From an uncultured delta proteobacterium (GTDB lineage: Bacteria > Desulfobacterota > RBG-13-43-22): DNA of 64,000 nucleotides. A program made the translations under genes and the position numbers. Shown here one piece after another: positions 1 to 64,000 of this stretch; position 1 is the stretch's first letter, and each line of letters opens with the position of its first letter. The notes beneath the pieces are model-generated. The model did not search any database. It was given only the letters and a program-made list of their open reading frames with translations, and had not been told where the DNA came from. The stretch spans positions 320,001 to 384,000 of the forward strand of contig CAWBOS010000013.1 of NCBI GenBank assembly GCA_963790475.1. Reading direction: 5' to 3'.

Positions 1-111
1 CCCGAGTTGGAATATCAATATGTAGTGGCTACTATCGATGTCAAAGAACAAAAACTAAAACTCTACTTGGATAAAACCGAACAGTTGGTGTTCAACTACA
101 AATTACGTTGA
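1..111 (+). CDS. 3' end of a probable transposase (integrase-core/IS481-like), truncated by the window edge
   Basis: Frame 1 reads PELEYQYVVATIDVKEQKLKLYLDKTEQLVFNYKLR* and is followed directly by repeated end motifs. The family call is by resemblance only. Confidence 0.45.
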   Translation, partial: PELEYQYVVATIDVKEQKLKLYLDKTEQLVFNYKLR

Positions 112-120
112 GAAACCCTT

Positions 121-173
121 TGTCCACGATGTCATGGCATGAAAATCTGTCCACGATGTCGTGGCATTCATCA
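121..173. mobile_element. Probable IS right end with two 20-nt direct repeats
   Basis: TGTCCACGATGTCATGGCAT (121-140) and TGTCCACGATGTCGTGGCAT (148-167) match at 19/20 positions and lie just after the transposase-like stop. Confidence 0.5.
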
Positions 174-431
174 TCTACTCCATTTAATAACTGCTAATTG
201 TCCAACAGCCCCACCTTCATTTCCCTTGGCTTTTTAGCCTCTCGAAGACCGCTGATAAAACGGCTTTCTTCTATTCCCCCGGGAATCCAGTATATTAATC
301 AGTTTTTTCTCTCACCCAAAAGTAGATACTATTCTGAGAAGCTGACCTTCTGATTTTCGTTCTAAGTCATACTGACATAATGCTGGCAGTCCGACAGGAT
401 ATAGGAGACCAATCATAGTTTTTACCAGCCG

Positions 432-460
432 TTGACAATCAGATTGTGCTGTGGTATTTT
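432..460 (+). promoter_or_regulatory. Sigma70-like promoter
   Basis: TTGACA (432-437), 17-nt spacer, TG-n-TATTTT (455-460). Palindrome ACAATC-A-GATTGT (435-447) overlaps the -35 box. Confidence 0.45.
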
Positions 461-532
461 TTTTAACTATCTTATTAATTTTTCTTTTCTTTTTGTCTTT
501 AACCCTAACTCGGGGAGTATAAGATGAAGATC

Positions 533-571
533 AAAGGCCCTTTTCCTTTTACTGGAATTGGGCCTTTTTTT
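533..571 (+). terminator. Rho-independent terminator-like hairpin
   Basis: AAAGGCCC...GGGCC followed by T7. Confidence 0.55.
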
Positions 572-611
572 ATACTTTTCCAAGGCTTTCAAAATTTTCC
601 GGAAAAAAGTT

Positions 612-660
612 GAGGAGTCTCAGGAACTTTTAAAGTCACAATTTGTGACTTGAAAAGAGG
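612..660 (+). repeat. Orphan ORF6N-type palindrome or gene remnant
   Basis: AAGTCACAA-T-TTGTGACTT (633-651), extending to 627-657 with one mismatch. It translates as EESQELLKSQFVT*, similar to [13 protein letters not shown] of the ORF at 2056. Confidence 0.6.
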
Positions 661-726
661 AGAACTGTTTAAGGTTACTAAAGATAGGGTCTCAACTGAA
701 TGAAATAAACAATAAGGGGAAAATAG

Positions 727-1275
727 ATGGAATCTTTGGTTCCGACGGAAGTTATTGAGAGCAGAATCTTATTGATTCGAAGGCAGAAGGTCATGCTGGA
801 TTCCGACTTGGCGGAGCTTTATGGGGTAACAACGAAAAGACTGAATGAACAAGTTAAGCGGAATCGTGGTCGTTTTCCTGAGGCTTTTATGTTTCAACTG
901 AACTCCGAGGAAAAAGCCCAGGTGGTCGCAAATTGCGACCACCTGGCCAAGCTTAAGTTTTCGGCCACCCTCCCTTATGCTTTCACTGAACATGGGGCTC
1001 TCATGGTTGCCAGTATACTTAATACCCCCCGAGCTATTGAAATTAGTATCTTCGTCGTGAAAGCCTTCGTTAAACTCCGGGAGATGATCTCCACCAATAA
1101 AGATTTAGCCCGGCGGTTGGATGATCTGGAGAAAAAATATGACGGCCAATTCCAAGTGGTCTTCGAGGCTATCCGGGCCCTAATGGCTCCGCCGGTTAAG
1201 CCTAAACGAAAAATCGGCTTTGATCTGAAGGAGAAGCAGGCCGGATATGGCAGGAGGGGAACGAGAAAAAAATAA
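727..1275 (+). CDS. ORF6N-domain DNA-binding protein (paralogue 1)
   Basis: Motifs RQKVMLDSDLAELYGV..K.LNEQVKRN..RFP..FMFQL, PYAFTEHG and C-terminal KRKIGF. Confidence 0.88.
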   Translation: MESLVPTEVIESRILLIRRQKVMLDSDLAELYGVTTKRLNEQVKRNRGRFPEAFMFQLNSEEKAQVVANCDHLAKLKFSATLPYAFTEHGALMVASILNTPRAIEISIFVVKAFVKLREMISTNKDLARRLDDLEKKYDGQFQVVFEAIRALMAPPVKPKRKIGFDLKEKQAGYGRRGTRKK

Positions 1276-1313
1276 GGTGCTAATTTTCATCAATTTCACC
1301 ATGATCTGGCAAT

Positions 1314-1385
1314 GTCATTCCAGACTCGATTCGGAATCCAGTATGTGAATCCACCCAAGGAAGGATGCTTCAACCGGAGCAATGA
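1314..1385. repeat. REP/RPE-like palindromic element, degenerate
   Basis: GTCATTCC-AGACTCGATTC-GGAATCCAG has the same architecture as the element at 34325-34422. Confidence 0.5.
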
Positions 1386-1424
1386 AAATTGGAATTCGAT
1401 ATCTTGAAAGGAGAAATGAACACT

Positions 1425-2045
1425 ATGGGAAAGGTGGTAAAGGGTAAACGGAAGGGAGCTGTTCCAAAAGCAAGACCAAAGGTAAAAAAAGATGAAAACC
1501 AGGACAGGGTTTACCAGCTCAGGATATCACTCATCGGCAGCAAGCCGGAGATTTGGAGACGAATCCTGGTCTCGGGCAATACCACCTTGGCCAAGCTTCA
1601 CGGAATCATACAGATACTCATCGGTTGGGAGGATGACCATCTCCATGAATTTGTTATTGCCGGGGTGCATTACACTATGCCTTTGCCTGATGATCTGGTC
1701 CCGTCTCAGGATGAAAAACGATTTCGTCTTTATGAGGTAGCCGCTAAGGAAGGCCTGAAATTCCTCTACACCTATGACTTTGGTGATGACTGGGAGCATG
1801 AGATCATGGTCGATAAAATCCTGGAAGAAGACAAACGGTTCGTTGGAAAGCCTGTCTGCATAGGGGGTGAGAATGCCGGCCCTCCCGAGGATATCGGCGG
1901 CATATTAGGCTACCTTGAAACGTTGAAAGCCATCAAGAATCCCCGCCATCCGGAACACGAGGAGTTGAAGGAATGGCTCGGGGAGTTCGATCCCAAGGCT
2001 TTTGATATCGATTTGGTAAACCGAATTCTGTCGAGAATGAGATGA
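1425..2045 (+). CDS. Plasmid pRiA4b ORF-3 family protein
   Basis: Motifs [21 protein letters not shown]...GW...[16 protein letters not shown] and GPPEDIGG. Start moved to ATG 1425 downstream of GGAG. Confidence 0.88.
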
Positions 2046-2055
2046 GGAGGTTTTA

Positions 2056-2610
2056 ATGAAAGAATCCGATATGGCACCTGCTGAGATTGTCGCAAAAAAA
2101 ATATTCCTTATCCGCGGGCAGAGAGTCCTGTTAAGCTCCTCCTTAGCGGAACTGTACGGGGTTGAACCGCGGGTGTTGATGCAGGCCGTAAAAAGAAATC
2201 TTGATCGGTTTCCTTCGGATTTCATGTTTCAATTATCCATAGAAGAGTTCCAAAACTTGAAATCACAGATTGTGATTTCAAGTTGGGGCGGATTGCGCCG
2301 GGCAAGACCTTATGCATTCACTGAACAAGGGGTGGCTATGTTATCCAGTGTCCTTAACAGTCCAAGGGCTATTAAGGTTAACATTACGATCATGCGCGTT
2401 TTTGTCCGGCTTCGCCAAATGATGGCCTCCCAAAGGGCCCTGTCCGGCAAGCTGGCCGAATTGGAAGAACGCATCCAGGATCACGATGAACAAATTACAG
2501 ACATTTTTAAAGCCATACGTCAGCTCATGGCACCGCCACTGAAACCCAAACGAAAAATCGGCTTTGATCTGAAGCAGAAACAGGCGAGGTATGGAAAAAA
2601 GAAAGGGTGA
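2056..2610 (+). CDS. ORF6N-domain DNA-binding protein (paralogue 2)
   Basis: Motifs IRGQRVLL...[43 protein letters not shown] and KRKIGF. GAGGAGG RBS. Confidence 0.88.
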
Positions 2611-2630
2611 AAGGGAAAGAGGAATCATCA

Positions 2631-2819
2631 ATGACGCCTGAAAAATATTACGCCCACAGCCTGCCCGGCAGGCCCCCTGCCGAATGGCAGCCGCTGGAAA
2701 CGCATCTGAAAAATGTGGCTGAACTGGCCTGGGGATTTGCTGACTGTTTTGGGACGGGGGAGTGGGAGTATCTGGCGGGGTTGTAGCATGATTTGGGGAA
2801 GTATTCATTTGATTTTTAG
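2631..2819 (+). pseudogene. cas3: cas3 HD-domain N-terminal remnant
   Basis: Reads MTPEKYYAHSLPGRPPAEWQPLETHLKNVAELA...LAGL*HDLGKYSFDF*, with the YAHS, H..V and HDLGK motifs. In-frame TAG at 2784 and 2817. Confidence 0.8.
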
Positions 2820-2856
2820 GAAATGTCTATAAAATAGTTGGAAGGCAGAATTATTC

Positions 2857-5208
2857 ATGAGATTTATCGCAAGATTTAATGAATCTGGTGGAGAACAGAC
2901 CCTCGTCAATCATCTGACCGGAGTCAGCACGAAAATTCACGTTTTGACCGACAATGATTTTTTCGGCGAGATTACTGGAATGCTTCATGACATAGGTAAG
3001 TACTCGGTCGCGTTTCAAGAACACGTTCGATCCAATTCGGAGGAGAATAAACCAGACCATTCGTCTGCCGGAGCGCAATTGCTTCTAAGCCTATTAAAAA
3101 AGCGAGCTGAGGAAATTGGTGAAGAAGAAATTAAACGGATTGCCCCGCTAATGGGACGCATGATTGCCCATTGCGTTGCAGGGCACCATTCGGGGCTGTT
3201 AAATGGATCTTCGGTTGGAGATGAAACCTCTTTAGAACGCCGGCTGACCAAGATATTGGAGCCGTATCTAAGTAATATCGAGCCGGACATTTCGCAAAGA
3301 TTAGATTCAATGGTCAATTCACTTTTGTCTGAAGAAAACCTCGATTATGTCTGTCGTTGGATTGATTCTGACGGTAATGTATCCGGGCGAGATGCATATT
3401 CGCTGCAATTCGCCATCAGAATTCTTTTCAGCGCTCTCGTTGATGCAGACCGACTCGATTCAGAGCAGGCCGGGAACCCCGACCAGTGGAAGATGCGTAT
3501 GTCGATAAAGAAAGATACGTTCCCTGTCTTGCTGAAAAAGATCGAAGATCATTTGAGCACACTTCCCTCGAATGGGACTGTGAACAAGGTGCGCAGAGAA
3601 GTCTCAGAGCAGTGCAAGGACGCTGCATCGGTGGAGCCGGGTTTTTTTGATTTAACCGTTCCAACAGGAGGGGGCAAAACATTTGCCAGTCTGCGATTCG
3701 CCCTTCACCATGCAATTAAACATGGGATGCGCAGGGTCATATATGTAATGCCCTACACAACCATTATTGATCAAAATGCGGATGAGTTCCGGAAGGTATT
3801 AGATCGAGACAAAGCTAGCATCAACGTACTTGAACACCATAGCAACATGGAACCTGAAAAGGAAACTCAAGAAAGTGAATTACTGACTGACAATTGGGAT
3901 AGCCCGGTTGTTGTAACCACGAGTGTACAATTCTTTGAGTCTTTCTATGCGGCCAAGTCAAGCCGATGCAGACGGCTGAATGCTATCAGGCAGGCAGTAA
4001 TTATTCTTGATGAGGCCCAGACAGTCCCTGTGCGCTACTTGAAGGCCGTAACTTGGGCGCTGGAAGAGCTTGTCACCAATCACAGTTGTTCAGTTGTCTT
4101 CTGTACGGCGACACAGCCGTTGCTGGACTCAAAACGTCTGGACGGAGAGGCACTGGATAATCATAGGATCGGTGTTACGAACGTCCGGCCAATAATTACA
4201 GAGCCTCAGAAATATTTTGTTGGACTGAGCCGTGTCAGGGTCCGTTCGGTTGATTCCAAGGAACCTCTCTGCGTCTCTGATATTGCGGCTATGGTAATGG
4301 AAAAGGCACAGGCAAGGAAAAGCGTACTATGCGTTCTTAATACAAAGAGCAATGCCAAGGCAATCTTCAAAGAAATGAACAATGGGACTGTTGTGAACAG
4401 ACTCTGGCACCTTTCAACTGGTATGTGTCCCCAGCATCGGAAAGATGTAATCGAGATTGTCAGATTGCTAACGGCCTATTCCCGCAAAACAGGAACGAAA
4501 GCTCCTATTGTGATCAGCACGCAACTTGTTGAGGCTGGAGTGAACCTCGATTTTGACGTTGTATTCCGAGCTATGGCAGGAATCGATTCTATTGCGCAGG
4601 CGGCAGGGCGGTGTAATCGCGAAGGCAGCATGCCTGCCCTTGGGGAAGTCTATTATTTCAGGGCGGAAGAGGATCTTCGCCACCTCCGAGATATCGCTGA
4701 AGCAAAACGTATAGGAATCGATACCCTTTCTGCCCTTGAGGGCAATACCGCGCTTACACAGGCCGAGAAAGATCCCATCGGTCTCATGGCGGTAGAGGAG
4801 TACTTTCAGAGGCTATACTGGAGCCAAGCTTCCGAGATGGATGAAAAAGGGATTGTTGCCCGTCTCACGTCACCGCGAAGAATAGAGGAGAGTGCCTATG
4901 TGCCTTTTACCACTATTGCCGATGACTTTCGATTCATAGAGAATGACACAGTCTCAATTCTGGTGCCCTATGGCCAGGTAGGGAAGTCGTTGTGTGACAA
5001 GCTAATCAAGGGCGGAATGTTGGGGTTTGATGAATACAAGACGGCAGGCAGATACTCTGTACAGGTATTCAGAGACACGTTGCCAAAGTTTAAACCACTT
5101 GTTTCCCCAACGAAAAGCAGCTGGCTTGTGCTGGCAGACAGTAAACATTACAACGAAACGGGCCTTCTTGGGCCAAATGAACTTTCAGTGGAGGACTATA
5201 TAGTATGA
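2857..5208 (+). CDS. cas3: CRISPR-associated HD nuclease/helicase Cas3
   Basis: Motifs HDIGK, GHHSGL, LVDADRLD, PTGGGKT, LEHHS, ILDEAQ, TATQP, STQLVEAGV and QAAGRCNR. Confidence 0.96.
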   Translation: MRFIARFNESGGEQTLVNHLTGVSTKIHVLTDNDFFGEITGMLHDIGKYSVAFQEHVRSNSEENKPDHSSAGAQLLLSLLKKRAEEIGEEEIKRIAPLMGRMIAHCVAGHHSGLLNGSSVGDETSLERRLTKILEPYLSNIEPDISQRLDSMVNSLLSEENLDYVCRWIDSDGNVSGRDAYSLQFAIRILFSALVDADRLDSEQAGNPDQWKMRMSIKKDTFPVLLKKIEDHLSTLPSNGTVNKVRREVSEQCKDAASVEPGFFDLTVPTGGGKTFASLRFALHHAIKHGMRRVIYVMPYTTIIDQNADEFRKVLDRDKASINVLEHHSNMEPEKETQESELLTDNWDSPVVVTTSVQFFESFYAAKSSRCRRLNAIRQAVIILDEAQTVPVRYLKAVTWALEELVTNHSCSVVFCTATQPLLDSKRLDGEALDNHRIGVTNVRPIITEPQKYFVGLSRVRVRSVDSKEPLCVSDIAAMVMEKAQARKSVLCVLNTKSNAKAIFKEMNNGTVVNRLWHLSTGMCPQHRKDVIEIVRLLTAYSRKTGTKAPIVISTQLVEAGVNLDFDVVFRAMAGIDSIAQAAGRCNREGSMPALGEVYYFRAEEDLRHLRDIAEAKRIGIDTLSALEGNTALTQAEKDPIGLMAVEEYFQRLYWSQASEMDEKGIVARLTSPRRIEESAYVPFTTIADDFRFIENDTVSILVPYGQVGKSLCDKLIKGGMLGFDEYKTAGRYSVQVFRDTLPKFKPLVSPTKSSWLVLADSKHYNETGLLGPNELSVEDYIV

Positions 5209-5939
5209 AAAGAAAATCACCACCATTAGTTTTCACTGTTCGTGCTGAACGGGCGCTGTTTACCAGACAGGACCTTCGGATAGAGCGCTTCACGTATCCA
5301 GTACCTACGTTTGGTGCTCTTGCAGGAGTTCTGCGGTCGATCTACGCGAAACCCGCTTTTTACTGGGTACCGTCGAAGGTACTTATCTTGCAACCCATTA
5401 GTTACCAGAATATCCAAGTCAATGAGGTGAAAGATGCTGTTATCACGCAACGCCCATTCATTGCACCGGATCGGCGTGTCCAGAAAATGCAGACATATCT
5501 AAATAACGTTCATTATGTTGTTGAGGCGCACTTTGAGTGGTCTGGCAAAAACCCTGAAGACGAGAACCTCGGCAAGCACCTTGACATTTTTCGTCGATCC
5601 TTAGAAGTAGGAGGCCGTCGTGATGTTTTCTTAGGATTGAGGGAATGTACTGCTGTCGCAGAACCAATTGATGCAAAGTTCGATACGTTCAAGACGGAGG
5701 ACAGATTCAGTGCTGTCGTGGAAGAACAACGTGGGGAATGGAGGAAAATGGGACAAACAGGCTTAACAATGGATGTAGGCATTATGTTTTACGGTTGGGA
5801 GTGGGGTTCCGCTGGGGATGGGACAGATACACCTATCTTTTTTCATGCGATGGTGCAAAACGGTGTTCTTGAATACCCTCATCCAGATGATACTACCAAT
5901 CTCATACACCAAAAATTTGAAAGGAGGGCAGCGCAGTGA
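5205..5939 (+). CDS. cas5: Type I-C Cas5 (Cas5d)
   Basis: Motifs ALFTR...ERFTYPVPT..A..G...IY.KP, NEV and FLGLREC. Start overlaps the cas3 stop. Confidence 0.9.
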   Translation: MKRKSPPLVFTVRAERALFTRQDLRIERFTYPVPTFGALAGVLRSIYAKPAFYWVPSKVLILQPISYQNIQVNEVKDAVITQRPFIAPDRRVQKMQTYLNNVHYVVEAHFEWSGKNPEDENLGKHLDIFRRSLEVGGRRDVFLGLRECTAVAEPIDAKFDTFKTEDRFSAVVEEQRGEWRKMGQTGLTMDVGIMFYGWEWGSAGDGTDTPIFFHAMVQNGVLEYPHPDDTTNLIHQKFERRAAQ

Positions 5940-7995
5940 TTGCTGAACTCGTCAAGCAATACGACACGCTTAAGAGATGCAATGCTGAAGTGCCAGACCC
6001 GTATTTCAAACAACTGGAGGTCTGGGTAGAGATTATTTTGAAGTCTGATGACTCTTTCTACGTAAACTGGATTGGCAAACCAAAAGAAACGCCGAAGGAT
6101 AAGAAACCTACGATGAAGGAAGAAGGCGATACAGATGTGAATTGCCCCGTCACAGAAAATTCAACCTGCCGGTCCAGCGGGAACGATTCTCCACATGGTC
6201 TGGTGGATAATGCTATGTGGATTTTCGGTAAGTTCGCAACTGAAAAACAGAAGCAGAAATCGCAAACGGTGCCCAGAAAACTAGCCAAAGGAAAACAGAG
6301 CAAGGATAAAATTCCCTCTGATGAAGCCAGACGACAAGCCTATTTGAGTCAAATAAAAGCCTTTTATGATTATAAGCCCGATGTGCTCGGAGAGGTTAAG
6401 ACAATTTATGATTGCCTTTCCTCTGACGCTAAACGCAACGAACTATGGATAGCCATTGAGAAGGAACTGAAAGACAAAATTATTGATTGGAAGGGGGGAA
6501 GCTGTTTGAGAAAGACCAGCATAAGTGGCAGGTAACCGCCTCAAAGGCGAATATCCGGTGGGTAATCCAAAGTACCGGTGAATCCGGCAAGCCAGTAAAT
6601 GTGCTGGAGAATGTGAAAAAGGAATGGAAAGCCTTTCAGGAGAGCAAGAATGAATGGTGGATTACTAGCTTAGTAGATGGTCAGCGGAAATTAGCCCGAA
6701 TACTCCATCCTAGGGTTGGGGGAGCCAGTCTCGTCTCGTTCAACAATGCGGCAACATATTGTGGTCATTTAAGCCCTGAGTATAGAGGGAAACCTGGCAA
6801 GAAAAAAGAAAAAGATGGTGGCAAAGAAAAGAAGCGCCAAAAAAGTCGTCAAGGAGCTAATAATGGTAATGAAAAAGAGGAAACCGATGGTAGTGCTCTT
6901 CCTGCTCAGGTTGGATTTGAAGAGGCCGAGAAATACTCGAAGGCTCTTGACTGGCTAATAGAAAAATCGTCAGTCAGGTTTGGCGGCGATTCAGTTAATT
7001 GTATCTGGGTTGACCAAGGACAATCGGATGTCCAAGCGTTGGACTACGGTGCTTATGAGATTGTTAAACCACAGAATGAAAAGAGCATTTTTTCTAAAGG
7101 AAAGGCCAAAGGAGGCAAAGGACAAGTTCTGGCGGATAGCGGCGATTTGCTCAAAGCTTTACAGCGGTTTAGGAGCGGTCAAGAAGCTGGTTACCGTGAC
7201 AAACGGTTTTACTTGCTTTCGCTCCTCTTACGGAGAAAGGGTCGGCATGCAGTCCTTGGCAGCTACGTGGGCACTATGGCCCTTCTCGATGACAATGCCA
7301 ACCAGTTCGTCAGTCACACAAAGATAATGATTCCTCCGCGGTATCTTAACAATAAAGATGAAGCCCGTGAGTTCTGTCCTACATTGATGGATATTCTCTC
7401 TGCGGCGGGGGTCAAGTCTGAAAAAAAACAGCGACTGGTATGGGACCGTGAGGTCATTGAAGTAATTGTCACAGGTCGATCTCTGCCTGTGGATTTATGC
7501 CGGTTGGTACTACAGAAGGCCATTAAGGATAAACACTTAGAACGGTCAGAAAAGAAACGTTCAGAATACTTGGCACTGCTTGCTACTGCGGCAGGATGTG
7601 CCAGACACTATCTAACCGCAATCAGAAAGGAGGGATACGGAATGGGACTTGATACAAACATAAAAGATACCGGTTATCTCACAGGGCGATTATATGCTTT
7701 ATGCGAGAATATCCAGAAGCGGGGGAGGAGTTGGGGTCCAACTCTATCGGACAAACTGTTCTCTGCTGCTATCGATATGCCAAGGCAAACGCTGGTACAG
7801 CTTTACAAGAACTGCCTTTGTTACGAGGTATATAAGGCAGACCGAGAGTGGTTTGCGGAGATATTCGACAAGTTAAAACTGAACGACGGTGATTGCGGTG
7901 AAGGGGAAGTAATGCCCGAGACCGGCGTAGACCAATTTGCATTTATGCTGGGGTACTGGCACCAGCGTGGCGAACCTGCAAAGGACAAACAATAA
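5936..7995 (+). CDS. cas8c: Type I-C Cas8c (Csd1), split by a one-base frameshift at a G6 run (6493-6498); ORFs 5936-6535 and 6487-7995
   Basis: Lies between cas5 and cas7. Motifs RSS...PHGLVDN, ASLVSFN, GYLTGRLYA..E.IQ and FMLGYWHQ. One extra G gives ...DWKGGKLFEKD... and one continuous ORF. Confidence 0.82.
7642..7995 (+). CDS. cas11: Probable internally translated Cas11c small subunit
   Basis: AAGGAGG (7627-7633) lies 8 nt before in-frame ATG 7642 (MGLDTNIKDTGYLTGRL...). Internal Cas11 translation from cas8 is established for type I-C. Confidence 0.7.
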   Translation: MGLDTNIKDTGYLTGRLYALCENIQKRGRSWGPTLSDKLFSAAIDMPRQTLVQLYKNCLCYEVYKADREWFAEIFDKLKLNDGDCGEGEVMPETGVDQFAFMLGYWHQRGEPAKDKQ

Positions 7996-8059
7996 AAGTG
8001 GGGACGATAGTTCTACCAGAGCACAGACAAGAGAATAAAAAAAGATAAGGAGAACGACT

Positions 8060-9082
8060 ATGACCACAAATGCTTTGAAAAAACCAATCGAAAGCCGTGT
8101 TGATTTTGTTCTTGTTTTCAGCGTTGACAATGCCAATCCGAATGGTGATCCCGGCTACGATAACCGTCCACGGATGGATGGATATACCGGACACGGCTTA
8201 GTTACTGACGTGTGTCTAAAAAGGAAGATAAGAAATAGGATCGAGGCAATTAAGGAGCTTCAAAGCGGCTACGATATATGGGTTCGTTCAGGAACATATC
8301 TGAGAGAAACTATTGGAGATACACTTGATAAGGTAAGAAAGGAAGAAGAATACAAGAAACTAAAAACAGACAATGAAAAAGCCCAGTACGAGAAACGTCG
8401 CCTGTGTGAGCAGTTCTTTGACATAAGGGCTTTTGGTGGTGTCCTGACAAGTGACTCCGATTCCGAGGGCGAAGAAGGCCAGGCTGCGACCACGCAGAAA
8501 GCCAAATCCAAAGTCAGCCAGGTTCGCGGGCCAGTAAGCATTCAGTATGCCAAGAGCATCACTCCTATTGTCGTGGAAGACGACGAAATAACTCGAGTCT
8601 GCCCAACAAAATTCGAACCTAAGAAACCGGACAAACAGACAGAAATGGGGCGTAAGAAACGAATTCCCTTTGCGGTATATGTTGCCAAAGGGTCTGTCAG
8701 TGCCAGGCTCGCTGAAGGTGACAAGGGGACGGGATTTTCTATTGAGGATTTGAATTTGTTAAAAGAAGCAACGAAAACCCTGTTCCTAAATGACGAAAGC
8801 ACAGCCAGACCTATTGGATCAATGATTATACAGAAAGGAGTGTTCTTTACCCATAAAGATAAAGATGGCGACGAGGCTGTTCACAAAACACTGGAGCGGC
8901 TCAAGGTAGAATTCACGGGCAAAGAGGAAAACGGCGTCAAAGTCGAGAGATCGGAAAAGGCCAGAGATATGGGATGCTACAAAATATCCCTCGACAAAGA
9001 AAACCTGCCTAAAGATGATAATGGACAGCCAAAGATCAAGATAGAAGAGTTCGGCGAGTATGCTGCCGTGAATGTTTCGTGA
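8060..9082 (+). CDS. cas7: Type I-C Cas7 (Csd2)
   Basis: Motifs NANPNGDP...NRPR.D...GLVTDVCLKRKIRN, FFDIRAFG, VRGPV and TEMGRK. Confidence 0.95.
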   Translation: MTTNALKKPIESRVDFVLVFSVDNANPNGDPGYDNRPRMDGYTGHGLVTDVCLKRKIRNRIEAIKELQSGYDIWVRSGTYLRETIGDTLDKVRKEEEYKKLKTDNEKAQYEKRRLCEQFFDIRAFGGVLTSDSDSEGEEGQAATTQKAKSKVSQVRGPVSIQYAKSITPIVVEDDEITRVCPTKFEPKKPDKQTEMGRKKRIPFAVYVAKGSVSARLAEGDKGTGFSIEDLNLLKEATKTLFLNDESTARPIGSMIIQKGVFFTHKDKDGDEAVHKTLERLKVEFTGKEENGVKVERSEKARDMGCYKISLDKENLPKDDNGQPKIKIEEFGEYAAVNVS

Positions 9083-9198
9083 TGCAGATGAACGCCACCC
9101 CACCCTATCACCCCCCCCACGGCGGCTATCAGAACTCACAGTCCTACCAGATGGCCGAGATTGTTTATAAGGAGATCAGGGAATGGAAACAAACATAG
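9082..9198 (+). pseudogene. 38-aa mini-ORF, remnant of a four-helix-bundle gene N-terminus
   Basis: MQMNATPPYHPPHGGYQNSQSYQMAEIVYKEIREWKQT matches PPHGGYQDLQSYQMSEIAY of 10026-10613. It starts in a TGATG overlap with the cas7 stop. Confidence 0.7.
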
Positions 9199-10016
9199 CC
9201 GTTTTTAGAGGTAAGGAAATCAGGAAGACGCTTCATAAGAATGAATGGTGGTTTTCCGTTTCCGATGTGGTTGCCGCGTTAACGGATAGCGCAGATCCAA
9301 AGCAATATATAAAGAAAATGAGACAGCGCGATCCGGAACTTAGCTCCTACTGGGGTACAATTTGTACCCCCCTTGAAATTACTGCCCTAGACGGAAAAAT
9401 GAGGGAGACAAATTGTGCCAATACCGAAGGTATCTTCCGAATTATTCAGTCCATCCCCTCCCCCAAGGCGGAGCCTTTCAAACGCTGGCTGGCCAAGGTG
9501 GGCTATGAGCGGGTGCAGGAAATAGAAGACCCGGAACTGGGGACTAAGAGGACCCGGGCCTTATACAAGGCCAAGGGCTATTCTGATGACTGGATCGAGA
9601 AACGGATGCGGGGTATTGCCATCCGGGAAGAGCTTACGGATGAGTGGAAAAAGAGGGAAGTGGGGCAAGAAAAAGAATACGCCATCCTGACCTCTGAGAT
9701 CGCTAAGGCCGCTTTCGGAGTAACACCGGGAGAACATAAGAAAATAAAGGGACTAAAACGGGAGAATCTCAGAGACCACATGAATGATCTCGAATTGATT
9801 TTCTCCATGTTAGGTGAAGCGGCCACGACGGAGATAACACGGGTTGATGATGCCAAAGGATTTCAGGAAAGCAAGCGAGCCGCCCGCAAGGGCGGGGGGG
9901 TGGCCGGGAAGGCCAGAGAAGACCTGGAGCGAAAAACCCTTAAAAAAGTAGTTTCATCAGAGAACTATCTGAGTATTCCGCAGAAAAGACAAAAGCAGTT
10001 AAAAGAAAAGGGATAA
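9183..10016 (+). CDS. BRO-N domain protein (antirepressor-like)
   Basis: Motifs F.GKEIRK...NEWWFSVSDVVAALTDS, RIIQSIPSPKAEPFKRWLAKVGYER and NLRDHMNDLELIF.MLGE. Confidence 0.88.
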   Translation: METNIAVFRGKEIRKTLHKNEWWFSVSDVVAALTDSADPKQYIKKMRQRDPELSSYWGTICTPLEITALDGKMRETNCANTEGIFRIIQSIPSPKAEPFKRWLAKVGYERVQEIEDPELGTKRTRALYKAKGYSDDWIEKRMRGIAIREELTDEWKKREVGQEKEYAILTSEIAKAAFGVTPGEHKKIKGLKRENLRDHMNDLELIFSMLGEAATTEITRVDDAKGFQESKRAARKGGGVAGKAREDLERKTLKKVVSSENYLSIPQKRQKQLKEKG

Positions 10017-10025
10017 GGGGCCGTA

Positions 10026-10613
10026 ATGGATCGTCCTAATAACAAGCAAGGCGAACAGGCATCTAAGCTCATCCCGCCTCATGGCGGCTATCAGGACCTG
10101 CAGTCTTATCAGATGTCCGAGATTGCCTATGACGCCACCGTGGTGTTTTGCGACCGGTTTATCAGTCCCCGCTCGCGCACCCATGACCAGATGGTCCAGG
10201 CGGCCAGGAGCGGCAAGCAGAATATTGCCGAGGGCAGTATGGCCTCCGGCACCTCCAAGAAAACCGAACTCAAACTCATCGGCGTGGCCCGGGCCAGTTT
10301 GGAAGAATTGCTGCTTGATTTCAAGGACTTTTTGCGCCAGAAGGGGCTGCCCCTTTGGGGGAAGGATCACCCCAAAGCCAAAGAGGTTAGAGGGTTGTGC
10401 TACCGAAAAGATAGGTCTTATGAGACCTATAGGACCTATATTGAAAACCAAAGCCCGGAGGTGGCCGCCAACACCATGATTTGCCTGATCCACCAGACCA
10501 ACTATCTTTTGGACCAGCAACTGCGGGCCTTGGAAAAAGAGTTTGTTGAAGAGGGCGGTTTCACAGAGAGACTTTATCGCCTGCGCTCGCAGGCGCGGGA
10601 AAGAAAGAAATAG
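10026..10613 (+). CDS. Four-helix-bundle protein with suffix domain
   Basis: Motifs HGGY..L.SYQ, RT.DQMVQAARSGKQNIAEGS, ARASLEELLLDF.DFLRQ and F..EGGFTERLY..R. Confidence 0.88.
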   Translation: MDRPNNKQGEQASKLIPPHGGYQDLQSYQMSEIAYDATVVFCDRFISPRSRTHDQMVQAARSGKQNIAEGSMASGTSKKTELKLIGVARASLEELLLDFKDFLRQKGLPLWGKDHPKAKEVRGLCYRKDRSYETYRTYIENQSPEVAANTMICLIHQTNYLLDQQLRALEKEFVEEGGFTERLYRLRSQARERKK

Positions 10614-10634
10614 TCGTGAAAGAATAGGACTTAT

Positions 10635-11285
10635 ATGACTGATAGGACCTATACTCACACTGAGGAAGATTTGATCATGCTGTCCGCATTGCAGCATTAT
10701 GCTTTTTGTCCCCGGCAGTGTGCGCTGATTCATGTGGAGCAGGTTTGGGTGGAGAGCGGTCTGACCGCCCAGGGCCGGATTATGCACGAGAAGGTTCACC
10801 AGGAAGGCAATGAAACTCGTGGCCCGGTGAAGATTGCCCGAGGGGTGCCGCTCCGGAGCTTGAGACTGGAGCTGGTGGGTGTTGCCGATGTGATTGAATT
10901 CCACAAGATGAACAAAGGGGCCTGGCAGCCCTTTCCGGTGGAATACAAGCGAGGGAAGCCAAAAGCCGACCATTGCGACCTGATCCAACTTTGTGCCCAG
11001 GCTATTTGCCTGGAAGAAATGCTGGCCGTTGCGGTTCCCTGTGGGGCCTTGTTCTATGGCCGGACCCGCAGGCGTCTGGATGTGACCTTCGATGACGATC
11101 TTCGCCATGAAACGGAAGAGACGGCACGAAAGGCCCATGAACTGATCGCTTCCGGAATAACCCCGCCGCCGGTTTATGAAAAGCGCTGTGAAAGTTGTTC
11201 CCTGATCGGAGAGTGTCTACCGAAAAAAATTCAAAAGAAGGTTTCGGTGAAAAGTTATTTAACCCGCATGATGGACTCGCCATGA
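10635..11285 (+). CDS. cas4: CRISPR-associated exonuclease Cas4
   Basis: Motifs LSALQHYAFCPRQCALIH, G.ADVIEF, PVEYKRG, QLCAQA.CLEEM and C..CSL...C. Confidence 0.95.
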   Translation: MTDRTYTHTEEDLIMLSALQHYAFCPRQCALIHVEQVWVESGLTAQGRIMHEKVHQEGNETRGPVKIARGVPLRSLRLELVGVADVIEFHKMNKGAWQPFPVEYKRGKPKADHCDLIQLCAQAICLEEMLAVAVPCGALFYGRTRRRLDVTFDDDLRHETEETARKAHELIASGITPPPVYEKRCESCSLIGECLPKKIQKKVSVKSYLTRMMDSP

Positions 11286-12313
11286 AAAAACATCTCAATA
11301 CCCTTTATGTGACCACCCAAGGGTCCTACCTTTCCAAAGAGGGCGAGACCGTCGTCGTTAAAGTTGAGGGGGAAGTCCGTCTCCGCCTGCCGGTCCACAC
11401 CATCGGCGGCATTGTCTGTTTTGGGAATGTCTTGTGCAGTCCTTTTTTGATGGGATTTTGCGCAGAGAACCAGGTGGGCTTAAGTTTCTTGTCTGAACAC
11501 GGCCGGTTTCTGGCCAAAGTTCAGGGGCCGGTTTCCGGAAATGTCCTGCTTCGACGGGAACAATACCGTCGGGCCGACGATATGAAATTCTCAGCCGAGG
11601 TCGCCGGTTTCATTCTAACCGGAAAGATCACCAATTGCCGAACGGTGCTGCAAAGGGTTATCCGGGACCATGCCGAAAAGATTATGGAACAGGAGGTTCG
11701 CAATGCCGTCACCAAGCTGAACCACCAGCTTGATTTTTTTAATAAGGATTTGCCGCTGGATGTTTTGCGGGGGATCGAGGGCGATGCCGCCCATACCTAT
11801 TTTACTGTCTTTGATCATCTGATTTTGGCGCAGAAAGAAACTTTTCGATTCGATGAAAGAAACAGGCGGCCACCGCTGGATAATGTCAACTGCCTTTTGT
11901 CTTTTATTTATACGCTTCTGATGCATGATGTCCGGTCCGCTTTGGAAACAGTAGGCCTCGATCCGTCTGTCGGATTTCTTCACCGGGATCGACCCGGAAG
12001 ACCTGGGCTGGCTCTGGACCTGATGGAAGAATTCAGGCCTTTTATTGCCGACCGTTTGGTTTTGTCTTTGATCAACCTGCAGCAGGTTCGGGATAAGGGA
12101 TTTCAGAAGATGGAATCCGGTGCAGTCCTTATGGACGATGATACCCGGAAAACAGTTCTGGTTGCTTACCAGGAGAGGAAGCAGGAAGAAATATTCCATC
12201 CTTTTCTGGATGAGAAGGTAATGATCGGCATATTGTTTCACATCCAGGCCCTGCTGATGGCCCGGTATCTGCGTGGAGACCTGGATGGGTATCCACCTTT
12301 CATTTGGAAATAA
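11282..12313 (+). CDS. cas1: Type I-C Cas1
   Basis: Motifs MKKHLNTLYVTTQG, LRGIEG, RNRRPP.D.VN.LLSF.Y, GFLH.DRPGR..LALDLMEEFR and YPPFIWK. True start is ATG 11282. Confidence 0.97.
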   Translation: MKKHLNTLYVTTQGSYLSKEGETVVVKVEGEVRLRLPVHTIGGIVCFGNVLCSPFLMGFCAENQVGLSFLSEHGRFLAKVQGPVSGNVLLRREQYRRADDMKFSAEVAGFILTGKITNCRTVLQRVIRDHAEKIMEQEVRNAVTKLNHQLDFFNKDLPLDVLRGIEGDAAHTYFTVFDHLILAQKETFRFDERNRRPPLDNVNCLLSFIYTLLMHDVRSALETVGLDPSVGFLHRDRPGRPGLALDLMEEFRPFIADRLVLSLINLQQVRDKGFQKMESGAVLMDDDTRKTVLVAYQERKQEEIFHPFLDEKVMIGILFHIQALLMARYLRGDLDGYPPFIWK

Positions 12314-12325
12314 GGAGGCCTCTCG

Positions 12326-12616
12326 ATGTTTGTTTTGGTCAGCTACGATGTTTCAACCATTGATCCCGGTGGGCCGCGCCGTTTGAATCAGGTAGCCAAG
12401 GCCTGTAAGGATTATGGCCAGCGGGTGCAATACTCTGTTTTCGAATGCCTTGTGGACCCGGCCAAGTGGGCAGTTTTGAGGCAACGGCTTATTGATATTA
12501 TCGATCATAAGGTGGATAGCCTGCGTTTTTATTATCTGGGGGCCAATTGGCGCAGGCGGGTTGAACATGTGGGCGCGAAAAAAGGGATTGACCAGGAAGG
12601 GCCTCTGATCGTTTAA
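12326..12616 (+). CDS. cas2: Cas2
   Basis: Motifs MFVLVSYDV, YGQRVQYSVFEC and DSLRFY.LG. Confidence 0.97.
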   Translation: MFVLVSYDVSTIDPGGPRRLNQVAKACKDYGQRVQYSVFECLVDPAKWAVLRQRLIDIIDHKVDSLRFYYLGANWRRRVEHVGAKKGIDQEGPLIV

Positions 12617-12801
12617 GAAGGATTTGCGAACCTGAAGGGGACATGATTTACCGGGGAGGTTCGCATTGGAGTTAATTGTTTGAACTAATTATATTTTTTG
12701 AATATGTTCTTTGATAATTGAATAAAGGTAGTTGTAAATTTGGCAAGGTGCGCAAAAATCATAATATTTTTTGTTTATTAATAAATGTTTACAAGTTGTA
12801 T
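12617..12801 (+). promoter_or_regulatory. CRISPR leader
   Basis: AT-rich segment between cas2 and the first repeat, with inverted motif TGCGAACCT (12625-12633) / AGGTTCGCA (12657-12665). Confidence 0.85.
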
Positions 12802-17458
<4,657 letters not shown>

Positions 17459-17529
17459 AAATGTCGGGAAAGGAGTAACCCTATGAAGATTTCCTTGAAA
17501 AAAAAGAGGAACTAAAAGCCGGGCTAAGG

Positions 17530-17805
17530 ATGAAGTTAAAAGCCGAGAATAACCAAATTATAATCTATGATCCGATTACTCAAAATTTTAAGACTATTGA
17601 GTATTCTCTCATAGATAAAAAGGAAGGGATTTTCTTTGACAACCCCTTGGTTTTTGACATTGATATTAGAAAACCGAAAGAGTTTCCAATTATTGATCGG
17701 GAAAGGAAAATGATAACCGTCTATTCCAGAAGACAACGAATATTGACCACCTTCACTCTTCCCGATAAATACTTTGACTTGCCGGAATATACTTGGAATG
17801 CATAG
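17530..17805 (+). CDS. Hypothetical 91-aa protein, AT-rich
   Basis: Open ORF directly after the array trailer. No motif recognised. Confidence 0.5.
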   Translation: MKLKAENNQIIIYDPITQNFKTIEYSLIDKKEGIFFDNPLVFDIDIRKPKEFPIIDRERKMITVYSRRQRILTTFTLPDKYFDLPEYTWNA

Positions 17806-17944
17806 GTAATAAAAGGGACGTCCCCTTTAATTACCCCTTAAAAGTTGACCAAGTGATGCGCTGGAAAAGCGATGTATAGTTTAACAAAATAGGGACCTGC
17901 CACCGCCTAAGTAGAGACAGGCCCTCCCAAAATTCCAAAACTTT

Positions 17945-18286
17945 CTATTGCTTTTCTCCGGTGAAGACGCCCTTCCCGTATGTTCCAAAGACAACAGTGC
18001 CGCTGACCTTATTGCCCTCAATCTTTCCTTGATAGGTTATCTCAAGCCCTTTATTATTGAATGTGTATATGAAATCTTTCCCTAGTATTTTTCCGGTAAC
18101 TTTATCCGTTTGGTAGTTTCCGGTAATTTGCTCACCATCCTGTTGTAAGACAAAAGTTGGATTTCCTTTGTAGCCAGCCGAATCAACCGACATAACCCAG
18201 GTTCCGGTCAAACTATCTCCAGCCTGAGCGACCACGGCCCTCGCAGCTAACCCAAAAACCACAAAAAGCATCAGGCCTGACCTCAT
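17945..18286 (-). CDS. Small secreted hypothetical protein
   Basis: Signal peptide ending AQA, then a beta-rich LTGTW...L.QDG..ITG...G.FTG pattern. Confidence 0.7.
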   Translation of the reverse strand: MRSGLMLFVVFGLAARAVVAQAGDSLTGTWVMSVDSAGYKGNPTFVLQQDGEQITGNYQTDKVTGKILGKDFIYTFNNKGLEITYQGKIEGNKVSGTVVFGTYGKGVFTGEKQ

Positions 18287-18303
18287 CCCCTACAGCATGC
18301 TTA

Positions 18304-19074
18304 TCAGGCCAGTAAACCCCCATCCATAACCAGGGTATGTCCGGTAATATAACTGGAGGCGTCCGAGACTAAAAAGAGGACCGGCCCCAGCACCTCCTCC
18401 ACCCCGGCCAATCGACGTAAGGGATAACTTTTCTCGGCCTTTTTCCGGGTTTCCGGGTCCATCCTCTCCCGGACCTTCTCGGTCAGGGCCTGGGAGGGGG
18501 CGAGGGCGTTGACCCGGATATTATACTTACCCAGATCCCAGGCCAGATTTCGGGTCAGCATAATAATACCGGCCTTGGCAATGTTGTAGGAGCCTCTCTT
18601 GGTAAAGGCCTTCATTCCGGCGGCCGAGGCCATATTCAGGATATTCCCTTTCTTTCGTTCGATCATCCCTTTGACGGCAGCCTGGGAACACAAAAAAGCC
18701 GCTTTAAGATTGTTATCCATGACCATCTGCCAATCTTCTAATGAGGTTTCATGAAGCAGGGGAGAAAGGCCGGCCCGGCCCCCGGCGTTATTGACCAGGA
18801 TGTCAAGACCCCCCATTTCATTTTCGACCTGCCGGACGAGATCCTCGACTTCCGCCTTTTGAGTCAAATCCACCCGAACAGCCAGGGAACGGCGTCCAAG
18901 CCCCCGGATCGCTTCATATACGCCGGTCAAGTCGCCTTCTTCCTCAACTCGATCACAAACAGCCACATGGGCGCCCGCTTCGGCCAGAGCCAGGGCAATC
19001 GCCTTGCCCAATCCCCTTCTGCTCCCGGTCACCAGAGCGGTTTTTCCTTCTAACAACAGATTGGGTATGCTCAT
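18304..19074 (-). CDS. SDR family oxidoreductase
   Basis: Motifs TGSRRGLG, LVNNAG, YxxxK (YNIAK) and IRVNALAP. Confidence 0.92.
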   Translation of the reverse strand: MSIPNLLLEGKTALVTGSRRGLGKAIALALAEAGAHVAVCDRVEEEGDLTGVYEAIRGLGRRSLAVRVDLTQKAEVEDLVRQVENEMGGLDILVNNAGGRAGLSPLLHETSLEDWQMVMDNNLKAAFLCSQAAVKGMIERKKGNILNMASAAGMKAFTKRGSYNIAKAGIIMLTRNLAWDLGKYNIRVNALAPSQALTEKVRERMDPETRKKAEKSYPLRRLAGVEEVLGPVLFLVSDASSYITGHTLVMDGGLLA

Positions 19075-19150
19075 TTTTTCCTCTCAACAATTAAATGGTT
19101 TTCGGTCAATTGGATAGTTCCCTCTTTGCCGCGGTTTTTCCCGATTTTAT

Positions 19151-19672
19151 TCAGAGCGATCCATCCAATTCATCGGCCACCGGCTTCTTACAGGATCGGC
19201 AGCGCTGGGCACCCCGGAAAAGAGGTTTCCCGCATGAAGGACAATGATAGCGTTCACATTCGGACCGGGCCCATTCGATGCTCCCTTTTTCAGCACCGTG
19301 TTCAGCGACGAAGGCCCGCCAAACGGGTAGGGTCCTTTTCATCACTCTCAGCCCGGTCGTCAACCCGAAATTCTCTATGAGATCGCAAGGCCACTCCTGA
19401 CATTGATGGCAGGAGTAATACCCCTTTCCTCTAACGCAATCCCTTATCTTGCAGGTTTTGCAGTACCCATAAAGTTTTTCCGGCGGATCGGGCTGCATAC
19501 AACCCAGGCATTCGGTTGTCTCCGGGGTTGTCCCATAGAGATTGGCCATAGTCGCCTTGAATTTCTCGTTCCCATCCCTGGTGGCGATATAAACGCCGCA
19601 CGCGCCACAGTACAATCCGCAAGGGGCCATTAATGACTTATTCCTGATTTCTTCTTCTTTCCATCCTTCCAT
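19151..19672 (-). CDS. DUF3795-like Cys-rich protein with C-terminal zinc ribbon
   Basis: Motifs APCGLYCGAC, C.GC, C.IRDC...SCHQC..WPC and CPSCG...CRSC. Confidence 0.8.
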   Translation of the reverse strand: MEGWKEEEIRNKSLMAPCGLYCGACGVYIATRDGNEKFKATMANLYGTTPETTECLGCMQPDPPEKLYGYCKTCKIRDCVRGKGYYSCHQCQEWPCDLIENFGLTTGLRVMKRTLPVWRAFVAEHGAEKGSIEWARSECERYHCPSCGKPLFRGAQRCRSCKKPVADELDGSL

Positions 19673-19746
19673 GATTCACTCCTTGGATCAGGGCCATTCA
19701 TTTTTGGGTAATTCCAGATTTCTCTCTACCCCTCTCTTTTTCCCGG

Positions 19747-20586
19747 TCATTTTTCTTTCAGCAGCGCTTCGGCGGCCAGTTTATATTGTCTTCTTATCCA
19801 CTCGGCCTGGTCCCGGGTTTCGGTTTCTTCGGTTGGAAAAAAGTCGACCATTTTACTTTTTCGGGCCATCTCATCAATTGTGAGTCCTTGAGACCGGAAA
19901 TCCCTCACTTCAAACTCCAGTTCCTCAAAAAAAGTCAGATATTTTTCTACCATCCCTTTTACGCCCACCGGACCGTGTCCGGGGACCACCACATCGATTT
20001 CCATGGATAGCATTTTCTTGAGGGCTTCCTTCCATTTCCCAAAATGGGCCTGTCCCAAAAAGGGGAATTGCCCTTCCACATTATCTCCGGTAAACAGAAT
20101 CTTTTCCTCGGGGAGATAAATCATGATGGTGGCGGGCGAGTGCCCGCCTACAAACTCGAGGACGAAGGTAGCATCCCCCATATCCAGATTAAGCCCTTTA
20201 TCAAAGGTAATGTGCGGCGAAACAAAATCAAACCGGGCGAAATAGGACTCGTATCGGGGGATAACATCGGGGAAGGCGTCCTTGATGACTTGTTTGAGGG
20301 CCTGTTTATTTTTCAGGTAATCCATACCTTTGGCCGCCCTGGTATGACAGATCACATTCGGAGTCAAAAAACTGTTTCCCATGACATGGTCATAATGGTG
20401 ATCGGTATTGATCACGTAAGCCGCGTCCTTACCAGTCTGCTGTCTGGTGAGGCCGGCCCACTTTTTGCCGTCCTGGGGTAAAAAAGGACTGTCTATAAAA
20501 ACAAGCCCCCGTGAGGTGGCAATGCAACTGACATTGGCCCCTAAATAGTCGGTTTCAACCAGTATTCTTTTTTTAATGATCTGCAT
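19747..20586 (-). CDS. MBL-fold metallo-hydrolase
   Basis: Motifs NTDHHYDH..GN, GHS, FTGD and VPGHG. Confidence 0.9.
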   Translation of the reverse strand: MQIIKKRILVETDYLGANVSCIATSRGLVFIDSPFLPQDGKKWAGLTRQQTGKDAAYVINTDHHYDHVMGNSFLTPNVICHTRAAKGMDYLKNKQALKQVIKDAFPDVIPRYESYFARFDFVSPHITFDKGLNLDMGDATFVLEFVGGHSPATIMIYLPEEKILFTGDNVEGQFPFLGQAHFGKWKEALKKMLSMEIDVVVPGHGPVGVKGMVEKYLTFFEELEFEVRDFRSQGLTIDEMARKSKMVDFFPTEETETRDQAEWIRRQYKLAAEALLKEK

Positions 20587-20673
20587 GAGTCAACCTCTCT
20601 TTGAATGGTTTCCTAAAACAGGATAAATCTAAACCCGTTCCCTGATTTCTGCACTGGCCTTCAGCGTTGCCGC

Positions 20674-21666
20674 TTAGAGCTTAAGCACAATTTTCCCGAA
20701 ATGAGCGTTGGTAGTCATATACTGGTGCGCCTCCGTTGCCTGATCAAGGGAGAATACGCGATCAACCACAGCTTTCAACCGGCCGTCGTCCAGGGCGGGC
20801 AGCAGGTCGAGGATCATCGATCGGGCTATTTCGATTCTTTCAGTGAAAGTTCGGGTACGGAAGGTAACTCCGATAAGCTCCAGCCGTTTCAGGGCCAGCA
20901 GGTCCATGTTCAGCTGACCGATTTCTCCTCCCAGCCTGCCCACACTGACCAGGCGGCCTTTCAGGGCCGTGCACTTCAGGTTATCTTTTAAATGGGGTCC
21001 GCCGACGTGATCAATAATCAGGTCAACGCCTTTTCCCTCCGTGGCCGAGAGAACGGCTTCCTTAAAATTTTCCGTCCGGTAATTAATGCCCACATCCACA
21101 CCCAATGTCCTGAGGGCGGCCAGTTTGGCAGGTAATCCGGACAGGCCGATGACCGGTTTTGCCCCCCATAACCGGGCAATCTGTACCGCCGCGACTCCGA
21201 CACCCGATGAGGCCCCGTTGATCAACACCGCTTCCCCGGCTCGAAGACGACCGTTGGTGATCAGAGCGTTATGTTCGGTCATGTAGGAAACCGGAATAGT
21301 TGCCGCTTCTTCCCAGCTCAGCCTCTCCGGCACGGCCATGGCCAGGTGCTGATGTAGGATAGTGAATTCGGCATATCCGCCGGCACACATGCCCATCACC
21401 CGATCCCCTTTGGCAAACCCTGAAACGTCTTGGCCCAGATCCACCACGACACCGGCGGCTTCCCCCCCGACAATCTCCGGCAGTCCTTCGGCCGTTGTTG
21501 ATCCTGTCGTTACATAGGTGCCTTGTACCCGAAAAAGATCGGCCCGGTTTAAGGCCGTGGCCTTCACCTCAATCAAAAGTTCTTCCGGCCGGGGTTTAGG
21601 AATCGGAACCTCCTGCAGGGCCATGGCCCCGCCCTGTTCTTTTCTGATAATAACGACAGCTTTCAT
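20674..21666 (-). CDS. NAD(P)H-quinone oxidoreductase (MDR family)
   Basis: Motifs LNRAD, GGYAE, GASSGVG.AAVQIA and HFGKIVL. Confidence 0.9.
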   Translation of the reverse strand: MKAVVIIRKEQGGAMALQEVPIPKPRPEELLIEVKATALNRADLFRVQGTYVTTGSTTAEGLPEIVGGEAAGVVVDLGQDVSGFAKGDRVMGMCAGGYAEFTILHQHLAMAVPERLSWEEAATIPVSYMTEHNALITNGRLRAGEAVLINGASSGVGVAAVQIARLWGAKPVIGLSGLPAKLAALRTLGVDVGINYRTENFKEAVLSATEGKGVDLIIDHVGGPHLKDNLKCTALKGRLVSVGRLGGEIGQLNMDLLALKRLELIGVTFRTRTFTERIEIARSMILDLLPALDDGRLKAVVDRVFSLDQATEAHQYMTTNAHFGKIVLKL

Positions 21667-21712
21667 AGGTATCTCCCGAGTTTTTACCAGGGTGTTAAAC
21701 CTGAATTGATTT

Positions 21713-22960
21713 TCATATTCGGGTCAATGGCGGCGGAAACCAGGTCGCCTCAACGACATCACGCCGGCCTTCATAGATACGAAGCCCAAGCATATAGGGA
21801 CCGGCGGGTGCCGGGAGCCAATTTGAAATGTCGGCAGGGGGTTCACCGCCGAAAGTAATCGTAAGTCCATCGTGGTCACGAAGCAGGCCCGGGCTACGGT
21901 TTCCGATGCTATAGCGATTGAGAGGATTATCATAAAAAAACATGTCGGGTCCATAGACCGTGAGGGACCAGAAGGCCTTGGCGGGCGGTTCTTCTCCCGG
22001 AGGAAAACGTAAGGTAAGGCGGCGGCTTCCGTTCAGCGGTTCTCCCGCATTGTCATGCCGGGCGGAGTAGCTGCTGTTCTCCTGGCGGTGGTGTCCTGCT
22101 AAAGTGAACCGGGCGCAGGCGGCTCGGGCCAGGACGTCCTGACCGAACTGAGTGCCTTTTGAACGGGTACCCCAACCATTCCGGAAACGGTCAGCCCCGA
22201 AACCGACTGCCCGGATGCGTTCGTCTCCGACCGTGACCCCGGCGGCCAGAACTTCAGGATCGGCACCGGTTTCAAGCAGCCCTTGTTGTTCGGTGGTGAG
22301 CTTCGGATGCCAGGCCGCAGGAGGGTCAACTGACAAGGCTTCACGCAGCTCATCAAAGAACAATGCTCCCGCCGAAGACACCTCATTCGGTCGGCCCGGC
22401 GGCGGTGGTGTAGGGTTTGACGGGTGGTCTGGCGGAGCGGTCACCTTGATGCCTTCCTGCACCGCCCGAGCCCGGACCAGATCATCAGGGCCGTCAACCA
22501 GCGTTCGAACGAGCACCCACACGGTGGGTGTTCCGATGGCAATCGTGTCGGCACGTCGGGTGTGGTCGTGTTCTACCCTTGGGTCGTAGGTGAGCCGGAC
22601 CGAGGCCCCATCCACTCCGTACTGGCGCCGGCTGACATAGGTCACATGGGTAAAGGCATCAAGCAGCATTACCGACCAGTACCGATCGGGATGATCCATC
22701 GGCGGTATGTCGAGCTGCAAGTCGCCCCATCGCAGATCATACCAGCCCGAAGAATACAGCGTGTCGTTGTTCGGTCCGACTACGGTCCGATCTCCGGCTG
22801 TCGCCAGTTCCCGGCGATGACGAAGAATACCCTGACCGCCTCGACCGCAGTGAAGGGCACGGGTCCGGTGCATGACCACCAGGGGGTGTCCCCAGACAAA
22901 AAGGCCGGCCGCAAGTTCGGACAAAGGATCCAATTCCTTTTCGATCTTATTGATGTTCAT
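21713..22960 (-). CDS. DUF1254/DUF1214 domain protein
   Basis: Motifs VVGPNNDTLYS..W.DL, FWSLTVY, NRYSIG and NWLPAP.G...L.LRIY. Confidence 0.85.
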   Translation of the reverse strand: MNINKIEKELDPLSELAAGLFVWGHPLVVMHRTRALHCGRGGQGILRHRRELATAGDRTVVGPNNDTLYSSGWYDLRWGDLQLDIPPMDHPDRYWSVMLLDAFTHVTYVSRRQYGVDGASVRLTYDPRVEHDHTRRADTIAIGTPTVWVLVRTLVDGPDDLVRARAVQEGIKVTAPPDHPSNPTPPPPGRPNEVSSAGALFFDELREALSVDPPAAWHPKLTTEQQGLLETGADPEVLAAGVTVGDERIRAVGFGADRFRNGWGTRSKGTQFGQDVLARAACARFTLAGHHRQENSSYSARHDNAGEPLNGSRRLTLRFPPGEEPPAKAFWSLTVYGPDMFFYDNPLNRYSIGNRSPGLLRDHDGLTITFGGEPPADISNWLPAPAGPYMLGLRIYEGRRDVVEATWFPPPLTRI

Positions 22961-23255
22961 AAGGCAGCAGGGAATTATTTCATTAATTGATTTATGAAAG
23001 CCAGTGTATTAGGGAACCTTTAAATTTGTCAATTTATTTATCGGCAAAAAAAGACGGTCTTCTTACGGGAAAGTCCGGATTGAAGTCTTCAAGCCACCTT
23101 GACACCGACCAATCCGTCCGGCAAGGCTATGGTGGAGGCACCCGTTGTCCTGGTCCTTTGCGGCCGGTTGCAAAAAGCGGGTTTTTATAAGGGCCAAGTG
23201 ACCACCAAGTTCGGAGATTGGTTTTTATACGACTTGGGGATTGCTACCCAATCGG

Positions 23256-23396
23256 TCAGGAGCCAGTAGTCAGAATCCAGAATAAAGCAGAATAAAAAGG
23301 CAGAAGATTGTAGTCAGAAGTAAGAAGTCAGAATAAAAACAGCGAGCCTATTTCCAGTATTTCCTTCCTGCTGAATTCTGGATTCTGAATTCTACT
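23256..23396. repeat. Inverted arrays of heptamer repeats (AGTCAGA-type / TTCTGA-type)
   Basis: agtcagaatccagaata...agtcagaagtaagaagtcagaa faces ctgaattctggattctgaattct. Confidence 0.7.
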
Positions 23397-23409
23397 ATTT
23401 TACGTTTTC

Positions 23410-24153
23410 TTAAGCCTTGCGCTGAAACAGGTGTTTAATCGCGCTCCAGCCCATCTTGCGGCGCAGCATCCCCAACTGATCCTGCAGAGGCAGGTCTTTG
23501 GGACAGACGTCTTCACAACCCAACAATCCCATGCAGCCGAAGATCCCCTCGTCGGTCCCGACTAACTCGAAATATTGTTTATCGGTACGCTGGTCCCGCG
23601 GGTCCATCATAAAGCGGGCGATGCGGTTTAGGGCCACGGCCCCGACAAAATCCGGCCGCATATTGGCCGTACCGCAGGCGGCCACGCAGCAGCCGCATTC
23701 AATGCACCGTTCCAATTCATAGATCTCTTCGGCCAGAGAATTGTCCATGCGTTCTTCTCCGGCCGCAGGATCAAAGACCTTGTCCGTATGGACCCAGGAT
23801 TCCACCTTCTCGTTCATGGCCCGAAACCAGTTGCCGGTGTCCACCGAAAGATCACCGATCAGTTTAAAAACCGGGAGGGGCAGAAGGGTGATTTCATTAG
23901 GCAGGTCTTTGGTTTTAGTGTGGCAGGCCAGATCGGGTCGCCCATTGATCAGCATGGCGCAGGACCCGCAGATCCCGGCCCGGCAGCAGAAATCAAACTG
24001 AAGACCGGGGTCTTGTTCTTCCCGGATCCGATTCAGGGCGATAAAAAGGGTCAAGCTGTCGGTTTCTTCCAGATGAAAATCCTGCATGTGCGGCTGTGAA
24101 GCGGGATCCAATGGATTATAGCGGAAGATGTGAAAGGTCAATTGTCTGGCCAT
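23410..24153 (-). CDS. frdB: Fumarate reductase/succinate dehydrogenase Fe-S subunit
   Basis: Motifs CCRAGICGSCAM, CIECGCCVAAC and CMGLLGCEDVCPK. Confidence 0.93.
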   Translation of the reverse strand: MARQLTFHIFRYNPLDPASQPHMQDFHLEETDSLTLFIALNRIREEQDPGLQFDFCCRAGICGSCAMLINGRPDLACHTKTKDLPNEITLLPLPVFKLIGDLSVDTGNWFRAMNEKVESWVHTDKVFDPAAGEERMDNSLAEEIYELERCIECGCCVAACGTANMRPDFVGAVALNRIARFMMDPRDQRTDKQYFELVGTDEGIFGCMGLLGCEDVCPKDLPLQDQLGMLRRKMGWSAIKHLFQRKA

Positions 24154-24183
24154 ATTAAGAACCTCGTTTCTCAGCAATTAGCT

Positions 24184-24324
24184 GGGACCTTTGAAAACCC
24201 CCCCTTTTGCCCAATCTCTGCGTCAGACTAAAATTTTAATCCTCGAAATACTATAGGTATTCCTGTGGTAAAAATTCCCGTCTTCCTTGACCTTGAACAA
24301 AATGGAACATTTTTCAAAGGTCTC
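24184..24324. mobile_element. MITE-like element between frdA and frdB
   Basis: Terminal inverted repeats GGGACCTTTGAAAA (24184-24197) / TTTTCAAAGGTCTC (24311-24324) match at 13/14. No ORF inside. Confidence 0.6.
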
Positions 24325-24405
24325 TATCTAACAGCGATTAACACTAAGAATTCAACTTTAAGAGTTTTTGTTTTTGGCTGACTGCAGACCGCTGTTAGCT
24401 GTTAT

Positions 24406-26274
24406 TCATTCATTAAATTCAGATGTCGGTTCTTTAAGCCCGCAAACCTCCGGGTCTTCAGAACAGATGATAGTACTGGCCCCGTAGCCCCGGTCTCCGG
24501 GCGGGATCTCCCAGACCTTCGAATTAGTCTCATAGGTCAGGGTGGGAAGTCTATCCCCTTCCTTCCAGGTCGCTAAGGTCCTTTTCAACCAGTCCCGGTC
24601 GTTTCGTTCCGGATAGTCTTCCCGGGCATGGCAGCCCCGGCTTTCGGTTCGCATTAAGGCCCCATAGGCAACGCACAGGGCCAGGCGCATCATCCCTTTA
24701 AAACGGATGGCCAGGGAAAGTTCCGGGTTGGCCCCCAGACCGTTAGACTTAAGGCCGATCTTTTGGGCCCTTTCATATATGGTTTGAAGGTTGTCCACGG
24801 CCTTTTGCAGATCCTGCCCATTCCGGAAAATAGCCACCCTATCCATCAACTCGTCCTGCATGGCCTTTCGGAGTTCAAAGACGTTTTCTTCGCCGTCCCG
24901 TCTTTGTATCAGCCGTTCGATCCGGTTTTCATCCTTTTTTATGGCCTCGCGGACGGATTCGGTTTTAAACTGAACTTCATATCCCTCCAGAAAATCACCG
25001 ACTTTTTCACCCACAATCTTCCCGGCCACAATGGTTTCGGCCAGGGAATTGCCTCCCAGGCGGTTGAAGCCATGCATGTCCCAGCAGGCGGCCTCGCCGG
25101 CGGCAAAGAGGCCTTTTAAGCCATAAGCCGCACCGTCTTTGTTGGTTCTAACCCCCCCCATGCTGTAATGCTGGCAGGGACGGACCGGGATCATCTGGGT
25201 GACAGGATCTATGCCCAAAAATTTATTGCAGATCTCATCCACTTCCCTGAGTTTGGTCTTGATGTGCTGAGCCCCCAGGTGGCGGATGTCCAGCCAAAGG
25301 TGATCGCCATAAGGGCTTTTGACCCCTTTGCCTTCCCGGATATGGTGGGTCATCCAGCGGGAGACGACGTCCCGGGAAGCCAGTTCCTGTTTGGCCGGCT
25401 CATAAATATTCATGAACCGTTCTTCGTTGACATCCTTTAAGGTCCCGCCGTCTCCCCGGCATCCCTCGGTGACCAGGATATTGGTGGGCACAATACCCGT
25501 GGGGTGAAATTGTACGGCCTCCATATTGCCCAGAGGGACAACGCCGGTATCCAGGGCAAGGATCGCTCCGGAACCGTCATTGATCACGGCATTGGTGGTT
25601 TCCCGGTAAAGCCGGCCGTAGCCGCCGGTGGCGATCAAGGTGGCCTTGGCCAGATAGACCCGCAGGTTCCCGGTCCTTAAACATCGGGCCACGGCTCCCA
25701 TGCAGGTGACCCCATCATGGATCAGGGAGAGGACCTCCACCCGGTCATGAACCGTCACTCCCAGCTGGACTACAACATTATCCATAGTGAACAACAGGGT
25801 GTGTCCGGTCCCATCCGAAGTGTAGCAGGTCCGCCATTTAGCCGTGCCTCCGAAATCCCGGGCCATGATCAGCCCTTCCTTTTCTTTGACCTCGATTTTT
25901 TCATATTGCTTCCCGGCCTTGAAATAGGTGCTCTTACCGGCCACTACCCGATTCCAGGGGATCCCCCAATGGGCCATTTGCCGCACGGCAATCGGAGCGG
26001 TTTCAGCAAAGAGACGGGCCACTTCCTGGTCGCATCCCCAGTCCGAACCTTTAACGGTGTCGGAGAAATGGATGTCCGGACAATCGCCGTCACCCATACA
26101 ACAATTTCCCAAAGAGGCCTGCATACCGCCCTGAGCGGCCGAGGAATGAGAGCGTCTGGGAGGGACAATACTAAGGAGGAGGGTCTTGAAACCGCGGGAA
26201 GCTGCTTCCACAGCCACTCGTTCACCGGCCAGTCCGGCCCCTATGGATAATAAATCAGTGTAGTAGGTTTCCAA
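24406..26274 (-). CDS. frdA: Fumarate reductase flavoprotein subunit
   Basis: Motifs GAGLAG, RSHSSAAQGG, QFHPT, EGCRGDGG, HYSMGG, HGFNRLGGNSL and ESRG.H.REDYP. Confidence 0.95.
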   Translation of the reverse strand: METYYTDLLSIGAGLAGERVAVEAASRGFKTLLLSIVPPRRSHSSAAQGGMQASLGNCCMGDGDCPDIHFSDTVKGSDWGCDQEVARLFAETAPIAVRQMAHWGIPWNRVVAGKSTYFKAGKQYEKIEVKEKEGLIMARDFGGTAKWRTCYTSDGTGHTLLFTMDNVVVQLGVTVHDRVEVLSLIHDGVTCMGAVARCLRTGNLRVYLAKATLIATGGYGRLYRETTNAVINDGSGAILALDTGVVPLGNMEAVQFHPTGIVPTNILVTEGCRGDGGTLKDVNEERFMNIYEPAKQELASRDVVSRWMTHHIREGKGVKSPYGDHLWLDIRHLGAQHIKTKLREVDEICNKFLGIDPVTQMIPVRPCQHYSMGGVRTNKDGAAYGLKGLFAAGEAACWDMHGFNRLGGNSLAETIVAGKIVGEKVGDFLEGYEVQFKTESVREAIKKDENRIERLIQRRDGEENVFELRKAMQDELMDRVAIFRNGQDLQKAVDNLQTIYERAQKIGLKSNGLGANPELSLAIRFKGMMRLALCVAYGALMRTESRGCHAREDYPERNDRDWLKRTLATWKEGDRLPTLTYETNSKVWEIPPGDRGYGASTIICSEDPEVCGLKEPTSEFNE

Positions 26275-26385
26275 AATAACCTCCAGAAGGATTACGGTAT
26301 AAGGTATAAGGTGTACGGTTTTCCCTTAAACCTCCTGCCCCTGCGGGCCTGCAGGCGCAGGCCTTTAACCTTGAACCCTGAATTT

Positions 26386-27036
26386 TCAAAGCACCAAAGT
26401 ATAAAAGCTATAAAGCGTCACCGCCCCGATAATCAGGAAACAGAGGGTCAGGATATTTTCCAGCCGTTTATAAAAGGGACGATTGGACCTTTTGATGATT
26501 CCCCATTTGACACCGATCCGGTAGAAGCCGATCCCGACGTGAAGCTCGATCATGGGCAGCAATATGATATAAAAAACCAGCCAGAATCCACCTTGAATAC
26601 GGGCAGCACTTTTAGCCGCCCTGATGGGGAGATCGGTCAAGATGGTCCAAATGTGAATGGAACCCATGATGAGTACGATCATGGCCGTCCCCGCCTGGAT
26701 CACCCACAACCAGGTATCCAGATGATGGAGTCTCTGGCTGTGCTGCCAGATGGCCTTTTGTTCCTGGCTGCGGAAGGGGAGCTTGCGGGCGGCCAGGATA
26801 AAATGGAGCAAAAAAGCGGCGCCGATAAACGGCCCCCCGATCTGAGCCATATAGGTATCTTCCAGGAATTTGGCCAGGGCGTTCATCGCCCCTGGTCCCA
26901 GGTTGATGCTGGCCACCAGGATCATGTGGCTCCACATAAATAGGATTAATCCTACACCGGTCAGCATCTGTAAAAAATCGAGGTAGGCAGCGGTGCGAAT
27001 AGATGGTCGCGCATAAGTGAGGGTTTCACTGGGCAT
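26386..27036 (-). CDS. frdC: Fumarate reductase cytochrome b subunit
   Basis: Five hydrophobic helices with His ligands (WSHM, LHF, IHIW, LHVG) and RIGVKWG. GGAGG precedes ATG 27036. Confidence 0.9.
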   Translation of the reverse strand: MPSETLTYARPSIRTAAYLDFLQMLTGVGLILFMWSHMILVASINLGPGAMNALAKFLEDTYMAQIGGPFIGAAFLLHFILAARKLPFRSQEQKAIWQHSQRLHHLDTWLWVIQAGTAMIVLIMGSIHIWTILTDLPIRAAKSAARIQGGFWLVFYIILLPMIELHVGIGFYRIGVKWGIIKRSNRPFYKRLENILTLCFLIIGAVTLYSFYTLVL

Positions 27037-27143
27037 GATTCCTCCCCAAAAAATAAATTCTGAAGGGATTAAGCGTTCACCTTGGAACAGGTGCAAATTT
27101 TATATCAAGGCCCGATTGGCTTGTCAAGGAATACCATTTTTGT

Positions 27144-28317
27144 TCAGGCCTTTTGTAAAATCAGCCCCTTCAAATAAAGGCTTTCCGGAAAATTCAATAA
27201 GACCGGGTGATCCCCGGCCTGCATCCTTTTTTCCAGAAGGAGGATTCTGCCACCGGCTTTTTGGGCTGAATGGGAAAGAATATCCAGAAAAAGGGATTCG
27301 GTGATGTTATACGAACAGGAATAAGTACTTAAGAATCCCGCCGGGATTTAGGCATCGTAAGCCCCGTCGATTCAATTCCTGATATCCCCGAAGGGCAGAG
27401 GAAACAACAGACTTCTTTCTGGCGAAGGGTGGCGGATCCAGGACGATCAGATCAAATTTTAAGCTCTGCTCATCAGCTTCTTTAAGATAATCAAAGATAT
27501 TTTTTTTCTGAAAGCTGATATTGGAAAACCCATTCAGTTCGGCATTCTTTCGGGCCATTTCCAAGGCCGGGGCTGAATCGTCAATAGCCAAAACCTCTTT
27601 GGCCTTTCGGGCCAGGTGCAGGGCAAACCCGCCGGTATAGCAGAAACAATCCAGGACCCTTCCCTGACTTTGAGGGTACGAAACCAAATGGAGCCGATTT
27701 TCTTTTTGATCCAGATAAGCTCCGGTTTTTTGACCTGACACCAAGTCCACCTCATACTGGACAGGACCTTCCCCAACTCGTACTTTTTCGGGAACTTGTC
27801 CGTATAAGGTCCGGACCTCGTGGGGAAGATGCTCTATGAAGCGGGCTTCGAAATCGTTTCGAATCAGGATGGAATCAGGGTGAATAAGTTCTTGAAAAAT
27901 AAGTTCTAACTGACTTAATATTCTATCTATTCCAGGTATAATGGTTTGGATAACCAAATGACCGGCATACCAATCGGCAATCAATCCGGGAATACCGTCG
28001 GCCTCGGAGAAAACAAGCCGGCAAGCCTGGTTCCGGTCCAAGAATTCTTTTCGGCTGTCTATGGCCTTTTGAAGCATCAGACGCCAGTAGTCTTGTTCAA
28101 TGATTCCGGTATCTGAGGTGATAAATCTTAAAGTAATCTTGGAATAACGGCTATAGAAGGCCCAACCTAAAAAAACATTCCGTGGGTTATAAAGAGCGAC
28201 TATATCCCCGTTCTCGGATTCGTTCAGGCTTGAGACATCATCTCGAAAGATCCAGGGGTGACCTGATCGAAACCATCTTTCCCCTTTGGGGGTTAATGTT
28301 GCTTTGGGGTGATTCAT
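27144..28317 (-). CDS. RlmI-like class I SAM rRNA methyltransferase, one-base frameshift near 27330
   Basis: Motifs GHPWIF, EADG.PGL, GQKTG.YLDQ and LDPP.FA. Removing one A from CTTAAGT restores ...STYSCSYNITE...DHP...PES.YLKG to a stop at 27144. Confidence 0.85.
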
Positions 28318-28323
28318 TGAGAT

Positions 28324-28500
28324 AGACTGAAGACTGAAGGCTGAAGACTGAAGGTAATACAGTATGATATCATTAATACCGAAGGTTTAACTTTATAAAA
28401 ATAATGGAATATACCAAGGCGTTTTCTGTTCTGTCCCCAAAAATCTTCAGCCTTCGGTCTAATGGTCTTCAGCCTATTCCCAGCCTTCAGCCTATTCATC
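28324..28500. repeat. Inverted heptamer arrays (GACTGAA / TTCAGCC)
   Basis: agactgaagactgaaggctgaagactgaagg ... cttcagccttcggtc...cttcagccta...ccttcagccta. Confidence 0.75.
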
Positions 28501-28509
28501 TGAGTCTTG

Positions 28510-29514
28510 TTACTCTTCCAGCAGCGGTTTGTATTTCTTTAAATCAGTCAGGATTTTTTTCATCCCCCTGATGACACAAAAATGGGGTTCCGGAGGAATT
28601 CGAACCGGCAGGTTGAATCTTTTTTTTATTCTTTCCGGCCAACCCTTAAGCAAAGCCCCTCCCCCTACCAGTGTTGCACCGTTGTTGGAAATATCGGTGA
28701 TCAATTCAGGGGTCAGAGATTCCAAGGCCAGTCCGATCCCATTGAGTATTTTCCGGGTGGGGGTTTCCAAGGCCAGACGAATATCGGCGGTATTCAGCCG
28801 GCTCTGCCTTGGAAAACGATAGATCCGATTAAATCCCTTAATGTCAAAGGCATAATCCTCATCTACCGGGGCTACACTGCCATGAAGTATTTTCACGGTT
28901 TCCGACGTGTTCAACCCGATGGAGAAATGATGTTTGAGTTCAATATCCTGTTTGATGGCCTGATCAAAAACATTACCTCCGATTTTCAGGGACATACACT
29001 TTACAACCCCGCTCAGGGACAGGATGGTTATTTCAGTGGTCCCTCCTCCAAAATCTATTACCAGGTTGCCGGAAGGGGCCTCAAGGGGGATCTCCGCTCC
29101 CAGGGCCGCCGCATAGGGTTCCCGGATCAGGAAGATCCGGGAAAAAGGAAAAAGTTCCAGTTGTTTTCGATAAGCCCTGATCTCAACATCGGTCGCACCC
29201 CAAGGAAGGCAAAAAAGGACATTACGCACGATGCCCCTTCGGTTCTTTAAGACCTTTTTGATCAGGATCTGGACGAAGCTGCGGCACACCTCAAGATCGG
29301 AAATAACCCCGTCCCGCAAGGGTTGAATCACCTGGATATTTTTGGGGGCCAGGCCAAACATCTCTTTGGCCGCAATCCCAATGGCCAGGGGAGCTTTATC
29401 TTGATTTTTTAAGGCAACGAAGGTAGGTTCCATCAGGAAGCTGTCGTTTGCAAAAAGATAAGCAACCGAGTAGGTGGTACCCAAATCAATGGCCAGATGA
29501 TGCAATAAAGCCAT
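28510..29514 (-). CDS. Divergent MreB-like (actin-fold) ATPase
   Basis: Motifs AIDLGT, PLRDGVI.D, EP.AAALGA, IDFGGGTTE and LVGGGALL. Confidence 0.85.
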   Translation of the reverse strand: MALLHHLAIDLGTTYSVAYLFANDSFLMEPTFVALKNQDKAPLAIGIAAKEMFGLAPKNIQVIQPLRDGVISDLEVCRSFVQILIKKVLKNRRGIVRNVLFCLPWGATDVEIRAYRKQLELFPFSRIFLIREPYAAALGAEIPLEAPSGNLVIDFGGGTTEITILSLSGVVKCMSLKIGGNVFDQAIKQDIELKHHFSIGLNTSETVKILHGSVAPVDEDYAFDIKGFNRIYRFPRQSRLNTADIRLALETPTRKILNGIGLALESLTPELITDISNNGATLVGGGALLKGWPERIKKRFNLPVRIPPEPHFCVIRGMKKILTDLKKYKPLLEE

Positions 29515-29527
29515 GGGTTATTTTTGA

Positions 29528-30487
29528 CTAAAGCCCTTCTTTGGCTAATTCTTCCAGGAGCTTTTTTTGAGGGTCCGACAATTTTTTGGGGACTTTAATT
29601 AAGATTTTGACAAACTGGTCTCCCTTGCCCTTACTTCCTAAAATAGGCAGGCCATATCCTTTTAATCGCAGTTTGGATTGGGGTTGCGTTCCAGCCGGGA
29701 TTTTGACATGAAGAGACTTCCCTTCCAAGGTGGGAACCTCCACCTTGGTTCCCAGGACCGCCTGGGAAAAGCTGATTTCTTTTTCGACCACCAGGTTTTG
29801 TTCTTCCAGTTTAAATATCGGGTCCTCCAGGACTTTTATTTGAATAAATAGGTCTCCTGAAGGCCCACCGGTGAGGCCGGGGTCCCCTTTTCCTGAAATG
29901 CGCAGCTTTTTTCCCGTTGAGATACCGGGGGGTATCTTGACCATGACCTTTTCCGTCTTCCTCCCCGTCGGAAAAGACAGCTGTTTTTCCGTCCCCAGGG
30001 CCGCTTCCTTAAGAGTGATGGAAAGTTCATACATCTGATCATCCCCCCTTTGAGGTCTGCCGGCTCCGGCATACTGCGCAAAGGGATCTCCATAATCGAA
30101 GCCTTGACCACCCCGGTTAAAAGTATAGGTCTTATAACCCCCCCCACCCGGATGGCCGGTCCTCTGGCCGAAAATATTTTCAGAGCCGCCGCCGAATCCA
30201 AATTCTTTAAAGAGATTGCTGAAATCGAAACCCCGGAAGATGTCTTCCTGGCTATAACGCTGCTGAAATCCATCGGAACCAACGGTGTCGTACTGCTTTC
30301 TCTTTTCTTTGTCACTCAACACCGCATAGGCCTCACTCAGTTCCTTGAACTTTTCTTCGGCCTTTTTGTCCCCTTTATTCCGGTCGGGATGAAACTTCAT
30401 GGCCAGTTTCCGGTAGCTTTTTTTGATTTCATCCTCGGTAGCCTTTTTTTCCACCCCGAGGGTCTTATAATAATTTTTATCGCTCAT
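29528..30487 (-). CDS. DnaJ/CbpA-like co-chaperone (no zinc finger)
   Basis: J domain with HPD, G/F-rich linker, DnaJ C-terminal domain. Confidence 0.93.
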
Positions 30488-30623
30488 GTTAAATCCTATC
30501 TTCGGGAAAATTCCATTTTCTCAAAAGGTTAGGTTATCTTTTTAAATAACTTTTAATAATTATATCCATATTTTTTGTTCTGTCAATCGAATCCGTGGCT
30601 AAGGGCCCTCAAAATTGAGAATC

Positions 30624-30772
30624 GGTAGTGTATCACTTTCAAAATTGTCCCCATTGAAATTCCCGAAAGAGCATGATATACTTTTGGTATGAAAAAAATC
30701 AAAATAGAACACCCCGATTTAAGTCAGCTTGCCCACGCCGTGGTCAAGGCTGCTGCAGAGGACGATAATTAA
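30624..30772 (+). mobile_element. Possible IS1-like element remnant: end motif, promoter and 27-aa ORF (30689-30772)
   Basis: GGTAGTGTATCACTTTCAAAATT (30624-30646); TTGAAA-17-TATACT (30654-30682); ORF MKKIKIEHPDLSQLAHAVVKAAAEDDN. Confidence 0.4.
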
Positions 30773-30867
30773 TCAAAGCAACCCCCCTGAGAATCTTTTT
30801 AATTGAATCCAGTTTCAACCGATGGTGATCTAAAGATTTTATATTCTCCTTCTTCAGCAAGAACATC

Positions 30868-33765
30868 GTGGAATCATTTCTAAGACAATTAAAAAAAATC
30901 CCTTTGGGGGAGATGATCTGTTTCCATCAAAGGATAGCGGCCCGGCCTTCCCGCTGGGGACATCCTAAGGCCCCCTTTCCGGAATTGATTCACAAGGCCT
31001 TAACCGACAAGGGGATTTCGCGCCTTTATGCCCATCAGGTCGAGGCCCTGGAGAAAATTCAAACCGGGGAACCGGTCATTATCTCGACGCCCACGGCCAG
31101 CGGCAAATCGCTGATCTATGTCCTGGCCAGTCTGCTTCACCTGATTCAGGACCCTGCTTCGAAAGCTTTATACCTGTTTCCGATCAAGGCCCTGGAACAG
31201 GACCAACGGAAGATCCTTGAGGAATGGACCCCCTATCTGCCTTTTTCCGGAAAGCCTCTTTCCGCCATATACGATGGGGACACTCCGGTTTCCCAGAGAA
31301 AAAAAATCCGCCAAAATCCTCCTTCTATTCTGATCTCCAATCCGGATATGCTCCATATGAGCATCCTGGCCTATCACGAGCAATGGAAAGATTTGTTCAA
31401 AGACCTGAAATTAGTGGTCATCGACGAAGCCCATGTCTACAAGGGGATTTTGGGGAGCCATCTGGTGCAAATCATCCGCAGACTGCGCCGGATCTGCCGG
31501 CTCTACCAAAGCGATCCTCAGTTTGTACTCTGTTCAGCCACGATTGCCCATCCTGAACTTTTTTCCGAGTCACTTACCGGCCTTCCCTTTCAAGTGGTTC
31601 AGGAATCCGGTTTCCCCTCCCCGGCCAAACATTTCCTTTTTCTGAATCCGGATATCAGCGCCTCGGTTGTGGGAGCTCGTCTCTTTACCTATTGTCTTTC
31701 CCAGGGGAAAAAAACCATCCTTTTTACCCAGGGCCGAAGGGTAACGGAACTGATCCATATGTGGGTGGAACAGATGGCCCCGGCTTTGAAAGGGAAGATC
31801 AGCTCCTATCGGGCCGGTTTCCTGCCCGAGGAACGGCGGATTATTGAGCGCAGATTGGCCTCCGGGGAATTGCTGGGGGTCATTTCCACCAGCGCCCTGG
31901 AGATGGGCATCGATATAGGCAGTCTGGATGTTTGTTTGCTGGTCGGCTATCCGGGAAGTGTGATCAATACCTGGCAACGAGGGGGAAGGGTGGGACGGAG
32001 CCGGAGAGAGTCAGCTATTATCTTGATCGCCCAACCCGATGCCCTGGATCAATATTTTATCCGCCATCCGGAAGATTTCTTTGAACGCAGTTTTGAAACG
32101 GCGGTGGTTGATCCCGACAACAGTCCCATTCTCAAGGCCCACCTGACCTGTGCCGCAGCCGAGTTCCCTCTTTCGCCCGAAGATTCTTTCCTGCAGCCGA
32201 CCCGGCATCTTCGGGAGATCCGGGAATTGGAAAAAGAAGGGCGTCTATTATTGACCGCCCGCGGTGAAGAATGGATTTCGGCCAAAAAACGTCCTCATCG
32301 GGAAGTCAATATCCGGTCCATCGGGGAAGCGTTTACCATACTCAAAGGAGAAAAAGGAGCGGTGATTGGTACCCTGGACCGCCTGAGGGCCTTTAGAGAG
32401 TGCCATCCCGGGGCCATCTACCTCCATAAAGCCGAATCTTTTCTGGTGGAACGGTTGGAGCTTAAGGAAAAGAATGTCTATGTAACCCGGAAGGAGGTCA
32501 ATTACTACACCCGGATCGTGGCCCAGAAAGAGACCGAGATTATTCAGCGGGAACAGGTGCGGCCGGTTGGGAACTTTCTGGTCAATTTTGGCAAAATTCT
32601 GGTAACCGAAACCTTTACCGGCTATGAAAAACGGGCCATTCACGGACAAGAGCTCCTGGGAGTCTATCCCCTGGAATTGCCTTCCCAGACATTTGAAACC
32701 GAGGGTTTGTGGATTGAAATTGAAGAGGTTATTCAGGACCAGATGAAAACGCAGGGTTTTCATGTCATGGGAGGACTTCATGCCCTGGAACATGGGGCCA
32801 TCGGCATCTTTCCCCTTTATGCCCTCTGTGACCGGGGTGATATTGGAGGGATCTGCTATCCGCACCATCCTCAAGTGGGCAAAGGGACCATCTTTATTTA
32901 TGACGGCTATCCCGGCGGCGTAGGATTGGCCAAACGGGGTTATGAAATAATCGAGGGTCTTTTGCAGAAAACCCTTCACCTGATTTCGGAATGTCCCTGT
33001 GAGGGAGGCTGTCCTTCCTGTATCCATTCGCCGCAGTGCGGATCAGGAAATAAACCTTTAGACAAGCCAGGGTCCATTTACCTGACCCGGCTGCTCCTCG
33101 GGCAAATCCCCCTTACGGTTTCAGAAAAGAGACTCCCCTCGCTGATGGAAACCATAAGAGGTTTCGAATCAGAAGAACCCGATCCGAGAAAACCCCGCCT
33201 CGGTTTTTTTGATCTGGAAACCCAGCGTCTGGCCGAGGAGGTGGGCGGGTGGGGGAATAAACACCTGATGCGCTTATCCGTGGGAGTGGTCTATGATAGT
33301 AAGGACCAGCGATATCATCATTACCACGAGGCGGAGGTCCATTCTCTGATCGAGCACTTGAAAAAATTCGATCTGGTCGTGGGGTTTAATGTTAAAAACT
33401 TTGACTACGGTGTGTTAAAAGGGTATTCTTCTTTTGATTTTAATTCCCTTCCGACCCTTGATTTGCTGGAAGATGTCTATTCCTGCCTGGGTTTTCGATT
33501 GAGCCTGGACCACCTGGGGCAGAAAACCTTAGGAACACAAAAAATGGGAAACGGCTTCCTGGCAGTTCAATGGTTCCGGGAAGGGAAGCTGGAACCCCTG
33601 ATAGAATACTGTCGGCAGGATGTGGAAATAACCAAATCTCTCTTTGAATTCGGGCAAAAAAACGAACATGTTTTATTTGAAAGCAAGGCCGCCCAATTGG
33701 TTCGCTGCCCGATCGATTGGAGTGTTGATCGGATCAATAAAATAATAGTGAAAAGTGACGGGTGA
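30868..33765 (+). CDS. DEAH helicase with DUF1998 (MrfA/YprA/Hrq1-like) fused to an RNase H-like exonuclease (MrfB/YprB-like)
   Basis: Motifs TPTASGKS, DEAH, SAT, ALEMGIDIG, QR.GR.GR and CPC..GCPSC...C. C-terminal FFDLET, GFN..NFD and YC..DV. Confidence 0.9.
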   Translation: MESFLRQLKKIPLGEMICFHQRIAARPSRWGHPKAPFPELIHKALTDKGISRLYAHQVEALEKIQTGEPVIISTPTASGKSLIYVLASLLHLIQDPASKALYLFPIKALEQDQRKILEEWTPYLPFSGKPLSAIYDGDTPVSQRKKIRQNPPSILISNPDMLHMSILAYHEQWKDLFKDLKLVVIDEAHVYKGILGSHLVQIIRRLRRICRLYQSDPQFVLCSATIAHPELFSESLTGLPFQVVQESGFPSPAKHFLFLNPDISASVVGARLFTYCLSQGKKTILFTQGRRVTELIHMWVEQMAPALKGKISSYRAGFLPEERRIIERRLASGELLGVISTSALEMGIDIGSLDVCLLVGYPGSVINTWQRGGRVGRSRRESAIILIAQPDALDQYFIRHPEDFFERSFETAVVDPDNSPILKAHLTCAAAEFPLSPEDSFLQPTRHLREIRELEKEGRLLLTARGEEWISAKKRPHREVNIRSIGEAFTILKGEKGAVIGTLDRLRAFRECHPGAIYLHKAESFLVERLELKEKNVYVTRKEVNYYTRIVAQKETEIIQREQVRPVGNFLVNFGKILVTETFTGYEKRAIHGQELLGVYPLELPSQTFETEGLWIEIEEVIQDQMKTQGFHVMGGLHALEHGAIGIFPLYALCDRGDIGGICYPHHPQVGKGTIFIYDGYPGGVGLAKRGYEIIEGLLQKTLHLISECPCEGGCPSCIHSPQCGSGNKPLDKPGSIYLTRLLLGQIPLTVSEKRLPSLMETIRGFESEEPDPRKPRLGFFDLETQRLAEEVGGWGNKHLMRLSVGVVYDSKDQRYHHYHEAEVHSLIEHLKKFDLVVGFNVKNFDYGVLKGYSSFDFNSLPTLDLLEDVYSCLGFRLSLDHLGQKTLGTQKMGNGFLAVQWFREGKLEPLIEYCRQDVEITKSLFEFGQKNEHVLFESKAAQLVRCPIDWSVDRINKIIVKSDG

Positions 33766-33887
33766 CCGGAAAATTCAGGGAATCTGTGAAACGGGGAAGG
33801 GGTGAAACGGAGAGAAGAAACATCACTCCGATTCCCCGATTCCCCGGTTCCCCGGTTCCCCGGTTCGTCACTCGTCACACGTCACCA
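33754..33887. repeat. Nested inverted 7-mer and 8-mer tandem repeats
   Basis: gtgacgggtgac ... gtcactcgtcacacgtcac encloses gaaacgggga/gaaacggaga ... (g(a/g)ttcccc)n. Confidence 0.75.
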
Positions 33888-33910
33888 TTTTTTGAGAGGA
33901 GGTAAACCCT

Positions 33911-34291
33911 ATGCCGATTTATGAATACGAATGCCGGGATTGTCATAAAAGGTCCTCATTCCTAATCATGAATCTGGAAAAAGAGATTCCTGAGTTGCGT
34001 TGTAAAAAATGCCATTCCTCCGCTTTGGACCGGATTGTTTCCCGGGTGAATGTCGTTAAATCCGAAGAGGCCCGGATGGAAAGTCTGGCCGATCCCTCCA
34101 AGCTGGGGGGGCTGGATGAAAATGACCCCAAGAGCGTGGCCAGGTGGATGAAAAAGATGGGCAAAGAAATGGGTGAAGAGATGGGTGGAGAAGATTTTGA
34201 TCAGATGGTCGATGAGGCCATGATCGAATCGGAAAAGGGGCTGGGTCCCGAAGGGGAAGGAAGCCCCTCTGATTTTGGAGACGATTTATAA
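33911..34291 (+). CDS. FmdB-family zinc-ribbon protein with acidic C-terminal extension
   Basis: MPIYEYECRDC...CKKC, then DENDPKS.ARWMKKMG. Confidence 0.88.
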   Translation: MPIYEYECRDCHKRSSFLIMNLEKEIPELRCKKCHSSALDRIVSRVNVVKSEEARMESLADPSKLGGLDENDPKSVARWMKKMGKEMGEEMGGEDFDQMVDEAMIESEKGLGPEGEGSPSDFGDDL

Positions 34292-34294
34292 GAT

Positions 34295-34451
34295 GATGGA
34301 CTTGTAAAAAGTCGCCTGGACCGTTCACCCCGGCGAAAGCCGGGGTCCAGAAGAATATAACTTTTTCAATCACTGGATTCCGGCTGGAGTCTATCCCGCA
34401 CTTGATGCGGGACCGGAATGACGAAAACGGGTTTTCTGCGACTTTCTGCAA
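34295..34451. mobile_element. MITE/REP-like composite palindromic element
   Basis: Outer inverted repeat TTGTAAAAAGTCGC / GCGACTTTCTGCAA. Inner CCCCGGCGAAAGCCGGGGTCCAG and CTGGATTCCGG...CCGGAATGAC. Confidence 0.65.
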
Positions 34452-34528
34452 CCCTGTTAAAGATCAGAGTTTCTTAATTCTGACTTCTAAGCTTATGATA
34501 TTTACTCTAACCAGGATATAGTTCACCG

Positions 34529-36313
34529 ATGGCTTTTCAAAATAAAGTCGGTTTTAAATTAATCCTTATCTATTTGTTTTCTCTGGTCCTGGCCCTGTCC
34601 GCTGTTATGGTGGTAGCCGAATCCATCATAACCCAACAGATCCATAGGCGGCACCAAAAGAGACTGGACGCCCTGACCGAGAAAATCTTTTTCAGTCTGG
34701 AAAAACAAAAGGACCAAATCCGGTTATTGGCCACGGCCATCGCCAATTTCGGACGAATGGGCCCATTGGTTGCCAAAGAAGACAAAAGGAATATTCGGAC
34801 TTTGGTCTATTCGGTTTTTCAAGAGTCCGACCTGGACGTTTTATTTGTCCTCGGGCAGCAGGGGAAAGAACTGGTTCAACTGGAATCGGATGATTTTCAC
34901 AAGTTGGAGCCGGAGGAAAGCCGTCAAATAAAGAAGGCTATTCTCGGATCCTACGGCGTCCGATTAAGCAAATGGGAACATGGGATTTTTGTCAGCGGCA
35001 GTTCCCCGATTTACAATGAACAAGAATTAACCGGCCGGGTCTATGCCGGGGTCTTGATCGACAACAGCTATCTGGATGAATTGGCTAAAGGGATGGACAC
35101 CTTTATGGCCATTGTCCGGGAAGGAAAGGTCATTGCCAGCACCTTCACTAAAAAAGGGGGGGAAGGTGATGAATTGGAATTTTCCGAGGATGTGCTTCAG
35201 GACATCAAGGCCATGATGGGTCAGTCTCTGCCGGTTGTGGTGGAAGAAAAATCTTATACTATGAAATCCCTGCCTTTGAGAGATCGGGGAGGTGACATCT
35301 CTGGTTTTTTGGTCATTGGCCTTTCGAGAGTGGAATTGAATCAAACGGTTAGTTCCCTGCGCCGGACTATCCTGGGGGTGGGGGGCGGAGGGGCTTTACT
35401 CGGAGTCCTTTTGATGATTTTCCTAAGCTCAAGAATGAGGCGGCAAATCGTCCTTCTTTCAGTAGGGACCGAGAGGGTTACCTCCGGGGATCTTAAAAAA
35501 CCAATCCCGGAAATCAGCAAAGATGAACTGGGTGTTCTGGCCCGCTCTTTTAACCAGATGGCTCAGACTCTGGAGGAACGGGACCAGGTCCTCCGGGAAG
35601 AGAAAGAAAAAATTCTGGCCAATGTGGACTTTCTTTCCATGATGGTCCATGATATCAAAGCCCCCATGGCCGGAGTCAGTTTGATGATTGAAACTTTATT
35701 GGAAGAAAATCTTTCTAAAGAAATCAAACAACGCCTGGCCGGAATGGGGGAAAGCATCGAAGAATTATTGGGTCATCTTTATAATGTATTGACCATCTCC
35801 AAGATTGAAAAAGGACCATTTACCCTTAAATTAGAACCGGTAGACCTCAATGCTTCTGTGGCCTATGTCAGTTTCCAGTGTCGGGTGATGGCTGACCGAA
35901 AGGGGATTCAGGTTCTGGAGGACCTGGCCCAGGACCTGCCGGCCTTGCAGGCCGATGAGTTTTACCTGGAACGGCTGATTTATAATCTCTTGATCAATGC
36001 TATCCATTGGACCCCCCGGGAAGGATGCATTACCATAAAGACAGAGTTCCGGCAGGAAGAAGGAAAAAGGACGATCACCTTGGAGGTGGCCGACAGTGGC
36101 CCGGGAATTTCTCCGGAACTAAAATCCGGTCTCTTTGAAAAATTCATTTCTCAACCGGAAAAAGGGGATTTAACCGGGACCCACTCCGGGTTGGGCTTGC
36201 ACATCTCCCAATCCATAATCCAGGCTCATGGCGGGACCCTGCGGGAGGAGGGAAAATCCGGGGAAGGGGCGCGATTTATCTGTATTTTCCCCATCAACGA
36301 AAGTGATGCATAG
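34529..36313 (+). CDS. HAMP-domain sensor histidine kinase
   Basis: Two TM helices, HAMP (DELGVLARSFNQM), H-box VHDIKAP, N box, DSGPGI and GLGL. Confidence 0.92.
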   Translation: MAFQNKVGFKLILIYLFSLVLALSAVMVVAESIITQQIHRRHQKRLDALTEKIFFSLEKQKDQIRLLATAIANFGRMGPLVAKEDKRNIRTLVYSVFQESDLDVLFVLGQQGKELVQLESDDFHKLEPEESRQIKKAILGSYGVRLSKWEHGIFVSGSSPIYNEQELTGRVYAGVLIDNSYLDELAKGMDTFMAIVREGKVIASTFTKKGGEGDELEFSEDVLQDIKAMMGQSLPVVVEEKSYTMKSLPLRDRGGDISGFLVIGLSRVELNQTVSSLRRTILGVGGGGALLGVLLMIFLSSRMRRQIVLLSVGTERVTSGDLKKPIPEISKDELGVLARSFNQMAQTLEERDQVLREEKEKILANVDFLSMMVHDIKAPMAGVSLMIETLLEENLSKEIKQRLAGMGESIEELLGHLYNVLTISKIEKGPFTLKLEPVDLNASVAYVSFQCRVMADRKGIQVLEDLAQDLPALQADEFYLERLIYNLLINAIHWTPREGCITIKTEFRQEEGKRTITLEVADSGPGISPELKSGLFEKFISQPEKGDLTGTHSGLGLHISQSIIQAHGGTLREEGKSGEGARFICIFPINESDA

Positions 36314-36316
36314 CTT

Positions 36317-37741
36317 ATGGCCCAGATATTAGTAGTTGACGATGACCTTAATACCTGCCTGTCATTGACCGCCGCTTTGAGTAAGGAAGGACATCAGGTT
36401 CTTGAAGCGCATTCCGGTAACGAGGCCCTGGAAAAAATAGGCCTTCAGGAAGTCGACTTAACGATCATCGATTTAATGATGCCGGGCATGAACGGATTGG
36501 AATTTTTTCAATCCATGAAAGCCCTGCACCCTGAAGTGGTGGCGATCATGATTTCCGCCCGACCTACCGTGGATGTGGCGGTAAGCGCCATCAAAAGCGG
36601 AATCTATGATTTCATTACCAAACCCTTTAAATTAGGGGAGATTAAAAAGGCCGTAGCCAAAGCGCTGGAGGCCAAAAGCCTGCTTTCGGAAAACAGACGC
36701 CTGCGCCAGGCCCTGCGGGAGAAGGCTTCCTTTTCCAAAATTATCGGCAAAAGTCCGGCCTTTATGCAAATCATAGACCTGATTCCCAAGGTGGCTTCGA
36801 CCCGCAGTACCGTGCTATTGTCCGGCGAAAGCGGGACCGGAAAAGAAATCATCGCAGAGGCCATTCATTTTGCCAGTCCCCGAGGGGAAGGCCCTTTGGT
36901 GAAAATCAACTGCGGGGCATTGTCGGAAAGCTTGCTGGAATCGGAATTGTTCGGTCATGAAAAAGGGGCCTTCACCGGGGCCCATCAACAGAGGATGGGC
37001 CGTTTTGAAATGGCCAACGGGGGGACCCTTTTCCTGGACGAGATCGGGGAAATGAGTCTGGGAATGCAGGTCAAACTCCTTCGGGTGCTCCAGGACGGGT
37101 CTTTTGAACGGGTGGGAAGCAGCAGGACCATTCAGGTGGATGTACGGATTATCGCCGCCTCCAACCGGGATTTGGAGCGGGAGGTCAAAGAAGGGCGTTT
37201 CCGCCAGGACCTCTTTTATCGTTTAAATGTCATCACCCTCGAAATCCCCCCTTTGAGGAAACGGATTGAGGATATCCCTTTGCTGGCCGGATATTTTTTA
37301 AACAAGTACTCTGAAATGAACGGGAAAAACATCTTAGGCTTGTCACCGGAGGTCCATCAGATATTAAGTAATTATCCCTGGCCGGGAAATGTGAGGGAAC
37401 TGGAGAATGTTGTTGAAAGGGCGGTTTCGCTTTGTACGGCTCAAACGATTGAACTCCCCGACCTCCCCCCCAGGCTTAAACTTGAAAGTACGATTGAAAG
37501 GGCGGTTTCATTTGGCCAGACCCAGGAGATTGATATGCCGGCGGTCCCGCTTCCAAGGCCCGAGGCGCCTTTTGCCGGCAGTTATTTAGTCATTCCTTTA
37601 GGGATATCTTTAGATAAAATCGAACAGACCGTCATCGATAAAACGCTGGCAAAGACCCAAGGGGACAAAAAAGCTGCCGCCCGTCAGTTGGGAATCAGCC
37701 TTTCCAGTCTCTATAATAAACTAAACCAAAAGGAATCATAA
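36317..37741 (+). CDS. Sigma54-dependent response regulator (NtrC family)
   Basis: Receiver domain, [31 protein letters not shown] and Fis-type HTH. Confidence 0.95.
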
Positions 37742-37886
37742 ATCGGGGCAAAGATTGTCAAACTTTTTCTGTTGCGCCTTACGAGTTTTTAGGGAAAGAG
37801 TAGGCCTTTTTTAATTTGCTACCCGCACTCCGTAAGAGTATTTATTTTTGAGAAAAATTCTCGAGATTAAAAGGTGTTTAAATCGA

Positions 37887-40800
37887 ATGGCCTTTTTTCA
37901 AACCCTTCTTCTGGCTTTGCTGGTTTGGGTCCTGACTTTCCCCGTCGGACAGGGTGAACTTTCGGCTGCGTCCAACCCCAAAACCAAAACAACCAGGGAA
38001 ATGCCCGGAGTGGAAACCAAGGTCAAACAGGTGCCTGGCGATAGTCCTTTCAAGGTTCCTCTCTGGAAAATCCATTGGGAGAAGGCCCGTCAATCAGTCC
38101 TCCTGAAAAAATATCCGGAGGCCGTGCTGGATTTTCAAAAAGCCCTGGCTTTGAAACCGAATCTGGATGAGGCTCGGTTGGAGTTGGCCCAGGTTCTGGT
38201 TACCCAGGAGCGATGGGGAGAAGCGGTCACCGAGCTGGAGGCGGTTGCTGAGCACCAGCCGCTCAATCAGAAGGTCCAAAAAGATCTGGCCGATCTCCTG
38301 TCTCGAAAAAAGGAGTTTCGCCGGGCTATTGAACGGTACCAATGGCTTTTGCAGAGGGATCCGGATAATCTGCAGATCCGTTTATCTTTAGCCTCCGACT
38401 ACTTTCAAATTAATGAATTGGAAAAGGCTTTGATTGAATGGCGTCAGGTGCTTATTCGAGATCCCCAGCATGTTGAGGCCAGGACCCACCTGGCTGAAGT
38501 CTTAGCCGCTACTCGGCGGCTGGATGAATCCATCATTCTCCTGGAAGGCCTGGTTAAACAATTTCCCAAACAATCCAGTTTGAAGAAGAAGCTGGCCCAG
38601 GTCCTGATATCGGCCCAAAGAAATAAAGAGGCCCTGCCCTACCTTCAGGAACTGAATCGGCAAGAGCCGGGAGAACCGGAAATCCAATTGATGTTGGCCC
38701 AGGTCCTGTCTGCCGGAAAGCAATACGATCAGTCCCTGACCTATCTGGACGCTTATTTGAAGAAGAAACCGGACCAGAGCAGTGCCCTCATCGAAAAGGC
38801 CCGGGCTTTATTATTTACCGGAGATTATTCTCAGGCTTTGGAAATTTATGAAAGGCTCAGGAAAATAGAACCCAACAACGTAGATCTTCAACGGGAGATC
38901 GCTGAGGCCTATTTTTCATCCGGGAAAACCAAAGAGGCCCTTTCGGAATATCAAAAATTGGCAAAACAGTTTCCCAATGAATATCAACTCCACGAAAAAA
39001 TCGGAGAATTGTACCTTCAAAACAAAAATTACAGCCAGGCCGTTTCTCCTTTCCAAAAGGCCTTGTCCATCGAACCGGAAAACAGTGTTGCTCATTTGAA
39101 TTTGGCCAGGGCCTATAATTTTTCAGGGGAGAAAGAAAAGGCCCTGCCCCTTTACCGTGAACTCTTGTCCCGAAGAAATGATTGGAAAATACAGGTTGAA
39201 ATGGCCGATCTTTTGTTCGATATCCGGCAATTTCCTGAGGCCTTTTCAATTTTTCAACAGATATTGAAAGAACATCCGGAGCTTTGGGAAGTCCGTTTCA
39301 AATTAGCTACCGGTTTGTACCACCAGAAGGAATTCGACCTGGCGGCCCGAGAACTGGAAATCTTGATCCAGACAAAACCCGACAATGCCAGCATCTGGAT
39401 TTTGGCCGGTTATAATGCCCTGGATCAAGGAGATTATCCCCAAGCCCATAAGGCCTTCCAAAAAGTGCTGACTTTAGGAGAAGACCAGGGGAATACCCTG
39501 CTCAGACTGGGGGAGATCTCCCGATTGCAGGGTCGTCCCTGGAAGGGAATCAGCTATCTGGATTGGGCCCTGACCATTAAACCTGGCGACCAGGAAATCC
39601 TGATTGAAAAGGCCATGGCTCTGACAGACGGCGGAGGATGGTCCCTGGCTCGTAAAATCCTGGAACCTATGATCCAAAATAATCCTGATAGCTTTAAGGT
39701 TCAACGGGCCTGGACCTGGTTAATGGCCGCCCTGGACCGGAGAGATGAATGTGAGGCTGGCTGGGAAAAACTGGAGAGAAGTTTTCCCTTGGAACAAGAC
39801 CTGATATTTAAGGATCGGGCGGATTTCTATCTTCGAAAGAAAAAACCGGAGCTGGCCCTGACCGCCCTGAGAGCCGCCCAGATAAAAAACCCTAAAAATC
39901 TGGAAATTCAGAAAAGAATCGGACGGCTTTTGCTCCAAATGAGGCAGTGGGAAGAGGCCGAGATCTTTTATCAGAATCTGGAAAATAATAACATCCTGTT
40001 AAATGAGGTTTATCTGGCTCAAGCCCTACTCCTGATCCGCCGGGGGAAAAATGATCCAGCCAGGGAATACTTATGGAAGGCGTTGATAAAAGCCCCGGAT
40101 TCGGTGAGGGTCCGTTTCTGGTTATGGCGTGTTCTGAACCAGGGAGACATGGGGAGCGAAGAGCTGAAAAAAATTGAGGAAGTCCTGTTTAAATTTGCCC
40201 GATCACAGGAGGGCGGTATCCTGGAACTGGCAGAGGGTTATCAGGAGATCGGGGACTGGAAAAAGGCCTACGCCTCCTACCTCGAGCTGATCGAAAAAGG
40301 GGAGGAGGATGACGATGTCCTTTTGTCCGCCAACCGAATCTCGGATTTCCTTTTGGTCGCGGAGAAAGCAGAACCCCTTCAGGAGATGCTGGAAGATCTG
40401 CAAAAAAGATTTCCCCGAAACCAGGGGATCACTCGCCGGTTAATTGAGTATTACACCCGGGAAAAGGAATATGGACCGGCGGTAAAAGCCATTGATGCAT
40501 TGCTGAAGGTGGAAGATCCCCTTGATCCGGTATTGATGGTCCATAAGGCCCGTCTCCTGGAACGGTGGAATAAACATTCGGATTCCCAGACCACTTATCA
40601 AAAACTGCTGGACCCGCCTGTGGATTTGCTATTCCGGGAAAAGGTCAACGAACTTATTTTAAAGCAGGACAACGTCGATGATTCTTTTTTGAAGAAAATC
40701 ACAGGAACCGAGAAGACCGCTTTTGTTAATTCCTTTTATGAGGAAACCAAAAGGAAGATGGAGTTTCTTCCATTGGAGCCTAACTTGAAAGACAGGTTGA

Positions 40801-40994
40801 AAACCATCGTGGATGATTTTAAAGCCAAGGCCTTGATCCAAAAGAAGGTGTTCCTGGAAAAAGAGGGAAAAGACTATTTGTGGAGAAATCAATTTCTCCA
40901 GGCCAGACCCCTACTGGAAGAATTGAAAGACATCGATCCTGATAATGAAGAGGTGCATCCGGATATAGACAGAGCCTATCGGAATTTAAATTAG
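37887..40994 (+). CDS. Large TPR-repeat protein, probably exported
   Basis: N-terminal hydrophobic segment followed by many TPR-like repeats. Start is uncertain (37848 or 37887). Confidence 0.85.
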   Translation: MAFFQTLLLALLVWVLTFPVGQGELSAASNPKTKTTREMPGVETKVKQVPGDSPFKVPLWKIHWEKARQSVLLKKYPEAVLDFQKALALKPNLDEARLELAQVLVTQERWGEAVTELEAVAEHQPLNQKVQKDLADLLSRKKEFRRAIERYQWLLQRDPDNLQIRLSLASDYFQINELEKALIEWRQVLIRDPQHVEARTHLAEVLAATRRLDESIILLEGLVKQFPKQSSLKKKLAQVLISAQRNKEALPYLQELNRQEPGEPEIQLMLAQVLSAGKQYDQSLTYLDAYLKKKPDQSSALIEKARALLFTGDYSQALEIYERLRKIEPNNVDLQREIAEAYFSSGKTKEALSEYQKLAKQFPNEYQLHEKIGELYLQNKNYSQAVSPFQKALSIEPENSVAHLNLARAYNFSGEKEKALPLYRELLSRRNDWKIQVEMADLLFDIRQFPEAFSIFQQILKEHPELWEVRFKLATGLYHQKEFDLAARELEILIQTKPDNASIWILAGYNALDQGDYPQAHKAFQKVLTLGEDQGNTLLRLGEISRLQGRPWKGISYLDWALTIKPGDQEILIEKAMALTDGGGWSLARKILEPMIQNNPDSFKVQRAWTWLMAALDRRDECEAGWEKLERSFPLEQDLIFKDRADFYLRKKKPELALTALRAAQIKNPKNLEIQKRIGRLLLQMRQWEEAEIFYQNLENNNILLNEVYLAQALLLIRRGKNDPAREYLWKALIKAPDSVRVRFWLWRVLNQGDMGSEELKKIEEVLFKFARSQEGGILELAEGYQEIGDWKKAYASYLELIEKGEEDDDVLLSANRISDFLLVAEKAEPLQEMLEDLQKRFPRNQGITRRLIEYYTREKEYGPAVKAIDALLKVEDPLDPVLMVHKARLLERWNKHSDSQTTYQKLLDPPVDLLFREKVNELILKQDNVDDSFLKKITGTEKTAFVNSFYEETKRKMEFLPLEPNLKDRLKTIVDDFKAKALIQKKVFLEKEGKDYLWRNQFLQARPLLEELKDIDPDNEEVHPDIDRAYRNLN

Positions 40995-41038
40995 ATTCAT
41001 ATTCCCTTAAATCTGAAAATTCTTCTCTAACCTAAACA

Positions 41039-41152
41039 CGGTTACGGTTTGCGGGCTTTGGGTTGCGAATAAAGAAAGCATAATCCTTTCTCTAAAAACT
41101 CGTAACGCACAACTCGCTGCTCACCAATGAGAAATTTCAAATATCTTTGGTC
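41039..41152. repeat. Inverted heptamer arrays (GGTTACG-type / CGTAAC-type)
   Basis: cggttacggtttgcgggctttgggttgcg ... actcgtaacgcacaactcg, between convergent genes. Confidence 0.55.
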
Positions 41153-41159
41153 AGCCTTT

Positions 41160-42125
41160 TCAATCTTTAAGAATCTTTCTTTTTAAGACCCGGTGCCAAT
41201 CTGTGAAGTCCCCTTCTCCCCGGTCCTGTTCCCGATGATCGGTCATCATCTTTAATTTTCCTTCCAAATCGTCGAGCATATGAACTATCAAGGCCTCTCG
41301 AGTCTGAGGAAGGACCGGCGAGCCGAATTCCAATTGGCCGTGATGAGCGAGGATGATATGTTCCAACTGGGTCAACAACCGGGGATCATCCCAGGACTTC
41401 TCCTTAGCCGCCTCCCGGATCATGGCCCAGCCCTGGGTCAGATGCCCCAATAATTGACCGGCATAAGTATTATGGGTGGAAAGATATCCCTCCAGTTCCT
41501 GCAATTTGCCGATATCATGGAGAACCGCCCCGGCCAGGATCAGGTCCTGGTTCAATTCCGGATAGAGCCGACCGACCTCTCTGGCTAATTGAACCACACG
41601 ACAGGTGTGTTCCAGAAGTCCTCCCCTATAGGCGTGATGATATATTTTAGAGGCCGGCCACTGCTTCCATCCTTCCTCATGGGCTTCCAGCAAAGAAAGG
41701 GTTAATTCCCGCAGAGCCGGGTGTTGGATTTCATCTTTGACCCCGGTTAACAAATCATTCCAAAGAGAAGAAATATCCAGAGTAGAAACGGGAATCAATA
41801 AATCGGGATTAAACCCGGCCAAACCGAGCTGTTCGGAAGACCAGTGCTGGATCCCTTTGATACGCTCGATGCTTAACTGGGGTTCGTCCTGATAGGTTTC
41901 GACCCGGCCGGCAATACCGGCAAATTGTCCCTCGGCGAACAAAGAATCGAATTGATCCACAGCTTCACTCCAGATCTTGGCCCCCAGGGTTCCGGTTCGA
42001 TCAGCCAGTGAAATATCCAGATAATCTTTTCCTGTTCTGGTTTGACGCCGTTCTTTCTTTTTGATCAGAAAAAACTGATTGATCCTGTCGCCTGGTTTAA
42101 GATCGGTTATGAAAGTATGGGGCAT
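41160..42125 (-). CDS. YhaM-like OB-fold + HD 3'-5' exoribonuclease
   Basis: N-terminal OB fold, then HHAY.GGLLEH, LHDIGK, GH and HHG..EFGSP..P...EA...H..D. Confidence 0.9.
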   Translation of the reverse strand: MPHTFITDLKPGDRINQFFLIKKKERRQTRTGKDYLDISLADRTGTLGAKIWSEAVDQFDSLFAEGQFAGIAGRVETYQDEPQLSIERIKGIQHWSSEQLGLAGFNPDLLIPVSTLDISSLWNDLLTGVKDEIQHPALRELTLSLLEAHEEGWKQWPASKIYHHAYRGGLLEHTCRVVQLAREVGRLYPELNQDLILAGAVLHDIGKLQELEGYLSTHNTYAGQLLGHLTQGWAMIREAAKEKSWDDPRLLTQLEHIILAHHGQLEFGSPVLPQTREALIVHMLDDLEGKLKMMTDHREQDRGEGDFTDWHRVLKRKILKD

Positions 42126-42221
42126 GTGGCCTCCGTATAGCTCATTGCTCATGGCTCATAGCTGATAGTCAAAACCGCTCGCAGTTCTATCTGAAAAAGG
42201 ACTCATCATCAAATTATTCTT

Positions 42222-43763
42222 CTATGTGCTTTGTGCTTTGTGCTGCGATGGGCTGTAATATTTCTCAATCGACGCCACCAATCCCGGAATAGTGTATTCT
42301 TCAGCCACGATTTGAACGCTAAGCCCGTTGCTTGTGGCGGTTTGAGCCGTGATAGGGCCGATACAGGCCACAGTTATTTTTTTCAGTAAATAAAGTATTT
42401 CCTGTCTGGTAAACAGGGCCAAGAAATTAACCACCGTGGATGAACTGGTAAAGGTCAAGCAGTCGATCAGGCCTTGAGCCATTTTTTCTTCCAGTTGTTC
42501 TTTCCCTTCCAAGGCCGGTAAGGTTTGGTAAGCGGAGACGACCAGGACCTCGGCCCCCATTTGCCTCAGTCCTTCCGGCAAAATTTCCCGGGCCTGTTCC
42601 GCCCTGGGAATCAGGATCTTCTGGTTGGCCAACGGGATTTGGGACAAGGCTTCCAACAAGTGCTCGGCCTGAAATCTTTCCGGAATCAGGTCGGCTTTAA
42701 GATGATATTCGGACAGGGCCTGGGCCGTGGCCGGCCCGATGACCCCTATCTTTGTGCCCTTCAGAGATCGGAGATCCAGATGGAGATGGTCCATTCGGTC
42801 CATGAAAAAACGAACTCCGTTGGGGCTGGTAAAGAATATCCAATGATAGTCTTCTATCCGTTGAATGGCTTGATCCAATTTCGACCAGTTCGAGGGAGGG
42901 GCAATACGGATGGTGGGAAATTCCAGACATTCGGCCCCGAGGTCGTTAAGTCGATCAACCAGTTCACTGGCCTGTTCCCGGGTTCGGGTGACCACGATAG
43001 ATTTGCCGAAGAGGGGACGGCGTTCAAACCAGTTTAAGGTGTCCCGCAATTCAACCACCTTTCCGACGATAAATATCGCCGGTGGAGCCAAATCCGCTTC
43101 TTCGGCCTTTCCGGTTATCGTTTCCAAAGTTCCGGTTATGGTCTTTTGACGAGGGGTAGTTCCCCAACGGATAAGCGCCGCCGGGGTGTTTGGCTCCAGC
43201 CCGTCCTGAAAAAGACTTTCAACAATGGAAGGGAGATTTTTGACCCCCATTAAAAAAACCAGGGTGTCCGCTCGGGGGGATGGTTTTCCCGAACCCTGGG
43301 CCAAAACCTCTTTGGTAGGATCTTCATGCCCGGTAAAAAAGGCCACGCCGGTATTGTATCGGCGATGGGTTAAAGGGATCCCGGCATAAGCGGGTACGGC
43401 TATGGCCGAAGTGACCCCCGGAACAATTTCAAAAGGGATATTGGCTTTGGCCAGTTCTTCGGCCTCTTCTCCGCCCCGGCCGAAAATAAAGGGGTCCCCT
43501 CCTTTCAGGCGGACTACCCTTTTGCCGAGTAAGGCCTTATTGATGATCAATTGATTGATTTCATTTTGGGACAAGGTGTGGTCCCCCCCCTTTTTGCCCA
43601 CATAAATGATCTCGGCCTCCCCGGAAACATGCCGCAAGAGTTCCGGGCTGGCCAAAAAATCGTAGATGACCACTTCAGCCTTTTGGAGGAGTCGAACCCC
43701 TTTTAAAGTAATTAGTCCCGGGTCCCCGGGTCCGGCTCCGACTAAAAAAACTTTTCCGGTCAT
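42222..43763 (-). CDS. cobA: Uroporphyrinogen-III C-methyltransferase / uroporphyrinogen-III synthase fusion
   Basis: Motifs VGAGPGDPGLIT and RLKGGDPFIFGRGGEE. C-terminal HemD domain (FTS.NGV, FTSSSTV, IGPITA). Confidence 0.95.
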   Translation of the reverse strand: MTGKVFLVGAGPGDPGLITLKGVRLLQKAEVVIYDFLASPELLRHVSGEAEIIYVGKKGGDHTLSQNEINQLIINKALLGKRVVRLKGGDPFIFGRGGEEAEELAKANIPFEIVPGVTSAIAVPAYAGIPLTHRRYNTGVAFFTGHEDPTKEVLAQGSGKPSPRADTLVFLMGVKNLPSIVESLFQDGLEPNTPAALIRWGTTPRQKTITGTLETITGKAEEADLAPPAIFIVGKVVELRDTLNWFERRPLFGKSIVVTRTREQASELVDRLNDLGAECLEFPTIRIAPPSNWSKLDQAIQRIEDYHWIFFTSPNGVRFFMDRMDHLHLDLRSLKGTKIGVIGPATAQALSEYHLKADLIPERFQAEHLLEALSQIPLANQKILIPRAEQAREILPEGLRQMGAEVLVVSAYQTLPALEGKEQLEEKMAQGLIDCLTFTSSSTVVNFLALFTRQEILYLLKKITVACIGPITAQTATSNGLSVQIVAEEYTIPGLVASIEKYYSPSQHKAQST

Positions 43764-44716
43764 TTTTTGAATTCCGATCTCATCTCGTTGTTCCCTAAAA
43801 CGCCTTCCAGGACTTCCCGCCCCCCCTGATCGAGAAGGCTTTCTGCCAGGCGGATTCCCAGACCCGTGGGATCGGATAAGGGCCCTTCGAGTTGGTCCTT
43901 GATGATTTTCCTGCCATCCAGGCCGGCGATAAGTCCTTCTAAAATAATCCGCTGACCTTCAATCCGGGCATGGCCGGCTACGGGGACCTGACAACCACCC
44001 TGGAGCCTCCTTAATAAGGCCCTTTCCGCCCGGGTACCAAGGGCAGTGGCTTCATCGTGGATGACCCGGATCAGTTCCTGGATCCCCACATCGCCTTCCC
44101 GGATTTCCAGGGCCAGGGCCCCCTGCCCTACGGCCGGCAGGCAGATATTCAGGTCCAGATATTGACTTATTTTTTCCTGAAGTCCCATACGGTGCAGCCC
44201 GGCCGCAGCCAGGATAACCCCGGCCAGACCTTCGGATTCAATTTTTTTTATACGGGTGTCCAGGTTACCCCGAAGGGGTATGGTTTCCAGGTCCGGTCGG
44301 TAATGCATCACTTGAGCCTGCCGTCTCAGACTGCTGGTACCGATCTTATTTTGTCCGGGGATTTCTTTCAATAAAAGCCCATCCCGCGAAATCAGGACAT
44401 CTCTCGGATCTTCCCGAACCGGAACCGCTCCGATGGTCAAGCCCTGAGGCAATTCCCCGGGCATATCTTTCAGGCTATGGACCGCCAGATCGATCCTTTT
44501 TTCCAGCAGGGCCTCTTCGATTTCTTTTACAAAAAGCCCTTTACCCCCGATAGCCGCCAAGGGCACATCTAAAATTTTGTCGCCGGTGGTCCTGATGATC
44601 ACCAACTCAATTTCCAGATAGGGATAATGCCCGGAAAGGGCCTCTTTGACCCAGGAGGTTTGCCGCAAGGCCAAAGGGCTCCCCCGGGTTCCGATTTTAA
44701 CGGTTTTCATTTCCAT
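43760..44716 (-). CDS. hemC: Hydroxymethylbilane synthase
   Basis: Motifs IGTRGSPLAL.Q, GKGLFVKEIE, VHSLKD, GTSSLRR, RGNLDTR and GGCQVP. Confidence 0.96.
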   Translation of the reverse strand: MEMKTVKIGTRGSPLALRQTSWVKEALSGHYPYLEIELVIIRTTGDKILDVPLAAIGGKGLFVKEIEEALLEKRIDLAVHSLKDMPGELPQGLTIGAVPVREDPRDVLISRDGLLLKEIPGQNKIGTSSLRRQAQVMHYRPDLETIPLRGNLDTRIKKIESEGLAGVILAAAGLHRMGLQEKISQYLDLNICLPAVGQGALALEIREGDVGIQELIRVIHDEATALGTRAERALLRRLQGGCQVPVAGHARIEGQRIILEGLIAGLDGRKIIKDQLEGPLSDPTGLGIRLAESLLDQGGREVLEGVLGNNEMRSEFKK

Positions 44717-44858
44717 GAATTTGTGGGGAAGGATGTCTCGTGCCAAAAAGACAAGGAAATTTTTCTGAAGGCTGTTAGATGCTTGGCAGGAAAAAATCTA
44801 TAATGATGGGTATATATCTTCACTCGTCACCTGTTACCCGTCGCTTTTTTCCCTTCTG

Positions 44859-45077
44859 TCAATGGCAACTCGAACAGTTTCCGGAAGAGCAGGTTCCGCA
44901 ACCGGAAGAACTGCCGGTTCCAACGAAACGATCGGTTCCCTTGAAGGCAAACTTGGACATCTTTTTTTCCAGGTTCTCTTTTTTACACTCCGGGCAGCAA
45001 ACTGTGTCGCTGGATTTAAAGACAATAGTCTCAAAATCCTGACCGCAGTCCAAACAGGTATATTCATAAATAGGCAT
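44859..45077 (-). CDS. FmdB-family zinc-ribbon protein
   Basis: MPIYEYTCLDCG...CPEC...CGTCSSGNCSSCH. Confidence 0.9.
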   Translation of the reverse strand: MPIYEYTCLDCGQDFETIVFKSSDTVCCPECKKENLEKKMSKFAFKGTDRFVGTGSSSGCGTCSSGNCSSCH

Positions 45078-45140
45078 GTTCAAAATCTCCTTAAATTATT
45101 TATTTAATAATAAGCACTATCCCCGGCATTTTCAAGATGA

Positions 45141-46100
45141 TTAAACGGTCTTCCCCCAACCTTCCAACAAGGCCGCGGCCAACAGGGGAACCATCAATTC
45201 GTGATGCCCGATCAGGTAATACCCCTTTCCGCCTTCCAGGGTGGGGCGATGGACCACATTGGTGGAAGCACGGTAATGGCGGATAAAATCCATGTTAACG
45301 GTCGTAAAATGGTTTAGGGGATATCCTAAATTTCGAACCAGAGTGACGGCTTTCAGAAAAACCTCAGGCAGGATAACGGCTGAACCGACATTCAGGAATA
45401 CCCCGTTTTCCAATGTCCGAACGACCGAACAGAAGGTCTGGAAATCCTTGTGACTGGCCTGTCCGGTGGCCCTGGCGTCCATGGAGGGGTGCAGATGAAT
45501 GATATCCGTGCCGATAGCCACATGAACGGTTACCGGGATATCCATTTGACGAGCCATGGCCAGAAGGCTGTGGGACAAAAACGGGAATTTGGAGCCCAGC
45601 AAGGCGTCGCCTACGGCCTCTCCTAATCCCAATCCTTTTTCGGCCCCTTTACTGATGGACCGGTTTAGAAAATGGGCTGTTTCCCGGGACATTCCAAAGG
45701 TCCCGCGGCCCAGTTCCCGATCCACATCCTCGGAAGTCTGACCGACCATAGCCAGTTCGGTATCATGGATGATCCCGGCCCCATTAAGGGATAAGGCTGA
45801 AACAAATCCTTCTTTCATAAGCGCGATGAGGACGGGGTTCAGGCCGACCTTGATCACATGGGCCCCCATGGACCAATGGAGGGTTTTGCCGGCCTGCCTG
45901 GCGGCCAGCATGGCCTTGACCACAGCCCTGAAATCCTTGGCCCCTAATAGATTGGGCAAGGTTTCCAGGAAAAAACCAAAGGTGTTCCCTGGTATCCAGG
46001 GACGGGCAAAATCTTTCAGGCTGACCTTGCTTTTTCGGTCCTTCAGGGAATAAGTCTTCAGCCTCTTCAGGGATGATTGGGAAATCTCTTTTATTTTCAT
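45141..46100 (-). CDS. Conserved hypothetical protein, deoxyhypusine-synthase-like fold
   Basis: Motifs GAHVIKVGL, NGAG.IHD.E, HVAIGTDIIH, GSAVILPEVFLKA and GHHE.M.P. Confidence 0.7.
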   Translation of the reverse strand: MKIKEISQSSLKRLKTYSLKDRKSKVSLKDFARPWIPGNTFGFFLETLPNLLGAKDFRAVVKAMLAARQAGKTLHWSMGAHVIKVGLNPVLIALMKEGFVSALSLNGAGIIHDTELAMVGQTSEDVDRELGRGTFGMSRETAHFLNRSISKGAEKGLGLGEAVGDALLGSKFPFLSHSLLAMARQMDIPVTVHVAIGTDIIHLHPSMDARATGQASHKDFQTFCSVVRTLENGVFLNVGSAVILPEVFLKAVTLVRNLGYPLNHFTTVNMDFIRHYRASTNVVHRPTLEGGKGYYLIGHHELMVPLLAAALLEGWGKTV

Positions 46101-46335
46101 TGAGTTCGCTTGGCAAAAAATGAGTTTCTAATTGAAAGGAGTATAAGATAATGAAAAGACAGGGTCAAGGGGAAAAACAGGGTCTCAAAACCCAACGAAC
46201 AACCCGGCCACCGGGATTCTGATGTTCTTCCTTGGTATCATCATCAAGGATAATTTTGTCTTTTATAAAATATTTGAGTCGGTTATTATAAAACCTTTTT
46301 CCCTCTGTTTTATATTAAAAATATAAGGAGCGACT

Positions 46336-47454
46336 ATGAACGTCTCAGTCAAATCCAAGCTCGATCTCGACACCCCCTGTCTGGTACTTGATCTGGATAT
46401 CCTCGAGAGAAACCTTCAGAAGATGCAGGCCGCGGTCGGTCAAGCAGGTAAGAATATACGCCCCCATGCTAAAACCCACAAATGCTCATCCCTGGCCAGG
46501 ATGCAAATTGAGACCGGGGCCATCGGGGTCTGTGCCGCGAAGGTCTCGGAAGCCGAGGCCTTGGTAAAGGCCGGTTTGGGTGGAATTCTTATCACCGGGC
46601 CGGTACCGACCCCAGGGAAGATAAAGCGGCTTGTCGAAATCCTGGCCGGTTCCCCCTCCCTGATGACGGTTGTGGACCACCGAAACAATGTTGCTTTGCT
46701 TGATGCGGCCTTGCGCGAAAGAGGCCTGGCCATGGACGTGCTCCTTGATCTGGATGTCGGTTTGCATCGGACCGGCGTAAGTCCGAAGGGCGCGTTAGAA
46801 CTGGCCGACACTATTCTTTCCTGCGAGAAACTGTGTCTCCGGGGAATTCAGGCCTACGCCGGCCAGGTGCAACATGTACGTTCCTATGACGCCAGAAAGA
46901 CCGCCTCTCACCAATGTCTGCAGGAAGCTGTCCCTGTTTTTCAGGAATTGCAGGCCAAGGTGGAAACTTGCACCATCTTCAGCGCTACGGGTACCGGGAC
47001 CTTTGACATCGATCTGGCCATTCCCGAGATTACCGAAGTTCAGGTCGGTTCCTATGCCTGCATGGATGCCGAGTATCTCGGCCTCGGATCCGCTGAGAAC
47101 CCCTCCCAATTCACATCCTTCGGCCCCGCCCTGCGACTGCTGACCACGGTGATCAGCGCGAATCAGAAAGGCTTTGTCACCGTCGACGCCGGATTGAAGT
47201 CCCTTTACCGGGATGGAGGCAAGCCGCAGGTTATCGGCTCCGAATCTTCCGGGATGGAGTACCATTGGTTCGGTGATGAGTACGGAATGATCTCCTGCCC
47301 TGAAAATTCCGAGATTCCCTCTATTGGGACGGTACTGGAATTGATAACTTCCCACTGTGATCCGACCATCAATCTATTTGACCGTTTTCATCTCACCAGG
47401 GGGACGGAAGTCATCGGCACCTGGCCGATCGATCTCAGAGGTTGCAGCCAATAA
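46336..47454 (+). CDS. DSD1-family PLP enzyme (D-threonine aldolase/D-serine dehydratase-like)
   Basis: Motifs LDTPCL.LD, RPHAKTHK, RTGV, E.Q.GSY..MD, VDAG.K and HCDPTINL. Confidence 0.9.
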   Translation: MNVSVKSKLDLDTPCLVLDLDILERNLQKMQAAVGQAGKNIRPHAKTHKCSSLARMQIETGAIGVCAAKVSEAEALVKAGLGGILITGPVPTPGKIKRLVEILAGSPSLMTVVDHRNNVALLDAALRERGLAMDVLLDLDVGLHRTGVSPKGALELADTILSCEKLCLRGIQAYAGQVQHVRSYDARKTASHQCLQEAVPVFQELQAKVETCTIFSATGTGTFDIDLAIPEITEVQVGSYACMDAEYLGLGSAENPSQFTSFGPALRLLTTVISANQKGFVTVDAGLKSLYRDGGKPQVIGSESSGMEYHWFGDEYGMISCPENSEIPSIGTVLELITSHCDPTINLFDRFHLTRGTEVIGTWPIDLRGCSQ

Positions 47455-47696
47455 AGGGTTGAAGATGAGATTGTACGCTTTGGCGATGCCTGGCAAAGAA
47501 GGAAAACCAAACGCGTCAACCCAATAAAACAGTCCATTAATTTCTTTTTCTCACAAAATACGAGGTCGATCAAATTTCTATTAGGTGATGATTTTGAAAT
47601 AATTTCTTTTATTAACTATTTTAGAGTTTTAATATAGTATTAAACACAAGGTTTATATATTAATTGATTTAGCACGAATCGAAAAGAGGGAGCAAA

Positions 47697-48656
47697 ATGA
47701 ATCGTCCTCTGGTAACAAAGTTAAATCGTAATCCGTACCCCAAACAGATCATTGTGGATATTCATTCTTATTGTAATGCAAAATGTAAAATTTGTCCCTA
47801 TTCTTCCCTGAAAACAAAAAATCCGATGGGAGTAATGGAGGAAAATCTTTTTATAAAAATTGCAGATGAATTCAGTCTATTGGCAAAAACAAATAATTTC
47901 CGAGGGCATGTTTTATTCTGCAATATGGGAGAACTGTTCATTTATCCGAAGATGGCCATCGACAGAATGAAATATGTGAGGCAGAAAGGACTTGATTTTG
48001 ATATTCAGACCAACGCATCCCTAATGACTCCGGAAGTGGTTGACCTGTTGAAGGAATCTGAATTCAATGGTTCAGTATTAATCAGTTTTCACGGAATTTC
48101 ACCGGATGTCTATAAAGAGATGATGGGTCTGGATATTGCAAAAACATTGAGAAATATAGATTATCTGGTGCAAAATTATCCTAAAGAAAGAATCATCATT
48201 CAGAGTATTCCTTACAACTGGCCAAAAGGGGAGCCAAGGCGTATCCGTTCTTATTTCGACCAGAGAGGAATGAGGGTGAGGATGCCGCTGCCCAACAACA
48301 GATCGGGATTGTTACCCGAAATAGCCGAACATAAAAACGGAACATTAATCGGCTGCTCGTCCGACAGGCCGCTTGGTGAAATGGTGGTATGTTTTAACGG
48401 TGATGTGGTACTCTGCTGTAATGATATGGGACAGGAAGAGATGGTCGGCAGTCTGAAAAAGAACACCATACAAGAAGTCTGGAACAGCGACACAATGCTG
48501 GATAAAATAAGTCAGATATATTGCGGAAAGCCTTCTCCTGAAAATTTTATTTGCCGGAAATGTGAGTTCGGAATCACATCGAAATCCATATTGAACCGGT
48601 TAATCAGAAATATCAGACTTGAGACAAAGAAGTTCGCTTTAACACATCTTCGATAG
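47697..48656 (+). CDS. Radical SAM protein with SPASM/twitch domain
   Basis: CxxxCxxC (CNAKCKIC), GE, QTN; C-terminal C...NGDV.LCC.D......G......IQEVWN...CRKC. Confidence 0.88.
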   Translation: MNRPLVTKLNRNPYPKQIIVDIHSYCNAKCKICPYSSLKTKNPMGVMEENLFIKIADEFSLLAKTNNFRGHVLFCNMGELFIYPKMAIDRMKYVRQKGLDFDIQTNASLMTPEVVDLLKESEFNGSVLISFHGISPDVYKEMMGLDIAKTLRNIDYLVQNYPKERIIIQSIPYNWPKGEPRRIRSYFDQRGMRVRMPLPNNRSGLLPEIAEHKNGTLIGCSSDRPLGEMVVCFNGDVVLCCNDMGQEEMVGSLKKNTIQEVWNSDTMLDKISQIYCGKPSPENFICRKCEFGITSKSILNRLIRNIRLETKKFALTHLR

Positions 48657-48739
48657 AATCTTTTGGTCGAAATAGATAAGACTTCGGAGGGACGTCCAGC
48701 ACCAAAAACATTGTGATAGCCCCGGGGGGCTGCCTCTCC

Positions 48740-50131
48740 TCAAAATGAATGTTCCTTATGCCGCTTGGTTTCCTTGATTGCCCATTCACGAAGCATGTGG
48801 ATCGCTTTGGCCAGAACGCCGGCTTCACCGCGAAAATCGCCGGATCCAAAGGGTTTTCCACCAGCGCCATACCACCTGACCCCATCCCACTTGATTTCAA
48901 ACCATTTCCTGGCATACCATTCGTGAAAGCCCTTATTGGTTAATACCCTGTTTATCATTGGACGGATCTCATCATACGCCTCTTGGACAAAACCATTGGC
49001 AACAAGCTGTTGAATCATGCGGCCGCCGAACCAGGTCCAGTCACCGCCGTTTTGATAGGTGTAGGGAACGGAAGTCTGCTGATTTTTAAAGAAACCTTTG
49101 GGATAAGGCGGGTAAATAGTCAACCCGATGGATGGAGCACCCGATCGACGCACATTTTCCAGCATCTGGCGATTAACGACCGCTATTTCATCCTTTGATA
49201 AAAGACCGGCTTCGATCGCGACCGCGGTTCCTCCGTGAAAATGCATGATACTTTCATCAAAGTCCGCTGGAAACGGAGAACCGTTCAAGTATAGATGAGG
49301 CAAGAATTTATTACGCCGGCTGTCCCAGAGATATTTGCGGACATTGTGTGAAATCCGCTCTTTGAGTTGCGTCCATTTCTGGTTTTCCTCGGGGGTCGTC
49401 GAAAATTCGATCATGGTCTCCAGGGCCAAAATAAACATGGCATTATTATAGATATCACAACTCCAATGGGTCTTTTCGTTGACCCGGACACCGGGGCTGT
49501 CTTCCGGCTGGACATCCCCCCAATCCTGAGTAGTGGCGCCTGTTATCAAACCGAATCGAGGGGAATAACGATTCTGCAGAAGATACTCAATTGACCAAGC
49601 CATCCTGTGCCTGACGGTTTTGCAGTCAACGACGTCATCAAGAATCGATCTATCAGCCGTCTTTCGGATGTATTTCCCCACAGCCTGTATGAGAGAGGTT
49701 TCCTGGTCCGTTTTGACCGTGTTCTTAAAGCCCACATGCCGGGAATCAGCGGATGAGGTGTAAAGGTCCCCAAAAGGATGATCGGAGACGCCCTTCGGCA
49801 CAAAGCCATCCACTATTTCGCCATTTTTTTGTTGAAGATAATAGAACGTCAAAAGATGTCGGCGAATTTCTTTTTTGTCGTAGACTTCACAGGAAGTCTC
49901 AATAAAGGTATTCAGATCCCGGATCCAGACCTGAGTGTATTCCCCGCCAGCTTCGAAGCCCTTTCCCAGCAAATCCCTGGCCATCCGCTCTACGGTTTGC
50001 AGGGAAGTATCTGCCAGAATGTGAGTTGCCAGTTCCTGGCGAGTTTTTGCTACTGAGGAGGGTCCGGTATGGCAGGCAGATATCATTATACAGGACAAGA
50101 CTAGTAGTAGGCCGATACGTTTAATAGCCAT
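48740..50131 (-). CDS. Lipoprotein with six-hairpin glycoside-hydrolase-like fold
   Basis: Lipobox ISAC, then Y.QVWIRD, DWGD, YQNGGDWTW.GGR and GFHEW. Confidence 0.7.
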   Translation of the reverse strand: MAIKRIGLLLVLSCIMISACHTGPSSVAKTRQELATHILADTSLQTVERMARDLLGKGFEAGGEYTQVWIRDLNTFIETSCEVYDKKEIRRHLLTFYYLQQKNGEIVDGFVPKGVSDHPFGDLYTSSADSRHVGFKNTVKTDQETSLIQAVGKYIRKTADRSILDDVVDCKTVRHRMAWSIEYLLQNRYSPRFGLITGATTQDWGDVQPEDSPGVRVNEKTHWSCDIYNNAMFILALETMIEFSTTPEENQKWTQLKERISHNVRKYLWDSRRNKFLPHLYLNGSPFPADFDESIMHFHGGTAVAIEAGLLSKDEIAVVNRQMLENVRRSGAPSIGLTIYPPYPKGFFKNQQTSVPYTYQNGGDWTWFGGRMIQQLVANGFVQEAYDEIRPMINRVLTNKGFHEWYARKWFEIKWDGVRWYGAGGKPFGSGDFRGEAGVLAKAIHMLREWAIKETKRHKEHSF

Positions 50132-50262
50132 TCGTTATCGTCTCTTTCCATCTGCCAGGATATGGGGATAGGCTCTATAGGCAGCCTTGGTGATTTTCTT
50201 TTGCCTAAAACACACGCTAATCATTGCCGGTCTATTTTCCCGAATGTCCGGCAACTGCCTTT

Positions 50263-50381
50263 TCACTCCTTCTTTGAGGCCTCTTCCATTTCCTTCATTC
50301 TGTCATCCGCCTTTTTCGCTGCGGAACGGGCTTTATCGATGGGGGCCTGAATCTTGTCGACTATTTCCTTATTTTTTTCAT
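50263..50381 (-). CDS. Small ~39-aa protein with a one-base deletion in an A7 run
   Basis: GGAGG RBS then ATG-A7. With A8 it reads MKKNKEIVDKIQAPIDKARSAAKKADDRMKEMEEASKKE*. Confidence 0.45.
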
Positions 50382-50466
50382 ATGATCCTCCCTGAAAAGA
50401 GTATAATATAAGCCATAAAAAATGGGCAAGTCAAAAAGAAATTGGAAAAGTGACGAGGGGACATCA

Positions 50467-51117
50467 ATGAACCATAAAGCGGTTATCTTTGATCTGGACG
50501 GGACCTTATTGAACACCATTGAGGACCTGACCGACTCCATGAACCTGACTTTAAGCCGTTTCGGATTCGAAGGACACGACCAGGAAACCTACAAATATTT
50601 TATCGGGGACGGGATGGAGACCCTGGTTATCCGTGCTTTACCTTTGGAAAGCCGTAACCCTGAAATAATTACCCGATGCGTGGAAGCCATGCGGGAAGAA
50701 TACGCTTTACGCTGGAACAAAAAGACCCGTCCCTACCCTGGGATTCCCGAACTTCTGGATGCCCTCTCCCAAAAGGAGTGGCCTATTTCCATTCTGTCCA
50801 ATAAACCCGATAACTCCACCCGGATGGTCGTGGCCGAACTGCTGCCCAAGTGGACCTTTCAAATTGTTTTGGGTGCCAGGCCTTCGGTTCCCAAAAAACC
50901 GGACCCGGCGGCGGCCCTGGAGATTGCCGGACTTCTGCACCTGGACCCGGGTCAATTTGTCTATATAGGAGATACCGGTACGGACATGAAAACCGCCGTC
51001 GAGGCCGGGATGTTTCCAGTTGGGGCTTTATGGGGCTTTCGGACGGCCCAAGAACTCCTGGCCCATGGGGCCGAGGTTTTGATTGAAAGACCTTTGGATT
51101 TGCTCCAGTACCTGTAA
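50467..51117 (+). CDS. HAD-family hydrolase (phosphoglycolate phosphatase-like)
   Basis: Motifs FDLDGTL, SNK, KKPDP, YIGDT.TD and WGFR. Confidence 0.92.
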   Translation: MNHKAVIFDLDGTLLNTIEDLTDSMNLTLSRFGFEGHDQETYKYFIGDGMETLVIRALPLESRNPEIITRCVEAMREEYALRWNKKTRPYPGIPELLDALSQKEWPISILSNKPDNSTRMVVAELLPKWTFQIVLGARPSVPKKPDPAAALEIAGLLHLDPGQFVYIGDTGTDMKTAVEAGMFPVGALWGFRTAQELLAHGAEVLIERPLDLLQYL

Positions 51118-51133
51118 AGAAGAGGGATGAAAA

Positions 51134-51583
51134 TTAAAAGGCGTTAACACTCTTTGCCAGTCCGGGATCGTGCAATATTTTTTTTGCAAACTTCAAATAC
51201 TTGGCCACGATGGCCCGAATGGCCAATTGCAGGGTAAATGGCCGAATAGGTTTTTCAACCAGGTAGGTAATATTCGAAGCGACACACATATTGACCACAT
51301 CATCGCTGACATTTCCGGTAACAATAATGGTATCCTGATAAGCCAGAGGATATTTATCAACAATGGCTTCCAGGAAACCAAACCCTGTTTCATTGTCTAA
51401 AAAGACATCTAAGACGAAGATGGCCACGGATGATTTTCTTTTTCGGCAGAAGGAGACCGCCTCCTCGGCCTTGGTAAAGGCATACACCTGACCCCAGGAA
51501 TAGAACAATTTGATCATCATGGCAATGACATCACAGACGACCGGGTCATCGTCAACGATAATTACATCCAGACCATCATCCAT
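51134..51583 (-). CDS. Single-domain response regulator
   Basis: Receiver motifs IVDDD, LD, TG and KP. Confidence 0.85.
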   Translation of the reverse strand: MDDGLDVIIVDDDPVVCDVIAMMIKLFYSWGQVYAFTKAEEAVSFCRKRKSSVAIFVLDVFLDNETGFGFLEAIVDKYPLAYQDTIIVTGNVSDDVVNMCVASNITYLVEKPIRPFTLQLAIRAIVAKYLKFAKKILHDPGLAKSVNAF

Positions 51584-51835
51584 AGTGCCTCCTAAATTAA
51601 AAAACAGCTTTTCCTGAAAAATATTAATAAGATATCATAATACGTAGTCTCGAACCACCCAACCTTCCCGTTATTAAGAATTATTATTAAAATCAATAAC
51701 TGTCAACAGAAAATATCAGACGCCGGCCTTATTTTCTATAGATTTGGGGCGGGATTTAAATCGTCATCTCCTATCTTTCTCGATAAATCAATCGATCAGC
51801 ACAAATCCATAGCGATCTTGAAGGTCATTTTTCTC

Positions 51836-52075
51836 CTAAAGGACTTCACAGGGCAATCCCAGGTTGCGGACGGTCTTGTGATATGATTTTATCATTCCAA
51901 TCCGTTCCTCCCGGGTTGTTCCCCGCGTATCACACCGGATACCCCGTTGAAAATAATCCTCACAACCCCAGCGGCATTTTAGAATAGCTCGACTGTCGAA
52001 AAAAATATCTTGAGGTGATATGATCAAGGCCTTGATCATGTCCAGGTTCTCGGCTAAGGCAATATATTTTCCCAT
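51836..52075 (-). pseudogene. Truncated DUF2284-like metal-binding protein
   Basis: I.FD.R..LKC.WGC..Y...C N-terminal motif, but only 79 aa and lacking the central Cys cluster. Confidence 0.5.
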
Positions 52076-52210
52076 CTCGGCCTCCTGGCCCGAAAAGAAG
52101 TTGTCTGTGGAGAACAGATGTGCTACTAAAGGACCTTAAATCGAAGCCATGATTATAGGACGGTCGTTTAGCTGAAATCAACCTAAAGAATTTTATAAGA
52201 GGGCACGAAA

Positions 52211-53203
52211 ATGATTGCAGAGAACTTCTATGCCGGAAAACGAATATTAATCACCGGGGGACTGGGATTTATCGGGAGTACGCTGGCTATCCGTTTACTG
52301 GATTTAGGGGCCCAGGTGACTCTTGTGGATGGTTTGATACCGGATTTGGGGGCCAATTATTTTAATATCGAATCGATCAATGATCGGGTCGAGGTGGTGG
52401 AAGCCGAGTTGGGGGATCGTTTGGCAGTCGATCCTCTGGTAAAAGGAAAAGACCTGATCTTTAATATCGGCATGCATTCCTGCCATCTGAAATCCATGAC
52501 CGATCCCCTCTTTGACCTGCAGACCAATGTCCTTCAACAGGTTCATTTCTTAGAGTCCTTGCGGTTTAATAATCCACAGGCCCGGGTTATCTATATCGGC
52601 ACCCGGGCGCAATTCGGCCAGGCCCTGACTATTCCCATCACCGAAGATACGCCTCCCAATCCCAAAGATATCTATGCCGCCAGCAAACAGGTTGTGGAAT
52701 GGTATCACCTTCTTTATCAAAAGATTTGTGGCCTCCGAGTGACCTCTTTGCGCCTGGGAAACACCTATGGCCCCCGGCATCAGATGCGCCATGCCCAATA
52801 CGGGGTCCAAAATTTTCTGATCCGTCTGGCCCTGGAGGACCAGGAAATCAAAATCTTTGGTGACGGCAGTCAAAAAAGGGAGATGATTTATATTGACGAT
52901 ATCGTTTCCTGTCTGCTCCTGCTGGGAGAAAAACCGCAATGTGTGGATCAGGTTTATTGCGTGGGGAGTGCCGAGTCCGTCACCTTCCGGCAGTTGGTCG
53001 AGGCGATCATCCGGGCTTGCGGATCCGGGCGTTTTGCCCATACCCCCTGGCCGGAGGACCGAAAGAGCATTGAAGTGGGAGATGTAGTTACCGATTTTTC
53101 CAAACTAACCGCTCATACCGGCTGGAGGCCGACCACCCTGCTGTCGGAGGGACTTTCGAAGACGGCGGATTTTTATCGTAAGTACCGGCTACATTATTGG
53201 TAA
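52211..53203 (+). CDS. NAD-dependent epimerase/dehydratase
   Basis: Motifs TGGLGFIGS, YxxxK (YAASK), NTYGP and GDGSQ.R...YIDD. Confidence 0.92.
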   Translation: MIAENFYAGKRILITGGLGFIGSTLAIRLLDLGAQVTLVDGLIPDLGANYFNIESINDRVEVVEAELGDRLAVDPLVKGKDLIFNIGMHSCHLKSMTDPLFDLQTNVLQQVHFLESLRFNNPQARVIYIGTRAQFGQALTIPITEDTPPNPKDIYAASKQVVEWYHLLYQKICGLRVTSLRLGNTYGPRHQMRHAQYGVQNFLIRLALEDQEIKIFGDGSQKREMIYIDDIVSCLLLLGEKPQCVDQVYCVGSAESVTFRQLVEAIIRACGSGRFAHTPWPEDRKSIEVGDVVTDFSKLTAHTGWRPTTLLSEGLSKTADFYRKYRLHYW

Positions 53204-53335
53204 CTCGCTTTTTATTTCTCGTACGGGATTGTTAACCGTCTCTCTCTTTTCGTCCGGAAAGGGGAGCAATAATCGTAACCGTCGGGGTAAATCCTGTCAG
53301 ACTGATTTTTGACTTATTCGAGTCGGAGGGTGGAA

Positions 53336-54154
53336 ATGTTCCATTATTGGACAGCGGTAATATTGGGTCTGGTAGAAGGGCTGACTGAATTTCTTCCTGT
53401 TTCCTCAACCGGTCATTTGATTCTGGCCGGTCATCTCCTCTCCTTTAAGGGAAGAATAGCCGACACCTTTGATATCGTCATTCAACTCGGGGCCATACTG
53501 GCCGTTGTCATTCTCTATCGTCAGAGATTCCTCGGCCTCTTGCCCAAAAAAGGGTGGATGAATTGGTCCTCAAAAAGCGCCGGTTTCAGCGGGTTTCAGG
53601 GTTGTCTTTTGTTGGGGTTGACCACCCTTCCGGCCCTCATTTTGGGAAAATTCGCCTACGCTTATATCAAGGGCTATCTTTTTAATCCCACCAGTGTCGC
53701 CATAGCCCTGGCGGTGGGGGCCTTTGGCATCCTGGCCGTTGAAAGTTGGCGGCCTAAAACAAAAGCCGATTCCTTGGATGCTATCCGTTGGCCTCAAGCC
53801 CTTTTTATCGGGCTCTTTCAGTGCCTTTCCATGTGGCCGGGAATATCCAGGGCCGGGGCGACCATTATCGGCGGGCTTCTTAATGGATTGGATCGGAAAA
53901 CCGCCGCCGAATATTCCTTTCTGGCCGCCGTTCCGGTCATGATGGCTGCCACAGGATATGATTTGTATAAAACGAGGGGACAATTCCAGGAGGGAGATAT
54001 TCTTTTTTTAGGAATCGGTTTCGTAGTCTCTTTTATCGTGGCCTATTTCACCGTCGCTGTTTTTATTCGACTCCTGGGCCGCTGGACCTTAAAACCTTTT
54101 GCCTGGTATCGTATCGCCCTGGCCCCGGTGGTTCTCCTGTTCTGGCCTGATTAA
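53336..54154 (+). CDS. uppP: Undecaprenyl-diphosphate phosphatase
   Basis: Motifs GLVEGLTEFLPVSSTGH, IQLGAILAV, PGISRAGATI and AAEYSF. Confidence 0.95.
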   Translation: MFHYWTAVILGLVEGLTEFLPVSSTGHLILAGHLLSFKGRIADTFDIVIQLGAILAVVILYRQRFLGLLPKKGWMNWSSKSAGFSGFQGCLLLGLTTLPALILGKFAYAYIKGYLFNPTSVAIALAVGAFGILAVESWRPKTKADSLDAIRWPQALFIGLFQCLSMWPGISRAGATIIGGLLNGLDRKTAAEYSFLAAVPVMMAATGYDLYKTRGQFQEGDILFLGIGFVVSFIVAYFTVAVFIRLLGRWTLKPFAWYRIALAPVVLLFWPD

Positions 54155-55431
54155 AGAACCACTTGACAAGCCTCAGCATCGGAGTCCTTCAGCCTGGCCG
54201 ACATTTCTTTTAAGATGGTGAGGACAATGCTGGGATTTTCCCGAAGCAGTATTTCAAAATTATCCTGGGAGATGCAAACCAGCCGGGTATCCGGTTCAAC
54301 GACTGTTATCGTAACCGTCCGAGGGACATCCAGGAGCATGGCTATCTCTCCAAAATAGTCGCCCTCTGTTATAACCCTTAGCACTTTCCCCTCTTTGTGA
54401 ATGGCCGCGGCCCCGGAGAGGATGTAATACATTTCCTGCCCGATCTCGCCTTCTTTAAAAACAACTTCCCCGTTTTCAAAGACCTTAACAAACTTATTGG
54501 GAATTTTCCGGCCTGCCTTTTGGTTAAAGAAGAGGCCTCTAAAAACAAGGGCCTCCTTTCGTTTCATATTGGCCATAATCTCGGCCCCCGCCAACATCAC
54601 GGCAAAAGAATAATAGACCCAGATCACCAATAAAAAAACCATTTTCAAAGATCCAAAGGCAAACCCGTAATTGGGGTTGACCTGGAGGACCAGGGAAAAG
54701 GCGGGCCGGATCAGGGACCAAAGAGCGACGGTTGTTAATGAACCGATCAGGAGCTGAGACCATTTTACTTTTACCGGGACAAAAAAAATGAAAAAAAGGA
54801 AGAGAGAGATTAAGGCAATAAAAAAGGGGGCCAGGAGATAGCTGATATCCAGAAACGTTGGTAAATCGATCAATAAAGTGTCGACATAGAGCGAATAAAG
54901 GAATTCGCCTGATACCAAAAGAATAAACATGACCAAAATGATCAGGACCCCCAGGCCGTCCCATAATTTGGCTTTAAAATAAGAAAATTCCCGTTCAAAT
55001 CTGAAAATTTTGGAAAATGCGGTTCTACAGGCCCTGGCAAAGGGGGTAATCAATCCGATAAGGGTCAGGAGGGTAAAGACTTCCCATAAGGCCCTGTGCC
55101 TGGCTATCGTCGCTACCTCTTTGATAATGACCTTATTGATTTCCGGAAATTGCCTTGGGAAAAGTCGTTCAATTTCCTCCAGGGCCTTTTGAGAAGAAAC
55201 CAGGTAACTCGCCAGGGGATAGATGGTCAGCAAAAGCAAAGGGATCAGGGCAAAAAAACTGTAAAATGACAGGGTGGCCGCCATTTCAAAATTATTGTTT
55301 TTTTGAAAAGAGTTAACTGTCTCCTTTAAAACCAAAACAAAATTATTGAATTTTTCTCGGGCGACGGAAAACATATTGAGATTCTTCACCATCCCGTTTA
55401 AGGAATAGGGAGCGGATTCATTCCTGAGCAA
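54151..55431 (-). CDS. YihY/BrkB-family membrane protein fused to a cyclic-nucleotide-binding domain
   Basis: AA.LSFYSFFALIP and Y...FGSL....L..WVY.S......GAE, then GE..F.EG..G..MY.ILSG and FGEIA.L...R. Start is uncertain. Confidence 0.85.
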   Translation of the reverse strand: MLRNESAPYSLNGMVKNLNMFSVAREKFNNFVLVLKETVNSFQKNNNFEMAATLSFYSFFALIPLLLLTIYPLASYLVSSQKALEEIERLFPRQFPEINKVIIKEVATIARHRALWEVFTLLTLIGLITPFARACRTAFSKIFRFEREFSYFKAKLWDGLGVLIILVMFILLVSGEFLYSLYVDTLLIDLPTFLDISYLLAPFFIALISLFLFFIFFVPVKVKWSQLLIGSLTTVALWSLIRPAFSLVLQVNPNYGFAFGSLKMVFLLVIWVYYSFAVMLAGAEIMANMKRKEALVFRGLFFNQKAGRKIPNKFVKVFENGEVVFKEGEIGQEMYYILSGAAAIHKEGKVLRVITEGDYFGEIAMLLDVPRTVTITVVEPDTRLVCISQDNFEILLRENPSIVLTILKEMSARLKDSDAEACQVVL

Positions 55432-55472
55432 TCTCTTCCGGCATCTTCTTGGTCAATCCAAAATCATAATTC

Positions 55473-56948
55473 CTATTTCCGATAAAGAGCAAACCGGTCA
55501 TATTCCAGCTTGAGCCAATCAGGCCAGAATTCCCGATCAATGGGATAACTGGCATCCAGGGCTTGAAAGGATCCGTCGCCGGCCACTTTTCGGATGCGCT
55601 CCTGGGTATTATATTTCACTTCATCCACCCCGATTAGTTTGGCCACAGCCCGGTTGATCTCTTCCAGCGTTTTGTCGTAAGGATTATCGCCTCGAAAGGC
55701 CCTCTGCACGGCCAGCTCGTTCAAACATTCCGGTCCGCGATGCCATTCCTTGAAAGAAGGAAAAAACATCGGGCCGTAAGAAACCCAGAATTCGATCGTT
55801 TTGGCCCCGGCATTATAAGTGACCCAGACCGACCCGCCTTCACTGACGCTGCCTCTTACGATACTGTCATCCCCCATGGCCACATTTTTGTTGCGTAGCA
55901 GAGATTCGACCCCCCCAAACTTAAGTCCTACCTCTTTGGTGCGGGTCAGGATCTCCCCTTCCTGGAAGGTCCGGACCGCCTGAGGAAGTTTGATCAGGGC
56001 CGGAAAAAGGTTTATTTTCAGACCTTCGGCAATTCCCACGGAAACCCCCCATCCCGATTCCGGATTGGGAATGACTACATCCGCCAGCGAGTTTTTGTAG
56101 CGGTCCACCAATTCCAAACCCAGTTCCCGGCGAAGTTGAAATATTTCTTTTCCCCTGAATTGCGACCCCACACTGCCGAAATAGACCCCCTGAAAAATAT
56201 CCGGCATCAGGGGTTCCTCCCGTAATCGTTTGGTTTCGCATCCCTTGGAAGAACAAAGGGTCATTTCCGCGCCGTCGTATTCTTTTTCGGTGATCCCTTC
56301 CAGCCGTCGGTGGGAACAGGATTCCGAACTGGTCGCAAAAGTGCTCCCGATACTGGCATAGCAAAAAGGCTCGAAGGCCTTGGCATCATTTAAGGCGACC
56401 AGATGGGTTTCCTTTCCGTCATGGACCAGGGCGGTCAGGGCGAAGGTAGCCCGGCCGAACAATTTATCAATCAGCCTTCGTCCGGCTTCAAAGGTAATCC
56501 CGCTTTGGGTAAGGTATTTATGCAGAAAGGCCCCCACAATTTCAGTCTTGTTGTCGGTTTGAAGGACATAATCGTTTTCCAGTTCGGCCTTCAAGTCATC
56601 GTCTTTAATCAGGTATCCATCCATGGTCAGAACGACCGTAAGCCCGGCTTCTTGACGGGGAAAGATTTCTATCGGTTCGGCATTTGTTTTCTCAGCCATT
56701 TTTCTTTTGGTATACCCGATATTGCCGATGGCCGCCATCGGTTCCAAATCTTGAAAGTTCCTGATCACGTTATAATCGATCACCTCGGCGATTCGGCCCA
56801 GGCCTTTATGGATGTAAATCCCTTTTTTAGTCCCTACCGCCAGGCCGGTACTGGCCTTGCCCCGGTGCTGGCAGGCCCCGGTAGCCAAAAAGGTTTTATT
56901 GACCAACTCCGGATCGCCCGGTCCGTAAATACCGACAATACCGTCCAA
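55473..56948 (-). CDS. Amidophosphoribosyltransferase (PurF)-like protein lacking the catalytic Cys
   Basis: N-terminus MDGIVGIYG; QHRG; P.PESG; RTF; DDSIVRG PRPP-binding motif. Confidence 0.8.
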   Translation of the reverse strand: MDGIVGIYGPGDPELVNKTFLATGACQHRGKASTGLAVGTKKGIYIHKGLGRIAEVIDYNVIRNFQDLEPMAAIGNIGYTKRKMAEKTNAEPIEIFPRQEAGLTVVLTMDGYLIKDDDLKAELENDYVLQTDNKTEIVGAFLHKYLTQSGITFEAGRRLIDKLFGRATFALTALVHDGKETHLVALNDAKAFEPFCYASIGSTFATSSESCSHRRLEGITEKEYDGAEMTLCSSKGCETKRLREEPLMPDIFQGVYFGSVGSQFRGKEIFQLRRELGLELVDRYKNSLADVVIPNPESGWGVSVGIAEGLKINLFPALIKLPQAVRTFQEGEILTRTKEVGLKFGGVESLLRNKNVAMGDDSIVRGSVSEGGSVWVTYNAGAKTIEFWVSYGPMFFPSFKEWHRGPECLNELAVQRAFRGDNPYDKTLEEINRAVAKLIGVDEVKYNTQERIRKVAGDGSFQALDASYPIDREFWPDWLKLEYDRFALYRK

Positions 56949-57096
56949 TGTAATCCTCCTTTGTCAAAATCACTTCAAGATTCGGATGAGAATATATTGA
57001 TAACCTTCGATCAGGACGACTTCTAAGCCGCCCGGTAATTGATCATTGACGGTTAAATAACCGAAGTAAACAATTCCCCAAGATTTCTTCAGGTCC

Positions 57097-58257
57097 TCAA
57101 AACGGCGGGTGAACGGTCATAAAAGTCAATACCTCCATGCCGTTGCTTTCTGCTTTAGTTTTTCCTCCGTTGATCACCCGAATCATCAAATCCATCATCT
57201 CGGCCTGTAATTGATCTAAAGGCCGGCCTTCCACCAGGCTCCCGGCGTTGATATCCATATCCTCTTTCATGGCCTCGTAGATCCTGGTATTACTGGCCAC
57301 CTTGATCACCGGCAGGGCCGGAAATCCGACCGGGGTCCCCCGACCGGTGGAAAAAAACATCAGTTGGGCACCGCTGGCCGCCAGGCCGGCCATGGAATCT
57401 CCGTCATACCCTGGGCCATCCTGCAGGATGAGCCCGTGTTCGGTAGGAATCTCACCGTAATCCACAACCTGGTTGATGGTGGTAGTGCCGCCTTTAACAA
57501 TACAGCCCATGGATTTTTCGGCGATGGTGCTCATCCCTCCGTCCATATTGCCCGGAGAGATAACCAAACCGGCCAGATCTCCCATGACTTCATGGGTTAT
57601 TCTTTCAGCCCGGCCAACCATTTCTTCGATCTGTTTGGCTACCCGAGCGTCCTTAGCCCTCCTGGCCAGGACGTGAGCGGTCCCGATCATCTCAGTATTT
57701 TCTCCGAAAATCACCGTGGCCCCCTTGGCCACCAGCCGGTCCGCGACCGCGCCCAGGGCCACATTGGCCGTCACGCCGGACATGGCATCCGAACCGCCGC
57801 ATTCCATGGCCACCAGCAGTTGATCCCAGGGCAAAGCAACCCTCGGTTGACCGTTGATCTCCGATAATATCCGGCGGACGGCATCAGCCCCTTTCCTGGC
57901 GGTGGAGAGAGAGCCTCCATCCTCCTGCACGTTAAATACGGCGAAGGGTTTCCCGGTTTCATTAATCAGGGGAAGCAGACTCTTGGTATTGGAAACCTCA
58001 CAGCCCAACCCGATCAAAACCACCCCGCCCACATTGGGATGCCGCATAAGGCCGGCAAGGATCCGGAATAAAATTTCCATATCCCTCCGTCCTCCCCGGC
58101 CGCATCCATGGGAGTGGGTGGCACAGACGGCCTCCGGCACTTCCCGGGCAATTCGGTTGACCACCCCGTTGACGCAGGAAACGGCAGGCAAAACCAGTAC
58201 ATGATTTCGGATGCCGAATCTTCCGTCTTTTCTTTCGTATCCTGTGATTTCCATCAT
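57097..58257 (-). CDS. UxaA/GarD/SuyB-family dehydratase or sulfo-lyase, large subunit
   Basis: Motifs GY.R.DGR.GIRN, H.HGCG, GLGCE, ECGGSD, SPGN..GG.STI.EKS.G and FSTGRG. Confidence 0.88.
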   Translation of the reverse strand: MMEITGYERKDGRFGIRNHVLVLPAVSCVNGVVNRIAREVPEAVCATHSHGCGRGGRRDMEILFRILAGLMRHPNVGGVVLIGLGCEVSNTKSLLPLINETGKPFAVFNVQEDGGSLSTARKGADAVRRILSEINGQPRVALPWDQLLVAMECGGSDAMSGVTANVALGAVADRLVAKGATVIFGENTEMIGTAHVLARRAKDARVAKQIEEMVGRAERITHEVMGDLAGLVISPGNMDGGMSTIAEKSMGCIVKGGTTTINQVVDYGEIPTEHGLILQDGPGYDGDSMAGLAASGAQLMFFSTGRGTPVGFPALPVIKVASNTRIYEAMKEDMDINAGSLVEGRPLDQLQAEMMDLMIRVINGGKTKAESNGMEVLTFMTVHPPF

Positions 58258-58526
58258 CGCTTCCACCGCTTGCTTTCCAGATTATGGGTATGAACCCATT
58301 CTCCCTTTTTGATATTGCGGATGCTGACCGCCACCGTTTCTCCGTACTTGATGATTTCCTCTTCTTCAGAAATATCGCGGAGGGCGATTTTGTGACTGAC
58401 CGGTATCCCTTCCAAAGCGGTGAATCGATCTATCCCTCGGGCCGCCACCTGCTCTCCGGCCCCTATCCTCCTCAAGGCCACAGCCACATTATCCCGGGGA
58501 TGAATAATGAGAATATTTTCCTCCAT
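58254..58526 (-). CDS. UxaA-family small (SAF-domain) subunit
   Basis: Motifs IHP.DNVAVAL, HKIAL, IIKYG and GEWVHTHN. Confidence 0.88.
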   Translation of the reverse strand: MEENILIIHPRDNVAVALRRIGAGEQVAARGIDRFTALEGIPVSHKIALRDISEEEEIIKYGETVAVSIRNIKKGEWVHTHNLESKRWKR

Positions 58527-58747
58527 CCTTTTCTCCTTTTTGGCGAAATGCCCCTTCGAATAATTTCATTGAATCCTAACATAGAACGATTAACCATACC
58601 AATTTTTTCTTTAAACTCGAGCCGATGAGCGGGGCATGATGTTTCTTAATAATACCTTGAGAAATTGAAGGATCATTTCGGGTATTCTTCTTGACAAATT
58701 ATAAGCTTATGTTATCCAATGGGCCGATTGCCAGGAAGGTATCGTTC

Positions 58748-59551
58748 ATGAATACAGGTAGAATTATAAAACCACCAGCTTATAAGACAGTCTTCGATAG
58801 GTATCAATCCGAATCCATACAAAACCTGCGGAAGGCATTTATTGAGATCATCACCCGTTTTGATGTCCCTTACGCGGAGAATATTTTAAAAACCAACGAT
58901 TGGCTCAATTATTGTTATTATTGCAGTCTGGTTCATTGCTTTAAGCCCGAGCCGTCGGCCTTGATCATCGATTGGGGCGGTCTCTACGGGCATATCACCA
59001 TGATACTCCAGACCATGGGGTATCGGAACGTATTTAATTACCTACTGCATCAGACACCTCATTATTCACTCTTTGAAGAAACGTTGGGGATTCCCACATT
59101 GTGGGGACAGGATCCGAACCGGCTTAACCTGGACAGCAATTCGGTGGATGTGTTCATTTCTTCCGGCGTTCTGGAGCATGTCCGTGAGGATGGAAAAGGA
59201 GAGGAGGAAACGATCCTACGGGAAATCCATCGAGTCTTAAAGACAGATGGTCTCTTTTTTATTTGGAACCTGCCCGCCAAACTGGGCACCTCCGAACTGT
59301 TGGCCATAACCACCGGCAAGTGGCATCACCAATATCGATATTGGAGAAAGGATATCATTCGACTTCTTCGAGAAGCAAAATTCGAACTCTTATATCTGGA
59401 CAAACATAAATTCTTCCCCGGTTCGGTTATGACCTTCCTCGAAAAAAGAATGGATCCCATCCGCTTGTTGAAGTGGGACAACCGTCTTTCCCACCTGCCT
59501 CCCTTTAATCTATTGGCCCGGGATTTCGTCCTGGTAGCACGGAAAACATAA
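58748..59551 (+). CDS. Class I SAM-dependent methyltransferase
   Basis: Motifs IIDWGG.YG, S.D...S.GVLEHV and EI.RVLK.DG. Confidence 0.8.
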   Translation: MNTGRIIKPPAYKTVFDRYQSESIQNLRKAFIEIITRFDVPYAENILKTNDWLNYCYYCSLVHCFKPEPSALIIDWGGLYGHITMILQTMGYRNVFNYLLHQTPHYSLFEETLGIPTLWGQDPNRLNLDSNSVDVFISSGVLEHVREDGKGEEETILREIHRVLKTDGLFFIWNLPAKLGTSELLAITTGKWHHQYRYWRKDIIRLLREAKFELLYLDKHKFFPGSVMTFLEKRMDPIRLLKWDNRLSHLPPFNLLARDFVLVARKT

Positions 59552-59704
59552 GTTTTCAAAAATATCAGTGGATTTATAGTAGTCTTGATATGAAAATAAA
59601 GAGCTTCAACGAAATGGGACAGGGGGGGTCTGGCAGTAAGATTTTTAAATTCTTATATTGAGACCCTTAAAAGAAACAAATGGATAAAGAAGTCATTGGA
59701 GGAA

Positions 59705-60409
59705 CTAAAGCCCCAGGTACGTCTGACGGATATGATCATCCTGCAACAGCTCATGGGCCGGACCGTGCTTAATGATTTCCCCGTTTTCGAGAATGTAAGC
59801 CCTTTGCGCCATGTGCAGGGCATAATGGATGTTCTGTTCTATCAAAAGGATCGTAGTGCCTTCCTGATTGATTTGGGAAATGATACTGAAGATACTGCGG
59901 ACTAAAAGGGGAGACAGGCCCAGGGAGGGTTCGTCCAACATCAGGATCATGGGCCTGGACATCAATCCCCGACCGATGGCCAGCATTTGCTGTTCTCCGC
60001 CGGACAAGGTGCCGGCGCTCTGATTTTTCCTTTCCTCCAGCCGGGGGAAAAGCCCAAAAATTTTTTTCATGTTTTCTTTTCTATCTTTTCGGGCTTTGGG
60101 ATTCAAAGCCCCCAATTCCAAATTTTCCAAAACCGACATGGAAGGAAAGAGCTGCCGGCCTTCGGGGATCTGGATAATCCCGGCCTCGACGATAGCCGAG
60201 GTAGAAATGTTGCTGATGGGTCGGTTGAACCAGGTGATCAACCCTTTCCGGGCACGCAGCATGCCGGAAATGGTCTTGATGATCGTTGATTTTCCGGCCC
60301 CGTTGGAACCGATGATGGTGACGATTTCCCCTTCCTCCACTTTGAGGGAAACCCCCCGCAGGGCCTGAAGGTCTCCGTAAAAAACGTCCAGATTTTCTAC
60401 ATTAAGCAA
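59705..60409 (-). CDS. Branched-chain amino acid-type ABC ATPase (LivF-like)
   Basis: Motifs GSNGAGKST, PEGR, LSGGEQQMLA and LDEPSLGL. Confidence 0.93.
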   Translation of the reverse strand: MLNVENLDVFYGDLQALRGVSLKVEEGEIVTIIGSNGAGKSTIIKTISGMLRARKGLITWFNRPISNISTSAIVEAGIIQIPEGRQLFPSMSVLENLELGALNPKARKDRKENMKKIFGLFPRLEERKNQSAGTLSGGEQQMLAIGRGLMSRPMILMLDEPSLGLSPLLVRSIFSIISQINQEGTTILLIEQNIHYALHMAQRAYILENGEIIKHGPAHELLQDDHIRQTYLGL

Positions 60410-61127
60410 CTTTAAAATCCTCTCCCAGGTAGGCCTCTATAACCTGAGGATTTTGGGTGACCTCTTCCGGCAGACCTTCGGCGATCATTTCCCCGAAGTT
60501 GAGGACCGCAATCCGGTGGGACAGGGCCATAACTCCGCGCATGACGTGCTCGATCAGCAGGATGGTCACGCCCTTCCGGTTGACCTCTCGAATCAGTCTG
60601 ATCAAGGCGTCGGTTTCTGTGGGATTGATGCCGGCCATGACCTCATCGAGCATCAAAAGCGTGGGGCCTGTGGCCAAAGCCCTGGCCAGTTCCAGGCGTT
60701 TCCGGTGAGGAAGGGTCAATTCGTTGGCCGATGCCGACCGCTTTTGATCCAGACCGACAAATTCAATGACCTCTTCGGCTTTTCTCTTCGCCTCGGTTAA
60801 AGAAGAGGAACGATTATAAGCGGCTACGATCACATTATCTATAACCGTCAACTCCAGGAAGGGCTTGACGATTTGAAAAGTCCGGACCATCCCCAGACTA
60901 CATATCTGGTGAGGTTTCAGGCCCAGAATCGATTTTCCCTGAAAATAGATCTGTCCGCTGTCCAGGCGGATAAAACCGGTCAGGACATTGAACAGGGTCG
61001 TCTTACCCGCCCCGTTTGGCCCGATGATAGCTACGATTTCCCCGGAATTGACCTGCATGGAAATAGTATGCAGGGCCCGAAGGCCTCCGAAATTTTTCCC
61101 CACTTTTTCTATGGATAACAGGTTCAC
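60402..61127 (-). CDS. ABC ATPase (LivG-like)
   Basis: Motifs FGGL.A, GPNGAGKTT, RTFQ, LDE..AG, IEH and V.EAYLG. Confidence 0.93.
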   Translation of the reverse strand: MNLLSIEKVGKNFGGLRALHTISMQVNSGEIVAIIGPNGAGKTTLFNVLTGFIRLDSGQIYFQGKSILGLKPHQICSLGMVRTFQIVKPFLELTVIDNVIVAAYNRSSSLTEAKRKAEEVIEFVGLDQKRSASANELTLPHRKRLELARALATGPTLLMLDEVMAGINPTETDALIRLIREVNRKGVTILLIEHVMRGVMALSHRIAVLNFGEMIAEGLPEEVTQNPQVIEAYLGEDFKVA

Positions 61128-61233
61128 CAAGGTTCCTTGCTTTAATAAGACCACTTCATACCGTTTTTGGGTTATTAGTGACTGGCCATGGGGAAACCAG
61201 TAATAGCGTAATCTCTTGCCTCTTGCCTCTTGC

Positions 61234-62244
61234 CTATCGCCCCTTGCCTGTTTTCACCCCTCGGTCTTTTTCCCCCGGTGATGAATTTCTAATAAATATC
61301 GGTCTAAATACACGGTTCAAATAAGGCATGACCCCCCTGGGGAAAAAAAAGACAGCAAAGATCAGAACAAAGCCATAAATGACCATATGCAGGCCCGGAC
61401 GTCCCACTTCGGAAAGGTAGGCTCTGGTCCATTCCGCCGGCAGGGTGATCAGGAAGGAGCCGACAATGGGTCCCAATACCGTGCCCATGCCTCCGATAAT
61501 AGGGCGCAGGATAATCTCAATGGACATCCCCATACTCATAAGCCGGTCCGGGCTCAAATGAAAAATCCGGTTGGCATCGAAGGTCCCGCCCAGGGCAGTC
61601 ATAAATGAACTCAAGCCAATGGCCCACATCTTGTATCTAAAGGTATTAACTCCCAGGCTTTCGGCGGCATCCTCATCTTCCCGAATGGCCATCAGATAGC
61701 GGCCGACTTTGGAAACTTCAAAGACCCGGACCACAACCACTGAAAACAGGAGCAAACCCAAGGCGATATAATAGTAGGGGAGATTCCCTTTGAATTGCAT
61801 GTTCCAAAAGCCCGGTCTAAAATCGAGAAACAGACCCATGAAGGAACCCAGACTGTCCATGTGTAAGGCTATCAACCGTCCGATCTCGGCAAAAGAGATG
61901 GTGATCAAGACAAAATACACCCCCCGCAAACCGAAACGAAATCCCAGAAAGCCGATGAACAGGCCCACGGCCATGGCCAGCAGGGCCCCGATGAACATAC
62001 CGGCCCAGGGGGACAAACCGAAAACAATGGCCAGTCGGGTGGAGGTATAGGCCCCGATCCCCACATACAGGGCGTGGCCGAGGGAGATATTGCCGGTATA
62101 GCCGGTCAGGATATTCCAGCATTGGCCCAGGTAGGCATAGTAAAAGATAAGAATAAAGATTTCCAGCCAGTAGTTATTGAGCACCTGGGGCAGGAAGAGC
62201 AGCACGGCCAGGATTATACTCAGAAAAACATACAGACGATTCAT
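61234..62244 (-). CDS. ABC permease (LivM-like)
   Basis: Motifs WNIL.GY.G..SLGH, LRG.YF and AIREDE.AAESLGVN. Confidence 0.92.
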   Translation of the reverse strand: MNRLYVFLSIILAVLLFLPQVLNNYWLEIFILIFYYAYLGQCWNILTGYTGNISLGHALYVGIGAYTSTRLAIVFGLSPWAGMFIGALLAMAVGLFIGFLGFRFGLRGVYFVLITISFAEIGRLIALHMDSLGSFMGLFLDFRPGFWNMQFKGNLPYYYIALGLLLFSVVVVRVFEVSKVGRYLMAIREDEDAAESLGVNTFRYKMWAIGLSSFMTALGGTFDANRIFHLSPDRLMSMGMSIEIILRPIIGGMGTVLGPIVGSFLITLPAEWTRAYLSEVGRPGLHMVIYGFVLIFAVFFFPRGVMPYLNRVFRPIFIRNSSPGEKDRGVKTGKGR

Positions 62245-63110
62245 CCTTTGCCACCGAAAAGCCCCTGGGGCCGGAAGAGCAGGATAATAATCATGATGGT
62301 AAAACTGACTACCTGCTTCATGGAACTGGGCAAAAAGACCGTACCCAAAGATTCGGCCACCCCGATAATCAATCCCCCCACCAGGGCACCGAACAAGCTC
62401 CCCATACCGCCCAGGATGACGATTACAAAAGAGATCAGGGTGTAAGGGGCACCCATAGTGGCCTTGGCCGGCATTAAGGGCACCAGCAGAGCCCCGGCGG
62501 CCCCCACGCAGGCCGCTCCTATCCCAAAACAGAAACCATAAACGCGGTTAATATGGGCGCCAACGATCAGGGCCCCGAACCGATTGTCGGCTGTGGCCCG
62601 TATAGTCTTTCCCATTGAGGTCTTTCTCAAAAAAAGGATGACCAACAAGGTAATCAGAATGGCCAAAACAAAGGCGATGAGACGGGGGACATCTACGGTT
62701 AAGGCCCCAAAACGGATCGAGGAGAGGGCCAGGCTGGTCTTGGGACTGATATCACTCCCGCCCCAGATCATCAGAGTGCTGTTTTCGAAGATGATGCCCA
62801 TGCCGACCAGAACCAGGACTTGCATGGCCTCAGGCATGTCCAGAATCCGGTTGACGAAAATCCTTTGAACCCCGTAACCGATCCCGAACATGACGGCTGC
62901 GGTTATCGGCAGGGAGAGATAGGGATCAAGGCCCAGGGAAAGCAGAAAGGTGATCGTCAAAAACATGGCAAAGACCATCATCTCCCCGTGGGCAAAATTG
63001 ATAATCCGCATGACGCCGAAAATCAGGGATAGGCCTAAGGCAATCAACCCATAGACCCCTCCCATCAAAAATCCCTGCAAGGCTAATTGAAGAACCAGGT
63101 CAGTATTCAT
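62241..63110 (-). CDS. ABC permease (LivH-like)
   Basis: Motifs YGLIALGLSLIFGVM..INFAHG, G..IRA and FRPQGLFG. Confidence 0.93.
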   Translation of the reverse strand: MNTDLVLQLALQGFLMGGVYGLIALGLSLIFGVMRIINFAHGEMMVFAMFLTITFLLSLGLDPYLSLPITAAVMFGIGYGVQRIFVNRILDMPEAMQVLVLVGMGIIFENSTLMIWGGSDISPKTSLALSSIRFGALTVDVPRLIAFVLAILITLLVILFLRKTSMGKTIRATADNRFGALIVGAHINRVYGFCFGIGAACVGAAGALLVPLMPAKATMGAPYTLISFVIVILGGMGSLFGALVGGLIIGVAESLGTVFLPSSMKQVVSFTIMIIILLFRPQGLFGGKG

Positions 63111-63111
63111 T

Positions 63112-63285
63112 GATCGTTACCTGTTTCTCGTTACTGGTTGCCGATTTTTCGTTACTCGTTACTCGATACTCGTTGCGAGTCACCCGCTATCGGTTGCCGG
63201 ATTTGGGTTGGTGGTTAAAAACATTTTCCCAATTCCGAAATGAGCAGAGGTAACCAGTAACGAGTAACGAGCAACCAACGATCAA
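63112..63285. repeat. Inverted heptamer arrays (TCGTTAC / GTAACGA)
   Basis: ctcgttactcgttactcgatactcgtt ... cagtaacgagtaacgagcaac, bounded by gatcgtt / aacgatc. Confidence 0.75.
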
Positions 63286-63289
63286 TCCG

Positions 63290-64000
63290 TTACGCTCCCC
63301 GTTCCCAAAGCTGCTTCCAGGGGAAAACATAAGGGGCCTGGGCAAATTCTTTGGGCAGGACCACCTTGACCCTATCATCCACTTTCGGGTCCGGGAGAAC
63401 TTGAACCATGGCCGTTGTGGCATTGATATTATCTCCCTTATCATCAAAAATGATCGGCCCGCCGACCATGGGGTGGTCTTTAAGATTCGTTTTTCGTAAG
63501 GCTGCACGCAGCGACATTGGGGTCGGTCGATCTGGCTCGTTCCAGGGCATCGGCGATGACCTGGACCCCCACGTAACCCCAACCTGAATTAGTATCGACA
63601 TACTGGCCGGGATACTTCTTTTCATAACGTTTGTTCACATCTTTATATTTCGGGCTTTTGGGATTGACCCAGGGCACATTATCCAGGACATAATAGGCCA
63701 GCTTGTCCAGATCCTTGATATTATCCGGCTCGTACCATCCCGGGCTCCCGGGACTGATGATCCCCATCAGCCGCACCCGCTGTTTGTAAAGCTCCCGAAG
63801 CATCAATTTGGCATCCCCCGTCCGGGTCACCGGGAAAAGGACATCCGGTTTGGCATCCTTAATCTTGGCCACCTCGGCGGAGAGGTCTTGGACCCCCAGG
63901 GGATATTCCAGGTGTTCAATGATCTCGAAGGGCCATTTTTTGTCTTTGACCAATTTGACAAAAGCCGCTCCCTGAGTGCGTCCAAAAGCATCGCCGACAT
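63290..64000 (-). CDS. ABC substrate-binding protein (Liv-type), 5' partial, frameshift near 63520
   Basis: DLSAEVAKIK.AKPDV and GY..VQVIADALERA.STD. Continues in another frame as ...SLRAAL...GGPI.FD.KG.N after a C4 run. Confidence 0.85.

Follow-up and report, generated by a model that had tools for sequence, protein, structure and literature searches.

A DNA palindrome embedded in ORF6N genes covaries with the helix-turn-helix of the encoded protein

We identified a palindromic DNA element within the coding sequence of ORF6N genes, one base of which is predicted by a residue of the helix-turn-helix (HTH) that the same gene encodes outside the palindrome. The palindrome is a family-wide feature present across many phyla. 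In the window, by which we mean the whole stretch of 64,000 nucleotides that was analysed, two ORF6N genes carry perfect palindromes at the same place in the domain. The covariation suggests that each gene probably carries within it the cognate site of the dimeric protein that it encodes, and that the two paralogues in the window are different, mutually orthogonal pairs of protein and site. Physical binding by the ORF6N protein, and its dimerisation, we infer from the same patterns.

Both window proteins match Pfam family PF10543 over nearly the entire model (positions 2-86 of 86 for gene 1 and 1-86 for gene 2), scoring 105.9 and 113 bits, respectively, against a cut-off of 27.8. Both also match the PADLOC model PDLC04856 (PDC-S05, a candidate single-gene defence). 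We take ORF6N to be a KilA-N-type family, after Iyer et al. 2002. The PRiA4_ORF3-family gene that separates the two has no PADLOC or PHROG match. The surroundings consist of housekeeping genes, an rve-like ORF and type I-C cas genes; the locus is chromosomal rather than part of a prophage, and is a mosaic within the genus. A Foldseek search returned nothing from the PDB at E <=0.001, and a wide fold search gave weak matches of the winged-helix type (Mbp1/APSES, Z 4.6; Dachshund, 5.8; baculovirus Orf22, 6.2, the maximum). Coordinates of the features are collected in Table 1.

Table 1. ORF6N genes, palindromes and context genes in the window
Feature	Position	Strand	Evidence and details
Remnant of a third ORF6N gene, 'SRSQFVTLKKGQ' subtype; decayed, carrying stops and indels	575..700	+	identity to relatives, alignment
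P0, relic palindrome CTTTTAAAGTCACAA-T-TTGTGACTTGAAAAG, 14/15 pairs	627..657		inverted-repeat search; arms 627-641 and 643-657, 15 nt, 93%; ssDNA fold -10.1 kcal/mol
ORF6N gene 1, 182 aa, frame-B subfamily (...EEKAQVVANCDHLAKLKFS...)	727..1275	+	Pfam PF10543, E 1.3e-30; PADLOC PDC-S05, E 4e-54; AF2 model, pLDDT 87.9
Gene 1 recognition helix codons, residues 36-45 TKRLNEQVKR	832..861	+	AF2 helix H36-45
P1, perfect palindrome CCAGGTGGTCGCAA-A-TTGCGACCACCTGG	918..946		arms 918-931 and 933-946, 14 nt, 100% complementary, 1 nt between; ssDNA fold -16.9 kcal/mol
PRiA4_ORF3-family gene between both ORF6N genes, context	1389..2045	+	Pfam PF07929, E 8.6e-63
ORF6N gene 2, 184 aa, frame-A subfamily	2056..2610	+	Pfam PF10543, E 8.2e-33; PADLOC PDC-S05, E 2.6e-55; AF2 model, pLDDT 86.1
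Gene 2 recognition helix codons, residues 38-47	2167..2196	+	AF2 helix H38-47
P2, perfect palindrome AACTTGAAATCACA-GAT-TGTGATTTCAAGTT	2254..2284		arms 2254-2267 and 2271-2284, 14 nt, 100% complementary, 3 nt between; ssDNA fold -13.7 kcal/mol

A preliminary description of this DNA had reported perfect palindromes with 14-bp arms at the same domain position in both genes, read in different frames, and both observations hold when sequences, complementarity and codons are checked. The palindrome lies mid-domain, 190-230 nt inside the gene. P1 spans codons A64-A74, its centre being the middle base of the N69 codon, and P2 spans codons N67-W77. The two centres fall 32 and 34 nt, respectively, past the Leu codon of the FMFQL motif and are therefore read in different frames. 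However, the arms do not differ completely, as had been stated; numbered outwards from the centre, 6 of their 14 positions (2, 3, 5, 6, 10 and 13) are the same, and all of these belong to the family core described below.

A chance origin of the symmetry of P1 and P2 is excluded. When the codons of each window gene were shuffled synonymously, none of 1000 shuffles reached an arm of 14 (maximum 12, mean about 6). Among the longest 25 of 31 inverted-repeat pairs in the 64 kb window, just three have non-overlapping arms of at least 14 nt, and all three are located here. The whole genome of 6.34 Mb contains 68 perfect palindromes with arms of at least 12 and a loop of at most 5, seven of which are of the ORF6N type.

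The symmetry extends to the family as a whole. We compiled 136 ORF6N homologues from genomes and metagenomes, and at least 10 of 12 pairs are formed in 133 of them, with compensating changes that alter amino acids. In the segment between FMFQL and PYAFTE, the longest perfect arm averages 10.23 as observed and 4.74 in synonymous shuffles, and in 39 of 75 genes none of 200 such shuffles attains the observed arm length. The reading frame defines two groups. In frame A (72 genes), positions 1-13 form Watson-Crick pairs at 78-100%, with two or three types of pair occurring at positions 4, 5, 7, 8, 10 and 13. In frame B (20 genes), positions 1-12 are paired at 90-100%. The core TCRCAA-W-TTGYGA is present in both frames, and its positions 1-8, RRTCRCAA, are identical across frames yet are translated as SQ[IF]V or as V[AT]NCD, depending on the frame. 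These results sustain the earlier proposal that DNA symmetry, and not amino acid sequence, is maintained. We considered and rejected frame B as a single clade, given that the frame state switches 11-13 times on quick trees; poor resolution and module exchange are both possible reasons for this number.

The proposal had been worded as DNA or RNA symmetry, and its RNA half finds no support. An mRNA hairpin that controls translation or mRNA stability would agree with a palindrome transcribed within the coding sequence, and frame-B mismatches at positions 1-12 include four G:T and no A:C. However, the large frame-A set shows no preference for G:T (33 mismatches, as compared to 34 A:C and 65 others). 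Moreover, the frame-A centre base is A in 57 cases, T in 54 and C in one, a parity of A and T that is expected from a dyad in duplex DNA, and the symmetry is retained in non-coding and relic copies. A search of Rfam at E up to 1 gave no relevant match, and the sense strand has no U-tract after the hairpin; a terminator-like arrangement occurs only on the antisense strand of P1. The signal is DNA-like rather than RNA-like, and a regulatory mRNA hairpin is highly improbable.

Alternatively, single-stranded or supercoiled DNA could fold at the palindrome into a hairpin or a cruciform, to be recognized by machinery other than the ORF6N protein, for example that of replication or transfer, or a nuclease specific for such structures. 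In favour of this, the arms show perfect complementarity over 12-17 bp, and pairing persists while the sequence changes. In addition, none of 200 shuffles is as stable as the single-stranded folds of P1, P2 and P0 (energies in Table 1). However, pairing reaches the centre (100% at position 3, 93% at position 2 and 78% at position 1), where the loop of a hairpin could not pair, and the core sequence is itself conserved in both frames. No constant partner gene is found beside the family, the neighbours of which vary by locus, and such a model leaves no room for the association of a helix residue with a palindrome base presented below. We consider this explanation unlikely relative to a duplex site for the ORF6N protein. 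Nevertheless, 56 of the 136 genes are perfect over 12 bp, a proportion of perfect symmetry that ordinary operators do not usually show. The palindrome may have a structure-forming role, or template-switch repair may act on it as well.

A strong, indirect indication of what reads the palindrome comes from the protein. Alignment column 60 (Q43 in gene 2), which lies outside the codons of the palindrome, predicts the base at palindrome position 4 in 128 of 132 genes: glutamine with A (64), glutamate with G (37) and arginine or lysine with C (27), with four exceptions. The mutual information between this column and position 4 amounts to 1.31 of 1.51 bits, followed by that of helix columns 57 and 61; the other columns that are not coded by the palindrome reach at most 0.31. 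The rule holds within each frame (108 of 111 in A and 20 of 21 in B). It is also correct for all 27 distinct held-out genes (80 viral loci), although 23 of these fall in the Q-A class, so that one class dominates. In the window, the specificity positions at columns 56, 57 and 60 are K37, R38 and E41 in gene 1, which predict G at positions 4 and 7, and R39, V40 and Q43 in gene 2, which predict A at both; P1 and P2 carry exactly these bases. In the AF2 models, the specificity residues share one face of helix 2 of the HTH.

The association was also examined on a tree computed with IQ-TREE, from which the helix and palindrome columns were left out. Independent pairs on supported branches agree with the rule in 6.9 of 7 cases for A/Q, 4.9 of 6 for G/E and 6.8 of 7 for C/RK, and with its opposite in none for each. 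On the gene tree, 36-40 changes are counted for position 4 and the helix residue. A tree of the N-terminal domain alone (65 columns) yields one or two supported pairs, too few to decide. Helix and palindrome are about 75 nt apart and perhaps form one linked module, so the tree test may count transfers of that module rather than repeated co-evolution.

What we found, a dyad-symmetric duplex site with bases that track recognition-helix residues, is the pattern expected of the autoregulatory operator of an HTH dimer. The preliminary description had suggested, among other candidates, that each gene carries its own operator for self-recognition. That a helix residue outside the palindrome codons predicts a palindrome base gives this suggestion strong, though indirect, support from sequence comparison. 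Under this explanation, the palindrome would be a double-stranded DNA site, located inside the codons of the DNA-binding domain and read by the encoded protein itself. That protein has an HTH with a long helix after it, and is presumably dimeric. The exposed face of helix 2 would contact positions 4-8 of each half-site, through R39, V40, Q43 and A44 in gene 2 and K37, R38, E41 and Q42 in gene 1. Contacts at these positions would separate the two helices by one turn of DNA, the arrangement seen in classical HTH dimers. Gene 1 would thus pair E/K with ..GGTCGCAA.. and gene 2 would pair Q/R with ..AATCACAG.., the two combinations being non-interchangeable. Since about 75 nt separate the site from the helix codons, a protein's specificity would be inherited together with its site. 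The site is predicted to lie in a structurally tolerant surface segment, so that DNA symmetry could override the peptide and be read in two frames.

The two palindromes are accompanied by a third element, P0, which was absent from the preliminary description. P0 is centred 85 nt upstream of the gene 1 ATG, within the remains of a third ORF6N gene in which the palindrome neighbourhood is the sole recognizable part. Positions 611-661 share 87-88% identity with the stretch around the internal palindrome of ORF6N genes from two genomes of the same genus, and the alignment agrees. The pair at position 8 of P0 is A:T, but it is G:C in both congeneric relatives. In the genome, a 13-mer of the core occurs seven times (control, 0), six of them in or beside ORF6N genes or relics. 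There are six intact paralogues (the sixth being C6:22918), each with a different site.

Retention of 14 of 15 pairs in P0, including a compensated one, despite decayed flanks agrees with a self-perpetuating by-product without function, in which template-switch repair copies one arm onto the other and so keeps the arms in concert. Template switching at quasi-palindromes is well established as a source of mutations, and the arm lengths in the family are bimodal, either perfect or short. However, this explanation leaves unexplained that a distant helix residue predicts a base, that different phyla and both frames share a conserved core, and that in 133 of 136 genes synonymous sites are maintained in spite of codon usage. 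As the full account of the palindrome, it is very unlikely. A hairpin-templated mechanism of diversification, raised in the preliminary description, finds no support. No read variant within the arms is found among those listed from metagenome mapping, all of which lie outside (a weak hint), and variation across genes follows the protein helix. The contigs from four metagenome runs on the locus are mostly from other organisms, and depth peaks at both palindrome bins, which is again a weak hint.

The relics also bear on the possibility that whole ORF6N genes or their halves are swapped, inserted or deleted at the palindrome, which would then be a point of recombination or cassette exchange. P0 and pseudogene pieces in L010, L021 and L025 are trimmed around the palindrome, and five genes (L030, L035, L036, L045 and L146) contain a second palindromic unit in frame. 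The mosaic locus and the repeated changes of position 4 and helix residue on the tree are compatible with such exchange. However, the family lacks a constantly linked recombinase, and to our knowledge a 1-nt centre is unlike the core sites of tyrosine or serine recombinases. The earlier idea of a recombination or insertion site thus retains a weak basis in the trimmed relics and duplicated units, and as the sole explanation it is quite improbable. An exchange point and a protein-binding site could both be true together.

Extra copies of the palindrome are found near ORF6N genes: 21 in 135 genes at -200..-20, as compared to one in 121 at -400..-220 and three in 120 downstream. Among the upstream copies, 10 of 18 fit the helix rule of the neighbouring gene, where about seven are estimated by chance. 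P0 is a gene relic mismatched to the gene 1 helix, and a consensus scan found no promoter overlapping it. Autoregulation through cognate upstream sites is therefore not supported, given the fit of 10 in 18 and the misfit of P0.

For the embedded site itself, our favoured guess is a role in portable negative autoregulation or as a 'parking' site, travelling with a defence-island gene that is frequently transferred. A second choice, possible though doubtful and drawn by analogy with aba (see below), is that the palindrome acts as an identity tag by which an ORF6N defence protein tells self DNA from that of an invader. Genomes would then accumulate mutually orthogonal pairs of protein and site, six different ones in the present case. 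Coupling would be so tight that the DNA site, and not the peptide, is conserved, with two frames giving two local protein structures; RhuM and Bro-N genes appear to follow this principle too.

If each gene does embed the site of its own protein, this widespread family would be a large natural library of matched recognition helices and operators, with part of the recognition code (Q-A, E-G and R/K-C) legible from sequence. Such a library would be useful for studies of HTH specificity and for building orthogonal repressors. It would also be a case in which a non-coding code overrides a coding one, where synonymous sites are frozen, DNA symmetry dictates amino acids and two frames are tolerated. 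Moreover, for PDC-S05-type genes, numerous in defence islands and of no known mechanism, it would offer a first lead on how they work, and the aba-like logic of self and non-self would become directly testable.

Operators within coding sequences have long been known, as with lac O2 in lacZ and gal OI in galE, and there are sites located in the gene of their own binder, such as parS in parB/spo0J and the lambda ori iterons in gene O. The ORF6N palindrome resembles these in that a (predicted) binding site is overlaid on codons. However, we know of no evidence that any of them occurs at one codon position family-wide in many phyla, tracks a recognition-helix residue or is read in two frames. The Roi protein of phage HK022, a phage DNA-binding protein of the Bro-N/ANT type, reportedly binds within its own gene, according to Clerget and Boccard in 1996. 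Roi differs in belonging to another domain family and being a single phage gene, for which family-wide covariation is not known to have been described. REP/REPIN, MITE-like and Rickettsia-type elements are likewise short palindromes able to sit in frame, with some copies that are non-coding. In contrast to these elements, the ORF6N palindrome is not dispersed genome-wide (seven core sites in 6.34 Mb, six of them ORF6N-linked). No transposase linked to it was found, and it is part of the ancestral domain rather than an insertion, since the segment is 25 residues long in either frame.

In the available literature on ORF6N, KilA-N palindromes, PDC-S05 and Roi, we found no description of the embedded palindrome. 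In E. coli B, one PDC-S05 representative caused T7 and T5 to plate about 1000-fold less efficiently (10.1101/2024.09.26.614923). However, that representative had a Virulence_RhuM domain and not ORF6N, and the available part of the same report mentions no embedded palindrome. The nearest parallel is BstA, an abortive-infection protein for phage defence with a DNA-based element, aba, that overlaps its own gene and is cognate to each homologue (Owen et al. 2021, PMC8585504). [quoted passage not shown] The ORF6N element differs in being a palindrome of 25-35 bp located mid-domain, the available portion of that paper mentioning no palindrome for aba. The ORF6N genes, in contrast to prophage-borne BstA, are chromosomal and lie beside CRISPR-Cas. 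Both systems nevertheless place a short DNA-based element in the protein's own gene, cognate to each homologue for BstA and probably so for ORF6N, and a KilA-N-like DNA-binding domain may be common to the two.

Both ORF6N genes lie at the start of the window, and each carries a perfect palindrome within its coding sequence (P1 in gene 1 and P2 in gene 2). An inverted-repeat search of the window returned both sequences exactly as the preliminary description had given them. Their centres lie 32 nucleotides (P1) and 34 nucleotides (P2) past the Leu codon of the FMFQL motif, so that, as had also been noticed, they are read in different frames; P1 is read as ..QVVANCDHL.. and P2 encodes another peptide. 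The arms, however, had been taken to be wholly different, and they agree at 6 of 14 positions, all part of the family core. Of the 31 inverted-repeat pairs found in the window, the 25 longest include only three with non-overlapping arms of at least 14 nucleotides: P1, P2, and P0, a further copy that had been overlooked.

Coordinates of the two ORF6N genes, the gene between them and the three palindromes
Feature	Position in window	Match or pairing	Location
ORF6N gene 1	727-1275	Pfam PF10543, E 1.3e-30	
PRiA4_ORF3-family gene	1389-2045		between ORF6N genes 1 and 2
ORF6N gene 2	2056-2610	Pfam PF10543, E 8.2e-33	
P1	arms 918-931 + 933-946	14 nt each, 100% complementary	inside gene 1
P2	arms 2254-2267 + 2271-2284	14 nt each, 100% complementary	inside gene 2
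P0	627-657	14/15 pairs	85 nt before gene 1

When the codons of each gene were shuffled synonymously 1000 times, the longest arm obtained was 12 nucleotides, and 14 was never reached. The 6.34 Mb genome contains 68 perfect palindromes with arms of at least 12 and loops of at most 5 nucleotides, seven of which are of the ORF6N type. Within the N-terminal domain, genes 1 and 2 are most diverged in the recognition helix (40% amino acid identity) and the palindrome segment (32%), and the motifs flanking the two are 61-69% identical. The 3' ends of ORF6N genes (1190-1250 and 2530-2590 in the window, and at many other loci) show an unusual DNA-level likeness among paralogues. Those of genes 1 and 2 have an identical 27-nucleotide run in common, and DNA identity is 68% in the C-terminal tail versus 37% in the helix. 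Conservation of a peptide motif may account for this likeness, or the region may be a handle for recombination.

Homologues were sampled from 80 loci in species genomes (query gene 2) and 80 metagenome loci (query gene 1). For the two window genes together with 73 genes from the genome loci (75 in all), the average length of the longest perfect arm between the FMFQL and PYAFTE motifs is 10.23 nucleotides, compared with 4.74 after synonymous shuffling and 6.05 elsewhere in the same genes. Arms reach at least 10 nucleotides in 41 of the 75, and for 39 the observed length was attained by none of 200 shuffles; the proposed excess of palindromes over codon-shuffled controls is therefore a property of the family. 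When the centre is fixed at +34 (frame A, the gene 2 type; 72 genes), positions 1-13, counted outward from the centre, are Watson-Crick paired in 78-100% of genes, with several pair types each at positions 4, 5, 7, 8, 10 and 13. The consensus is AACTTGARRTCACAA-W-TTGTGAYYTCAAGTT. Compensatory changes between the arms, also anticipated from the two window genes, are found among homologues and are synonymous and non-synonymous alike. Examples are K/I AAA..ATT, K/T AAG..ACT, R/T AGG..ACC and R/I AGA..ATC, and in the core TCACAA/TTGTGA (SQxV), TCGCAA/TTGCGA (SQxA) and TTCCAA/TTGGAA (FQxG). In the pooled set of 136 distinct proteins, 10 or more of the 12 pairs are present in 133, and all 12 in 56. 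In five ORF6N genes (L030, L035, L036, L045 and L146) this segment contains an in-frame insertion of a second palindromic unit; that of L045 resembles an intergenic copy upstream of the same gene.

Gene 1 is a member of a genuine subfamily with its centre at +32 (frame B). This arrangement is seen in 20 of 56 ORF6N genes from the metagenome loci, with 12-bp arms 90-100% paired, and the pooled set comprises 21 frame-B and 112 frame-A genes. Positions 1-8 (RRTCRCAA) are identical DNA in both frames, whereas positions 9-12 differ (TTGA against AGGT). In frame-B variants both arms change amino acids together, for example VANCDH versus VPIWHQ. AF2 models of the window proteins (pLDDT 86.1 for gene 2 and 87.9 for gene 1) place the palindrome segment at the end of helix 62-71 and in a low-confidence loop in gene 2, but in a confident extra helix (71-78) in gene 1, from which we conclude that the domain carries the palindrome in a tolerant surface segment. 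On quick trees the frame-B genes do not form one clean clade (the frame state changes 11-13 times), a scatter that may reflect poor tree resolution or module exchange.

The palindrome signal is one of duplex DNA rather than RNA. Frame-A mismatches at positions 1-15 (against 948 pairs) comprise 33 G:T, 34 A:C and 65 others, and thus show no wobble excess. A search of Rfam gave no relevant match, and no sense-strand terminator was found at the palindromes. The frame-A centre base is A in 57 genes, T in 54 and C in one; such parity is expected of a duplex-DNA dyad, since A and T represent the same site turned round, and it explains the alternation of I with F in frame A and of N with I in frame B. 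The signal is probably not that of a hairpin either: pairing extends right to the central bases, which would be unpaired in a hairpin loop. The three window palindromes would fold well as single-stranded DNA (-16.9, -13.7 and -10.1 kcal/mol), and the palindrome DNA may have an additional structural role. The antisense strand of P1, alone among the palindromes, scores as intrinsic-terminator-like, with the palindrome followed by GCTTTTTCC; this likeness arises from A-rich 'EEK' codons typical of the frame-B subfamily.

Mutual information was computed between palindrome bases and every column of the 136-protein alignment. Position 4 (A in 64, G in 39 and C in 29) is predicted by column 60, the column of gene 2 residue Q43, which is not among the residues that the palindrome encodes (67-77). 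Q accompanies A in 64 genes, E accompanies G in 37 and R or K accompanies C in 27, with four exceptions (1.31 of 1.51 bits). The runners-up outside the palindrome codons, columns 57 (1.10 bits, corrected) and 61 (0.51), belong to the same helix, and the remaining columns not coded by the palindrome, including the stretch from helix to palindrome, give at most 0.31. Position 7 tracks column 56, K being associated with G (73 genes) and other residues with A. In the AF2 models residues 39, 40, 43 and 44 form one face of helix 2 of a helix-turn-helix, and the conserved L41 and V45 point to the core. If it is the base of one strand that the residue reads, the combinations Q-A:T, E-G:C and R/K-C:G would make chemical sense. 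Because the position 4 rule is valid in both frames (108/111 in frame A and 20/21 in frame B) despite the different residues encoded, a mere contact within the protein is argued against.

The rule also held in 27 distinct genes from 80 viral loci unused in its derivation, with 27 of 27 correct at position 4 (23 Q-A, 1 E-G and 3 R/K-C) and 15 of 15 symmetric cases correct at position 7, the other 12 being asymmetric. On an IQ-TREE phylogeny from 149 columns, with helix and palindrome columns left out, independent pairs on supported branches agree for A/Q (6.9/7), G/E (4.9/6) and C/RK (6.8/7), with none opposite, and FastTree agreed. As a caveat, helix and palindrome, about 75 nucleotides apart, may travel as one module; the trees used imply 36-41 changes at position 4, and a tree of the N-terminal domain only is too weak to decide between module transfer and independent change.

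For gene 1 (K37, R38, E41) the rule predicts G at both position 4 and position 7, and the sequence is ..GGTCGCAA..; for gene 2 (R39, V40, Q43) it predicts A at both, and the sequence is ..AATCACAG... Each paralogue thus has a site matching its own helix, and the two proteins should not cross-react on each other's site. The genome holds six intact ORF6N genes, all with different sites (five scored in two analyses and the sixth, C6:22918, in one). P0, judged by its sequence, is a relic of another ORF6N gene: in two congeneric genomes, ORF6N genes of another subtype have an internal palindrome region with 87-88% identity to window 611-661, and the remainder of the relic gene is decayed or deleted. 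Its position 8 is a compensated A:T pair where both relatives have G:C, and under the helix rule it suits not gene 1 but a Q+K protein, of which the paralogue at C12:904841 is an example. Palindrome copies are enriched just upstream of ORF6N genes, with 21 in 135 genes compared with 1 in 121 genes and 3 in 120 genes for two control intervals, but only 10 of 18 fit the helix of the adjoining gene; they may be relics, sister-protein sites, or both. One intergenic palindrome (C12:903788-903814), about 155 nucleotides before an ImmA-like gene and ORF6N pair, matches the palindrome inside the ORF6N gene C6:22918-23454 in all but the centre base, and may represent cross-regulation between paralogues or a relic. 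Two paralogous pairs in the genome (C12:903788-905389 and C6:22918-24468) each consist of ORF6N preceded by an ImmA-like gene (259 aa, HEAGH motif).

The locus is flanked by housekeeping genes and an rve-like ORF on one side and by type I-C CRISPR-Cas on the other, and within the genus it is a cassette mosaic without a syntenic counterpart. Between gene 2 and the intact cas3 (2857-5208), a stop-interrupted N-terminal fragment (HD region; 2607-2786, no Pfam match) from a second cas3 looks like a seam from gene replacement. Two direct 20-mers (tgtccacgatgtc[a/g]tggcat; 120-180), 27 nucleotides apart just past the end of an upstream ORF, are reminiscent of repeated binding sites at a transposon end. 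Identical 30-bp perfect palindromes occur 47.7 kb apart at C13:271040-271069 and C13:318731-318760, the latter 1.27 kb before the window and just before a weak rve/HTH transposase-like ORF.

RhuM genes show the same phenomenon in a second defence-island family. Of 26 RhuM genes sampled from the phylum (L271-L300), 25 show a palindrome with 9-12 of 12 positions paired at a constant location, and in 24 its centre precedes the YNLD motif by 55 or 46 nucleotides. Covariation is seen in the inner arms, the outer ones being conserved (CAACTGT..ACAGTTG). The genome of the window also has a truncated RhuM-like gene, with a perfect internal palindrome of 12-bp arms (C1:105672-105696). Within the type I-C cas operon, in the cas7-cas4 gap, a Bro-N domain gene (9183-10016; Pfam E 1.2e-13) has a near-palindrome, ACTGGGGTACAA-T-TTGTACCCCCCT (9349-9373; 10/12 pairs, perfect run of 9), encoding YWGTICTPL.

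The helix rule makes it rather probable that the palindrome is the cognate duplex site of the protein encoded by the same gene. Both window proteins match the PADLOC candidate defence family PDC-S05 and PHROG 'anti-repressor' families, and a PDC-S05 representative with a RhuM domain is reported to lower T7 and T5 plating about 1000-fold (preprint 10.1101/2024.09.26.614923). As to the effect of binding, our first guess would be portable autorepression, or the protein's parking on the gene that encodes it; either would suit ORF6N genes, as they are often moved into foreign transcription units. Our second guess, by analogy, is that the palindrome could serve as a self-marker like aba; this cognate DNA element of BstA, a defence protein of KilA-N type, is described as overlapping the gene for BstA itself (PMC8585504).

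We found no published description of the palindrome in the literature on ORF6N, KilA-N and PDC-S05. Sites inside coding sequences, or inside the binding protein's own gene, are known, as in lac O2, gal OI, parS in parB, and lambda O. Like these and BstA-aba, the ORF6N palindrome would be a protein site within coding sequence. In contrast to them, its codon position is fixed family-wide in many phyla, its DNA symmetry dominates the peptide, it is read in two frames, and helix residues and bases are linked in a readable manner.
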